Assembly: GCF_016432865.1 (NCBI RefSeq)
Contig: NC_067401.1
Location: 264,616,001 to 264,680,000, forward strand
From: Antechinus flavipes
Taxonomy: Eukaryota
Length of the DNA stretch: 64,000 nucleotides
Direction: 5' to 3'
Shown: piece by piece, positions 1 to 64,000 of the stretch
Layout: each line of letters opens with the position of its first letter
Position numbering within the stretch: position 1 is the first letter of the stretch
The notes under the pieces: model-generated
Database searches by the model: none
The model's input: only the letters and a program-made list of their open reading frames with translations
Told to the model about the DNA's origin: nothing
Program-made: the position numbers and the translations under genes

Positions 1-666
1 ATAAACCCGAATGTATATTTATTAATTTAACATAAACAATTTAGCTAGTTGGGGAATAGACAGACAGATCATTTCTTATTAGTCCTCCATGCTTCTTTCT
101 CAAGTCTAATCTGGAAGTATGTATTGCAGAAGGTGTCAGAAAACATAAGGGAGGAAAGAAAGGATAAACACTTTATGTTTCAGTTGAGATGTTATTCTTA
201 TCTCAGTGCTTGGCACTCAAGATGTACTTAATAAATGAATGCTAAATTAAAAAAAAAGATGAATAGACTTTGACTCCAAAAAGCTTATTTTCTAGTGAAG
301 GGCAAAAAAATATTCAATAGATAAACAATAACTATTCATATACAAAAGAAAAATAAGGTAATTAATTTCAGGAAGTAAAGCACATTCACCAGAGGCTGGG
401 GAAGCAGCAAAATATTCTTAAACAGTAGAACTTGAGATGAGATTCAAAAAAATCTAGATACATTAAAAAAGGAAACAACTAACAGATAGGTTATGGACAT
501 AGGTAACATACTGTGCAAAATCATAGAAGTGAGAAATTACATATTACTTGGGAACCAGCATGTAAGCCAACTTGGCTAGAATATAGAGTTGGTAAAGAAG
601 AATAATGTGAAATAAATCTCGAAAGATGAGTTTGCACTCCCTTGAAGGTGAGAAGGGGAGAGAGGG

Positions 667-814
667 NNNNNNNNNNNNNNNNNNNNNNNNNNNNNNNNNN
701 NNNNNNNNNNNNNNNNNNNNNNNNNNNNNNNNNNNNNNNNNNNNNNNNNNNNNNNNNNNNNNNNNNNNNNNNNNNNNNNNNNNNNNNNNNNNNNNNNNNN
801 NNNNNNNNNNNNNN
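667..814. other. Assembly gap (148 N)
   Basis: Run of N flanked by GA-rich sequence. Confidence 0.99.
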
Positions 815-1308
815 GAGGGCCAGAAAAAAAAAAAAAAACACAGAAAATATAAAACTTAAAGGAAAATTGTGGGGATTTCAGGGTAGATGAGAAATTAGAA
901 ATCTGTGTTCTATTCCAAGGGAAATATGGGTGAGAGAAATCCAGTATGGAAGAAAAGGCTGCTGTCTGTTATGAAGAGTAGGAAAAAGGAAAGGAAAAGG
1001 GGAACTTGTCATACCGAAAACTGTTTCCAGGGTTTAGAAATTGTTTGTTCACCCCCAGGTCTTCTCTGCTTAAATTTACATAATAAGGTGAGCTCAACAG
1101 CACTGTTAAATTATATTATTAAATATTTTGGGGCGAACCTTTTCATAACTAGCAAAATATATCAGATTGGAAGTTGGGATTTTAGCTTCATCTTTATTAG
1201 ATTAGTCTGACATATGTGTCATTTCACAAGTTTTGAACATGACAATCCATAACTATTTAATCATGATTGTAGCCTGGATATTCCTCTTCAGAGGAAAGTG
1301 AAAGTGAT

Positions 1309-1628
1309 AATGACCAAAAACAAGATATAATTAAGGCTGCAAGGAAGATATTTTGTCCAATATACTGATGGTCAAGTCAGACAATGGTCTTTGTTATATC
1401 AGGTCTGCCACTATGAGAATGCAAACCAATTTTTTATTCTATGCAGTACCACATTTTTCCTAAATATTTGTACTTTACCTGAGGCTTTTGAGACACATAT
1501 TATCTTGACTTCTGAAAATTGCCCATTAAGATTTTTTATTTAATTAAATCCTGACATCTCAATCCATGTCTCCTAATTCCCATTTCTTGAAAAGCCAGGA
1601 TATAGATACAAGCACTAGCTGATACATT
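1309..1628 (+). repeat. Local direct repeat, copy 1 (~320 bp)
   Basis: Aligns end to end with 2762-3084 (aatgaccaa...gatacatt); 15 substitutions and one 3-bp indel in the 210 bp compared in detail (~93%). Confidence 0.95.
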
Positions 1629-1629
1629 C

Positions 1630-1740
1630 TGTGTGTGTGTGTTTATATGTGTGTATTTATAAATATATGTATGTGTATATATAAATATATATGCATGTGT
1701 GTAAATATGTATATATTTTACATACATATATATGTATATT
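1630..1740. repeat. (TG)n/(TA)n low-complexity tract
   Basis: Alternating purine-pyrimidine dinucleotides. Confidence 0.85.
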
Positions 1741-2761
1741 TTTGTCCATATGCGTAGTTGGGAGCTATTATGTGTGAGACAGAATGATCAAAGGCAGACC
1801 TTTGTATTCCATTTCATTTTCATATCTTTGCAGACAAAATCTTCAGTGTGCTTTTTTAATGTGAGGAAAGTGTAAAAAGATTAATAATTTATAGCTTCAA
1901 TTAACAGAATATAATCACACATATTTTTTTGAAAACAATTTCTATTTAAATAGTTAAAAGGAAAAATGCAGCACAAAACGGAACTAGAAATAAATGAAGC
2001 AAATGCATCCATATATACTGTGTTATTTACTCCAATACTTTTTCACACTCTGTTTCAATTGTATATATGTTCTGTAATAAAATAGAATCAGAGCCTGAGT
2101 AGGAAACTTTTACAATTCACCCCATGGAGTTTCATTTTTTATGAGAATAATCCAATACAGCAGAAAATGGATCAGCTAGAAGCCTACTTCACTGTCACAG
2201 AATGTAGAATCTCATACAAAACATTTCAATATTTCCAGTTGACTCTGGGATTGTGAATATATCTGTTCTATTCTGCTTTCAAAGCTATTGGAAGGGGACC
2301 AGAAAACAAGAGAGACAAGGCAAAGAAATGGATTTCAGAATAATTACAATAAGAAAAAACTCACTATGTCACAGGCAATAATGCATTGCTTTAAAATTAT
2401 TCTATAAATTTAGAGAAAATGTTAAGCATGGCCTAGCAAAATAATGACTGAAGTTGACCAAAAAAGAAGTCATAATCCAAATTGGAGAAATATTTTACAA
2501 AAGTGAAAACAGAGAAATGAAATTGGATTAATAAATTTAATATTTGAATATTCTTTCTGTTAAAGGAAGCAATTAAAAATTTAATGTAGTCAGGAAGCAA
2601 CCAAGATATATTGAGGGAGAATTCTGAATTACTATAGAAAGAAGTTCAAATTTTTAAAAATAAAATAAATAGAATATCTTGACAAACTATTGAAAAGTTT
2701 CTACCACTGCAACAGTCTACAAATTGTAAGCAAATTTGTTAAATAATCAATATTAATAAGG

Positions 2762-3084
2762 AATGACCAAGAACAAGATATAATTAAGGCTGCTAGGAAG
2801 ACATTTTATCCAATATACTGATGTTCAAGTCAGAAAATGGCCTTTGTTAGAGCAGATCTGCCACTGTGAGAATGCAAACCAATTTTTTATTCTCTGCAGT
2901 ACCACATTTTCCCTAAATATTTGTACTTTACCTGAGGCTTTTGAGAGACATATTATCTTTACTTCTGAAAATTACCCATTAAGATTTGTGTTTATTTGAT
3001 TAAATCCTGACATCTCAATCCTTGTCCCCTAATTCCCATTTCCTGAAAAGCCAGGATATAGATACAAGCACTAGATGATACATT
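2762..3084 (+). repeat. Local direct repeat, copy 2 (~323 bp)
   Basis: Second copy of 1309-1628, about 1.45 kb downstream. Confidence 0.95.
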
Positions 3085-6000
3085 ATGTAGTTGAATTCCA
3101 ATAAAAAACTAGGGAAACTTTTGAATATAGGGGGAATAAAGAGTGTAGATGTTGAAGAACATAGGATCAAAGACTTAACTGGGGAACAAATACATTATGG
3201 ATTTTGTAAAAGAAATCCAGATTTCATTTGTCCATGGTTACTTATAAATTAAATCACAAACATTACTCAAAAGTAGTATTACATCTTATCTGGTTTTATA
3301 TCTTACCTAAGGGAAGTTATTCATAAAAATCTGCAACTATTGCTCAGCCATAGAAAGAGAACCCTAAGTACCATTAAGATTGGTATGCCACTGCACTTTT
3401 GGTACTTAAACAGAAAAGCCATATATCAGGGGCAGTATTAACCAATTACACATGGAGAACATTATGGAGCAGATAATATTAATAATAATAAAATTAATAA
3501 TAATATTAATAAGATATAACCTTTTAAGTTGAGAACTTTGAAAAATTTCACAATTTCTGAAATCATATGCCACCAAATCTTCTTGTACCTATTTCTTGGT
3601 ACAGTTTATTATCCATCTCAAAAATCTATCAAATTATTTATATGTAAATATATACATGTGGATATTTGTGTGTGCTTCTGTAATGTGTGTATACATACAT
3701 GCATACTTCTATGAACAACAGGTCATTGGTTTATATTATGCAATGATCCCCAAATACTTTCTGAGATTCATTAGTTTGGTTTTACAAAATTTTCTGGATC
3801 TGGGTATGATGGCTTATCTAAATGATAGTCTCATATATTCATGGACAATAAACATCTGAATTTAGAGGCCTCTGCTGAAAACAAAATTAAAGACTAAATT
3901 TAGGTTTTTTTTTTCCCCTATTCCCAATTGAATACAATTAAACTTCTTTTTCTAACTTTCAAGATCCTTCACAATCTGATTGTTCAGACTCATCGCCATA
4001 TGCATTATATTTTAACTAGATTGAACTATCTGGACTTTGATTAGGTCTTGACAAGTGGAATGTTCTTCCTTTTTGATATAATTAGAAACTTACCATCTAC
4101 TCCCTTTTCTGATGTCTTAGTGTCATCCACTCTTGATGGGAAAAATAGTTATATATTTGGATAAGCAAAATTGCATAATTCTCTTTTCCTTGGATGGATC
4201 TTTCAGTGAGCTGAAGTTCAATCTTCTATCTCTATTTATATGGTCATAGAAGAATGTTTATGGCTGAAATTCCTGTTCTCTCTTTTCCTACTGAATTCTT
4301 ACCATCATTTAAACCTCAGTTTTAATATGGAAAAAATATATGTATGAGGGATAGAATATGTGTGTATGTATGTATGTGTATATACATATATACATAAATG
4401 TGTGTGTATTTTGATAAATGTTTCAGATGTATAATAAAATGGATCAAGAATTGAGAGAAAAAAGTTGATTGAATCTAATTTGGGATTCTTGCGAATTCTT
4501 GTAAAGAACTCAACTTAAATTTCTCTATCTGTAATACTAGTATTTCTTCAGTGATGCTTTAAAGATATGAATAAATGACACTAAAAAAATAGAATGAATC
4601 AAAATTAAAAAGTAATCCCAAGGATAATGGGAAAATCCATGCTACATGGAAGTAGGCAGTAACATATTAATAAGGATAACAAATACAATATATTATGAAA
4701 ACATGTACTATCAGCACAGTACAAATGGTACATAAATAATCTTAGCTTCTAATATAGTAGGTGAATCTTCATTAGAAGATTCAAAGGGACAGAAATTAGC
4801 TAGGAATGACTGAGTTTGAATCTTTCTTGGGCATTGCTATGTGATGCTGTGATTACCTATGTACCATTTGGTTCAGTTTTCTCAGTAAAATCAGAATATA
4901 GTACCTAACTTCCCAGTCTTCTTTGATGAGCTAACATTTGTAAACCACATAAAAATAGACTATTATTATTATTAATTATTATTATATAACATATAATTGT
5001 TTACCACTTAATCACTATAACTGTTCATCTGTTATTCCTTGTTCTAACTGGCCCACATCCTTTCTGATCTCATATTTTGGTAATATGCTTTAGCCTACTG
5101 TTGATGTTGATCCTAAAAAAGCATGGAGTTGCATATGTGTATATATATTTCCATTAAAAACCATGATAGGAAACTGACTGACATTAATACAGGTGATGAA
5201 AGTTGTTTGTATATGATCAGGGCTTAATGAATTCATTTCTTTTATTTTTTTATTTTTTTCATTTATAAAATGACTAGAAATTCTATTGCACTTTTGTACC
5301 TAACTGTTGTTTTATCTCCAGTTTCATGTAGAATTGCATTTGAATAATCTGGCATAATTGGATCCCAACTAATTTCAAGTTTTCTGCTGGTTCTTTTTCC
5401 CCTTTGCTGCTTTTTGCTATTTTGTGAGAAACTGTTGTTCAAAACCTGCTATCATCTTTCTCTAAATATTTTGCAGAAGTACAATGCTGGTTTAGAGTAT
5501 ATTTCACTGTGGCAATTAAGATTGATTTTAAAACAATTCAAAAACTTAATTCATTGAAAGATATCTCTGTTAAGTATTAGTCGGGTTAAAAAATTATGGA
5601 AAAGTTTGAATTAAACAACTATAAAAATATCATCCAAATATTTAATCATTCACTTATTTATGCACTCTAAAGAGTAAGTTTTGGGATTTCAAAGAATGGA
5701 AACACCTTTGTCCTCACTTCAAACTAAGAAAAGAATTTAAAGAAAGCATACAGAATTCAATACAAAAACATACACACACATGGAATATTGTAGATAGATA
5801 TATAGTTTCTGTTTAAATATATGTACATGTATGTACATATATGATATATATATTCATTTAAATGTATTCATGTATGTATGAATAGTTGGGTGTTTCTATG
5901 TCTTACCACTACTTTTGTATTAATGCCTTAGTATAGTCCTATGGAATGAAGTCAGACATATATATCTCTACTCAAAAAATGGGCTATCCACATTATATTT

Positions 6001-6789
6001 TCTGATTGGTTTGTTGTTGTTTACATAGACTTAGACAAAGGAAACTTAGAAATTTTCTTAAATAAGTAGAACCAGTTGTCTGTTAATAACTAATCATGAA
6101 TAGATATGATAAAGTTCTAAAGTAGGTAGAATTCCTTTGTTTTCAATGACTAAATATGTAAATTGATTACCTATTCTAACTACCTCAATATAAATTACCC
6201 TCCTCCATCTAATAGGAGGGGTACAATTTCATCAATTTATAATAATGACAGATATATTTACCACAATGCCCAGAAAAGATAATATAACATCATTTATCTC
6301 AAAATACAATTATTTTCATTTCATGTAGTTGTATTAATTTCTTGTTTAAAGAAAATATTTAATTTATTTCAGCTGATTAGCAGGTGTAAATTAAACACTC
6401 CAGTGTTGAGGATTCAAAGAAAAAAAAAAGTTTAATCAAGAAGGTGCCCATGTAATGTCCATTATCAAACAGAAAGGATGTTGCCTTTAGTTAATCTTGT
6501 GGCCATTCCTTTCCCACCACTCTCTTGCCAAGTCTCTGTAATAGATAAATCAAAAGTATCTCCTGGTTATTACTCTAATCTTTTTTAAGGATTGGAATTC
6601 TATCCAGATTAATTGAAACAAGAGACCAATTTGCTTCATTATGTTGTCCTTTCTGCTTCTTCATGAGCCCATGAACCATATTATATCAATACTTTCCATG
6701 GGCTTAGGACAAATTTAAATACTGTAAAATATTGGCAAATACTGTAGTGGATTTCTTTTCTTTTTTTTTTTTTCTCAAGAGAGATTAAA

Positions 6790-7140
6790 GTAATTTTAGG
6801 CTAAGTAATTTGTCCAGGATTACATTAAGGTCAGATTTGAACTCAAGTCTTTCTGAATAGAGTGTTGGGTCTGTATTCAGGAAGGTCTGAGTTCAAATCT
6901 AAAGTTCAAATCAGACTCTTACTATGTGGGTGACCCTGGTTGAGTTATTCACCGTGTTTGCCTCTGTCTCCTCCTCTGTAAAATGATTGAGAGAAGGAAA
7001 TGGAAAACTATTCCTGTGTCTTTGTCAAGTAAACCTCAAGAGGGGATCACAAAGAGTTGAATACTACTGAAAATAACTAAACCACACCAAACTTTCTGAC
7101 TACAGGCCCAGTGTTCTATCTACCAAGCCACCAAGTTGCC
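6790..7140 (-). mobile_element. MIR-type CORE-SINE interrupted by a younger SINE
   Basis: Reverse B-box gatttgaactc at ~6834-6844; SINE head (actacaggcccagtgttctatctaccaagccaccaagttgcc) resumes after 7099. Confidence 0.65.
6857..7091 (+). mobile_element. MAR1-like SINE (CORE plus RTE/BovB-type tail) with 8-bp TSD
   Basis: B-box gagttcaaatc, tail gagaaggaaatggaaaactattcc...cacaaagagttgaatactactga; ctttctga at 6849-6856 and 7092-7099. Confidence 0.75.
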
Positions 7141-7634
7141 TCCAAAGGATCAAGTGGAGCCTTGTTAATAAGGTCTAGGTATAATGTATACAATCCTGTG
7201 GCATATATAAAGCACAAAGCATTCTTGAATGCAATTTTAACATTATTAACATATGTGGGAAATATTAAGCAAAATAAATAAAAACCTCAGCTTTTCAGAA
7301 TAATGTAGGAATAAAACTTCTTCATATGCCATTTTAAATACCAGTAACTCTGTTACCTCATTCATTTAAAGATGTAATAAAGTTAAACTATAATTGAGAA
7401 GTGGACCATTCTACAGTTAGGCAATTCTATCTGCAAGCCATTCCATACATAAAATTTTCTAATAGTAACTTCAAACATATCTAGAATACCATTGAATAAG
7501 CTATTTGGCTATCTAATATTATTAACATTTTGATATTTCTATTCCCTAAAGGTCTTGAAAGTGGTGGAATCCAAGTAACCATAATAAACATGAGGAAGAG
7601 AGTAATAATAAGAAGAAAGTAGTGGTATATGCGA

Positions 7635-8035
7635 TTATTAAGCACATGCTTTTTTCCAAGCACTATATGAAGCCCTGGGGGTACCAAAGGATGCAAAGAT
7701 AGTCTCTGTCCTCAAAAGGTTCACAATTTAATGAGGGGGAAAAAAACAAACAAATATGTACAAATATAATCTATACTGGGTAAATAGGAAATAATTAACA
7801 GAAGGCATAGGGATTTAGAGGTTAGGAAAGATTTCAGGTTGGATTTCAGTTGGGATTTAAAGGAAGCCAAGGAAAGCATTAGGCAGAGAAGATCAAGGAG
7901 ACCCTTTCAGGCACGGGATAGAGCCAGAGAAATGCCCAGAGCTGAGAGATAAAGATTGTCACTAGATCAGAGAGTACATCATAAAGATCAAGGTATAAAA
8001 AAGATTGGAAAAATTAAATAGTGACTAAGTTATGA
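7635..8035 (-). mobile_element. L2 3' fragment
   Basis: Reverse L2 end ttattaagcacatgc...gtctctgtcctcaaaaggttcacaattt followed by purine-rich body. Confidence 0.6.
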
Positions 8036-9577
8036 AAGGCTTTACATACTCTTTTTCTGTCCTTTTTCATCATTCTTCACAAACAAACAAAATTTGGATT
8101 TAATAAAAATCATCTCTTCTGGTTGGCCATCTGTTTTTTTTTTCTTTTTAAATTGACAGAAGTGGAAATAATCAATAAGCTTAAGCAACATTACCAAGTA
8201 GGTCTTTTTATACTGATGTAAATAATAGTTATTAGTAAATGTTATACATTTATTCAATTTTCTTTATATAAAAATGAATCTTGTAAGTGATATATTAAAT
8301 TATATAGACAGGTATGCATATATGCATCTATTATACCTATACATCTACATGTTTATATGTGTGTTAATATATATGTATATGTATCCATTTATATACATAT
8401 ATGTATATGTCTGTATCTACATATATTTGGACAAAATGGTGAGGCAATAAATTGGGACCAGAATTAAACTAAAAGACAGATGCAAAATGGAATGACTAAA
8501 AAATTACAAAGCATTTTAATACCCCCAACCTTCTCTCTCAAATGCTCATCTTTATAATGTTCTCCATTTGATACTGAATAATTGTGTCATGTAATACCAC
8601 AGTAATTGAAGAAAAAATTTTATGTCATTCAAAGAATGCATCATGTAATGATTAGTTGCATGGTGGATATGGGTAGACATATAACTTTATTTTTAAGTGA
8701 AAGTAATCGAAAGGATGTCACCAAGAAAAAATGTAATAATTAAAAAAGAAGTAAGTTAACTGCATGGTAAGAGTAAAGCTATTTGGTAGAGTGTGTATTT
8801 TATTGATATTTATTTTTTAAAAAAAGGAGATCCAGAAGGACCTCAGAAGACTATTTGAATGGATAAATTGTCTGGGTGAACTTATGAGAATAAAAAAGAC
8901 AAGAATCACATAAAATAAAGAGGAATAGATGGGTTGCAATCTGCAATAAAGTATTTATAACAATAAAATTGCTAATCAATTAAAATGTTGTTAATTATAT
9001 ATTATACATCAATTATGGGAGAGCATGATAAAGTGACTAGAGGGTCAGCCTTGGTGTCAAAGTGACTTTTATTCAAATCTTGCATATAATTAGAGTTACT
9101 ATGATAAAATCATTTAACTACTCAGTGTGCTAGATCTTCCCCTAATATAACAAGTTGCAGATAGAATTCTGATATGCATTAATGAAGGGAGTTAACTTCA
9201 CTGATGTCATAATTCTGAACCAATTCTAGTTCCAATAAAGATATAATAATAAGAAGAAATGTCTCCTGAAATTTATCCCAATAGGGAGTTTGTTAAGCTA
9301 AATGAATTTCCAATTACAGGCGATATTTTGTTAGCAGGAAACTTTATAGCCCTATTTACTCAAAATGATTTTATCCAACTAGTTCACCAAGTAAAAAAAT
9401 GTGTGAAATTGTCTTTGTGCAGCATCATGCAACTGAAGAACATTGAACCTCCACATATCCTCTCTTTTGTAACTAGCTCTTCACCTCAAGAGACCAGTCA
9501 AATCAAAATTGTAAAATATTAGAAATAACTTTTTACTAGCTTTTAGAAGTTATTTTGGCCGATTTCTATCATTTCAT

Positions 9578-9680
9578 TTCAATTCAATAAAAATGTGTTA
9601 AGCATTTGCTATGTGCAGCCACTGTGTTAAGTGATGAGAATACAAATAGTCTCTGAACTCAAGGAGATTACAATTACTAC
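9578..9680 (-). mobile_element. L2 3' end
   Basis: ttcaattcaataaaaatgtgttaagcatttgctatgtgcagccactgtgttaag. Confidence 0.6.
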
Positions 9681-9887
9681 AAGAGAAGTTAACTCACAAA
9701 AAGAAGCTGGGGGAAAAAAGAGAAGAGAATGGGCATGAATGAAATACAAAGAGGTACTTGGAGCAAGGACATCTTGTTTTTCATCCCACCAAATTAGAAT
9801 TAAACAGAGTAGCAGATGAATATCAAGTTCCCAAAATAAAAATAAGCTCAACTCCTGATGTCAACTCATGAACTCTTAAAAACTCTT

Positions 9888-10055
9888 GGCAGTGTAGTAC
9901 AGTAGGAAAAGGTGTACATCTGGATTCAAAGTGCCTGGTTTTGATCCACTTCTCTGCCACTTAATGTTTAATTTTGGGCAATTCAATCAATCAGTCTGTT
10001 TTCTCATCATTAAAAAATGGGGCAGATGGTTTCTGAGGTTCCTTTCAGCTTTAGG
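9888..10055 (+). mobile_element. MIR/MIR3-type SINE
   Basis: Head ggcagtgtagtacagtagg, core tcagtctgttttctcatcattaaaaaatggg, tail tctgaggttcctttcagc. Confidence 0.6.
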
Positions 10056-13000
10056 TTTTTTTTTTTTTTAGGACATTTAGATGTTCCTTTGACCTCTAAA
10101 GTCCCTTTCAGATTCAAGTGCATCATCCTATTGAATCTTTCCTTCTATGAGCATAAGTTGGTGCAGCATATATTGGAAAATCTGCTTGTGGTAGATTCCT
10201 CATTTAACTCTATTTAGTTAAATATTCACAGTAAATTATTTTCATTATCATTACCATTTGTAGTTTATTTAGGATATAAGGATCCAATTACAGAGCAATT
10301 ATGTTCAATAAAATTGTTGGATACACAAAAGAACAAAGCTAGAAGTAGAGAATTCACTCTGTATTGACTTCATTTCCCTCTTTGGTAATTTGAAATAAAA
10401 TATTTCATTCATTATTTCAATAGGTCTGTGATTTTCTCAGAGTGAATACTTCTTCTTTCAACACAGATTACAGTGCCTCCATATGTTATTTGACAATTTC
10501 ACAAGTTGTTGCTCCTGTGACTGAATGAATAAAGCATCTTTTTAAAGTGCTTATTATGTGCAAAAGAGTATACTAAATCCATTAAAAAGGTATCTCTCAG
10601 TGGCCAACTTTCTGATTATAGCATCTTGAAACTTATCTAGACTTTTCTTTAAATAGAAATTCAGTCTTTGGACCTATATTCATAATGTGAGTAAATCCTG
10701 ACAGATAATTCAAATTTCAGCGGCTTGGTTACTTTTAAGTGATAAAGTGATGCTTTCTTCTTATCATAAAGATAATTTTGGACTCTAATTTTATTTTCCT
10801 ATAATAGAATCTATATAAATTTTTTGTATAAAGTGTGAACTTTTTTTTCAAATGTATGTAAATTCAATTAAAAATTAAAGTATTTTTTCTTTTGTCGTGT
10901 CATTAAATATATGTTGAAATCATTACACTGCTCTAAACTTTAAAATGGAGAGAAGTGATTCAGTCAAAATTCTAACTTTCTGGAGTCTACACTTTAATGT
11001 ATAAATCAGAATGAACTAATATACAGTGAGATTAAATATAGATGTGGATAGTCAATAACAAATATATCCCAAATACATTGTAATGTAAGCTTTTTAAGAA
11101 CAATACCTATTTCATGTTTGTCTTTGCCTCACTAGTTAACATGATGCTTAATAGGTTCTAAATGCTGCTTGCTAATTAATTCATTGATATATGAAAAGGC
11201 AATATGAGACATTTTCACAACCTCACAAATGACTTTTTCACATTTTGAAAATTATTTTATCATTTCACAAATTACTTTCAATTTCTATCAAGATGGGAAA
11301 ATTACAAAGAAGAGCCTACATATTTATCACTATTTTTAATTAGACGGATTTGATTATTTCATTTGACAAGTTTGCTGCTAGATTTAGATATTCCAAATGA
11401 TTATCAAAAATATCTGTGGTATTTTAATAAATAGAACTGCTCAAATTCCAAACAGTTTATATGATTTTTACAGAATACAACTAGTTCTTACTTATCACAC
11501 ATAAAATATTATCTCCAATTCATTTTTAAATGAAGCTACAAAGAAAAAATTATTAGATGACAGAATTTTGTATATATCTAGATGAAAAATGAATATCCAT
11601 CTACCCATGAACTCTTTATATATTTCAATTTACTTCCCTATGTTTGTAAATTTACTTTCATCAGTTATGAGCAATGTTTCAGAAGACTCATTCTGCATCA
11701 TTTTTGTGCCCTCTTATTTTCTTTATAATCGATGTGCATATAGCTCTCCAACCCTTGCAAGTCATTTTTAAACTTGTGAAAACTGCTACAAGCAATATCT
11801 TCCTTGATCATACCAATTTGATGTCGACTCATTCTCTGTGCAGATCTAAAGAGGGGAGTAAATTGGAATTTTTCAATTGGTGATATAGCAGCAGTACTGC
11901 TACCCTGGAGACCTGTTTTTAAAGATGGTCATGAGATTTCGGTACCCCACACCAATTCTATTTCGGGGACCATTTCATAGAAGCCTTGTTCACTTCAAGA
12001 AGAATTGGTTCCCAAATATAATGGGGCCTCCTGTGAAATAGTCAATAACTACTATAGTAGGGAGTAAGTGAGATTTCAGTTTGGAAGATGACACATGACA
12101 ACATGCATTCCACACACTGAATTTTTGGCATTCACACTATGTATATTTTAACACTTTTAATGAACATAAAGCAAACTTATTTTAAATTCTATTTAGCTAC
12201 AAAAATATTTAGTATGTTGTGGAAATGAAAAAACTTTCAAAAACTAATGGCTTTTAAAAAAATTCAAAGTCAAAATAAGTAGATATTTGATATGAGGAAA
12301 ACACTTTAAAAAATAACAAACTTCTTTAAAAGATTTATGAGAAATGGTGTATAAAAGAAATGGTGTATGAAAGAAGGTAGAGATCAGATTTTGGAGTTAG
12401 GAAGATCTGAGTTTGTCTTCTTTCCATCTGTAATATATAGTAGGTATATCCAGATAGTCAAATCAACTAATGCCTCACAAAACACCCTATGACTATTAGT
12501 TATAGAAAGGAAGTCAATCTGCATTAGCAAACAGTTTTATACAAGTTTGTTCTTTACAACAATAAAATGAGTCCCAAATAACAATAAGACAAATCTAAAG
12601 AACAATTAACATATTTTTTCTCCTTATTGATGTTTTTGTGAGGGCCCGACAGAGAGAATATTTTAATATAAATATTTCAATAAAATTAATTTAAAAGCTA
12701 CAGATGATAGAAGGATGAACTTTTTTTTCCTAAAGGATGAACAACTGTCTTCATTTTGAAATGAATGTAATTAATTCTTTCATTTCTAAAACATAAAACT
12801 TTTGTGTCAAAAATTATGAGAAAAATATTAATTTGAAAAATGTTGGACATAACATAATATTTCTTTGATTTGCACTGAATTTCTCTTCATGGTGAGGAGG
12901 AATTCGAAAAGACTTTTTTTCACCTACATATTTTGCTCATATAGCATTTATGTAAAATTTCCAATGACATTTGACATTGCTATATTCAGAATGCCACATT

Positions 13001-13589
13001 TATTGTTTAGTAGACTTTTCATCATACTTGTTAACTCACTATAGAATGATATTCAGAATAGAATTCAACTTAATTTAAACTTAATAATTAGCATGTGAAA
13101 ATCATACAAGATTGACACAAAATGAGAAATCACCAACAGACTGTGTGATATATATATATATATATCTGAAGAGAATATCTACCTTAATGATTTCATAAAT
13201 TCTTTGAAATAATTAAAGTATATACAAATGATTATATTTTTACATATTTTGGGAGTGAAAATTGCTCTTGTGGCAATCTACTGTATCACAGTGCCTTACT
13301 TTAGAAAAGGTAGAAATTGGGCTTTTTGGCCTCTACTTTTGGATCCTACTTTGTAATAGTTATTTGGCTTCTTTTCAAACCCAGGAAAAAAAGATGCTTC
13401 TCCCAAATAAAGCTCAACTTCTCTAATATTGCCATGCTGCTAACTCAGGATTCAATGCTTACACCTCCCTCAACTTTCTCTCTCCTCTGATTGGAGGGCG
13501 TGGGTGGAATACTAAACTTCTAATACTTTCTTTATGGAGAAACTGGATTTTGGGATCCTTTTCATTCTATATCTGCTACTTTACCTGTT

Positions 13590-15250
13590 TCAACTCTACT
13601 AAACATGATGCTTCTGATATCACTTTCCTGATTATCTCCTTTTGCTTTTCTTTAGTCCTGTATTTGAAAATCAAAATTTCAATTCAACTCTGGTCTTTAA
13701 ATCATGAATACTTTTAAATCCTCTACTTCATTGAATAGCAATTTTTTTTGACTGAAAGATTATATTCAGTTTGCTGGGTAGGTGATTCTTTGTTGCAATC
13801 CCAGCTCCATTACTCTCTGGAATCTCATATTCCAAGCCCTCCAGTCCTTTAATATAGAAACTGTTCATCTTGTGTTATTCGGACTTTGGCTCTGCTATAC
13901 TTGAATTATTTCTCTCTAGATGCTTGCAATATTTTCTCCTTGACCTGGGACTTCAGGAATTTGTCTATAATATTCCTGGGAGTTTTGATTTCGGAATCTC
14001 TTTCAGGAGGTAGTCAGTGGAGTCTTTCAATTTCTATTTTATCTTCTAGTTTTAGAATATCAGGACAATTTTCCTTGATAATTTCTTTTAAAAAATGATA
14101 TCCAGGTTCTTTGTTTGATCATGTCTTTCAGGTAGACCAGTAATTTTAAAATTATTTCTCTTAGATCTGTTTTCCATGTCAGTTGGTTTTCCAGAAAGAT
14201 TTCTCACATTTTTCAATTTTTTTCCAATTATTTTTTTTAAATTTTCTTTATTTCTGATTTCTCAAAAAGCTTCCATTTGCTTTTCTAATTTTCACAGAAT
14301 TATTTTCCTCAGTGAACTTTTGTACCTTCTTTCCCAATTTGGTCTATTTTGCATTTTAAGACATTCTTTTCCTCATTAGCTTTTTATATTTCCTTTTGCT
14401 CCACTCTCATTTCTTTAATAATTTTTTTTCTCTCTCCCTTACTTGATTTTCAAAATCCCTTTTGAGCCTGAGACCAATTTTGATTTTTTCCAAGGCTTTG
14501 GATATAAGAACCTTGACTTTGTTACCTCCTTTTACCTTTTGTGGTCAGAAACTTACTATTATCTGCTCAGTTTCTTAGAATATTACACAGCTTTTATCTC
14601 TTTGTTAAAGTAGGGCTTTGTTTCCCAGGTGGAGGGTGCATTGTCCCAGGTTTCAATAATTGTGTGCAACTGTTTTCAGAGATCTTTCTAGGGACCTGAT
14701 CACAAGCCCTTTCTTCTGCCTGAAGTTGTTAGGAGTGCCCCGCCCCATTGTAACTGTAACATTTAGAGTCCTAAAGCAACAGTCTTGCTTTTCTGGTGCT
14801 GGGGCTGGGACTACTCTGGCACTACCTGCCCTGGGATAGCATGCTGGAGTCCCATCCTATTATCACAGCCCTTTTCTGCTGACTTTCCAAGTCCTTTTTG
14901 GTGTCCCTGAGCTGAGGGATCACATAGCCACCAGTACTGCTGCTGATTCAGAGTTTCCCTTGAGCAGTCCCTGCTTTGCTGGAATGGTATCGGGGCTGGG
15001 GCTAGGGTCAGGACTGAGCTGTTCTCTGTAGGGGAACTCATACTGTACTCCCTCCCTGGTATCCCAGACCTTTTCTGCTGACCTACTAAGTTGTCTTTGA
15101 CTGGAAATTGTTCTATCCCATTTTTTTTTGTGGGTTCTGGTGCTCTAAAATTAGCTTAAAGTCATCATTAAAGAAATTTGGAGTGGTTTGGGGGAGAGGA
15201 TGGGCAAGTTGCTGCCTTTGCTTAGCCTCAGTGAGTTCCATCTCAATGAA
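13590..15250 (-). mobile_element. L1 5' fragment (5' UTR plus ORF1)
   Basis: Minus strand gives L1 ORF1p motifs; the GC-richer 14600-15250 segment resembles an L1 5' UTR. Confidence 0.85.
13745..14195 (-). pseudogene. Disrupted L1 ORF1p (RRM-CTD region)
   Basis: Manual translation ENRSKRNNFKITGLPE...KEIIKENCPDIL...TPRNIIDKF...KEKILQASR...RITYPA with stops and frameshifts. Confidence 0.85.
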
Positions 15251-16010
15251 GTTGATTTTTAACTGATGCATAAAATTAAGGGCCTTGGTGGGTTGGTGGT
15301 GTCAATTTAAGTCTCCTGAGAGAGAAAGGAAATAAAATTAAAATGAAAAGTCCAAAAGCTTGAGCCTGGATCTGAGGTATGACCTGAAGGCCCAAAAGCT
15401 TAGCTTAGAAGCAGAGCAACTTCATTCAGTTGAATCCTCTTGAGATATCCTCTATGCATATCTTTGTTGAATGTTCTTTCATCTACTATATCTAAGTGAT
15501 TTCCTTTTATTTAAAAAAAATGAAAATAAAACAAGTTTAATGACTTTTGCATCATTTGAGTCTCATTTTATTCCAATATTAGGTATAAACTACCAGGGAA
15601 TTAGCCTATTTTCAAACTTTAAAAAAAATAGTGCTTCCTTTAGCACATTCCTTGATATTGATTAAGAACTTAATAAATGCCATTCCATTCCATTTCATTG
15701 ATTCATTCATAAAATTAAAATTATTGGATGTAATAGAATTAATTGTATCCATTTAAATAAACCTACAAAGATCATTTTCTTTCTTAAAGTATAATTGAGC
15801 ATGAGTTATTTTTTACAACAATCAACTAACTAACTTTCTGCCTTATACTGAAAGTAGAGTTCAGGTTTAGTGGTCCCACAAACTAATTAGACTAATATAT
15901 ATAACTTATTCTGTTGTGACACCAGAGGTACACATTAAAAAACTTTAAAAAAGGTGGGATTTGTTTTGTTTGTTAGTTTTATGTGGTGGGGCATCTGGGT
16001 TTAAACGTCT

Positions 16011-16107
16011 TTCTCAGGGCCATACAGTTAGTAAATATCGAGTATCTGAAATGAAAGCCTACTGACTCCAAGAATGGTACTCTATCCATTTACCAAATAG
16101 CTGTCTC
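16011..16107 (-). mobile_element. MIR-type SINE head fragment
   Basis: gggccatacagttagtaaat...tgactccaag...ctctatccatttaccaaatagctgtctc. Confidence 0.55.
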
Positions 16108-16320
16108 AATATGTAAAAAAAGGAAGATAAAACTCAGGATCAAGACAAAAACCTGGATATAACTCTATGAATAAAAGGAGAATGAAAGACATCAAAATTA
16201 GAGTTAAAAGGAAAAATTAGTGATTGCATCTTGAAAAGAATGATGAGATGTTAATTTAAACAAATATACAATTGAGTTGTTGAAAGATGTTATCAATATT
16301 TTAAGAAGTTTGAAATGGAA

Positions 16321-16376
16321 TTAGCATGATGCAGAATAGTCTATACAATTAGCATGACACAGAATAATCTATACAA
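16321..16376. repeat. 28-bp tandem duplication
   Basis: ttagcatgatgcagaatagtctatacaa / ttagcatgacacagaataatctatacaa. Confidence 0.9.
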
Positions 16377-18829
16377 TTAACAACATACAACATCCAAAAT
16401 TAAAAAATAAAACAGACAAAATCTCTTAGACCTTAGAAATGAATCCCTTAAATCATAGTCTAGATTTAGAGAATATTCAATTAATTTACCAACAATATAC
16501 AAGCAAATAATTATTTAAGAAAACCCACATGTTAAAGTAATATAGTTAGGAGTCCTGGAATAGAACATTTCTATTCTCACCACTAGTTACAGTTTCATAT
16601 CATGATTCATCACAGCTGAATTTTCCTTTGACAGGGAGGTGGGAGGAATGCTGTCATCATATTTTTGAGTGAAAAAGATGAGTTTTCTGACAAGACAATC
16701 TAGATCTGTAATCTTCTCTCCTTCTGCATGAGTTACATTTACATAAACCTGGTCCCAAAACACATAAAGGACAAATTTATTGTAAATAGTTTCTTAGGAA
16801 GGCTGTAGGTAGAAAACTATTTATTAATGGTTTCAATTTCAATTTAAAATAATTTTTGTTTTACCAAAAAATCAGATGAAATTTCAGTACCCAATTGAAA
16901 CTCAACCTATCACCCTCACCATCCCACTTGCTGTTGTTGCTTGTTTGTTTTATTGTTGTTTTGATTTTTTTTTCTTTTTGAAAGCCAGAAATATGAAGGC
17001 AGTGAATAACTTTTGATTATCTGCAAATGCTTCAAAAACATGAATGGTGTAATTTTCTGCATATATATATCTGGAATATACTGCAATGTTGGAAGAATCT
17101 CATGATCCACATCTCTTTTAGGATCTTATTGAAAATTCCCTTTAACAAATAGTGGAAAGATACCCAAAGTTAATCCTTCAAATGATTTCTAAGTGAATAA
17201 GAATGAAAGAAAATCACTCTCAGTAAATCAAAAATTAAAAACATCTTCTGTGAATAAACTTTCTATACAAAGAAAGATTTATGTCATTTCATAAAGATGA
17301 AAAGTTTTTTTTTCCTTTTCATTCATTTATTCATCTGTCATCTATAGACGAGATGTGTTTTGAAGTTATAAATAATCTAATGCACTAAAAATTAAGCATG
17401 TATGTATTCAAAAGAAAAAGTTAATTTTAAAAATCATTTTATCATTACTTGAGGTTATAAGTATTTGTCACTGTGTTAAGTTCTAGAAATATGAAGACAA
17501 TTATGAAAATGACCCTTATCTTTTAGGATGTTATACTCTACAAAATAACAACAACAATAACAAGAAATCCTTTATTCAATTATTAGTTTTAGTACTGAGA
17601 TTTCCTTACTATGAGAAGCATCAGATGTGAACATCTCCACTCGTGGTGATAAACAATTTCCATGTAATTTCCAGTATTAGTCAGTTTCCTGGTAAAAGTT
17701 TGCTTATCATTATCTACTCAGTAAGTGTCAGAAGCAGGACTTGAATTCACCTATTATTAATTTCAAAGTTGCCTTTTTGTCCATTACATCTTACTAGATC
17801 TCTAGACATTTATAATTGGCATAATTTGTGACTCTTTTAGAACAACTTATAAAATAGAGAGGAGAAAATCCATTTTCATAAAGGAGATACTTTTAATACT
17901 AGATTTTGGAATTTGCCTATTAGAATCTTAGAAAGGAACAGAAGAAATTTGAAATAGTTTCTTCATTTACTAGTTCATTACAATTTTTAAAAAATACTTT
18001 CTTTTAAGGAAAATTTAATACTCAAACAATTTAACTAAGTGGTATCTTTTTTTAGGTTATTTTAAAGAGTTAGCACACAAAGTAAAAAAAAAAATTAGAA
18101 TTGCCTTCTTATGAATAATTGAATAGTACTTTCAATTTACCATAATATTTCAAGGATATTCATGGAAGATGTTGTATATTTCTTCATTAATAGACTTCCT
18201 TGTATGGAATAAGGAAGGTTCCCAGCTTCTTTCTTTTTCTATCCTGGTCCAAAAAGGAAGATGGATTGTTATGAGCAACATAGCAAGAAGAGAGGTGGTA
18301 AATATTAGGAGGAAGAATCATATATGCTCAGGCCTAGGAAAGATTCTGGAAAGGAACTGGATGTATCCTAAGTACATATTTTGGCTTAGGTCTTATGTTT
18401 GGTCACTGTATAGATCAAAGGAAATGTGGTTTAAAGAAACAAAATCCTTTTCCATTATGCTGCTGGATGATTTCATGAATATAATCATCTATAATCACAC
18501 ACATACATATACATGTGTGTATGCTGTATATGTTCATGCATATGGGTATTATGCATGTTTATGTGCAAGCATGTATGTGTGAGTGCACAAATAAGTGTGT
18601 GTATACTTATTTCCTGGACTTTTTCACCTCTTATCAGTGGATTCCTTATTCTGGAGATGCCTCCAAATTAGAGCTTTTCTCTAATTGGGGAGTCCTTGTT
18701 TCAAATTACCATTTCCTCAGGTGCCTAGTCAAAGAATGATTAATTCACCCTTGGCTTGATTGAACACTGTTCTGATTTACTTTCCTGAAATCTGCTTTGT
18801 CCTTACAAGTGTCCTCCCTCTATGTCTTC

Positions 18830-18985
18830 TACTTTCTAGTTGCTCTTGATTTATTTTCTTCCATGAGAATATATGCTTCTTAATGATAAAGACTATCCTG
18901 ATCTTGTTTGTTTGTTTTGGGTCCCTAATACTTAGGACAATATCTGGAACATGATAAAAACTTAATAAATGGTTTATTCTCTCTA
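18830..18985 (+). mobile_element. L2 3' end
   Basis: cctaatacttaggacaatatctggaacatgataaaaacttaataaatggtttatt. Confidence 0.6.
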
Positions 18986-18997
18986 TCTGCTTGTCTC

Positions 18998-19100
18998 TGT
19001 CTTCTTCTTTCTTCTTCTTCCTTTGTCCTTCTTCCTTTATCTTCTTTCTTTTTTCTTCCTTCTTCTTCTCCTTCTCCTTCTTCTTTCTTCTTCTCTCTCA
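18998..19100. repeat. (CTT)n/CT-rich simple repeat
   Basis: Degenerate cttcttctt tract. Confidence 0.85.
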
Positions 19101-19129
19101 TTTTCTGTTTTGTATTTGTTTAATGCTTA

Positions 19130-19808
19130 GATCAGAGTATTTTTACTATAGTTAAAGAATGGATATTTACTTCCTTTGGTATAAAAGTCTTTTATTTGAA
19201 GATTAAATTTCTTTTCAACTCTGACCTTTTCATCAAAAAAGTTCACAAATTCCCTGTTTTGTTGAATGTTCATCTTTTCCCTCTAACAATTGCATCCAAT
19301 TTTGCTAGACAGCTAATTCTTGCTTATAGTCTAAGTCTAAGCTCCTCTACCTTTTGGAATATCATATTCCAAGTCTTTCTATCTACTAAGGTAAAAACTG
19401 TTTAGTTTTTGGGTATCCTGAATGCAGCATCTTGATATTTGAATTGTTTCTTTCTGACTGCTTACAGTATTTTTTACTTGACCTTATAATTCTGGAATTT
19501 GATTTCAAGATTCCTGGGAATTTTCAATTTGGGATCTCTTTCAGGAAGTGATTCATGGATTCTTTTCAATTACTATTTTACTCTCATGTTCTAGGATTTC
19601 AGGGCAGTTTTCTTTGATAATTTCTTGAAAGATATTTTCCAGGAATGTTTTTGGATCATGGCTTTTAAGTAGTCCAATAATTCTTAAATTCTTTCTTCTA
19701 CATATTTTTTAGGTCAGTTGATTTGTCAAGGAGATATTTACATTTTCTTCATTTTCTTTGAGTTTTGATGTCTCATAGAGCCATTAGCTTCCATTTGCTT
19801 AATTTTAA
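19130..19808 (-). mobile_element. Older L1, ORF1 part; continues at 22031-22850
   Basis: Same ORF1 signature as 13745-14195 (ggatctctttcaggaagtgattcatggattc, gggcagttttctttgataatttcttgaa); breaks at ttccatttgcttaattttaa. Confidence 0.75.
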
Positions 19809-19883
19809 ATTAGGGGGCATTTTTTCCCCTTGCAATTATTATCACTTTTCTTGTCATCTTTAAAAAAAATAATAATAACTTTT

Positions 19884-20295
19884 TGTAATGGGCTGAGGTG
19901 TGAGTTGATGCACTGAGGTCTCAAGCACGTGAGGCTAAATAGTAATTGGACCATACTCTATTAATATATATGCTTGAAGAAAGAATGGCCCCCGCCCACT
20001 CTTTGTGCAAGTCCTGATGTGTTGTATAGGCAATGATATTTTTGGTGGGTGGAGGCAGGGGAGTGGAGAGGGAAGCGGAAGGAGAGATTGCTGGCTGGCG
20101 TCTTGACACAGCTGCTCACATTGCTATCGGGAAGGCCCTTCATCTCCAATCCCCCTCTGCTAGCTGGCTTCCTGTCGAAGCTGCCCATATTGCTATCGCA
20201 ATCCTTTTTCACCTCTTCACTTCAATAAAGACTGAAGATTTTTCCCTTAACCTGAATTCCTGACTCCAGCTGATTTTAAATATGCAGTCATCACA
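19884..20295 (+). mobile_element. ERV solo LTR, 412 bp
   Basis: TGTAATG...CATCACA termini; flanks ACTTTT/ACTTTA (6-bp TSD, one mismatch); AATAAA at 20224-20229; internal 19-bp repeat at 20111-20129 and 20180-20198; GC- and CpG-richer than surroundings. Confidence 0.92.
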
Positions 20296-20301
20296 ACTTT
20301 A

Positions 20302-22030
20302 AAAAAATTAATTTATTTATTTTTAATACACATTTATGAACCATATTGGGACACAAAAATCAGAACAAAAGAAAAAACATAAACATGGATAAGAAAAAAA
20401 AAAAAAACAGGAAAAAGAAGTGAACATAGCATGTGTTGATTTACATTCAATCTCCATAATTCTAAAGGGTATACACAGTTTTATAGCTCTTTGAGCATAG
20501 TTGCTCTCCACTTTGGCTGGATCAGTTCAAAACTCCACTAACAGTACATTCGTGTCCCTACACTGCTTTTTGTCATCTGAAAATGTCTGTTCCTATCCTT
20601 TGACCTTTATCAATTGAGAAATGACTTATAGTCTTGTAAATTTGTCACAGTTTCTTTATATATTTTAGAAATGAGACCTTTATTAGAAATACTTGCTGTA
20701 AAGAATTTTTTCCCAGCTTTGTATTTCCCTTTTAATCTTGTTTCTGTTGGTTTTATTTATGCAAAACTTTTTAATTTAATGTAACCAAAGTTGTTCTTTG
20801 TAATGTTCTCTAGCTCTTCTTTGGTAATAAATTCCTCCCTTCCTTATCGAGTTGATAGGTAAATTATCCCTTGCTTGCCTAATTTGCTTGTAATATTATC
20901 CTTTATGCCTAAATCATATATCCATTTTGACCTTATTTTGATATAGGGTATGATTTGGGTCCATATCGATTTTCTGATATATTATTTTCCAGTTTTCCCA
21001 ACTATTTTTGTCAAATAGTGACTTCTTATTCCAGAAGCTGAAGATTGAGGATTTATCAAATACTTGATTGCTATGGATCTTGATTTTTGGGTCATATGTA
21101 TCTAATTTATTCCACTCATCAACCACTTTATTTCTTAGCCAGTACTAAATGGTTTTGATTACTGCTGCTATATAATATAATTGTAGGTCTGGTAATGCTA
21201 AGCCACCATTTTTTGTATTTTGTTTTTCATTAATAACATTAATATTCTTAACTTTTTATTCTTCCAGATAAATTTTGGTTTTATTTTTTCTAGTTTTATA
21301 AAATAATGTTTTGGTAGTTTGCTGTGGCACTGAACAAGTAGGCCAATTTAGGTAGAATTGTCATTTTTATTATGTTAACTCAGCCTAGTCATGAACAATA
21401 GATATTTTTCAAATTGTTTAGATCTGATTTTATTTGTGTAAGAATGTTTTGTTATTGCATTTATATGGTTCTTGTATTTGTCTTGGCAGGTAGACCCCCA
21501 AATATTATATTTGTCTAATATAATTTTAAATGGAATTTTTCTATCCCTTGCTGATGGGCTTTGTCAGTAATATATAGAAATGTTGATGATTTGTGTGAGT
21601 TTATTTTATGTCTTGTTATTGTTTTGAGTAGGTTTTTGGATGATTTTCTAGGATTCTCTAAGTATACCATTATATCATCTGCAAAGAGTAATAATTTCCT
21701 CATTGCCTATCTCATTCCTTTAATTTCTTTTTTCTTTTCTTATTGCTAAAACTAATATTCCTATATAATGTTGAATAATAATGGTGATAATGGGCATCCT
21801 TGTTTTATCCTTGAACTTATTGGGAATGATTCCAGCTTCTCTCCATTACAAATAATGTTTGCTGTTGGTTTTAGATATATACTGCTTATTATTTTAAGAA
21901 AATTCTCCCTTTATCCCTATGCTCTCCAGTGTTTTTAATGGGAATGGGTGATATATTTTGTCAAAAGCCTTTTCTGCATCTATTGAAATTATCATGTGAT
22001 TTCTGTTGTTTTTGTTATTGATATGGTTAG
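20302..22030 (-). mobile_element. Younger 5'-truncated L1 (ORF2 RT to 3' UTR, with internal deletions)
   Basis: L1 3' UTR (aattaatttatttatttttaatacac...gtgaacatagcatgtgttgatttacattc) joined to ORF2 sequence. Confidence 0.9.
21515..22025 (-). pseudogene. Disrupted L1 ORF2p reverse-transcriptase domain
   Basis: Translation [20 protein letters not shown]...[17 protein letters not shown]...[13 protein letters not shown]...LLLFADDIMVYLENP (ORF 21515..21703). Confidence 0.92.
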
Positions 22031-22850
22031 TTTTAATTTTTAAGGAATTATTTTCTTCAGTTGACATTTATGATTACTTTTCCTTTTGACCTTTAAAGGA
22101 ATTTTTTCTTTAGTGGATTTTTCCCCTATTTAGTGAATTTTATTTTTAAGGAATTTTTCTATTCATTCAATTTTTATTCTTTCTTTACCAAGCTGTTGAC
22201 TTTCTCCTGCAATTGTCACATAATAATAATAATGTCTCATTTCTTTTCCCAATTTTTCTTTTATCCCTCTTACTTGATTTGTAAAATACTGTTTGAGCTC
22301 TTTCAAAAGGGCTTTTTTGAGCTTGAAATAAATTCATATTCCCTGCTAAGGCTTCATAGCTAGCTATTTTGAAATTGTTTTCTCATGAGTTTGTGTTTTG
22401 ATCTTTCCTGTTATTATCATAGTAGTTTTCTATAGTCAGGACTCCTTTTTTGTTGTTGTTGTTAGCTCATTTCTAAAAATTTGAGTTCTTCTCCTATGGC
22501 AGTTTGCCTGCTGTGCTGGCCTGAAGGCCTTACAGTTGGCATGCTGTTCCATGGCCTGCTGAGTGAGAATTGGGGGGCCTCAGTTGTTAATCTGTCCGGT
22601 GACTAAAAGCCACTTGCTGGCTTTTATGGACATCATCTGCCCTGGGCTGTGCTTCCCTTTTACTCATGTGAAACAAACATTTTCTGAAGTCCTTTTAAGT
22701 TCTAGGGCTAAAAATTAGTTTCACTGTATTTTGGTGGATTCTGTTGCTCTAGAATTCTTTTAGAGACTTTAACATTGTTTCTGAGGGAAACTAGGGAATG
22801 ATCAGGTAACTTCCTGGCTTCTCTCTAAGATCTTGGCTCCCTGCCTCCCT
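22031..22850 (-). mobile_element. Older L1, ORF1 N-terminus and 5' UTR (continuation of 19130-19808)
   Basis: Resumes with ttttaatttttaaggaattattttcttcag, the expected continuation of the ORF1 break at ~19808. Confidence 0.65.
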
Positions 22851-25800
22851 TCTCCATCCTCCAAGCACACAGAAGGATTAAAGGATCAAAAGCTGAGCCT
22901 CTGTCCACTATATTCTGCCATGACATAACACTTTTTTTCTCATTGAAACTAATTTAAGATCATTCATTTCAGAATCATTGATGCTATTTTCTAATCCTTT
23001 TTATAGCTCTCTCTTTTATTCTCTCTCACTTTTTTTAAAATTAGTCTATATGAAACATACTATATGAAACCTATGTAATTGGAAGACTGGTGATTTATAA
23101 TGGTTTACTAAGGTTGATTTATCTCCATCCCCTTTCAATACATGCTACTTTGATGAGGTCCAATTGTTGGCTCCATCATACTGTTTTCATACTTTCATGC
23201 CTTCTCATCTTGTGAGCTGATTCATGTCTACTCATAAATTGTGTAAAAAGAATCCAACCCAACAGACCAAAAACTTTCCTTGGGATCTTTTTAATATTTT
23301 GTGGCTAACCATGCAACACTCTGGCAATGTAGGAGATATCTAGAATTAAAATCTTTCCTAAACCTGACTTTCATCTTGGGACCAAAATACAAAGAATGAA
23401 CCATTATATTCAGACAGTCTCTGTCTGCTCCATTGTGCATGAATATTTTGAATGGTATTGATAGTACCATACAGCACCTTTGATTTTGGCTATAGTACTT
23501 GCAACTTCCATTGAGTTTATCTCTTAAAGAATTACAGTGTGAAATGGAAAACTATTTCCTTGTCTGTCACAGAAATATATTTTATGTGTTGCAGCATTTT
23601 TCTTCTATGCTTAAGAAAAGGGATTCAAGATTGGGAAATACAAATGGAAAGCAAAAGTTTATGCTTATCAGTTTTCTCTAACAAAATGAATAATAGAAAA
23701 GGACTCAATTTAATAATACCATGGTTCAAAGGTTACTGAGAGTCATAGAAATCAAACATAGGATTCAGAGTTGGTAGAGATCCATAGTGGTCACTGACAT
23801 CAAACTCCTACTAATGACAAAATTGAAACACAGAAAAGTGAAGCTATTTGTCCAACATTACAAATTATTTAATGACAGAATTATGATGAGAATTAGCATC
23901 TTTGACACATACGGAAATATTTCTACTCTGGATCAATGAACATTGGAATCACCTTTACTTCCACAGTATTGAAAAAACATATTGAATAATATTAGGAAGT
24001 CCTTATTCAAATCATTGAAACTTTAGAGAAGTATTTGATCATAGTTATCAAAGGCAGAATGAAACTAAATAAAGACAATCATTAAATTATCCTGTGGTAG
24101 TTGAAAGAAATCAAAGATTTGTTTTTTAGCATAATGACATATTAAGATACTACATTAATTGACCACATGATGTTTATTCTGAACCTGTATTTAAACAATC
24201 AATTGACCAAATACTTATAAAACTCCTTCATGGAAGCCTATGTTATATTATTAGAACATCTACAACAAAGAACATTTATATGGGTAGTATCTAATTAGTG
24301 TTAATTTATGACCATTAAAAATAAAGAAACATAATTTCTTGCTAATTTAATAATTTTACAAATAATATCAACATTTTGATAAAATGACAGTCATTTGGGC
24401 ATCTCTCTCTTAGACCCAAAGAAATCATGGTGGCAGGCTTATGGCTTATGTAGCTCTTTGGAAGAGAACTGTTCCCAAAGTTGGTAATCAATTTTGATTG
24501 GTTAACAATTAATAAGGGAATGAATATTACATTGAGGGGCTGAGGGTTACATCATATCAAAGAAAGACTTTCCCTATACCCAGACCCCTTTAGACCCATA
24601 TCTATTCAAAGAATTTTTATCTTCACACAAAGAAAATAATAATAAATAAGTGGTAGGCTGTCATTGACTAGGATTATACAACCAGAAAGTGTCCAAAGCT
24701 GGATTTGATCTCAGGTTTTCTTGACCTCTTCCAAATATGTATCCACTACACCACTCTGCTGCTTCTAGGTATCTGTGTCACATAGTGGACAGAATGTTGA
24801 CTCTAGAGTTAGCATCACCAAATTTCTTGAAAGTAAAACAATGACAATGTTTACAATACATACTATGCTAGGAGGATTAAATGTGAAAAAGAGTGTAAAG
24901 CACTTTGCAAAATGAAAAGTACTGTGTAAATTCTGGTTATTATAAAAAGTATAAACATTTTGCTGGATACTGATTTGGCTTCAAAGATGAAATTAAATAA
25001 TTTCTCATCTTTATAATTTAATAGAAGAGGTAAAAACATGCACAAATTACTAAGAAACACTTGATAATGCGACACTATAGAAGATATAAATTGCTATAAT
25101 AAATTTGAAAACAAAGTGATAAATTCTACTTGAAATCACCTCAAAGGGAGTTATGAGGAAATTAACATCTTATTCAGGTCTTGAAGAAAGGAAAACTTTT
25201 TAAGATGCAAAGTAGATATGTATGTTCATAGAAGTGGTGAGGAGAAAGTCCAATAAAGGAAAGAAGGAAAAAATTGAGATGTAGATTAAAACCTTTTATT
25301 TTACAAGGATAGGGAATGACCCTGTAATTTTGTTGGCATATGGAATTTAGGAGCAAGGGAATTACCTCTAGCAAGGAAGACTGCAACTTATAGTTCTCTG
25401 TAATTTATCATATTAGTTAGCTAGTCCAAAAAAGTTGTGATTTGTCAGGTTTTCATACAACTAATATATGTCTTGGGTGGGTCTTGAACTTAGATTGTCC
25501 TAGTTTTGAGGACAGCTATCTATTTTGCCATGTTATCTTTTTCATTTCATTTTTTTTTTTTTACTTTTGGGGAGAAAAAAAAATCTCATCCCCAATCTAC
25601 CACTACCTCTGCTAGGTATCTTGAGACAAGCCTTTCAACCTGCCTAAGCCTAACTTTTTCCACATGTAAATCACATTTATGTCAATTTGTTGCATTCTCA
25701 AGTATTTCTAGGATATATTTTCCAGTTTAATTTATGTTGAGGTAATAAGAAAAGAAAATAGGAAAATTTCCCCAGATTCTGAGTTTAATATTGCTTAAAT

Positions 25801-26149
25801 TTTGTCATTTATTAAAATTAATATATTTCAAAAGGCACTGAAAAAGCTTGATACAGCAACTAAAGGATGTAATTATGCTACATTTAAGACCTGTACTGTT
25901 CAGTAACAGGAGTAATGATCTTCACATACTTTGTCTTAGATCTATTTGAGAATACTGTGATGTCATATTTTTGGGATTGCATCAGAAATCTGGGTCATAT
26001 TTATGGAAGCATGACCAAAACAGTGAGGAAAATATCATTAACACATTCATATACTACTTTAAGGTATCTAAAGTATTTTATATATTAATATATTTATTTA
26101 ATGTACACCTAAAATAATTCTGATAAATAAATAAAACAGTTTAAGTGTT

Positions 26150-26290
26150 GTTTATTATCTTTACTTTACAGATGAGGAATATGAATTTTAGAGACATTAA
26201 ATTAATTCTGCAATGTTATCCAGGCTAAGTGGGAGCCATGTTGAATCTGGATTTCCTAACTTCAAATATAATATCTTTGCTACTACAGTA
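26150..26290 (-). mobile_element. MIR SINE
   Basis: Reverse core ttttacagatgaggaa. Confidence 0.55.
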
Positions 26291-26704
26291 AGTTTGTTAT
26301 ATATCAAAAGTTGATGAAGGCCCTTGGGAAAGAAAAGAAATTTTAGGGTGTGGGCACAATAGCTTTCTTTAATTATTTGAAGAGTGATTAAAATTATTTT
26401 ACTTAGCTCTCAAGAGTATAATTAAGAACTTAAGAACAAAAAAGTGAAAAGAGAGATTCCAGCCCTGCATAAGAAAAAAGTAAAGCATTTCCTAAACAGT
26501 TAGATATATCCCAAATTGAAATGAGCTGCTTTGGCCATCACTTGAAGTATATTAAATGAAGTTTGGATGATCACTGGCCAGAATCATGGAGAGGATTCCT
26601 TTTTAGGTATGGATTGACTTGGAAAGCTTGTCGATTTCCTTCCAATGCTAAAATGATTATATGTATTGAATATTTTCTTTGCAAGGTTTGGCTAGATGGC
26701 AAAG

Positions 26705-26930
26705 TGTAGAAATTGTAGGGCTTGGAGTTCAAAAATTTGAACCTAAATTCAAATTTTGCCTTAAATACTTATTATCCATGTGCCCCTAGGCAAGTCACTT
26801 TATCTCTATGTTGTTTCTTCATCTTTAAGATAGTATTAAAATATCATTTGGCTCATCATTGTGAACCTCAAGGAAATAATGTAGAAGTGATATGTAAACC
26901 CTATAGTACTTTATAAATGCTAGCTGTAAT
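26705..26930 (+). mobile_element. MIR SINE
   Basis: cttggagttc...ggcaagtcacttta...ttcttcatctttaagatag...tgtaaaccctatagtactttataaatgctagc. Confidence 0.65.
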
Positions 26931-27719
26931 AATAGAAATCAAAATAATTGTCAATAGTAAGTAACAATATATAATTATTATGTGTTAATAATTATCATTA
27001 TTATTATTTGTATTTCTCATTGTTTAATGTTTTTGAACATAGGACAGAAATGGGCAGCAGGCCCTGATTTAGGGTAGTCAAAATGAAATTGCCATTTTTT
27101 TTGCTACATCATTGTCTCTCCATTCTGACACAAATTTGGGGAGTGAAAAGGGAGCAGAGAAAGTAGATCCTTGAATATTTAAAGCTTTTCCCATTATTTC
27201 CTCTCAAATTTTATTCTAAACCTTTTAAGATTTTGTCTGTTTTCTTTTTCAGTGATTTTCAGTTACAGTAATCTATTAATGATTTGGCAGAGAACTATCT
27301 TGATAATCATTCCTAAATTTAGCAAATAAAGAAAAAAAAAGGTAGAACTGTTTAAAGAGGGCATTTTTTCTATTTGTACTATCTGTAAGTGATTTTTTAA
27401 AAATATGTAAATGTTTCATAAAAACTTACTTTTGGGAAGTCAACTCACAAACTCAAACCGGCTGAGATTCCACTATTTCTAGAGCACTTCATATTTCAGA
27501 GGCATTAAGTATTCCAGGTTTTGGGAATACTTTTCCATGTATTCCATGATTATAGATAGACAGAATGATTAGAGATAGCATTACAACATCAAATAATCCA
27601 TATATTACAGGATACATATGGAACAAATTAACTATTTCATATTATCAAAGTTTTGTGAAGGTTTTTTGTCCTATGAGGGTACTTACTTTAAAGGGAGTTA
27701 AGGGTAGAAGGAAAAGAAT

Positions 27720-27900
27720 ATGCATTTATAAAGCTCCTACTATATGCCAGACACTACACTAAATGATACAAATATGTCACTTGATCCTCACAGCAACTCT
27801 ATGAGGTAAGTGTCATTATTATTCCTATTTTATACTTGAAGAAAGTGAGGTAGACAGATATTAAATAACTTGCCCCAAATCACACAGTTTCAACAGAGCA
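27720..27900 (-). mobile_element. MIR SINE
   Basis: ttgatcctcacagcaactctatgaggtaagtg...aagtgaggtagacaga...aacttgccccaaatcacacag. Confidence 0.7.
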
Positions 27901-28401
27901 GAACCCAATTCATCCATGTCTTCTTATCCTCCTTATCCCTTGTGCTTTACTTCTAGTAAGTCTTCCCCAGGAGAAAGTTTTTCCTAACGTAATGGAGACT
28001 GTACTTATCTTAATCTTGGCAAAAAGGAAGAAAATTACTTAGCTTCTTTGGACCTCAGTTTTCTCAACTATTAGTAAGAGTGCTGAACTAGATAATCTAT
28101 AAGGGCCCTTTTAGCTTTAAATTTATGATCTGAAAGTTTTTAAAGTGAAAAATTAATACCATCAAAAATAATGTATGTGAAGGAAATTTCTGAAGGTACT
28201 TTTTTTTTTTTTTTTTTTTTTACTTTGGTGAGCATTATTAAATGTGGAGGTGATACAAGTTTCTTTATGTGGAACCTCTGTTCTATGATAAATTCAAAAA
28301 ATACTATTATCTCTATTTGTAGGCATTAACAAAATAATTTTCTCAATAAAAATAACATTATTGCTGCTATTAATAATAACCTTTGTAAACGGGCTTTTAT
28401 T

Positions 28402-28625
28402 NNNNNNNNNNNNNNNNNNNNNNNNNNNNNNNNNNNNNNNNNNNNNNNNNNNNNNNNNNNNNNNNNNNNNNNNNNNNNNNNNNNNNNNNNNNNNNNNNNN
28501 NNNNNNNNNNNNNNNNNNNNNNNNNNNNNNNNNNNNNNNNNNNNNNNNNNNNNNNNNNNNNNNNNNNNNNNNNNNNNNNNNNNNNNNNNNNNNNNNNNNN
28601 NNNNNNNNNNNNNNNNNNNNNNNNN
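28402..28625. other. Assembly gap (224 N)
   Basis: Run of N. Confidence 0.99.
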
Positions 28626-30289
28626 GAATATTTACTCAGTAAGTGGTCCTCTTAAATCCTTAGGAACATCCTGTGTCTTTCAGATTTACCTAATTTATTC
28701 TTGCCGGGATGTGGTTTATAGCTGGTCTTTCCTTTATTAATTGACAAACAGCTGTAGGTGTGAAAGGATGAAATGTTAAAGAGGATTATTATAGCCACAG
28801 AAAGTTAATGAGTGTAGCTTGCTGTGAGGATGATTCTGAAAGTCCTAACAGAGAAAATGCTCCCTGAAGTTAATGGGAAGGTGGCCTGAGCATGGATGAG
28901 ACTGTAGGGACTCCCATGCCTAATTCTGGGAATGGGCAAAGGACATTAGCAAACCGGGCCTTTTTGGTCTGTCTCTGTCTGGTTTAAGTAAATTCTTATC
29001 TTTCAAAATAAGAGGATACATGTGTTTTTTCTGTAGAATACTGAAGAAAAAGAAAAACCCTGATCAATTGGGGGTAAGTGAAATCCTTACTGGCCAGCTG
29101 GGTATCTATTATGCTCACACAGTCACCATTCACCACTTGCCAGCAGGATGTTTCACACATTTCAGCTTGAAATCAGGAAGAAAGGTTAATGTCTTAAGTG
29201 CCCGAACATTTTGTCACATAATGTCTAAACTAGTGTGAAGAAGAGTTTCTTCAGTCCTGAACTGCTAACATGGACAATATAATTTTCTTCATGAAAAATG
29301 CTCATTTCTTTAAATATGGAATTCACATAGCAAAATGAGACATGCTTTGGCTGATGTTAAAGAGGTTAATTGTTTGTTCAGGGAGTGATATTGAATACAT
29401 TTGAAAGCTAATTGAAGTCAGTGTACTTTCTCTCAAAAATTTAATACTGCAATTATAATAAATTATATATTTCTATTTTAAATATAGCAAAAATTATTTG
29501 TTGATATATGTATTTGTATATTACAGATTAACCCTGATGTAAATTCATTTCTAGTATGATTTTCACAAGCATTTTAATAAGTTAAATGAGACAGTGTTGT
29601 AGCTAAAGATTTTTTCCCTTGAATTACTAATACAGATGAATAAAATCTGCAGAAAAAAAATTAACCCAGTAGATGATCACTACATAGTCTTCTATCTTAA
29701 TGTTCCATTGCCTCCAGAGGAAAGCATTGTGACATATTGGAAATAGAACTAGGTTTGTAGTTTAGAAGTCCTACATTTGTATACTGTCTCCAAAACTCTA
29801 GTTGTGGGATCTTGGATAAGTCGTTTAATAGTACTTAATCTCAATTTCATTATCTGCAAATCATAGCTACTAGTGCCTATCTCACATGATAATTAAGAGA
29901 TCTATTCTCCCATGATTCTATGTGTTTTCTCATTATATGTTTTCATATTTTTCTGAGATCTATTTAAGTGACACAATAAGAAACTGGAAAATCAATATCA
30001 AATTAATCTTTTCCTCACTATAACTAGAAACAATAGTAGAGATCTAGTGGTCTAGAGTATTCATTTAATTTCCTTTACATTTACCAAAAAATTATTTTAC
30101 CTTCCATTCACCCACATCCAATTTTAAAGGAAAAACAACTTTAAAAATCTGCTGTCAAGAAAAATAAATACATATATTATCCATAATTTTAAAAGGTATA
30201 TCTTTTTTTAATCTAGAACTGGTTAACATTTATCTTCATATAGGCATTACATTAATCAAATTTCTTAAGGTTTTTAATTTTTATTATTT

Positions 30290-30960
30290 GTCTTTATAAT
30301 ATTTTTTATTATTTGACAAATTGTCCTCCTGATTTCACAAACATCATATTTTTGTGCTTGGTCTTCTCTAAATCCATAACATTTTTCATATTTCTTCTGA
30401 AATGATAGAATTTTAAATGTATGTGTGCAAATCCACCTACCTATCTATCTATCTGTCTATTCCATGGTTGCGCAAGTGAAAGGTACTTATTCATTTTTCA
30501 ATTCTTTGTCACTATAATAAAAAAGAGTTGCTATGAAAATTTTGCACAGATGGGAGATTTTACATTTCTTAAATACCTGTGTGGGTAGAGGACTAATACA
30601 AGTACTATTTGGTCAATGGATATGCACAGTTTAGTGAGTCTTTGGCCATAATTCCAAAATCTCTTTTAAAGTGCCTGGATCATATGATAGTTCAACTGAA
30701 AGTCTACTAATACACCTCTTTTCCAACAATGCTTTCAACATTCGTCATTTTACTTTTTTTGTGAACTATGTCACAATGCCTAACATATTTTATATATAGC
30801 ATTGTGAAGTATGCCAATCTGGTGAATATATAGTAGGACTTCTGAGTTGCCTTAAATTTCAATTTTCTAGGTAAAAGTGATTGGTGGCATTTTTACATAT
30901 AGATGTTGAAAGTTTGAATGTTTTCATTTGAAAACTCTACATATTTTTGTGCAGCTCTTA
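30290..30960 (-). mobile_element. Old L1 ORF2 3' fragment
   Basis: ttcaattctttgtcactataataaaaaagagttgctatgaaaattttgcaca...ggtcaatggatatgcacagttt. Confidence 0.65.
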
Positions 30961-31829
30961 CATACATTTGAATCAGCTTTTTACATACCTTGGAAGTAAG
31001 ACATAGCAGAGAAATAAGACTGTCTTATAAGTTTAAAATCTATTTATGGAGGGAGACATTTACAACTGCAGATGATGATAATGATGAAGATGATGATGAT
31101 AACATGGAAATATCTAACATTTATGTAGCACTATAAGGTTTATAACACACTTTGCACATATATCACCTTGGGGAGTCAGGTAAAGAATCATGTAGCTGAG
31201 CTTTAAAAGGAAATTCAGAATTCTCAGAGATAAAGTTAAGAAGTAGAGATAAGATCATTGTATTCCTTACATGCAAACCGAGCAGAGGTACACAGGAGCC
31301 AGCTCTAACTGACATACTAAAGTGATTCAGTTTGAACATTGATGCCTCAGAGATGAGCAATACTTGATCAAAACAAAAGACTTGTTTCATTTATTGTCCA
31401 GACTTAAGAAAATGATAGAAATTATGTTAATAATGTAGGATAAACTTAAATGAATGCTGGGTATTTTTAGAGATTTGATGGTGAAACATTTAAGTATATA
31501 CCCTTGAATTAGTCTCCTTTATGGTGATAGCAGTAATTTCAATAAATTAAGATTATCAAAATTTATAATTGAAATTTACATCTATATTAAAATCTAAAAA
31601 TATTAACATAAAAGACTAATGGTAGACTAGTGTCTTGTCTCAGGCAGGGCACTGTTTGAAATACACTGACAAAAACGTATGAGATAATGCTACAATTAAC
31701 AGTAATTGCATGGGAAGAAAACTCTAGAATTCCTCTTTGTATTGTGGTTTTATTTTTTTCTGGTTATACATGTATATTAACTTTTAAATATTTAATATAA
31801 TATTTAATAATAAATATTTAACTTTTTAA

Positions 31830-32285
31830 TATTAACTTTTAAAATATACATTTCTTTATGAATCATGTTGGAGAGAAAAATCAGAACAAAAGGGAAAACC
31901 CATGAGAGAGAAAAAAAAAAAAAAAACAAGAAAAAAGATGTGAACATAGCATGTGTTGATTTACATTCAATCTCAATAGGTCTTTTTCTGGATGCAGATG
32001 GTGTTTTTATCCAAAGTCAATTGAAACTGCAATCTTGCTGTTACTGTATTCCTGGTTCTGTTTGTTTTGCTCAGCATAAGTTCATATAAATCTTTCCAGG
32101 CCTTTCTAAAATCAGATTGGTCATCAATTTTTTTAGAACAATAATAATTCATTATCTTCATATACCACAGTTTATTCATTCCCTGATTAATGGGTATCTG
32201 CTCATTTTCCAATTCTTTACTACCACAAAAAGAATTGCACAAGTATTTTTGCACATCTATGTCCTTTTCAGGATTTCTCTTAAAG
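31830..32285 (-). mobile_element. L1 3' end (ORF2 C-terminus plus 3' UTR)
   Basis: ORF 31973..32254 reads KLWYMKIMNYYCSKK..DFRKAWKDLYELMLS, the L1 ORF2 C-terminus; 3' UTR matches 20302-20460. Confidence 0.88.
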
Positions 32286-32789
32286 ATAAATCTTGAATCT
32301 ATAGACTATCTATGGAATTACCACGTCTCAGACATGTTGATGGCTGTAATGAAGACCTCTACCTGTGCATCATTATGGCATGAGATTGAAATAATAAAAA
32401 GTCAGGCAGGATCTATTAATCTGGAAACTTTTAGAATAGTTTTGGTCAAGAATTGTGTCTAATTGCTGAAGAACAGCCCAACTAAGTCGAATAAGACTGC
32501 AATCACTGGAGAGAATTCCTAAGTAGTAGCTATCACTGGTGACTCAAGCCTTGATTGACACATCTCTCTCAGCCTCCTTTCCCTTATTGGAAGGCTAGTA
32601 CATGTTTTCCCAAACCTCTAGCAATGTCTTCCTTTATAAAAGGTAGGAACTGGATTCTCACTGACTCACTCCATTTTGTTACCTGATGCTTTGCCTAGTT
32701 TCAACTCTCAGAACAAGATACCCTCTCAGAACAAGATATATGTCTGGTTCCCACCCCTTCCTCCCCCAGAACTGAATTCTTCCATTAGA

Positions 32790-32900
32790 TTATAGATTCA
32801 CTGAGGGCAGGGAATCTCTCTTTATTAATCATATCTTCAGTTCTTAATATAGTGCTTAATACATAGTATATACTTAATGGATGTTTATTAGATTCAATTG
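32790..32900 (+). mobile_element. L2 3' end
   Basis: agattcactgagggcagggaatc...atagtgcttaatacatagtatatacttaatggatgttt. Confidence 0.65.
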
Positions 32901-35900
32901 GGTATTTGAGGCATTGAACAAAGTCAAAGAAGGAAATTTTTGTGTATACAGCCTCTGAATTGACCAAAGAACATTTAACACCATTGCTAAAAACCAATGG
33001 CATAAAAAATTCATTGACCAGATGCCTTAACTAGAGTCTGAGAATCCTACCATCTTTGATTATTCCTTCTTAGTGCATGCACTAGGTGTTCTATTGGTCT
33101 TATATTCTGAAGATCCTGAATTCAAGTTTCAGAGAAGTCAAAATTCCTTTATGAAATGATTAATAGAAGTTTTATTTTTCTTGCTTTCTCATCATTGGGG
33201 TTGGATTTGGGAGAGAGAATAAGGATCTTTGTGAAATTAAAAGAAAAGTTAATTTTAAAGAAAATGAAAGTCTTAATTCATGTTCTGATTCTGACACATA
33301 CTAGTGGTGTCCAGGCAAATATTTAAAACTACACATTTCTGACCACTTCCTATTCTGCATTGTGCAAGACGTTTCTACAAGGAAAGTTCCTTACATTAAT
33401 GAAATTATAAGTATAGGTAAAAAGAAATAAACAATAAACCATTCTCAAGCTAGACTAAAGTGGGATGCATTTTTCTTGCGTGTATGCTATTTAAAAATGG
33501 GTGATGAGAAGGACTTAAGTTGGTAACAAAGAACTCTATTATTGAGTTTTATTAATCCTATTACTTGAAATCTTGAAAACCAAAGCTTCTTAAATTTTGG
33601 GTTTTGACCTCATATGGGTTTCTATAACTGAATGTGGCGGTCACAACAGTAAAAGATTTCTGGATATAATGACCAAAAATTAATTCAAAATCAAATGTAA
33701 AATGAATACAAGGTGTTTCTGGAAGTGCTTACTGATGTTGTATCTCACAACTTCACTGCAGCCTTGGTTCTGAACACATAACATGTACATGCACAAACAC
33801 AGCCAGAAACACTTCAATTTAAATTTAAGATGAGGTTATATAAAATTTTCTTGGGGGGGGGGGGAGGGAGGGAGGATGGTCATGATTAGAAAAAGTTTAT
33901 GAAACCCTCCTGAAAGCTATACCTTTAAGGATTATAAATACCATTGTTGACCCATTTCTTGACGTTTTCATCTCATATGACTCCATATGCTTCAAAAATT
34001 TCCACGAATCTCTCTAGTATCATGTTTTTTCATCTTTCCTGATGCTTTTCATACATGCAAGGATGAACTTAATCTCACAAATAAATCACTTCACTTGCTA
34101 TTATCTATCTTGCTTTCAATTAACAATTGCTTAGATATGATACTTTTCATTCTGTTCACTTTGGCTTTACTTGACTTTGGATTATTTGTGGAATTCCTGG
34201 GGCCAAGAATATTCAGTATTATGTGAGTCAAAAGACTATGACCCCTGAGCCTATAAGCTTTGACCCATTCTGTTTGGGAATCAGTGATGAAGAGATAAGA
34301 TAGTTTATATAACTACTTCTTCCTCAATTCAAAAATCATAAAAGAGAAGCAAAACATTATCTAATTGAGGATCTCAGATATTGATATAAATACCATGGGG
34401 TTGTGACAGGTGGAGACTATTTGAGACTATGTATACTCTCGCATAAAATAGGAATTCTTGAAGCAATATTTTGCTTAGAATGGGTTCCAGTTTGTGTAAA
34501 GGGAGTAGCCATATTAACAACATATACACATAGTTATACATACTCTGTTTCTGTGTCTATTTTAGTCTCTATCTCTCCTCTCTGTTTGTCTGTCTGTCTG
34601 TTTTTGTGCGTCTATTGTGTGTGTCTCTGTGTGTGTATACATATATATATACATATATGTATATAGATATATCCACAGATAAGTATCTATATGTGAAGAT
34701 CAGAAACCCATATATAAAGGGACATCAAATTATAGGAGGAAAAGAAATCAAAGGCTTCATGGAAGTCAAAGAAAATTATTTAAGTGAAGTTTGAGGATGA
34801 AAATGAAAAAATGTAAAAATGTATTCTCATTTTAAAATTAAGAACAGAGAATATAAAACTATTGAAGAAAGAGAAAAAATATTAAAAGAAGACTTTATAT
34901 TATGGATAGTTAAAAAGAACAATGAGGATTGACTTAAGAGAGGGATAAAAAAAATGAAAGGCAAAGATAGAAAAGAGAATTAGAGAAAGACAAAGAGGGA
35001 GATACTGATAGTCAGAAAAACTGGATGAGAATAAAATCCAGACAGCAATGCAGAAGCAGGAAAAAACTCAAAGCAGAGGGGAAAAGAGTCAGGCTTAGCT
35101 GGAGAAGAAAAAGTTAAAGGAAGAGGTGTTCTTAGGAGAGATTACATTAATAATAAAGTCTTCTTGTCACACCCTGCTGTACACTGAGCTGAAGGCTTCA
35201 GAGTCTTATCACTTCTTATTACTCGTCCTTTGAAATGCTAATTAACTGATTAACCAATGTCTGGATCTTTTCAACTGCTCTCTATCATTAAATGTTCTGA
35301 GACTCATCTCTGAATGGAATAACCACCCACCTGGGAAGGAATTATTCTCTGGATTGCAGCTTCCTTGACCAGAGCAAATATTTGCCAGATGAAACCAAGC
35401 CCAGGGCTGCATTCCCCACCCCTGCTGTCTGGATAGACACTCAATAGCTCTGACTGAATGAATGACTTCCACAGATACCACAATTCTTTGAACCCTCAGC
35501 TGCAACTAATGTCCATAAAAGTATTCCAGCTCTCCAATGATACCTTTCACTTCTTTCTCCCATAGATCAGTCTTCTAAAAGATCTTGGGAAGAATCATGC
35601 TGAGAATTCTTCTAAGAGTTCAAATGATAATGTGATTGGCATAAATTGTCTACAGGGTATCTTCACAAAGATCTGATGACACTGCAGAGCAACATGTCAG
35701 TGTTTTATATGTTGCAAGCCCAAGAGTATATATTTAGTTTCAAAAATCTTCATTAATATATATTGCTATATTAGATTTTTGAATTGATGTCAGAGGATTT
35801 CAGTCTCTGTAAATTATAATAATGCTCTTAGAATTAATTACAGTGTTATAGTTACTGATAAATGCTTTTAATGTCTTTGAATAAAAAGAGTTGGGTAGAT

Positions 35901-38689
35901 CACATAGCCAATCTAGCTATTGACTATTAGAATTACTTGCTTTTGTGTAGATTAAATGAATTTTTGAATAGTGTTATTTGTGTTGATCTTAATTATTATA
36001 TGTTTTGTTTTTTCTCCTTTTGACATATTTGACATTGTGTTTTCTCTAATTACATGTAAAAAGGAATTTTTATTATTCACATAATAAAGTTGTTACAAAT
36101 CCTCTGTCTTCCCTCCACACTCCTTGATAAAGCAAGCATTTTGACACAGGTTATGCTTATGCAATCATATAAAACATTTCCATATTAATATATGTTCTTA
36201 AAAATACTTTTAAATACACATCTCCAATAATAGGCAAAAAACTGCAAATTTGATTATAGCAAAATAATTTGTTTATATTTCAGAAATATTTGAAATACAA
36301 TATATTATATATTATATATAATTAATTATATATAATATTATATATTATTCAATTATCAATTCTATATAATAAATTTAAAACTAAGGAAGTAGGTTCTATT
36401 TTTGACTGGATCACTTTGAACCTTCTGATCTTAGAAAGGTCACTTTACTTTTCTAAGGCTCATCTGAGGAGTCGAGCTTAGGTGGCCTCTTGGAACCCAA
36501 ATGTCTGAGAACTAATAGAGGCTTAAGCAGAATCGAAATGACACAAATTGCTTTCAGTCAGCATCTCAGCACCAAACTATATTATTTTTAAATTTTGTTT
36601 GGTCCCTCCTTTAACAGACAAAACCTCAGTCTTCTGAATGCCTGCCGAGTTCTCTTTCCATGAAACATAAAGACAATACTATTTTCTGTTAGCCTCAGAA
36701 AACTTTCTTATTAAATTAGCTTGAATGAAAACAAGATATGACACAGTTTAGAATAAGATGAACTCTCTTTTCCTTCAGAAGAGAGGTAACATAAGAAATG
36801 AACACATCATCAATTACATTTGCCTTTACATGAATGAAGTATAAATTGGAGTGGCAAGAAATTATTAAGATGCCAAGAAAATTTTAAAAAATCGTGTTAA
36901 TACATAAAGTCTAAATTATTTATGTGATTGACTTCTTTTTCTATCTATTCTTTTGAATATTGCTGACTGTAGGGAACTATAGCAGCATAGAAAATCAGCA
37001 GTCACTGCTGTCATAGACATAGAATGAGCATTTCCTGCTTCTAGTGTTGAAATGTAGCCATTATGACATAGAAGGAAAAAATATGGCTTGTGAAGAAATT
37101 GTACCTGTGTTCTAATCCTGGCTCTTTTACTAACTTTGTTTCCTTAGTTAAGTCTTTTCTGTTGGAATAAAGCCTATTCATGTATTACATAACATCCATT
37201 TAAGATCTGAAACGCTATGAATTTGTGAGAAAATCAGTTAATTCAATCAAAATAGAAAAGCAATATTATATTGGGAATAGTTTCCAGTTTACAATGCTCA
37301 TAGTATACATAGGTGAGGGGAATAAGGCTTTTTATTAACTCTTAAAATATTTAAAATGAAAAAGAAAGCTTAGTTATGTTTATATGAAACAAACTAACAG
37401 TATTTAGCATTAGGATCTCTTAAAATTTAAAGTAAAGATGTATTTTTATCAATGCAAATGATTATAAAGAAGATTAATCACCATTTTTTGTCACTGTCAG
37501 AAGCACCAAACCTTTTCTCCTTTTAATTAGAATAGGGTCTCCTAGACAACAGTGCTTTTCTATTTGTATATTCAATGCTTTGCATATAGTCAGTACTTAA
37601 TAATTGCCTTTTCCATTTATTCAAAAGAAACGAATATTAAGCATTTATAATGCACCATATATAAAGATTCTTCATTCTCTTCTTTATAAACGGGTAATCA
37701 ACATCTCATTTGGTGTTAAGCATATAATAGTTGTTTAAAAATTGCTATCCGATTGACTGAACATTTTCTTGATTTCCCAGGCCAAAACAGAATCACTATG
37801 CTACTTTTCAAGTTCTTAAATACTTAATGAAACCCAAAGAAATCCATATCATGTTTTGAAAGGTGGGGAGAGAAGGTTTTCCTTTTTTTATTAGTTACAT
37901 ATTTAATAGATTTTTCAGTGTTAAATTACAAAAATAACTGACTAGCAAAGACAACATCAGGATAGTGTCAAGGTAATGTAAGAAGTGGCTCTAAAAGCTT
38001 TAAAAATACAGGGAAAGGTTGTGTATGTCCAAGGTTATACTAACAGGCTTTTAGGAATGTCATTCTTTTTGTGATGGTTTCCCTTACCTCTTCTTGATTA
38101 ATGTCTCCCTATAGGATACAATGATAGACTTGGGGTTCTAAGAACAAGAGAAAAATAACATCACAGATTAAAAAAAAAAAAATGAAGAAGAATGAAGCGA
38201 ATATTTTTTCCAGTGTGAATTTTCTGTCTTTCTCTAAGGTTTTGTTTCATTAGTTTTTTTTTTTTTTTTTTTTTTTTTCCCTCTCATTCTATTTCCAATT
38301 CAACCTTTAAATGTTAGGCTAAAGAAGTAATTAGAACCAAGGGTTATTTGAAATATCTATCTATCTATCATGTGTGTACATTTATCTATGATAGATATAG
38401 ATTAATAAATTGTTGAGTGATTTTGAAATGATAACTAGCAATGTGACCATCTCTACCTATAAAGTTATCATTTAGCTACAAGAAATTCAATAAAACCACA
38501 AACATTTATTAAGTACTTCTATGTGTCAGACCCAAATATAATGACTAGAAAGACACAGGAATTCTACTGAATGAAAAAGTTATAGTAATATTGTGAGAAT
38601 ATTTACATATATAGCTATATATGTACATATATATATGCATGTGTATATGCATAAACATGTGTATGAGTGTGTATATATAGAGAGACAGT

Positions 38690-38870
38690 CAAATGATTTA
38701 GTGCATAGAGTACCTGACTTGATATCGGAACAACTCAGTTCAAATCTTGCCATGGAAATAGAATTGTCTGACTGTGAATAAATCACTTAACCTCTCAGAA
38801 TCAATTTCCTTACCTGCAAAATGGGGATACTAAAGCTACCTATCTCATAGGATTAGGGGAAATAAATTAT
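38690..38870 (+). mobile_element. MIR SINE
   Basis: cagttcaaatcttgcc...aaatcacttaacctctcagaatcaatttccttacctgcaaaatgggg. Confidence 0.7.
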
Positions 38871-39159
38871 TAACATATAGCATAATAGAGATCTTATAGC
38901 ATAATGATGCTCATACACAAAAAATTACATATGCATATAGATAATGCAAGCAGAAAAGAGTGCTAGTACCCAGAAAAATCAAGAAAAGTTAAACATAGAA
39001 GATGGAGCTTAAAAAGAATTTTGAAGGCAATAAGGGATTCTGAGAGGTAAAGATAAAGTGAAAGGCAATTTCAGATATGAGAGATAAACAATAAAAATGT
39101 AATATCGTGTAATATTGTGTGATGAACAGCAAGAAATACAGGTGATGTGCATTAGCAAT

Positions 39160-39404
39160 TGTTGTTGCAGGTTAGTTATGTCTGATTCTTGGTGACCCCA
39201 TTTGGAGTTTTCTTAGCAAAGATATTGGAGTGGTTTAACCTTTTCTTCTCCTGCTAATCTTACGGATGAGGAAACTGAGGCAGAATTAAGTGACTAGCCC
39301 AAGGTCAAATCATTTATAAATACATGAGGCCAGACTTGAACTTAGGAAGATAAATCTTCCCATTTCCAAACCTTATTCTCTAATCATTGAATCCCTAGCT
39401 TCCC
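39160..39404 (-). mobile_element. MAR1-like SINE
   Basis: Reverse RTE tail gtgaccccatttggagttttcttagcaaagatattggagtgg, core gatgaggaaactgaggcaga, head. Confidence 0.8.
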
Positions 39405-39509
39405 TGAGAGCATTAGGGAAGTGAAGTAACATATAATATGGTGGAAAAAGTAGATTGAGATAAGACAGTGGTGCATATTATAAACAAGAGGAATTTATGT
39501 TTAGAAATG

Positions 39510-39700
39510 ACTAGGTGGATCATTAAATGGAGCACTGAATCTGGAGTCCACACAGACTTAGTTGAAATCCAGTCTCAAAAACTTAATAATTAAGTGACTC
39601 TGGACTTACTCTCTCTTTGCCTCAGTTTCCTCAAGTATAAAAGGAGGATAATAACAGAACTTACTTAATAGTGTTGTTTTGAAGTTTAAACTTGCTAATA
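39510..39700 (+). mobile_element. MIR SINE
   Basis: gcactgaatctggagtc...gcctcagtttcctcaagtataaaaggagg. Confidence 0.65.
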
Positions 39701-40428
39701 TCTGTTGTGCTCATACTCTTCTTTTCCTCTTATAGTTCATTTTAGAGGCAATTAGGTACCACAAGAGTTTATTGACTGTGGGAGGGAAATAGACTGATTC
39801 TTTAGGAAAATCAATTGGCAGCTGTGTGAAGGCTAAATTGGAGAGGTCAGAGGGTTAAATCAGAGAGACCAATCTGAAAGCAGCTACAATAGTCCAGTTC
39901 AGAGGTGATGAGAGCCTGAACAAAGTTCTATAGATAAAGAAAAATGTGAAGGTGGTTAGATACTATATAAAGATGGCTATGACAAAACTCAAAAATGAAT
40001 GGATATGTTCAAGTGACTGGTTAAATTCAAAGAAATATCATGTTTAGAATGGCCCTTTGGCACTGGAGTTACAAAGACTAAGTGCTGAGTTGAGTGAAGT
40101 TATTGGTGTCCTGAGGCTATGTATATACAAAGAAATGGAAGTGATACATTAAACCAACAAACCATAAGTTTCATTTCTCAAAAGGATGATATAATTCAAT
40201 TCAATGTAATTCAAGGTGAATAATTCAATTTAATTCAACTCAATATTCATTTATTAATTGCCTAGTATGTGCAAAGCCTTGAGATAGATTCTGGGGATAT
40301 AAAGGCATAAATGAAAGCCCTGACTTGTAAGTCTTCAAAATTATTTCTAAGATGCTATTTCATCAGAGAACTTCTCTCACAACCTGAAGCCTGTTTGCTC
40401 TAAAACATCAAGCTGTTCCTATATTAGT

Positions 40429-40669
40429 GGCAGCGAGGTGGCTCAGTGGATAGGGTACTGGATCTTAATCGAGTAAGGATAGAAGTGAGTTCAAATCTAG
40501 TCTCAGGCACTTACAAACTGCTGTGTGAGTTTTGGCAAGTCTATTAATCCTGATTGCATCAGTTTCCTCTTCTGTAACAAAATGGAGAAGGAAATGATAA
40601 AATGATAAAATTTTTGCCATATAAATTTCAAACTGGTTCATAAAAAGTCAAAAACAACTGAACAACAAC
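40429..40669 (+). mobile_element. MAR1-like SINE
   Basis: A-box tggctcagtgg, B-box gagttcaaatct, tail ggagaaggaaatg...caactgaacaacaaca. Confidence 0.8.
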
Positions 40670-41105
40670 ATGTTATTCTCAACCTTGAATGTTTCTCCCA
40701 TTGATCTATTTCTTTCCCCCATTGGTAATGGAAGTTACTCATGGAACCCTTGTGGAGGGGCACAGACTAGCCAGGCTTCCTTCCACCTGACATTGCTTCT
40801 CACTTCAAATCAGGCATCTTCAACAACAGTCTCAGGTGGATTCATATTGCCTTCTCAGGTCGGTTTCATTCAGATGCCATCTCCAGTTTCTCTTTCCAGA
40901 TGTGATCCCATTAGGTCAAAAATACCAGTTCTTAATTAGAAAGCTATGTAAAATATAATGCTGTTTAATACTGTATCATTATTGCCTTCCACATTTTTCT
41001 TGAGCTTGCTTAATAAAATTAGAAGGAACATTAAAGATCATTTAAGCCACCATCTCAATTTACAAAAGAGGAAAATTACCATTATTGCTGCTCTGTTGCT
41101 ACAGC

Positions 41106-41269
41106 NNNNNNNNNNNNNNNNNNNNNNNNNNNNNNNNNNNNNNNNNNNNNNNNNNNNNNNNNNNNNNNNNNNNNNNNNNNNNNNNNNNNNNNNNNNNNNN
41201 NNNNNNNNNNNNNNNNNNNNNNNNNNNNNNNNNNNNNNNNNNNNNNNNNNNNNNNNNNNNNNNNNNNNN
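41106..41269. other. Assembly gap (164 N), probably a (CTA/CTG)n repeat
   Basis: Flanks gctgctctgttgctacagc and ctactggtactactac. Confidence 0.95.
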
Positions 41270-41621
41270 CTACTGGTACTACTACTTTTATTATTGATAT
41301 TACTATCACTACTATTTTCTTCCAGTTGAAAATTATTTTCCCAGAATATTTTAATTTTAATACTTCATTGGATCTATTTAATATTATTAATGGTTTCTTA
41401 GAACATCCCATAAGTGATTAAAATCTTTCATACTGTAGTATTCTCAACTTTGTTTTTGCACAAATCCTGCATAAAGAATCCATTCAGTATGCTAGAGGTA
41501 TTTCTGAAGAGGTTGCTGTTTGTTTGTTTTTTTGACATGGTATGGGTAGGAATTTGGAATAAAGGCTGTCTATCTGTTATCCATTTTTTTTACTACTTGA
41601 TAAACTCAACTGAAACGCATG

Positions 41622-41624
<3 letters not shown>

Positions 41625-41656
<32 letters not shown>
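41625..41656. repeat. (CA)n microsatellite
   Basis: About 16 perfect units. Confidence 0.97.
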
Positions 41657-41658
<2 letters not shown>

Positions 41659-41833
41659 TGCCCTTAAATGTTAAGTTAAGGAAATAATCAGAATCAGGAA
41701 ATAATTTAAATTTAATAGAAATATTGCAAGGGAAAACTGTGAGAGACTTATGAAATCTGATCAGTGCAACAAATAATTACAACTCCAGAATGCTGAAATT
41801 GAATTAATTTCATTTCCCACCTCTGGCAAAGAA

Positions 41834-41969
41834 NNNNNNNNNNNNNNNNNNNNNNNNNNNNNNNNNNNNNNNNNNNNNNNNNNNNNNNNNNNNNNNNNNN
41901 NNNNNNNNNNNNNNNNNNNNNNNNNNNNNNNNNNNNNNNNNNNNNNNNNNNNNNNNNNNNNNNNNNNNN
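41834..41969. other. Assembly gap (136 N)
   Basis: Run of N. Confidence 0.99.
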
Positions 41970-42428
41970 AAAATATGTTCACTTTGATTGATTATATTTT
42001 TGTTTCAAGGGAATATCATTGTAATACAAAAATAAAAAAGTGTCAATGAATGACAAACATTACACAGGAAAGAAGAAAGTTCAAAAGGAGACTTAAAGAA
42101 AAGTATTGATGTTGCTACTATCTTGTTAAAAGCCTATCTATACTTTAAAAATGAAATTGTGCATGTTAGATTCACAGTTTTGTGCAAAACTCTCTTTTCG
42201 TCCTTTTAAATAAATGTTTTTTTTTATTTATTTGTGACCATATATGTATACACACATACATTTAAAATGAAAGTTAACTAAAGCATCGACCAAGTTCCTG
42301 CAAGAAAGTAGACTTATATTATTTATTGTATATGAGCAATGCTTACTCTCAGGTCCACAAATTTAAAAATAAAAATATTTTGATAGCTTTATTTTTTAAG
42401 GCTTCCTTTGCAATCCTATATGTTTTAT

Positions 42429-42612
42429 TGTAATGGGCTGAGGCTTGAGTTGATGCACTGAGGTCCCAAGCACATGAGGCTAAATAGTAATTGGACCATA
42501 CTCTATTAATAGATAAGCTTGGAGAGAGAATGGCCCCCACCCACTCTTTGTGCAAGTCCTGATGTGTTATAGGAAATGATGATTTTGGTGGGTGGAGGCA
42601 GGGGAGTGGAAA
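42429..42612 (+). repeat. Left arm: first 184 bp of the ERV LTR (U3 side)
   Basis: Collinear with 19884-~20070; differs from the right arm by 4 substitutions and a 2-bp indel. Confidence 0.95.
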
Positions 42613-42687
42613 TGGTAGCAGAGGATGGTTTCGATCCATCGACCTCTGGGTTATGGGCCCAGCACGCTTCCGCTGCGCTACTATGCT
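42613..42687 (-). tRNA. tRNA-iMet-CAT: Initiator tRNA-Met (CAT) full-length copy with 3' CCA, probably a retrocopy/pseudogene
   Basis: Reverse complement AGCATAGTAGCGCAGCGGAAGCGTGCTGGGCCCATAACCCAGAGGTCGATGGATCGAAACCATCCTCTGCTACCA (75 nt) equals vertebrate tRNAiMet except G5>T and G9>A; anticodon at 42653-42655. Confidence 0.97.
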
Positions 42688-42710
42688 ATTACATTATATG
42701 GAAGGGGAGG

Positions 42711-42785
42711 AGATGGCTCAGTGGATAGAGCACTAGCCTTGAAGTCAAGAGGACCTGAGTTCAAATCCAGCCTCAGACACTTAAC
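42711..42785 (+). mobile_element. tRNA-derived head of a WSINE1/MAR1-type CORE-SINE, 3'-truncated, followed by A-rich aaacagaaaaa
   Basis: A-box TGGCTCAGTGG 42714-42724, B-box GAGTTCAAATCC 42757-42768, ...gcctcagacacttaac; no CORE follows. Confidence 0.9.
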
Positions 42786-42796
42786 AAACAGAAAAA

Positions 42797-43037
42797 GTGA
42801 GCTGAGCCAACCGTGGCAATGGCAATCCCAAAAGTCTCTCCTCCCCTTCCTTTTCCACTCCCCTGCCTCCACCCACCAAAATCGTCATTTCCTATACAAC
42901 ACATCAGGACTTGCACAAAGAGTGGGTGGGGGCCATTCTCTCTCCAAGCATATATATTAATAGACTATGGTCCAATTACTATTTAGCCTCATGTGCTTGG
43001 GACCTCAGTGCATCAACTCAAGCCTCAGCCCATTACA
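42797..43037 (-). repeat. Right arm: first ~241 bp of the same LTR, inverted
   Basis: Reverse complement begins TGTAATGGGCTGAGGCTTGAG and extends to ...GCTCAGCTCAC; 12 differences from the solo LTR over the first ~184 bp, more diverged beyond. Confidence 0.95.
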
Positions 43038-44921
43038 TTTTATCATATTTGTTTATATTATTCTGAGTTTACATTATTTAACTAATTATCAATTATCCTC
43101 ACTAGAGTTCCAAAGGAATCTAAGACAGAAATAAAAAGGTTAAGAATACTTGTTGTTTACTTGGACCAGAGTACAACCACAATTTAAGGGCTCTCCTTCT
43201 CAGTCTAATGTGTTATATAATTCTTCCTATTTGTGTAGTATTAATATTTTTTTTTTGCAAAAGAACATAATCACTTGGAATATTTTAGTTTGCCTATTAA
43301 AAGTCAAAGATTTACTTTTCCTTTGTAACTTTTGTGAGAAGCTTTATTGTACAGATTCTAACATTCTACCCTGTACCCTGAAATAAGACACTTACCAAGG
43401 TCACTGAATGTATTCCAAAACTAAGTTGTTCAAAGACCAACCATCAATTCATAAATATGTTCCATAAGTTCAAACTGTACTTTAGTGAATCAACTTCCTA
43501 CTAACTAATTAATTAAGAATTAAACATTTTTTTTCTATACTGTATAAACAAGAAACAGGCTCCAAATTATATCACTCCAAAAATTTACCAGATCTTACCC
43601 TCCAGAGATATGTAATCTTATGTTTATTATGGAGAAATTAATACTCATTACAAGCACAGGAGAAACTTCCTGTTGACCTTGATTTACCCTTCAACAACCT
43701 CCCAACCCTCCCCTGGGAACCACATTCGATTCAGATTTTACTTCGTCATTGTTCTTATTACATCATCTCCCATTTAGAGAATATTTGCTTCTAAATGTTA
43801 GGCAACCAGCAGGGGACAATCATCTTTGTAGCTTCTGAGAACAGCCCCTTTAATCCAGGAAAATGTCCACCAATTTTTTTTTTTAATTGTTCTCTAGTAA
43901 CCTACAATTTTTATTCCTTGGAGGTTGTGGGATTCCATGGTTTGCAACCATTTGATAAAATTTTAACATTATTGGGTGAGACATGATCCCTGATTTTTTT
44001 TTTCCCATTTTTAGCATGGACTCCCAGTGGCAGAGGGATTCCTTTTACAGTCTCTAGATTCTCCTTTTTTGGCAATTGATAAAAAAAAAAAAAGGGATGA
44101 TTGCAAACAAGTCCAAGAATCCTTTAGATTCTTTTAAACATGACTCAGATTCATACAAAAGAATTTGACTAATTATCAACAATTTAAAAATGACTATATA
44201 ATATGAAATACTCAGATAATGTCTACGTGAACTTGAGTTGACAGATTATAGAATTATCTTTTAGTATAAGCATCTTTGATACATTTTAAAGATGGATAAT
44301 AACAGTCCATAATTGACTGAAAATAGAAATGGACCTAAGAGCCTCCTGAAATTAAAAGGTACTTGAAATGACCCATTTTCCCCTGAAACAAAACCAAGCA
44401 TTTTGGGGGTTGTTTTTGTTTTTCAATCGAAAAATACTTGGCATACTTAGCAATAATGATTTATAACTTCAACTGATAATAAAACATTAACACAGGAGTA
44501 TAAAAAGTCATTTTCATGCAGAAGTATAATTCATTATAGATCATTAGGTAAAATATTTCAAAGACTATAGCATAGATATTCAAATATGGACATGGGGTAA
44601 TGTCATTTTTCCTTTATAAATCATAGATCATCTTCTGAAATTTATAATAATGGGGAAGAATGGTTCTAGGTAAGAAATAACAGCTTAGAATCACTGTCAT
44701 TTAAGGCATTTCTTAAAGTATAATTTCCTAGTTTTAATGTCAGGGGGATGATGTGTTCTTAATCTAATTATAATGTCATATATCAGGTTGCTGTCAGGAG
44801 AGAATGACAAATGCCAACATTATTTGAAATAAAAAAAGTATCTGAAATTCAGGAAGCTATACTTTTATTCATTTATTTATTTTTAAATCATCATGTAAGT
44901 GTGTTTGAATAAAAACTTTCT

Positions 44922-45145
44922 AAGTGACACAGTAGATACAGCAATGGATCTAGAGTCAAAAAGTCTTGAATTCAAGACACTTACCAGCTTTGTAACCCTG
45001 TGCAAGTCTGTCTCAGTGTCCACATGTGTACAATAAAGATAATGAAAGCATCTACCTTCCAAGGAATTTTTTTGGGGGGAGGAAAATTACATGAAATGAT
45101 ATTTGCACAGCATTTTATGAACAGTAAAGTATTACATAAATGTTC
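44922..45145 (+). mobile_element. MIR SINE
   Basis: ggatctagagtcaaaaagtcttgaattc...gtaaccctgtgcaagtc...cacagcattttatgaacagtaaag. Confidence 0.65.
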
Positions 45146-45147
45146 TT

Positions 45148-45368
45148 GTTCAGTTATGTTCATTTTTTCATGATTCTATTTGGTGGCAGAGATACTGAAA
45201 TGGTTTGCTACTTCCTTCTCCAGCTTATTTTACAGATGGGGAAATTGAAGCAAGCAGGCTTGAGTAACTTAAATTTACCCAGAGACATAGAGCTAGTAAG
45301 TGATTTGAACTCAGGTGCATCTTGATTTCAGGCCCAGTACCCTATACACTGAGCCATTTGATTTCTCC
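45148..45368 (-). mobile_element. MAR1-like SINE
   Basis: ggcagagatactgaaatggtttgctacttccttctccagc...ttttacagatggggaaattgaagc...gatttgaactc. Confidence 0.78.
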
Positions 45369-45718
45369 TACTATAGGGTTAGCTATATAGCTATAGTTCA
45401 AGTGTAAGCTGACTTCAGGCTGAGAGTTCTTTGATGAGATAGAGTCTTTGGACATGATTTTAAATACATAACTCAAAAGTAAAGTCAGGAGAGAAAAAGA
45501 TTTAATTTATGTCTTTATATCCTCAGAATCTATCACTGGGTTTTGTATAACATGGCAAATAATAAATATTGAGTTGAATTAAATTGAATTATTCACTATG
45601 AATTATATTATAATAAATAGAATTATATAATCTTTTTGGGAATTGAAACTTTCATTATGTTGTCAATATATCACTTCCCCCCCCTCCTCTCTCTCTATAT
45701 ATGTATGTATGTATGTAA

Positions 45719-45723
<5 letters not shown>

Positions 45724-45763
<40 letters not shown>
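45724..45763. repeat. (TG)n microsatellite
   Basis: About 20 perfect units. Confidence 0.97.
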
Positions 45764-45767
<4 letters not shown>

Positions 45768-45900
45768 GCCTTTGAGCATTGATAAATTAATTCAGACTGG
45801 CACTATTAATAGTTTGTGCAACTCCTGTGAAATGGCCATCCTAAACATTTGAAATATCATTGAATTTAACCAATCACTTGAACATTTTTTCAATTTCCAG

Positions 45901-45976
45901 TCTGAGGCCAGATCTAAAATCAGGTTTTTTTGACTCCTGAACCAGTACTCTCACCACTGTACCCACTAGCTGCCTC
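45901..45976 (-). mobile_element. SINE tRNA-derived head fragment
   Basis: tctgaggccagatctaaaatcagg...tgactcctgaaccagtactctcaccactgtacccactagctgcctc. Confidence 0.7.
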
Positions 45977-46999
45977 ACATAAATGCTAGCTATAATAATA
46001 ACAATGTTGTTATTATAATTATTATTGTTATTGTTATTATTATTATGATCAAGTCTGATAATGATATGTTCATTGAACAGACTCAAAAGGAGTTGTTCTA
46101 GAGAGCCCAGGTTAATGTATGTCTAATAGGAAGAACCAGAGAGGGAGAAAAAGATTCAGCAAAGTTCTAGACGCTTAACCTAGATGTATATTTAGAAAAG
46201 TGATATAGAAATCCATTCAGGCAATTTATGGTATAATTCCTCCAATTTACTAATTTGTAATTTAGTTATTTAACTGTCTAAAATGTTTTAACATTCAACC
46301 TGTCTATATACAAATATAAATCAAATTAGAGATATATAACAAATTGTAATATTAATTGGGACCCCCCCAAAATATGTCTGGACAATATGAAGATTTAAGT
46401 GAATTAACTCAATGTGAAATATTCCAATGGAAGAGCTTATGCTCTCAGATGGGTCTCTGCCTCAGCTTTCTCCATAGTAGCTATGATTGTCACAACTGGC
46501 CTCTATTGTGGCAAATCATTTGATATATGCCTCGAGGCAGGGAATGATCTCTGATGGCAAAGATAAAATAGTTTTTAAAAATTTGTTATTTTGTTTTTTG
46601 CAGTCTGAACACACAAAATTGTCACAATCTTTCTAATAGTTGTAGCTATGCACAAACTCTGGGTTAGCTAAATAATTCAGCCACAGAAAGAGAACTCAAT
46701 GTATTATTGCAGTGAATGGCTACATGTGGGGATTCCAATCCCTTCTGAAATTTTATTTTATTCTTTCCCTCTCCTCATACTTGATCAATACATTTCTTCA
46801 GTATTGTGAGAACTAATTTCAAATACAAAAGCATCTTTATTCCTGAATCCTAGCCTAGTGTGAAGCTTGAGAAGAAATGGGGTCAAAATGCTATTGTATT
46901 TTTTGCTAAACCAAATGTCTACCCTGCCTTTGAGAAAATCCAGCTTTCAGCATCAGATAGTTATCAGTTTTGTTGTGGAGATTTAATGAGATAATAATA

Positions 47000-47185
47000 G
47001 CTTTTATTTAACACTTTGAGTTTTACAAAATGATGTCTATGTTATTTTATTTGATTTCTTCAGCAAGCTAATGAGTCAATTACAATTATTACCTCCATAT
47101 TACAGAAGAGGAACCTAGAGGTTGAATAAAGTATCTCATAGCTAGTAAGTATATGAAGCAGTGTTTGAATAATGGTCTTCCTGAG
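47000..47185 (-). mobile_element. MIR SINE (interrupted by the MAR1-like copy)
   Basis: ccatattacagaagaggaacctagagg...catagctagtaagt...gtgtttgaat. Confidence 0.6.
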
Positions 47186-47189
47186 TCTC

Positions 47190-47395
47190 AGCAGATAGGT
47201 GGTAGAGCCTGTCTTAGGGCTAGGAAGACCTGAGTTAAAAATTCATCATTAGACACTTACTATGTGACTCTGGACAAATTGCTTAATCCAGTGTGCCTCA
47301 GTTTCCTCATCTATAAAGTGGGCTGGAAAAGGAGATTACAAACCACTCTAAAATCTTTGCCAACAAAACACCAAAAGGTGTCATGAAGAGTAACT
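47190..47395 (+). mobile_element. MAR1-like SINE
   Basis: ggaagacctgagtt...gtgcctcagtttcctcatctataaagtgggctggaaaaggagattacaaaccactc...gtcatgaagag. Confidence 0.78.
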
Positions 47396-48059
47396 TTGTG
47401 ACTCATTCTCCAAAGCTCTATATCTTGTACCAACTAGTTGGCTAATGACAATATATGTAAAGCACTTTAGGAAAATTAAAGGCTATACAAATGCCAGCTA
47501 TTAGTGCATTCTGTTAACCAATGGCATGGGTGATCTGGTCATTTCTGATGTTCTTAGTCACAAATCTGAATCATCCTCGAGTTCAAGTCAATCATTCACA
47601 TGGTAAACATCTCTTAATACACTTGGAAATGACAACTATATTTAGTTATGTTGCTTTTCTACCAAGGAATATTTAATCCCCATATATATTTAGCTGAAAT
47701 ATACATCTGTTTCAAAACACTTGAAGAAGGCTTTCCAAAAATCTCAATGACAAATCAGAGTGACCTCATTTTTGCTTTATCTGAAATAAAAGCAATGGAA
47801 GTGATATCTCTCCTTATTCCTCTATAAAAACTTAAGAATAAACCACAAAGGTCCACCCTTAGAATGAATACATTTTGGCTGAAGTTTGAATACTTGTATT
47901 TTCCATGAAAAAACATCACGAGACAACATACAGACAGGAAATTTTGGTTAATTTCAACATTCTAAAAAGAGTACAAAATTATCCTTTTTCTCTCTCCCCT
48001 TTCTCCCATAAAATGTTACTATAAGATTATATGTGTTGCTTAAGTATTCCATGGCTTAA

Positions 48060-48320
48060 TAACAAATTAAAATAATGATAATACTAATAAAATAGCATTA
48101 TTATACCATTTAAAATTTGCAAAACAGTTTACAAATATTATTTGGTTTTTTTCTCCCTTACAATAAAAGTGGGAGGTAGGTAAATTATTACCATTACCCA
48201 TTTTACAAATAAGGAACAGAAGCAAACAAGTCCACTAATTTGCCTAGAATCACACAGTTAAATAAGTAAGCAAGGTAAAATTTGAATTTAGTCACATGCT
48301 TAATCCATCCATTGTAACTC
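48060..48320 (-). mobile_element. MIR SINE
   Basis: cccattttacaaataaggaacagaagc...tgcctagaatcacacag. Confidence 0.6.
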
Positions 48321-48744
48321 ATAGTTGCTTCTATATTCTAAGGCAAAATTCATTGTAATCCTATCATCCCTTTACATAATGACTTACAAGTGATTTTTGC
48401 ATAGTCACTTTATATAACATCATTCTGTCTTTGCCACACACCATGTGAACATAAATTAAAGGGAACATATCAGAATGATGTTGCCAATGCTTTTTTGCTC
48501 TCTTGTGTGATTACTGTAATGAAGAGAGGGAAGGAAAAATATATAAAAAGAAACAAGACTCCATTATTTCATTTGAAAGGAGAAAGGAGATAAATTGATA
48601 ACCGTGATTTTTTTTTAAATTGAAATGAAGAACTTGTATAGGAGAACTCTGGAAATGCAGAAGTGCATTTCTTCTATAACTTGTAGATCTAGAGTGTAGT
48701 TGAGGGGCTCCGTGTTAAATGTTGTGTTCATTGTTTCAGAGATA

Positions 48745-48935
48745 GAAAGCAGTGTGACACAGAAAGACAGAAGAGAAAAAAAAAATTGGTTCTAGAGTCA
48801 AAAAACATGCCTCTGACATTTTACAATCTGTGTGACATTAGTCAAAGAGGCTTAAACCTTTTTGAGCCTCAGTTTCCTTATTTGTAAAATGATAGGGAGA
48901 ATTGAACTAAGTCTTTAACTATCCTATTAGATTTA
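48745..48935 (+). mobile_element. MIR SINE
   Basis: ttctagagtc...ttgagcctcagtttccttatttgtaaaatg. Confidence 0.65.
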
Positions 48936-49108
48936 TGTCTCTATGTTATGGAAGCATGATATAAATTTGTCTTACTGATTCTAAGGTAAGCTTTTTATCC
49001 ATTATGCTATTTTTAATTAAAATAAATATGTTTATTGATAGATATCTTCATTCTTCAAATTGTAGCCTATCATAAATTTACAAAGGGAATTTGTCACTCC
49101 CCAATACA

Positions 49109-49109
<1 letters not shown>

Positions 49110-49153
<44 letters not shown>
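49110..49153. repeat. (CA)n microsatellite
   Basis: About 22 perfect units. Confidence 0.97.
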
Positions 49154-49155
<2 letters not shown>

Positions 49156-50728
49156 AGAAACACTTCGAACTGCAGGAAAGGTAAAGATTCAATTTTCTCT
49201 GCTAAGCAACCAGTAGGGTACAGGAGAATATGCTATTGAAGGGGAAATTAGATTTTTTTCTATTACAACATACTTGTATGAAATGGGTATGAAGGTCTTT
49301 ATGCCCTGTCCAAGAAGATTAATTAATAGTCACTCAGATCCTGCCAGATATCACATTGCTTGTCCTTTAGAACATTTTAAATATCACTTCAGATGTCCTA
49401 ATCATTAATTCATAATGGAAATAATAAGAAACATATCTTATTATGCAAATATTTCCAAATTTTGATCAGGAATAAAAGTGAAACTGCAAGAAACATGGAG
49501 TTGCCAACATCTATGTGTTTGAGCTCAGGCATCAGAAGCAAAGGTAGAAATTATTTGTATATTTAATGTGACAAGTACAATGTTTTCCTTAGCACTGATG
49601 TCCATCTAATATATCTGCTGCATGATAAAATGGAATTCTGACCAAAAGAGCTTGTAAGTAGTGGTGTTCTTTGTCAGGAAAATAAGAAACAGGTTGAAAA
49701 AACATTAATAAAAGTTTTTTAAAAGTAGTTTATGATGTCAACACATGCCTTCAGTTCCATGGCCTACATTTATTAAAAAAAATAAATATGCACTTAAGTC
49801 ACACTCATGTCATTAATGTTTAATGTGCAAAGACTGGTTACACATTCTATATTTAATTAAAACACAAAAAGTATGCCTTCCATCTGCACCCTGCCAGTGT
49901 GGAAGGGATTTAGGTACACACAAGAGTACATCTGGTATTCAAATATTGTCAGGAGATTTTTTCTGTAACCATATCAGATATCACATAATTCCTCAGTGCA
50001 GAGTATATATGATACTTTATTTATTAATGTTTAAAGAAGTTTTGAATACTTTTGGTTTCTCAAGCACTTGCTCAGGTTCTGAGTCATGAGAAGGCTTCTT
50101 TTACTCCACATATGTTTTTCCCTTTACTTTGAATTTTTTTTTCCTTTTTAGTGGTAGAAGGGGGTGGAGGGAAATGAAAGCTGGAAATTTCTCCTACTTT
50201 TTTTTTTGGTCCCATCTTTCAAGCACAGATTTGGTGTTTGTGATGTATTTAACATATTTAAAGCATTGAGATATAACCATGACAGCTACCGCTACCACAA
50301 ATAGAAAACTGCAAGCTTTTAAGCAATTCTAAGTGCATTCTTTTCTCAGGCATTTCAACCATTATTTCCTTTCAGTGGAAGATATAAGTAGACCCCTGGG
50401 TAGCTGAGGATTCTCAGTTTTTGGTTCACCCACTAAAAGAAATCAGAATAAATCACAAGGTTCTAAATCCAGAATTGTTTGTGATATAAAAGGTCATCTA
50501 GTCCAACAAACTCATTTTTTTAAGATAAACTGAGTCTTAAATATAGTGAATAACTTTTCCATGGTCACAAAATTAATGACTGGAATTTGTATTTAAACCT
50601 AGGTCCTTTGATGCTAAATCTAACATTATTTCCACTTCATAGCATTGTCTTCCATGTTTTTATTTTTTATATTTGAAGATTATACAATAAGGGATCATTA
50701 TTATTGTGTGGATATATTTTTGATCTTG

Positions 50729-50732
<4 letters not shown>

Positions 50733-50774
<42 letters not shown>
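50733..50774. repeat. (TG)n microsatellite
   Basis: About 21 perfect units. Confidence 0.97.
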
Positions 50775-50778
<4 letters not shown>

Positions 50779-51239
50779 AAGCTGTGGCTAAAAAATAATG
50801 TAGTATGACTTAGCACATAATTCTTGTATCATGAAATTACCTTAATTCTTATGGAGAGCAGAGTAGAGTGGAGTTTGGTTCATGCTTTATGACATATAAT
50901 TTCACTGATCAAAGAATTTAATGAAATCATATTTGTAATAACTTATGCTAACTTTAAAAAACCATATAAATATTAGCTATTGCTATTATTCTTATTATTA
51001 ACAATGGTATACTTAAAAGAGCACAGGGTTAGAAGTCAAGGAACTGGATTTGAATACTGTCTCAATTACTATACATGCAACTTTGGATAAGTGATCAAAA
51101 CTGACTAGATTTCAGTCATCTCTGTGAAATAAATGGTTTGAATCAGTTTTCCCTATAATATACCTTTTAATTCCTGATCTAGGATCTTCTGATACAATGA
51201 ATAGTATAATTGAGTCATAAATTGAAATTGTTTTCACTC

Positions 51240-51742
51240 ATATCCATCAGTTAGAGAATGACTGAACAAGTTATGGGATAAGAATGTTATGGAATATTAC
51301 TGAATATTATTGTTCTATAAGAAACAATCAGCAGGATAATTTCAGAGAGACTTGGAGAGATTTACATGAACTGATGCTAAGTGAAACGAGCAGGACCAGG
51401 AGATCACTGTGCATAGCAACAAGAAGATTATACAATGATCAATTCTTATGGACATGGCTCTTTTCAACAATGAGATGATACAGGTCAGTTCCAATGATCT
51501 TGTGATGAAGAGAGCCATTCATACCCAGAGAGAGGAGTGTAGGAACTGAATGTGGATTACAACATAGCATTTTCACACTTTTTGTTGTTGTTTGCTTGTC
51601 TTTTATTTTCTTTCTATTTTTTTCCTTTTTGATTAGATTTTTCTTGTCCTATGATAATTGTATAAATATGTATGCATATATTGGATTTAACATATTTCTA
51701 CCTTGTTTAACAGATATTGGATTATTTGCCTTCTAGGAGGGG
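51240..51742 (+). mobile_element. L1 3' end (ORF2 C-terminus plus 3' UTR)
   Basis: ORF 51284..51478 contains YYCSIRNNQQDNFRETWRDLHELMLSETSRTRR; T-rich 3' UTR follows. Confidence 0.88.
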
Positions 51743-51806
51743 GTCAATGTTGTTAAATTATCCATTCAAGTGTACCATTGTTCATAATAAGAATAATAGC
51801 AATAGC

Positions 51807-51976
51807 NNNNNNNNNNNNNNNNNNNNNNNNNNNNNNNNNNNNNNNNNNNNNNNNNNNNNNNNNNNNNNNNNNNNNNNNNNNNNNNNNNNNNNNNNNNNNN
51901 NNNNNNNNNNNNNNNNNNNNNNNNNNNNNNNNNNNNNNNNNNNNNNNNNNNNNNNNNNNNNNNNNNNNNNNNNNNN
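51807..51976. other. Assembly gap (170 N)
   Basis: Run of N after aatagcaatagc. Confidence 0.99.
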
Positions 51977-53666
51977 TAAAAAAAGTTTTTAAAAAATTGT
52001 TTCCACTCCCAAAAAGTTTAAAAAACATTTGAAATTATTATTAGTAGAACATAAATTGATACTTACCATAATAATTACAATAATCAAAGTTATTGCTATA
52101 TTTAAAAATTACCTCCCTGCTTCTCAGGAGACTTTTAGGATTATATTCAGAATGATTCACAGACTTTTCCTCTTTCCCTTTAATTTCAAATGGATTCTAG
52201 TGTAGCTGGTTCAAGAAAGTTTACTTGAATGCTGAGCCTGCAATCCTCCAATGATGTCCATGACTTCTGAGATCAGGACCAAAGACCCTCTCCTGATTTC
52301 TATTATTTCTTGATCCAAACAGATGAGAGGGTACGCTTTTCAAACGCCTTCTGTTTTTCTTCATGTAGTCCAGTTCACTGGTTCAGAGAAGGCCTAGGGA
52401 GTAATTCATGTCACCATATGTCTGTATTGTTCCTTTGGTGAATGTGAAGGTTTTACAAGTAATTTAAATCAATGATCTGGTTTTTAAAAGAAACAACAGC
52501 CTAAAAAATAGATTAACTGTTTAGTGCTTTCTATAGAAATTATAATATGTGCTATCATTACAATTCATTACTTAACATTATAAAGGATTAACATAACTTA
52601 ACACTAAATACATGAATTAAGTTTATCCAAAATGTATTTGGAGAAGAATAAAGTTATACTTTTTATTTTTCCCATTTCTAAGGTTCTGTGGCTTTACATT
52701 ATATTACATTTCATTCTTCCAAAGAAGATTTGTTTCTTTTCTGATTGGAAGTTGGCCTTAGCACAACATAAGAGCAGCTATTTATTTCTGATCAATACTA
52801 CAGATAGGTCTTTTGTTTGCAGAACACATAACACTATACATTTTGATCCCATTTCAAAATGCTTTTTCAGTACTTAATAAATAGGGTTCTATATCTATGG
52901 TATAAAGCAAACTAAAAAAGCATTAGTAATACAATCTTCACAGACAATACAATGTCATGCTGTTCTAAAGCATATTATAGCACAGTGTCAAATTATGCAA
53001 ACTCAACTAAGGTCTGCAGGCAGCCTACATTCCAAATAATGAAAGATGCTAATATGCTCTAGCCCATTCTTTATAAAAGTTGCCCTTTTAATTTTTAATA
53101 TAATATCAAGAGAACAGCAGGCACTGCTTTTTTGAGAAAACAGCTTTCTAAATTGGTAGTGCCTTGTGTGTTATAGGCAAATAGTTGGACAAGTTACTAG
53201 CAAATATATTGAAGAATTAAAAAAAAAAAAAGAAATATTGACTAATGAAGGATTCTGCTTATCTTTCCTAATTAGATACCCTTTGAGATAATACTATAAT
53301 TACCTCTCATTTAAACTAAAGAACATCAGAATAACTAGATATTTACATAGGAAGTATGTCCATACACTTAGTTGTGTATGACCCTGTACCTAGGTACATG
53401 AACTCAATGACAGATGCAGGTCAGGTAAAGGAACAGAATATAGATTTTGAATCTGGGATATTTTATTTCAAACATCATGTCAAGAATAGTATCTTTACAT
53501 AGTACTTTAAAGTTTGCAGTACATCTTACAATGGCAATGCTAAGTCACTTAATCTCCCTTTGTCTTATCTTCCTCATCTATTAAATGGGGGGAAGGCGGG
53601 GGGGGGGGGTAGGGGGGATACAGCCCCAACTCACAGGGTTGCTGTAAAGATCAACTGAGATAATAC

Positions 53667-53716
<50 letters not shown>

Positions 53717-55069
53717 ATTTAATGGTTATTCTACCTAAAGCAAAACCTCTTCAAAATTTCATTTTGAATCTTATAATATATAAATTGCAAAAATAGGGAA
53801 GCAATTAAAAATGACATATTTGCAAATATATATACATATATACACATATAGTCACATGTATACAACTCATCAATCAAAATGTTTGTATATGTCTATAAAT
53901 ATGTACACATGTATGTATTGTACATGTATACAAATGGGTTCACACATACTTATACAAAATGATCTATAAGAATTCTCTTGAATCTCTAAGCAACCGGGTG
54001 GTGAAATCAAGCATTACCAGTAAAAATGCAGCTTGTTTTCTGCACCTCAACGGCAATAGCTTTGAATTAGGAAAAAAAAAAGTCCAATTTTACCAGGATC
54101 CCTAAAAACAGATTATATTATTGTATTGGAAAATATTTTGCTATCTTTTATTGTTATTACTGATCTCTGGTGGTGGTGGGGACATACAGCTGCAGAAGCA
54201 AGACATAAAACTAAGAACCAAGAATGAATGGCATATCCTTGTTTCATATAGACAGTATCACAATTCCAACAAAGCACCATGATTAGTGGAACATAATGGG
54301 GACTATCATAAACTGTGATTTCATTGGATAGAAACTCCTAGATGAAAAATATCGCTCTATTAATGCATTATGCACCTTTTCTACAACATGCTTAGAGAGT
54401 AGTCTCGTAGTCTAGACTCTAGAAATGATGATTATAACAAAGTAAATTTCTATCATGAATAGTAAAATAACTTTATATCTATTATCTATGATGGATCAGG
54501 AAGAAATAGATGGATAAAGAGTATAATTGTCCAGGAAATAGTTATATTTTATATGTACTAAATTCAAAATAAAATTCTAAATCTATAATTTAAGAAAATA
54601 GCAGTTATGTCTCATTTGGAACTGAGGAGTTAAACTCATTTATTTTTATTTCTTCCAGTTTTTAAGCTCACAACCAGATATCAATGGTATTTAAGGAAAA
54701 CTGCAGTCTTTATAATATTGCAGAGCCCTGCAAAACTCATCTAAACTGCATATAAGAAACCAATTGGTAGGGAAGACAGCCAGAAACCTGGGTGGCATTG
54801 TCCTCAATGAGTAGCAGATGGGCTACCCACCTGGGATGTTATAATATTCACATAATTGAAATGAAGATCAAGTCATACTGCAGAACCTCAAATCACTCAT
54901 CATAACCCAAATCTAGGATTTCATGACTTCTTCACCTTTTTCATTTTGTCTTCTATTTCCTTTTTTATCTATGCAAATTTTGCAGCTCATCCATATGACT
55001 GTCTGGAGAAGTTGCATTTTAAAATGGCAATATTGTTTAAATAAATGAACATCCCCATATTATTTTATT

Positions 55070-56050
55070 CACTCAACAAATATGTGTCAAGTCACTAGTC
55101 TGTGCAATATATTGTATTCAGTACTGGCAGAAAAGAAAGAATAATTTAAAAAGGAGTTTTTCTTTCACAGAGTTTCATTATCAATGGTATTAAAATGGTT
55201 ATACAAATAAATGTCAGAAGAAAATTTGCTCTCAGATGAGATGAAGGAGAAAATACTTGGGTGGTGTCATACTCACACCATAATTTCATAGAAGAAATGG
55301 TATTTTGTTGGGCCTTAAAGGATGAGTCATATATCAATAAGTAGAGATACTGGGGATGGAGACAGGAGCATTCCAGCATAGGAAAGAGCATTAGCAAATG
55401 TATGGTGGCGTAGTTGATAGTGTTAGACTTGGAGTCAAGAAAACATGATTTCAAATCTGCCTTCAGATACTTATTAGCAGGAGGATCCTGGTAAAGTTGT
55501 TTTAACCTCTTTAACCTGCTTCAGTTTCCTTATCTGTAAAATAGTATGTTAATAGAACCTAAATCCCCAGGCTATTTTGATAATAAAATGGAATAATATT
55601 TGTGAAACATTTTTAAATCTTAAAGTGAAATATAAATGCCAAGTTATGGCAGCAGAACCAGCAATAGTAGTACTAGTAGTAAGGGGAGGGAGGTAAGGGA
55701 GAAAAACATGGCACATGTTTGGAAGGTGATAACCACTCCTGTTAGATTGCAGCATAGATTATGTAAGCAGAGATAGTATGATATAAAACAGGAAATTGAG
55801 GTTGGGATGAGATTCTACAGGACTTTGCATGTTAGTCTAAATACATGTTTTTTAGGGGTAGCCATCGAGAAGTCATTCAGGTTTTTTAAACCCCAGAATG
55901 ATGCTACTATTTCTGTACAACAAGATGAATAATAAAGCTACAATATGTAAAATGGACTAGACAAGAATAAGAATGGAATAAGGGAATTCTATTGAGAGAC
56001 TAACAATAGCAATAATGCAGGAGAGAATTGACAGAACTTGAAAAATTTTA
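55070..56050 (-). mobile_element. Fragmented L2 with a nested MIR
   Basis: Reverse L2 end ttcactcaacaaatatgtgtcaagtcactagtctgtgc; purine-rich body on both sides of the MIR. Confidence 0.55.
55400..55650 (+). mobile_element. MIR SINE nested in L2
   Basis: gacttggagtcaagaaaacatgatttcaaatctgccttcagatactta...cttcagtttccttatctgtaaaat. Confidence 0.75.
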
Positions 56051-56504
56051 TCATTGACAGAAACAAGACATAGTGTAAAGAGCTTGAATTTCCTATGTAA
56101 GATCACGTATTTGAATCCCATCTCTGAAATCTTCTGGCTATGAAATAGTAGATAAATCAATTATCAAAGCATTAGATTCTTCACTCATAAGATAGAAAGA
56201 ACTGTATTTGTCATATCTACTTGATAAGGTTATTATAAAGAAAGTGCTTTGTAAGTCTTAAGATATCATACTTTAAAGCCTCAGAAAGGGGTTCTAAGCT
56301 CATGAGGTTTTAGAGTTATTACAGAAAGGGCGACCTGATCCTAAAGTGATCAGGTAGGTTTCTTTATTTACTCTGTCCCAAAGATGGAGTAAAAACAACA
56401 ACAAAAAGCCCTCTAAAATTAGATATGAATAAAAGTTTCATTATATTCTACTATATTTTGCTGCTACTGAAACTATAAGATGCAAAGAGTCAAGGAAGAA
56501 ATGT

Positions 56505-56720
56505 GGCAGCTAAATGATTTTATGAATAATGCACAGAATTTGATGTCATGAAGAGCTAAGTTCAAAGCTCATCTCAGACCCTTTCTGTCTGAACGCAAAC
56601 AAATCACTTTATTGATTTTTCCTAACCTCAGTTTTCTTATCTATATAGTAGCACGCATCTTAGCATTCTTATAATGTCATATGATGTAATATATGTAAAG
56701 CACTTTACAAATCTTAGAAA
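56505..56720 (+). mobile_element. MIR SINE
   Basis: gagctaagttcaaagc...cctcagttttcttatctata...gtaaagcactttacaaatctt. Confidence 0.6.
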
Positions 56721-56934
56721 AGTAAATAAACTTTAGGTATAATTTTCAAATATAGGAAAAATCTGAAATCCAGTGTCCTCAGAATACTTTGTCCAGACAC
56801 TAAAGAAATATGTCTTATACTACTGAAAAGTAGCTGCCAGACTTAAGCAGATCTCTTGACCAAAATATGGTTTTCATTTTACTTTTTCCTATGGAATTTT
56901 CATTTCTAAGGATCTCTAATTGTTGAGCTGTGCT

Positions 56935-57395
56935 NNNNNNNNNNNNNNNNNNNNNNNNNNNNNNNNNNNNNNNNNNNNNNNNNNNNNNNNNNNNNNNNNN
57001 NNNNNNNNNNNNNNNNNNNNNNNNNNNNNNNNNNNNNNNNNNNNNNNNNNNNNNNNNNNNNNNNNNNNNNNNNNNNNNNNNNNNNNNNNNNNNNNNNNNN
57101 NNNNNNNNNNNNNNNNNNNNNNNNNNNNNNNNNNNNNNNNNNNNNNNNNNNNNNNNNNNNNNNNNNNNNNNNNNNNNNNNNNNNNNNNNNNNNNNNNNNN
57201 NNNNNNNNNNNNNNNNNNNNNNNNNNNNNNNNNNNNNNNNNNNNNNNNNNNNNNNNNNNNNNNNNNNNNNNNNNNNNNNNNNNNNNNNNNNNNNNNNNNN
57301 NNNNNNNNNNNNNNNNNNNNNNNNNNNNNNNNNNNNNNNNNNNNNNNNNNNNNNNNNNNNNNNNNNNNNNNNNNNNNNNNNNNNNNNNNNNNNNN
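56935..57395. other. Assembly gap (461 N)
   Basis: Run of N. Confidence 0.99.
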
Positions 57396-60110
57396 TAATG
57401 AATCACATCTTTGACAAGAATATTTCAAATCTTGACAGTAATTTCATGAGTCTAAGAGTTCCTGAGATTAAGATTCAAGGATCTGCTGGTCACAGGAAGA
57501 TAGCTTTTATAGTATACTTTTCATATGAGTCATCGACTAGACCAGAATAAAGAAGATGCCAAACTCTGACTGGCTAAATGATGCAGTGATTGCTTGATGT
57601 ATGGCATATCATAAGCACTTTATAAATGCCACTTGTTTGATATCTTGATTGGGCAATGCAGATCTGAGGTGACTGCCAAATATGTGTTTAGCAGTCCCAC
57701 AAAAGTATCTTTTCTTTCTGGACAAAATAGAATTAATATAATATAATTAATTGAAAATTTAATATTTCCTGTATTTGTTCTTTATGCTTTTGCACTTATG
57801 TAGTTTCTGTGATAGAAAGGTATACACAAAAACTATATCAAACTCTTATAAATTGTCCAGGAGTTACACTAGGATTGAGTGCGGAACAAGTGAGAGAATC
57901 TTTTTTGCAATATTTAAGGTTAGATCCCTCAGTAATGCAACTAGTTTAAAAGTTCTTGAGTTTGGAAATCAGGCATCAGCTGACCAGAGAAAGGTATTTT
58001 TTGGTTTGTTTGCTTGTTTGTTTGGTTTGTTTTTTTGTTTTGTTTTTTAAACAGCATGCTTATTGAAGAAGAAAATGACTACCACAGGGATGTTTATAGC
58101 TAAGGACTAAAGAACACACTTTTTCATAATCACTTTTGCTTTTTTGCTTTAAAACATTGTTGTCATTGGGAGAGAAGTTGGCAAAAAACAAACATTTCAC
58201 CATCTTTCTGAGAATCTGAGAGAGAAAGTTTATGAGAAGAGAGAAAGGGGTCCAGAAAAGAAGGAATAATAGTTTCCAAAGATCTTAAATAACTTGTTGA
58301 GGTTGGATTCCTCTTCAAAAGTCTGTGAATCTTGACCTTTAGTTGCCAATTATCTTTGACATAACATTAATTACTAGGGAATAATCAGGAGTCCCTATCC
58401 TATACTAGCAAGGACTATGACATTCAATAAAGTGCCAGGTCTCATGTCCATCTCGATGGGAGGTTAAAAAAAAAAAAAAAAGGAAAAGGAAAAAAAAAAA
58501 AGAAATTACCAAAGAAATTAAAAGGCTTACTTATTCCCCCAGGAAAATAAATATGAATTAATATTCTGGCAATTGGACATGGGATGAAGAATGGTAGAGT
58601 CAAAGATAAATTTAAGGCTATAAACCTGAGTAACCAACAGAATGGTATTGCTTTAAATAGAACTAGAAAAGTCAAGGAGAGAAAAGGAAAAGAAATAAAA
58701 AGTAAGGACAGAATGAACTTGAGAAGAAAATCATTTTTAATTTTAATTCAATTTAAGTTTTAATTCAATCTTCACTATGGAAAATCTTCCTAATTTTTTC
58801 TGCCTTAATAAACTAACGTACTAATGATTTTTCTGTAATGAAGTATAGTACCTTTTCCCCTGTCTCCTGTTCTATTTGGGAGGAAGAAAACTGCACTTAA
58901 AAGAAATTTCATTATTCCCCTTATTCTAAAATTTACTGTTACCATAGGCAAGTCACATAACCTTTAAGAATACTGGTTTCAACACTAACAGATATGGAAA
59001 AATCATATTAAAATAAAATGAGAAATCATTTTGAAAGGCCTTGACTTACTTGAAAAATTTGAGTTCCCACTATTTAAAAAAGTATCAGTGACAAAGTTGT
59101 ATATCTTGTAAATAGGACTTTTTATGGATTTTTAACAAGGATGTGAACTAGAAGTTTATTTTTTAGGAAATATATAATATAGCCCCATTCTATGTTATTT
59201 TACCTTTTCATTAAGAAGTTAATCCCATGAAAATGCAAATCAGTGGGATAAGAGAAATTGTTTGGTCTAGCATTACTTAGAATTAAGTGAATATGATGCA
59301 TATATTTTGAATTGTAAGCAATTTTAGTGACCATTTATCATAATCTTTTTACCTGACCCACTCCCCATTTTTCAGATGAGAATGCTGAGTTCAGTGACTG
59401 TGTGTATATTTATCTATGTGTGTATATTTATATCTGTTCATTTTTGAGTATGTGTGTGTATATGTGTGTGTGTATTTGAATGTTTGAATTTCATTAGAAA
59501 TTTCTACCTGGAATTTATTATTCTTACTAAGCTGCTAAACTTCTTCTTGTTCTTCTTCCTTCTTATTTTCTTCTTTCTTCTTTTTGTTGTCTCACATGTT
59601 TTACTTTGTTTTATTCATTTGAATCTCAGTCATTAAAATGTTCTATTGGTCCAGTTTAAAAGGTCTAGAGAGTTACTGCTGAGGCAGGAGAATTGAACTG
59701 TATCTTTGAACTGTGTTTGGAACATGGGACTAAGTCTTTCCATTCTCAAATTTAGAGGTAAGAGGCTTAAAGTAGATATAGTATTATTAACAATTTGATT
59801 CCTTCATATTAAAAAGAAACCACCTTAAACCATCTAGTACATCTATGAATGCAAAAAGTAATATTAGATTTTTTTTTTTTATTGGTAGTGGGGCAGAAAA
59901 AAGGAGAAACAGGCTACCTAGAGGAAGCACACTGAATCTTGCCACCTTGGAGGAAGGAAACAGAAAGGTGGCAATTAGTGATGAAGACTTCAGAACTTGG
60001 CCTTGGGTCTATTCTGTTTATGTTTACTTAGGCAAGTTCAAAAAGAAGTTTGGTTATATGTAATTTTTCTCTTGGTGCTATAGTTGCATGTTGAAGCACT
60101 TGACATGATT

Positions 60111-60174
60111 TAGGAAGATTTTGTGTTTATTTATTTTTCTTATAGGAAGATCTTGTGTTTATTTATTTTTCTTA
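60111..60174. repeat. 32-bp tandem duplication, one mismatch
   Basis: taggaagat(t/c)ttgtgtttatttatttttctta x2. Confidence 0.95.
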
Positions 60175-61959
60175 ATGAGGACTTTTTCCCACAAGTTCTT
60201 TAATCAAAGTTGATAGAGAGATTGGGGCCATAACACTTCTGGAAGACACCTACAATCCCCAGGGTTGTAGCCAGAAAAATATGACCTTAACTGTCAGAGA
60301 AGCAAGGGAAGGATCAAGTATCTTTAAAATTTTATTTTAAGCTACATAATCCTTTAGAATATGGCTATAATACCTAGTTCAAAATGATGGCATTTTCCCT
60401 TTAAATAATAACCAAAATCCCATTCTTTGGAACCTTTCAAAAACTTTGACATAAAGAGACAGTTTGAAAATAAGATTTCCCAAAATGTCTATAAGAGTCA
60501 TGATTGGGGAGGGGATGGGGGCAGTGAGGAAATGTCATAGGAAAAAATTAGTGTTTGTAGCTTTGAGGCCAAGTCTCTAGTGTCAAATCAAATTGATGTT
60601 CATTTACTAAATCTCATTAAAGTAAGCATGGTAGACACAAGCTTATCTCATAGAGAAATTCCCTAAGTTTGCTTGTAAATATAAGAAGCTTCTTGCAGTA
60701 GGTCAGTATGACCTTAATGACCATTCTGATAGCTTTGAAGAGGTTGAATGATTCTTATATTCTTTATTCACTAAAATAAATCTCAGAGATTAAATTTTTC
60801 CTCAAGTAAGAATTACATACCGATACAACCTATACGCTATGAAAAAAAAGGCATTTTTAAAAAAGCTAAAAGCTTCTTTTACAAGGTACATAGACAAAGA
60901 CTTTGTTACTACAGAGATCCATGATTTTTAATTTAGCATTTTATCTTTCCATTGTTTTTGTTTTCCTCAATCCTTTTCTGTGAAAAGCAAATTGTATCAT
61001 CTTTGATTTGACTACTTGTTCAATCTTGGATGGATTTATGGAGTCTTCAGAATTTTACAGCTTCCAATAAAATGTTATTGTGTCAAACATGGCATAAAGA
61101 CTACAAAAAATCTCATCTGAGTTTTTTTAGGCCCTGATTATTTAAGTAAACTGGCCTGAAAGTAGAAAAAGGCAAATCAGATAATTAATTTTTTTGTTCT
61201 TTCATAGAATGAGGGCTGCTTCAAGTTTTTCTCTGAATAAAAACAGTTAGCAAATAAAAACTCCAAATAACAAAACTTCCTACCAAGGAAATTTTATTGA
61301 AAGATTATCTTGTGGAGTGGAGTAAGATACAATGAAATAGGGAAGTAGAAAGAGAGGAGAGGAAGTATTTTCTTTTGTTGTTGTTTTATTTTGTTTTGTT
61401 TTAATCTTGTCTTTATACTCCAGAACACAGAGAAAATAATTTTATCTTACAAAAGGAATCTCTGATTTTCACAAGTCATCCTAAGATGTAAAGGCAACTA
61501 AATGTAGCAGTGATGGGAAATAACCACCAGCAGCACACTTAAGTCAGACTTCCACCTGGGAGTTATGGTGGGAAAGACAAGCCTGATTTACTGTAAAGCT
61601 GTCCCTTGGTGATTTAGATAACTCCTGAGAAGCTGGGGGGAAAATATAGTATATGGTCGAGTCAGCTGCCATTAGGCTCTATAAATACAAATAATAAATT
61701 TTGCATTCTAGCCATGACTAGAACACTATATTGCAAACACTGAGACAGAAACCAAGGGAAGCTAGAGAGCAAAACATCTGAAAGGCAACATTTAAAAACA
61801 AACAGAATGAGATTTCAAGGAGACAAGAGTAATGGTTAAATTTTAAATTGTGTCTTCACTTTATTGTTGTATGAAAGAAGGATGACTTCATTCACTAAAA
61901 AGAATTGATTAAGTACCTCGCACTGTACTTGGCACCAAAGACAAAAAGAAAACTATCTT

Positions 61960-62740
61960 CAATCAGTCAACAAGCATTTATTAAATATTTAAACATATTA
62001 GGATCTGTATTAAATCCTGAGGACTAAAATCAAAACAAAAGCAGTGAAACAAACAAACAAAATTCAGTCACTCCCTCCAAGAAGTTCAAATTCTAAGCGG
62101 AAGACAGAATACAAATACACAAAGGTATCTACAATAAAAATGAGACCACAATGGTAGTTTTTAGGTAGGGGAAAGGCCTTCAGAATGTAATATTTGAGGT
62201 ATTTCTTAAACAAAGCTAGAGAAGCCCAGAAGTGATAAGAATAAGCACTCTAGTAATAAGAATCATCTAGGCAAAAGATATTAAGAGTCAGTGTCTTGTT
62301 CGACGAATAGCAAGAAATATATTGTGGCTGGATCATAGAGCAAGTGGAAGAGTGCGGGAAAGTCTAAGAGAACTGGGAAGATAAACTAGAATCAGGTTAT
62401 CAAGAAATATAAAATCCAAAATTGATATGCTGAATTTTACCCTTGGGGCTAATTGGTGAATGAGGGAATCAGAAGTTGCTGGGAATTCTGGAAGTGGGGT
62501 GGGGAGAAATTACGCAATCCAAGCTTCTCTTTAGTAAAAGTAGGTAGATTGGAGTGGAAAGACACAAAGAATATTGGGAAAGAAGAAATTTGGTAACATT
62601 TGGCAATGTATTCCATAGGTATTGTGACTAATTGAGAATCCAAAGATAATGATGAGTTTGAAGGACTAAATGTCTGGGCAAATAATAGCAATAATATGGA
62701 AGTTCAAAAGAAGAGATGTTACAATCTAGGGATCTGAGAA
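61960..62740 (-). mobile_element. L2 fragment
   Basis: caatcagtcaacaagcatttattaaat at the end; ggctggatcatagag and purine-rich body. Confidence 0.55.
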
Positions 62741-62966
62741 AGCTCATCATCTGGTAGTTTTTTTTTTTTTTAATTGGACCTAATTATTCACTGTTGATTC
62801 TAACTTAAATTATTTCTAGCTGATAAAACAATAGGAACTGTCTGTACCTTCTGTATTTTGTTATTTTGGTCAACTTTAAAAACTAAGCAAATGTGGGTTT
62901 GTCTCAGATTTAGGAACAAATCATAGAAGATTGTATTACTTACATTTTCATTCCAGCAAATGATAG

Positions 62967-62968
<2 letters not shown>

Positions 62969-63009
<41 letters not shown>

Positions 63010-63035
63010 TATATATGTATACATATGTGTGTGTA
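62969..63035. repeat. (TA)n microsatellite
   Basis: Long atatat tract decaying into tg. Confidence 0.95.
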
Positions 63036-63309
63036 TAATTATTACTATCTTTCCCCTTGCTTGTTTTTTTTTTTTTTCTTGATCCCATTTCCTTTCAGAA
63101 GTCAAAATCCTTTAAAAAACCCTCCAAAAACTGTGTTCCTGTTTTAAGAGCAGGAGGGTAAGAGAGAAGCCTACTTTGTACAAGGAAAAATGTGATACCC
63201 TGATTAGTAACAATTACTATTGATAAACTAAAAGTCAACAAAAAGCTCAGTCAGTTTCTTCAGGGATGGTAGCAATAAGATCATTGATTACTAAAATTAG
63301 AATTACAAA

Positions 63310-63470
63310 GAACCTTAATGATCATTCCCATTTTACAGATGAAGAAAACTAAGACACAGAACTCATATGACTTGCCCCAAGATCATACATATAGTAAGTT
63401 GATAGAGCTAGAATTTGACCACAGGGACAATGGCACCAAATAGAATACTCTTTACTTTGTACTACAAGTT
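63310..63470 (-). mobile_element. MIR SINE
   Basis: cccattttacagatgaagaaaactaagacacag...gacttgccccaagatcatac. Confidence 0.7.
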
Positions 63471-63544
63471 CCAGACTTTTATAGAGTGATTCTAAGGGAA
63501 GATGTGTGGAGGAAGAGAGACGGCATAGAAAGAGTGATATATCT

Positions 63545-63665
63545 GTGGGTAAGAATTCCTGGATTTGAATATCTACCCAGTATCTTTGTACCAGTCACTT
63601 CAGTTTCCTCACCTGTAAAGTGAGAGAACTAGACCAGATGATCTTTGTCCTACTAATTTGAATCC
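63545..63665 (+). mobile_element. MIR fragment
   Basis: cctggatttgaatatc...gtcacttcagtttcctcacctgtaaagtgag. Confidence 0.6.
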
Positions 63666-64000
63666 CTTTACCCTTATCCATTCTGTTTTTGTTTTTTGTT
63701 TTTTGTTTGCTTCTGATATGGTTTCCAATTATCCATCTCCAATTTTCTTGCTCTTTTTCTCTACTCCAGGATCTATGGGTATCTACTTTTCCTGCCAGGT
63801 AGGTGGTGACAACATTTTAGAGTCATCACAAATGTAGCAGAAATGATTCACCTGAAGTAGGCTATGGCTGAATAGCTTATCAATGAGTAAAGAACCTTGT
63901 AATTTCAGTCAGACCTACATAATGACCTATCCTCATATCAAAAAATTAAAATGGCCAAACAAATGTGAAAAATAATAATAAAAACATAATAATTATTATT

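Follow-up and report, generated by a model that had tools for sequence, protein, structure and literature searches.

Inverted LTR ends around a SINE core: a mobilised element family in Antechinus flavipes

What kind of element carries the 5′ terminus of the same endogenous retrovirus (ERV) LTR at both of its ends, in inverted orientation, and encloses a tRNA and the head of a SINE between them? The question is raised by a 609 bp insert in a stretch of 64,000 nucleotides from Antechinus flavipes (hereafter the window). A first-pass annotation took this insert for a single aberrant cDNA, in which the SINE, like the tRNA, was a captured passenger. We report here that the insert is real and is a member of a mobilised family, and we consider how such a family might replicate. 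Throughout, 'U3' serves simply as a label for the LTR 5′ terminus.

The insert and its family

The insert spans 42429–43037, with TG at its start and CA at its end. Its features, together with its flanking duplications and a related LTR elsewhere in the window, are:

42423–42428, plus strand: left target-site duplication, TTTTAT
42429–42612, plus strand: left arm, LTR positions 1–186 with a 2-nt deletion, commonest U3 haplotype; probably helper-derived
42613–42687, minus strand: complete mature tRNAi-Met with CCA, in primer-binding-site (PBS) geometry relative to the arm; apparently a private passenger
42688–42699, plus strand: 12-nt filler, its first 8 nt resembling the LTR 3′ end plus TT (comparison by eye)
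42700–42713, plus strand: LTR positions 188–201; putative 5′ end of the element's RNA, which would also form the 5′ strand of a 14-bp terminal stem
42714–42786, plus strand: tRNA-derived SINE head, A box at 42714–42724 and B box at 42757–42768; subfamily without CORE and tail
42787–42850, plus strand: deletion scar and antisense LTR 243 to 188, inherited together with the SINE head
42837–42850, plus strand: terminal stem, 3′ strand
42851–42854, plus strand: T4, putative Pol III terminator immediately past the stem, identical with antisense LTR 184–187
42851–43037, minus strand: right arm, LTR positions 1–187, U3 haplotype unlike that of the left arm; probably helper-derived
43038–43043, plus strand: right target-site duplication, TTTTAT
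19884–20295, plus strand: solo LTR of the helper family, older; a relative only, outside the element

Much of this had been described correctly at first pass, including the TTTTAT duplication on both sides, the filler, the 14-nt LTR piece and the SINE head that starts at 42714. The whole antisense tRNAiMet with CCA is likewise confirmed, as both ARAGORN and Rfam place a tRNA-Met(CAT) at 42613–42687 on the minus strand. The ends do derive from the LTR family of 19884–20295, and from its 5′ terminus: the left arm aligns to this solo LTR with 181 matches and 16 mismatches, the right arm with 188 and 15, and the two arms are mutually complementary at 95%. Other details had to be amended. The inverted right arm is present but measures 243 nt, not 241; the supposed A-rich 11 nt is a scar where the SINE lost its 3′ half, and in part resembles the LTR; and the 6-bp duplication attributed to the solo LTR matches at five of six bases (ACTTTT/ACTTTA). 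This solo LTR is approximately 79–81% identical to younger full LTR copies. Open reading frames of at least 110 aa in the window, read by eye, gave no sign of a host or viral gene close to the insert. Of the sequencing runs compared, two contain 0.86 and 0.84 of the words sampled and may be the source material.

A search of the 3.19-Gb genome, in which 40 out of 4,569 candidates were scored, recovered many loci with a SINE head and an inverted arm at 96–99% identity. The LTR/SINE junction has 531 genome-wide matches with up to 2 mismatches, the SINE/antisense-LTR junction of the window's subfamily has 57 (30 of them exact), and the stem plus A box has 230 exact matches; each control returned 0. 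LTR starts number 9,269 across the genome, and LTR-end/PBS junctions 423. Because the search patterns required the A box and a few upstream bases, they under-represent short junctions and loss of the A box. The first-pass annotation had proposed looking for shared junctions with different duplications as a sign of mobilisation, and dozens of such loci were found. A one-off aberrant cDNA is therefore rejected, as the SINE junctions are shared by many loci.

Loci L001–L155, a set that contains repeats of one place as well as unrelated controls, hold 61 distinct duplication-bounded elements, of which 52 have two U3 ends (U3...U3) and 9 have U3/U5 ends. The target duplications of the 52 are perfect 6-bp repeats in 46 cases, all mutually different, with one mismatch in 5 and of 5 bp in 1. 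The nine U3/U5 elements comprise 5 ordinary SINE-free proviruses and 4 with a SINE module. A further 20 loci added 13 U3...U3 elements, bringing the distinct total to 65, each with its own target duplication. Among 40 LTR/SINE-junction loci, taken in list order from the 531 (35 one-mismatch and 5 exact), 24 were U3...U3, 2 were U3/U5 and 14 had no assignable ends. Seventeen stem plus A-box loci, taken in list order from the 230 after removal of four places already in earlier lists, gave 10 U3...U3 elements and 7 without assignable ends. In all, 21 of the 57 sampled loci had no duplication-flanked end pair in the DNA examined. These rates suggest a few hundred elements in the genome, an estimate drawn from the exact and one-mismatch classes, in which tandem modules are counted twice.

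Selection of loci without regard to the SINE gave a similar structure: three inverted LTR pairs chosen blind to it all had perfect duplications (3/3), and two of the three contained the SINE. Two U3...U3 elements (L077 and L162) lack a SINE, which indicates that the ERV produces U3...U3 molecules unaided. Empty sites were sought by searching left and right flanks separately and finding where they abut in paralogous copies. For six copies inserted in other repeats, the flanks overlap by exactly 6 nt at the empty paralogous site; a seventh, in a simple repeat, gave an ambiguous overlap. No paralogous empty site was found for the window copy, whose right flank is essentially unique.

Structures of this kind might instead be local events or artefacts, arising by template switching at solo LTRs, gene conversion between arms or misassembly of palindromes. 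Arms within a copy are often identical (no difference in 19 of 45 elements), as such processes would have it. However, the SINE junctions repeat at hundreds of unlinked sites, and the two arms are of different lengths with unique cargo between them, so that we consider a local origin very improbable. Misassembly of the window insert is unlikely, because its junctions recur at dozens of loci, each with different target duplications. Nor is the window copy a collapsed palindrome, since its arms differ at 6 sites.

RNA templates, inherited core and arms

The spliced exons of a host mRNA in one copy demonstrate that the element has been copied through an RNA intermediate. In this copy (L021), 681 nt map as seven blocks, at 98–100% identity, over 26 kb of C2. 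The blocks are exons, seven in number and spliced together, from the mRNA of a papain-family protease, presumably cathepsin B, with the C1 propeptide encoded. Another copy (L133) contains a piece with AATAAA and a poly(A) end that maps 2.6 kb downstream of these exons. As this piece lies further down the same strand, a single host mRNA has apparently been captured twice.

Traces of tRNA are also found. In one copy (L080) the PBS continues through most of tRNA-Lys, with T replacing A58, which we take to be the m1A site; another (L123) carries a sense tRNA-Lys with its CCA end. Among the one-mismatch genome matches to tRNA-Lys that were listed, 30 of 42 differ at A58. ARAGORN found no tRNA gene over 60 loci, and Rfam found two tRNA-Lys pieces over 20 loci. 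The CCA of the window's tRNAi-Met is absent from all 9 genomic tRNAi copies compared with it, and its sequence differs from genomic tRNAi copies at G5 and G9. We assume that G9 is a modified base in tRNAi, and this single change is only a hint of a modified-base trace. No tRNAi junction was seen at a second locus among the 40 of 152 candidates scored. Judged by sequence, the window's tRNAi-Met is a private passenger. Both PBS and polypurine tract (PPT) are absent from the window copy and from canonical 525-bp copies; where some copies do contain them, it is only as cargo.

The LTR that supplies the ends is about 410–440 nt long, is followed by a Lys-type PBS and has a purine tract upstream. 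An older, broken provirus (L084), with LTRs 80–82% identical to the young LTR, encodes Gag_p10, Gag_p24, RVP, RVT_1, RNase_H, Integrase_Zn and rve. Betaretrovirus-type gag-pro-pol and a Lys-type PBS behind the LTR family identify the helper as a class II ERV. Four of the original proposals are thus supported: that both att ends are of U3 type, that the ERV source is class II (betaretrovirus-like), that the 6-bp duplications are those of an integrase, and that the element arose from cDNA. That these elements form a mobilised family, copied through RNA and inserted by an ERV integrase, is in its entirety very nearly certain. A plausible helper is MEBrv 3, an env-less class II clade amplified in Dasyuridae (PMC11334065). 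The likeness is one of kind, the helper here having a betaretrovirus-type gag-pro-pol, a Lys-type PBS and an LTR of this length and abundance; the words 'inverted' and 'non-autonomous' are absent from that paper's main text (PMC11334065).

The SINE module, previously regarded as a passenger of the same kind as the tRNA, is instead the core that hundreds of family members have inherited. SINE-oriented copies form nested subfamilies, beginning with a full SINE and A-rich tail and followed by two successive deletions; the window copy belongs to the last of these. In the younger subfamilies the SINE 3′ half has gone and both boxes have been retained. Both motifs, judged against what we take to be the A and B box consensus, are present in the modules, the A box being itself demanded by the search pattern and the B box occurring in 57 of 61. 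Across 158 nt, the window module is 100% identical to that of a locus on another chromosome (L005), while the U3 arms of the two copies differ. As the copies compare, the inherited unit is the 14 nt of LTR, the SINE head with its A and B boxes, the antisense LTR piece and T4. RNA of window positions 42700–42854 is predicted to fold, at -59.9 kcal/mol (z -4.9), into a structure closed by a terminal stem of 14 bp. T4 directly follows antisense LTR 201–188 in 23 of the 38 copies that were scored; a further 12 went unscored. A run of four T is a weak Pol III terminator. Many young copies have no T4.

The SINE of the element is probably WSINE1. Ordinary SINE copies in the flanks share head and body with it and start 12 nt before the A box, compared with 14 nt for the module. 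Among SINE heads from 25 copies, 136 of 300 pairs are identical; the mean difference of 3.3 per 75 nt is inflated by unaligned indels, and no age is taken from it.

The arms behave differently from the core. Over U3 positions 1–180, the two arms of a copy differ at a median of 1 site, compared with 3–4 between copies. At 7 polymorphic columns in 45 elements, arm agreement is 0.971 against 0.736 under permutation (maximum 0.819 in 5,000), and in the 22 elements of the window's subfamily it is 0.981 against 0.804. At positions 184–187 the arms agree in 37 of 37 cases, where state frequencies predict about 0.45, and a single core is found with several U3 haplotypes. Since the arms of a copy track each other and not the module subfamily, the U3 arms appear to be re-templated from the helper ERV in each cycle. 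Eight copies with a complete left LTR have 0, 0, 0, 0, 2, 1, 4 and 3 arm differences over positions 1–187, and their arms first diverge at 193–210. An insertion at 195 is common to 7 right arms that span four U3 haplotypes. From these divergence points and this insertion, the linkage of the right arm passes from helper to core between 187 and about 195, beside T4; an exception is L030, in which a helper-type variant extends to position 192 of the right arm. The window's own arms are discordant, unlike those of most copies, so different LTR templates probably supplied its two ends.

These findings bear on the resemblance to a MITE, which had been noted at first pass and which holds for the outline and for nothing beyond shape. 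A MITE-like DNA element, in which a transposase or integrase copies the unit by way of genomic hairpins, would share the long inverted ends, small size and duplications of fixed length. Spliced mRNA, poly(A), CCA and the A58 changes nevertheless require RNA templates, and core and arms are not inherited together. Such an origin is already contradicted, and we regard it as scarcely credible.

The joints around the module are less uniform than its interior. In 28 of 100 modules the core is contiguous with U3, and the other 72 are preceded by something else: a full LTR with partial PBS, ERV internal sequence, another module, a tRNA or an mRNA. In these 72 the retained LTR starts at 182–200 and never before, a range whose lower part is inflated by the permitted purine variants and which under-represents very short junctions. 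In tandem arrays each module starts afresh at the identical motif, and some inserts mix subfamilies. So many non-canonical modules might suggest that there is no self-renewing element at all, and that a SINE-antisense-LTR RNA comes from one or a few master loci, its copies being dead-end by-products of a sloppy reverse transcriptase, as LTR-mediated retrocopies are. Inverted copies without a SINE do occur, and read-through of the primer tRNA by the ERV is frequent, both of which would suit such a source. Against this, the nested subfamilies, with the full SINE and with each of the two successive deletions, have each reached many loci; tandem modules combine subfamilies within one insert; over a quarter of modules are fully rebuilt; and successive masters would be required anyway. 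We consider dead-end copying decidedly unlikely.

A proposed cycle and its main rival

The reading that we favour, and hold to be probable, is that of a non-autonomous retroelement family in which an inherited Pol III SINE RNA of about 150–290 nt has both of its ends rebuilt from a helper ERV. The part of this reading in which the element RNA is a short Pol III transcript we hold with rather more confidence. Pol III transcription from the SINE A and B boxes would start at about LTR position 188 and stop at T4, past the antisense LTR. The SINE RNA, its 3′ part antisense to the helper LTR, would then enter particles of the betaretrovirus-like ERV. There, it may act as a substitute for tRNA and prime minus-strand synthesis on helper RNA near position 188, or a nascent plus strand may switch to it as a template. 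Priming and copy-choice are about equally probable, and either would yield a strand that begins at a U3 att end and copies the SINE RNA as far as that RNA's 5′ terminus. The 3′ end of this strand, complementary to LTR 188–201, could join a second LTR template of plus polarity. An exact join would restore the canonical element, and a sloppy one would bring in strong-stop DNA, ERV internal sequence, a second module, a tRNA or an mRNA. Finally, integrase would insert the molecule by both U3 ends, giving the 6-bp duplication.

The window copy would be the outcome of sloppy joining, with the second strand passing from U3 position 186 into mature tRNAi-Met in PBS geometry. Two routes to this, mis-priming by tRNAi or a switch to the 3′ end of that tRNA, are indistinguishable here.

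The RNA 5′ end near 188 could also be the LTR's own Pol II start, and this is the main rival. Here, Pol II RNA would arise from the LTR promoter of the left arm, R would begin at about 188, the 14 nt of LTR would be a short R that serves ordinary first-strand transfer, and the SINE would be a promoterless hitch-hiker. LTR positions 1–187 are conserved and those past about 203 hypervariable, as R can be; hypervariable R has its analogy in IAP. Three loci (L130, L150 and L154) carry ERV internal sequence followed by PPT-U3(1–201)-SINE, an arrangement that fits transfer onto helper RNA. However, a Pol II start leaves unexplained both the switch of the right arm from core- to helper-linked at 187/193–195, beside T4, and the deletion of the SINE 3′ half with the boxes spared. 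Further, a TATA-like word at 142–148 would direct Pol II to start at about 174, and no junction keeps LTR sequence from before 182. We consider a Pol II origin unlikely.

Known elements and wider significance

By definition, SINEs travel as passengers of non-LTR elements, and a non-autonomous LTR element is a miniature that has direct LTRs, a PBS and a PPT; the present family fits neither. Among the latter, TRIMp3 elements (Cassandra, Helenus and Ajax) come close, in that they are short and non-coding, have a Pol III promoter derived from a small RNA (putative in our element) and are thought to rely for movement in trans on an LTR element and that element's integrase (PMC10886601). They possess, however, two direct LTRs within which the promoter lies, a PBS and a PPT, and 4–5 bp duplications (PMC10886601), whereas our element has inverted U3 ends, a SINE between the arms, 6-bp duplications and a canonical form without PBS or PPT. 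The terms 'inverted', 'ERV', 'mammal' and 'marsupial' are all absent from the text of that paper (PMC10886601). Assignment to TRIM or TRIMp3 is rejected on two counts, as 52 of 61 duplication-bounded elements are inverted U3...U3 rather than direct, and the window and canonical copies have no internal PBS and PPT. A trait that the family does share with TRIMs is that of being non-coding with an integrase-type duplication of fixed length (46/52 perfect 6-bp).

In LTR-mediated retroposition, too, host RNAs are captured by template switching inside the particles of LTR elements, with microhomology or short fillers at the joints, and the resulting retrocopies lie between a 5′ and a 3′ LTR (PMC5131818). 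In our family, by contrast, cargo is incidental and a self-similar family is bounded by two 5′ LTR ends. The words 'inverted', 'SINE' and 'tRNA' do not occur in that text (PMC5131818).

The CORE-SINE WSINE1, propagated by LINE-1 (PMC3403934), resembles the older subfamily in its tRNA-derived head, short body and A-rich tail (PMC3403934, PMC4408412). In Dasyuridae it is described as inactive for about 30 My, and the devil as without identical copies (PMC4408412); in our element, by contrast, identical head pairs are frequent and the ends are LTR att sites. As for an L1-mobilised SINE, the head is tRNA-derived and homologous to a dispersed SINE. That class is rejected on its ends, which are TG...CA in place of a terminal A-tail with variable duplication, the tail being internal or deleted. 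MITEs are alike in outline, with inverted ends, small size and a fixed duplication, and differ from our element in its RNA intermediate and LTR-derived ends. A MITE is rejected because the inverted ends follow each other and are not inherited with the interior, and because spliced mRNA, poly(A) and CCA cargo are at odds with a DNA-only intermediate. The family is outside the tested definitions of TRIM, L1-type SINE and MITE. Its layout is undescribed in the literature searched, which covered few subscription journals, and it may have a name in Repbase or Dfam.

We tentatively propose, as possible rather than probable, that this is a SINE past its LINE-1 phase and now a parasite of an ERV, in which a Pol III RNA serves as an antisense substitute primer, inverted att ends are rebuilt every cycle and host tRNA and mRNA are carried along, and that it represents an undescribed class. 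If this is true, a SINE has swapped its partner, from LINE-1 to an ERV, which would bear on a published account in which the youngest dasyurid SINE ceased to move about 30 My ago (PMC4408412). It would also mean that a small antisense RNA is able to enter retroviral reverse transcription, and that U3–U3 molecules can integrate cleanly hundreds of times in a germ line. The copies are a record of strong-stop products, primer read-through and particle cargo. Repeat annotation would render such elements as 'LTR + SINE + LTR', and similar families may consequently hide in other genomes. In the host, the long inverted arms may give rise to double-stranded RNA or unstable DNA.

ERV loci, primer tRNA and elements lacking the SINE

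Two elements of the Antechinus flavipes genome, 1887 bp (locus L077) and 616 bp (L162) long, run from U3 end to U3 end without a SINE, and each is enclosed by a perfect 6-bp duplication; 318 nt of the interior of the L077 element are unexplained. Short proviruses, 1.4-4.9 kb in length, occupy L079, L083, L091, L092 and L095; their LTRs are in direct orientation and their target duplications are 6 bp, and those at L091 and L092 contain three LTRs each. At L089 and L090, paired junctions of LTR end and Lys-type primer-binding site (PBS) stand face to face, 0.7-1.3 kb apart. Elements at L121 and L155 lie within or adjoin ERV internal sequence and show no clean duplication.

Among 80 places listed in the genome, many are tRNA-Lys 3′ halves with changes at position A58, and several of these coincide with LTR-end/PBS matches, so the ERV behind this LTR family often retains a PBS extended into the primer tRNA. 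Gene-like matches to tRNAi-Met and tRNA-Lys cluster on chromosome C4 (40.84-41.12 Mb) and in a second region on C1 (662.45-662.58 Mb).

Compound, tandem and local repeats

A single 6-bp duplication encloses the whole of a 4.4-kb element (L150:828-5211), in which an inverted stretch of ERV internal sequence links a back-to-back pair of SINE modules. Modules, or whole elements plus flank, are tandemly repeated in units of about 0.7-1.9 kb at L153:4255-6436, L113, L152 and L154. The window itself holds a local duplication of about 327 bp (1309-1632 and 2762-3088; 92% identity, spacing 1.45 kb) and an AT-rich inverted pair of 58 nt (40194-40251 and 45561-45618; 86% complementary), one copy on each side of the 609-bp element.

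Captured host mRNA

Two loci carry parts of a papain-family protease mRNA (cathepsin-B-like), apparently the same one:

L021:1836-2516, spliced 5′ part
L133:2040-2458, poly(A)-ended 3′ part
C2:177,040,596-177,069,996, genomic source of both pieces

The two captures are independent and apparently drew on one host mRNA, and this double capture may indicate the cell type in which the family moves.

Follow-up and report, generated by a model that had tools for sequence, protein, structure and literature searches.

How a complete copy of a mature initiator tRNA came to lie against a retroviral LTR is the question raised by a 64,000-nt stretch of Antechinus flavipes DNA (NC_067401.1, 264,616,001 to 264,680,000), which we refer to as the window. 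An initial annotation had recognized a mature, CCA-ended initiator tRNA at 42613-42687, and this identification held: ARAGORN calls tRNA-Met(CAT) there on the minus strand, Rfam model RF00005 scores it at 53.8 bits, and it matches the genome's own iMet genes at 70/72 nt plus CCA, or 73/75. Of 16 iMet matches returned by a DNA search, 10 were fetched for comparison; in five, positions 5 and 9 are the sole differences from the window copy, and none of the ten has a CCA end or a nearby LTR match. The CCA in the window copy, together with its absence from these genes, supports the proposal that the template was mature RNA and is what is expected of a reverse transcriptase (RT) product, whereas a functional tRNA-iMet gene would lack the CCA, the changes at G5 and G9 and the flanking U3. 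A 28-nt pattern covering the CCA end has one exact match in the 3.19-Gb genome, the window copy itself, so that the proposed search for further CCA-ended copies returned this one alone. Around the tRNA there is neither an A-tail nor a target-site duplication (TSD) of its own, also when natural LTR copies are used for alignment, and 1 nt of U3 is missing at the junction, all as originally described.

The tRNA does have a U3 context, but the supposed LTR proved to be one of two inverted arms that share a 6-bp TSD (Table 1). We observed that two inverted U3 ends enclose the tRNA in an element of 609 bp (42429-43037) that runs from TG to CA and is flanked by one exact 6-bp TSD. The tRNA copy is a passenger inside this element and not a separate insertion, and removal of 87 nt, comprising the tRNA and the filler beside it, restores an ordinary 525-bp layout. 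The filler matches the pol gene of an endogenous retrovirus (ERV) over 21 nt in the viral copy L007; in another copy the match is 19 nt long, and in three more it is 17 nt. Shuffled sequences reached at most 13, and in a random control a match of 21 was attained by 1 of 582 window 28-mers, the target including host flanks. This exact match replaced an earlier candidate, in which the filler was a copy of the right junction (11/12). The pol match takes in tRNA positions 1-6 (42682-42687) and the next 15 nt, a correction to the original description, and it accounts for the G5>T difference from the gene. Between the filler and the long arm lies a SINE head of tRNA-like sequence, in which A and B boxes for Pol III are recognizable; it scores 27.5 bits in Rfam, under the gathering score, and by comparison with published description we call it WSINE1-like. 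The A-tail and long TSD of LINE mobilization are missing from the window element. The two arms disagree at U3 site 84 and have about four private changes. This enclosing element, its TSD, the pol piece and the family described below had all been missed in the initial annotation. Two sequencing runs contain 0.80-0.83 of the words searched, and one of them may be the source of the assembly; each has a contig identical over 43014-43700, which reaches just 24 nt into the 609-bp element. No empty allele was listed, and this absence proves nothing. Runs from two other organisms with small shares were discounted as evidence.

Table 1. Parts of the 609-bp element and its flanking duplication, in window coordinates
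Feature	Position	Strand
Left copy of the 6-bp TSD	42423..42428	.
Short arm, U3 1-186 of the ERV LTR with a 2-nt deletion; begins at the TG att end	42429..42612	+
Mature tRNA-iMet copy; CCA at 42613-42615, G9>A, positions 1-6 overlap the pol piece	42613..42687	-
21 nt of ERV pol at the RT YMDD; overlaps the tRNA 5′ end (5/6) and the SINE head (3 nt)	42682..42702	+
13-nt U3-derived leader (U3 189-201), predicted 5′ end of a Pol III RNA	42701..42713	+
tRNA-like SINE head, WSINE1-like; A box 42714-42724, B box 42757-42768	42714..42787	+
Subfamily junction of SINE head and antisense U3; 39 exact genome matches	42779..42800	+
Long arm, inverted U3 from about 237 to 1; ends at the CA att end	42801..43037	-
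Predicted Pol III terminator: the first T4 beyond the head, facing U3 184-187	42851..42854	+
Right copy of the 6-bp TSD	43038..43043	.

The arms correspond to the beginning of U3 in an LTR of which the first 28 nt have 6257 exact matches in the genome. Full LTRs are followed by a primer-binding site (PBS) for tRNA-Lys, with 425 exact LTR-PBS junctions, which settles which tRNA primes proviruses bearing this LTR. Identical LTRs are found in two proviruses, of 6937 and 6962 bp, along with the Lys PBS, 6-bp TSDs and gag, protease, RT, RNase H and integrase (rve) domains; neither contains a long env frame, and their reading frames are interrupted by breaks. The best solved relatives are 7sr6, from HERV-K, and the integrases 3jca and 7usf, from MMTV. 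The source virus is a young, env-less, tRNA-Lys-primed, betaretrovirus-like ERV. Matched by description, the helper is likely MEBrv 3, an env-less marsupial endogenous betaretrovirus of Dasyuridae with a length of 7.3 kb and an LTR of 469 nt (PMC11334065). Both are highly abundant class II gag-pro-pol elements of about 7 kb with identical LTRs and no env, as seen here in the two copies examined, although by the published description the ERV here, at 6.94-6.96 kb with LTRs of about 360-445 nt, is somewhat shorter (PMC11334065). The accessible portion of that account makes no mention of inverted or SINE-bearing derivatives of MEBrv 3 (PMC11334065). Together, the SINE type and the helper virus point to a dasyurid marsupial as the likely host. 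The virus alone also generates U3-U3 products: in two SINE-free fold-back insertions (L330:~950-1650 and L331:562-1978) a full LTR, PBS, leader and part of gag are followed by an inverted LTR, joined in both at the same 7-nt match in gag, and L331 has a 6-bp TSD. Two further loci (L038, L039) contain short tandem proviral copies whose PBS is a second variant and corresponds to a different Lys type, and at three others (L032, L033, L332) SINE pieces have recombined into the U3 of otherwise normal LTRs.

The window element belongs to a family. Its leader and head together have 281 exact matches in the genome, 90 of them fused directly to U3, and its head/U3 junction occurs at 39 sites on seven contigs, two pairs of which lie in or near one element. 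From loci obtained by targeted searches we took 101 innermost inverted pairs, chosen irrespective of TSD. Fifteen of these are flanked by a polypurine tract (PPT), inside larger elements; among the 86 host-flanked pairs, 62 have an exact 6-bp TSD, 11 have one with a single mismatch and 13 have none, against 3/10100 in a control between elements. The window element, these 62 relatives and the two proviruses share TG...CA att ends and the same TSD length, as produced by a retroviral integrase. In a less biased sample, drawn from the first 100 U3 starts listed for contig 1 and comprising 68 of them, 14 contain part of a SINE and 6 form inverted elements with a TSD, which suggests about a thousand SINE-bearing copies genome-wide if this region of contig 1 is typical. 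Many copies combining U3 and SINE have no second att end within 1.5 kb, and some counts of 5′ ends of family members are biased by the search pattern. Three elements have a second end of just 9-11 nt of inverted U3 (L035, L056, L353), with exact TSDs in the first two, so a very short att end seems to suffice.

Besides SINE cores, the interiors of family members contain viral pieces in both orientations, PBS read-through, 5S rRNA and host sequence. Arms shorter than 200 nt tend to end at about U3 183-199 (19/36, some of the loci being pattern-selected), against varied partners. ARAGORN found no non-Lys tRNA on another arm in loci L001-L329, where the tRNAs are iMet in the window and Lys at the PBS; patterns for a tRNA on an arm gave 334 and 70 matches, of which 43 and 48 were fetched, and partial tRNAs would escape this search. 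An Rfam search of 40 loci returned one 5S rRNA, two Lys tRNAs and one marginal SINE head. The 5S rRNA, nearly full length, lies inside a family member with its 3′ end against the inverted U3 arm (L015:2107-2225), joined with extra nucleotides and little pairing. Three inverted elements with TSDs (L128, L168, L233) have non-viral, non-SINE inserts of 0.3-1.2 kb, one of them GC-rich, which are possibly captured host RNA.

The arms and the cores of these elements have different histories. Over U3 1-180, the arms of one element differ on average at 2.0 sites and those of different elements at 3.9, and identical arm pairs make up 17/53 within elements compared with 4.8% between them. At the polymorphic U3 site 84 the arms agree in 70 of 72 elements, where 50% would be expected, and in 28 of 28 of the fold-back type. 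U3 distance over the same interval is equal within and between core types (2.16% vs 2.15%), and four SNPs in 144 heads track structural type stepwise: full-length elements are GCCG (39/66) and then ACTA (16/66), the 586-type is ACTA (19/28) and the 525-type ATTA (31/33). Cores were therefore inherited through successive sources, and arms were likely re-made from the helper. These observations bear on two alternatives. The elements could be MITE-like DNA transposons that bear long terminal inverted repeats and multiply as DNA, with the tRNA along by chance; their inverted ends, short length and fixed-length TSD would fit, but the arms are not inherited with the core as a MITE's terminal repeats would be, the ends are LTR att sites and mature RNAs have been captured, so that we regard this as very improbable. 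Alternatively, one or a few ERV/SINE loci could have given rise to them as dead-end by-products, with no self-renewal, in keeping with the high variability of the junctions and the existence of SINE-free inverted products (L161, L330, L331), the sequencing contigs being mute on transcript start, end and strand. The stepwise head SNPs would require successive source copies, which argues against this explanation and leaves it unlikely, though a serious contender; that the family is self-renewing is our somewhat favored reading.

What such a source might transcribe can be predicted. Among 109 heads with a U3 tract (34 heads lacking one were excluded), 78 have their first downstream T4 at U3 183-190 and 11 have it later; none has it earlier, and 20 lack it. 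The predicted SINE/U3 RNA has a 13-bp terminal stem, and its pairing with U3 amounts to -133 kcal/mol. The chimeric-head RNA has also been mobilized by L1: one copy (L149) has an A-tail and a 15-bp TSD and starts exactly at the 13-nt leader. Two other roles considered for the SINE were set aside: that its RNA acted as primer was rejected as the sole route because helper-type U3 variants occur at 190-240 beside the same core junction, and that its head supplied its own att end found no support.

The proposal that a retroviral RT had read through the tRNA gained support from the virus's true PBS, where the same behavior is seen. By exact patterns, 13 of the 425 LTR-PBS junctions run past the 18-nt PBS into tRNA-Lys, a ratio that is approximate since the two patterns differed in length, and L075 brings the number of copies to 14. 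Two of the 14 extend through all 76 nt, and three (L085, L088, L089) stop at tRNA position 20, a usual dihydrouridine site. Position 58 is misread in 4/14 copies compared with 3/403 at other unconstrained sites (binomial 4.5e-5 at 1.5%). Five more copies with position-58 misreads, two of them full length, lie beside other LTR ends (L173, L174, L175, L176, L178) and were excluded from this count; Lys read-through is not restricted to this LTR. The methylated m1A58 normally stops the retroviral plus strand, and read-through has been described as blocking completion and integration (PMC8599865). RT copies tRNA beyond 18 nt both in that plus-strand strong-stop failure and in the elements here; the failure is a dead end (PMC8599865), whereas in this genome a second U3 end rescued such products and they became fixed in the germ line. 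The iMet of the window, moreover, is not the virus's primer. Fixed read-through copies constitute an in vivo germ-line record of the frequency of RT passage at m1A58 and of the nucleotide inserted. In the window copy A58 was copied correctly and G9 reads as A; G9 of human iMet is m1G (PMC7293042), and a modification misread is only suggestive here, given that ordinary mutation is also possible and the arms themselves have private changes.

The specific mechanism originally proposed, mispriming or template switching at a cryptic U3 site, fared less evenly, with read-through upheld and cryptic priming left as a possibility. The iMet copy adjoins U3 186 and not, like a PBS of about 18 paired nucleotides, the end of U5. 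The polarity is that of a PBS with the junction exactly at A76, and the reported match of displaced U3 to the iMet 3′ end is real (9/13, or 9.5/13 counting G:U). In a sub-case of the assembly that we propose below, tRNA-iMet itself would have primed at U3 187 of viral RNA and the plus strand would have continued through the primer still joined to its template. Site 187 ranks first within U3 179-200 (9.5 vs ≤8) and second of 235 on the arm, and whole-primer read-through has its precedent in the two full-length Lys copies; yet the site has a terminal A:A mismatch and pairs at -15.7 kcal/mol, where the Lys PBS reaches -41.8; a better site at U3 167 (11/13, -22.2 kcal/mol, perfect CCA pairing) was left unused, and arms across the family commonly end at U3 183-196 with many partners. 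The 5S rRNA joined its arm with little pairing, so jumps do occur, and a jump at this family hot spot fits the iMet join as well as cryptic priming does. Between a tRNA that primed at U3 187 and one jumped onto by the strand we see about even chances, while cryptic priming as a full account appears plausible and somewhat short of probable.

Two alternatives place the tRNA in the locus after the arms. An ordinary 525-bp member might have integrated first, with tRNA cDNA and a pol scrap later patched into a DNA break, as the ordinary layout left on deleting the 87 nt would allow; the 1-nt loss, the filler and the missing TSD resemble endonuclease-independent repair. The insert lies, however, exactly where the run-off point of the arm meets the RNA 5′ end, the filler derives from the same virus, and the arms differ at site 84, where all fold-back copies agree, which makes later patching improbable. 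Insertion into the LTR of a tailless tRNA retropseudogene made by L1 would also explain a tRNA copy with no A-tail, and therian genomes contain many such copies with target-site complementarity (PMC5322556). Against it, the window copy has no 8-30 nt TSD of its own, is not 3′-truncated at a single-stranded region and ends at CCA, its junction reads TGG vs the target's AGG, and viral pol filler adjoins it, all in line with the original exclusion of L1; we consider this origin extremely unlikely. Paralogues with inverted arms and no tRNA do exist, but as independent insertions they do not refute the original proposal.

We consider it quite probable that the 609-bp element was assembled by template switching of an endogenous betaretrovirus-like RT and inserted by the viral integrase. 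We infer the following course. A source copy would be transcribed by Pol III into an RNA of about 154 nt, consisting of the 13-nt U3 leader, the SINE head and an antisense U3 tail up to the T4 stop. A PPT-primed plus strand would cross from U3 onto this RNA by way of the antisense tail and copy it to its 5′ end, and in ordinary members the copied end would fold back on U3 189-201 to generate the second arm. In the window element, instead of folding back at once, the first plus strand would have copied about 18 nt of pol RNA, while a second plus strand, from a different LTR variant, would have ended at U3 186, continued into mature tRNA-iMet from the CCA, passed m1A58 and copied the tRNA to near its 5′ end. 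Pairing of the two 3′ ends over 6 nt (5 matching) and filling in would yield a DNA with two U3 att ends, which the integrase would have accepted. That two templates were joined during reverse transcription is likely, since the window arms disagree at a site concordant in almost all other elements. Observations against the model include that the iMet capture is a single event and that 13 of 86 pairs lack a TSD.

By current understanding, SINEs rely on LINEs, and non-autonomous LTR elements need direct LTRs, a PBS and a PPT. The elements described here fail both definitions, LINE-dependent SINE and direct-LTR element, and yet have integrase signatures and a SINE-core lineage. TRIMs, LARDs, VL30 and LTR-mediated retrocopies are non-autonomous, use the RT and integrase of LTR elements and capture host RNA. 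Like TRIMs, LARDs and VL30, the present elements depend on the RT and integrase of an LTR element and capture RNA, but where those have direct LTRs, a PBS and a PPT, here, as in the window element, there are two inverted U3 parts with no U5, PBS or PPT of their own. DIRS elements share inverted terminal repeats and an RNA intermediate but use a tyrosine recombinase, whereas the ends and TSD here are those of a DDE retroviral integrase, the window element having a 6-bp TSD and the helper an rve integrase (PMC7192593, PMC3950715). The window tRNA differs from tailless retropseudogenes in its lack of an own TSD, its full 3′ end with CCA and its viral context (PMC5322556). WSINE1 is a CORE-SINE with a tRNA-like head, a short core and an A-rich tail that is propagated by L1; in the devil it has reportedly been inactive for about 30 My (PMC3403934, PMC4408412). 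The elements here have the tRNA-like head in common with it, but add a U3-derived leader and an antisense-U3 tail, have a 6-bp TSD and att ends in place of an A-tail and long TSD, and occur as young, near-identical copies (PMC3403934, PMC4408412).

A literature search, with repeat databases, supplements and most subscription papers outside its scope, found no account of inverted-U3 SINE chimeras; WSINE1 and MEBrv 3 were compared by description. Taken by itself, the capture of iMet is a curiosity, a single variant of an RT error already known; the interest rests on the family. Judging from sequence, we lean toward reading the SINE/U3 element as a Pol III RNA whose antisense-U3 tail exploits ERV plus-strand synthesis, in effect a dead marsupial SINE revived. 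If so, two inverted U3 ends would be rebuilt from the helper in each cycle and inserted by integrase over several generations of source copies, giving hundreds to over a thousand copies, carrying tRNA, 5S rRNA and other RNA into the germ line, and recording the modification marks of captured RNAs in DNA. Self-renewal would amount to a third route, in which a small Pol III RNA parasitizes retroviral reverse transcription and a SINE spreads without LINEs; a SINE described as silent in a dasyurid for some 30 My would have regained mobility recently in this genome, and its copies would be broken into 'LTR' and 'SINE' fragments by repeat annotation. Elsewhere in the window, 40155-40468 and 45327-45662 form an old inverted pair of about 300 nt, 72-86% complementary and 5 kb apart, which likely represents two copies of ordinary repeats.
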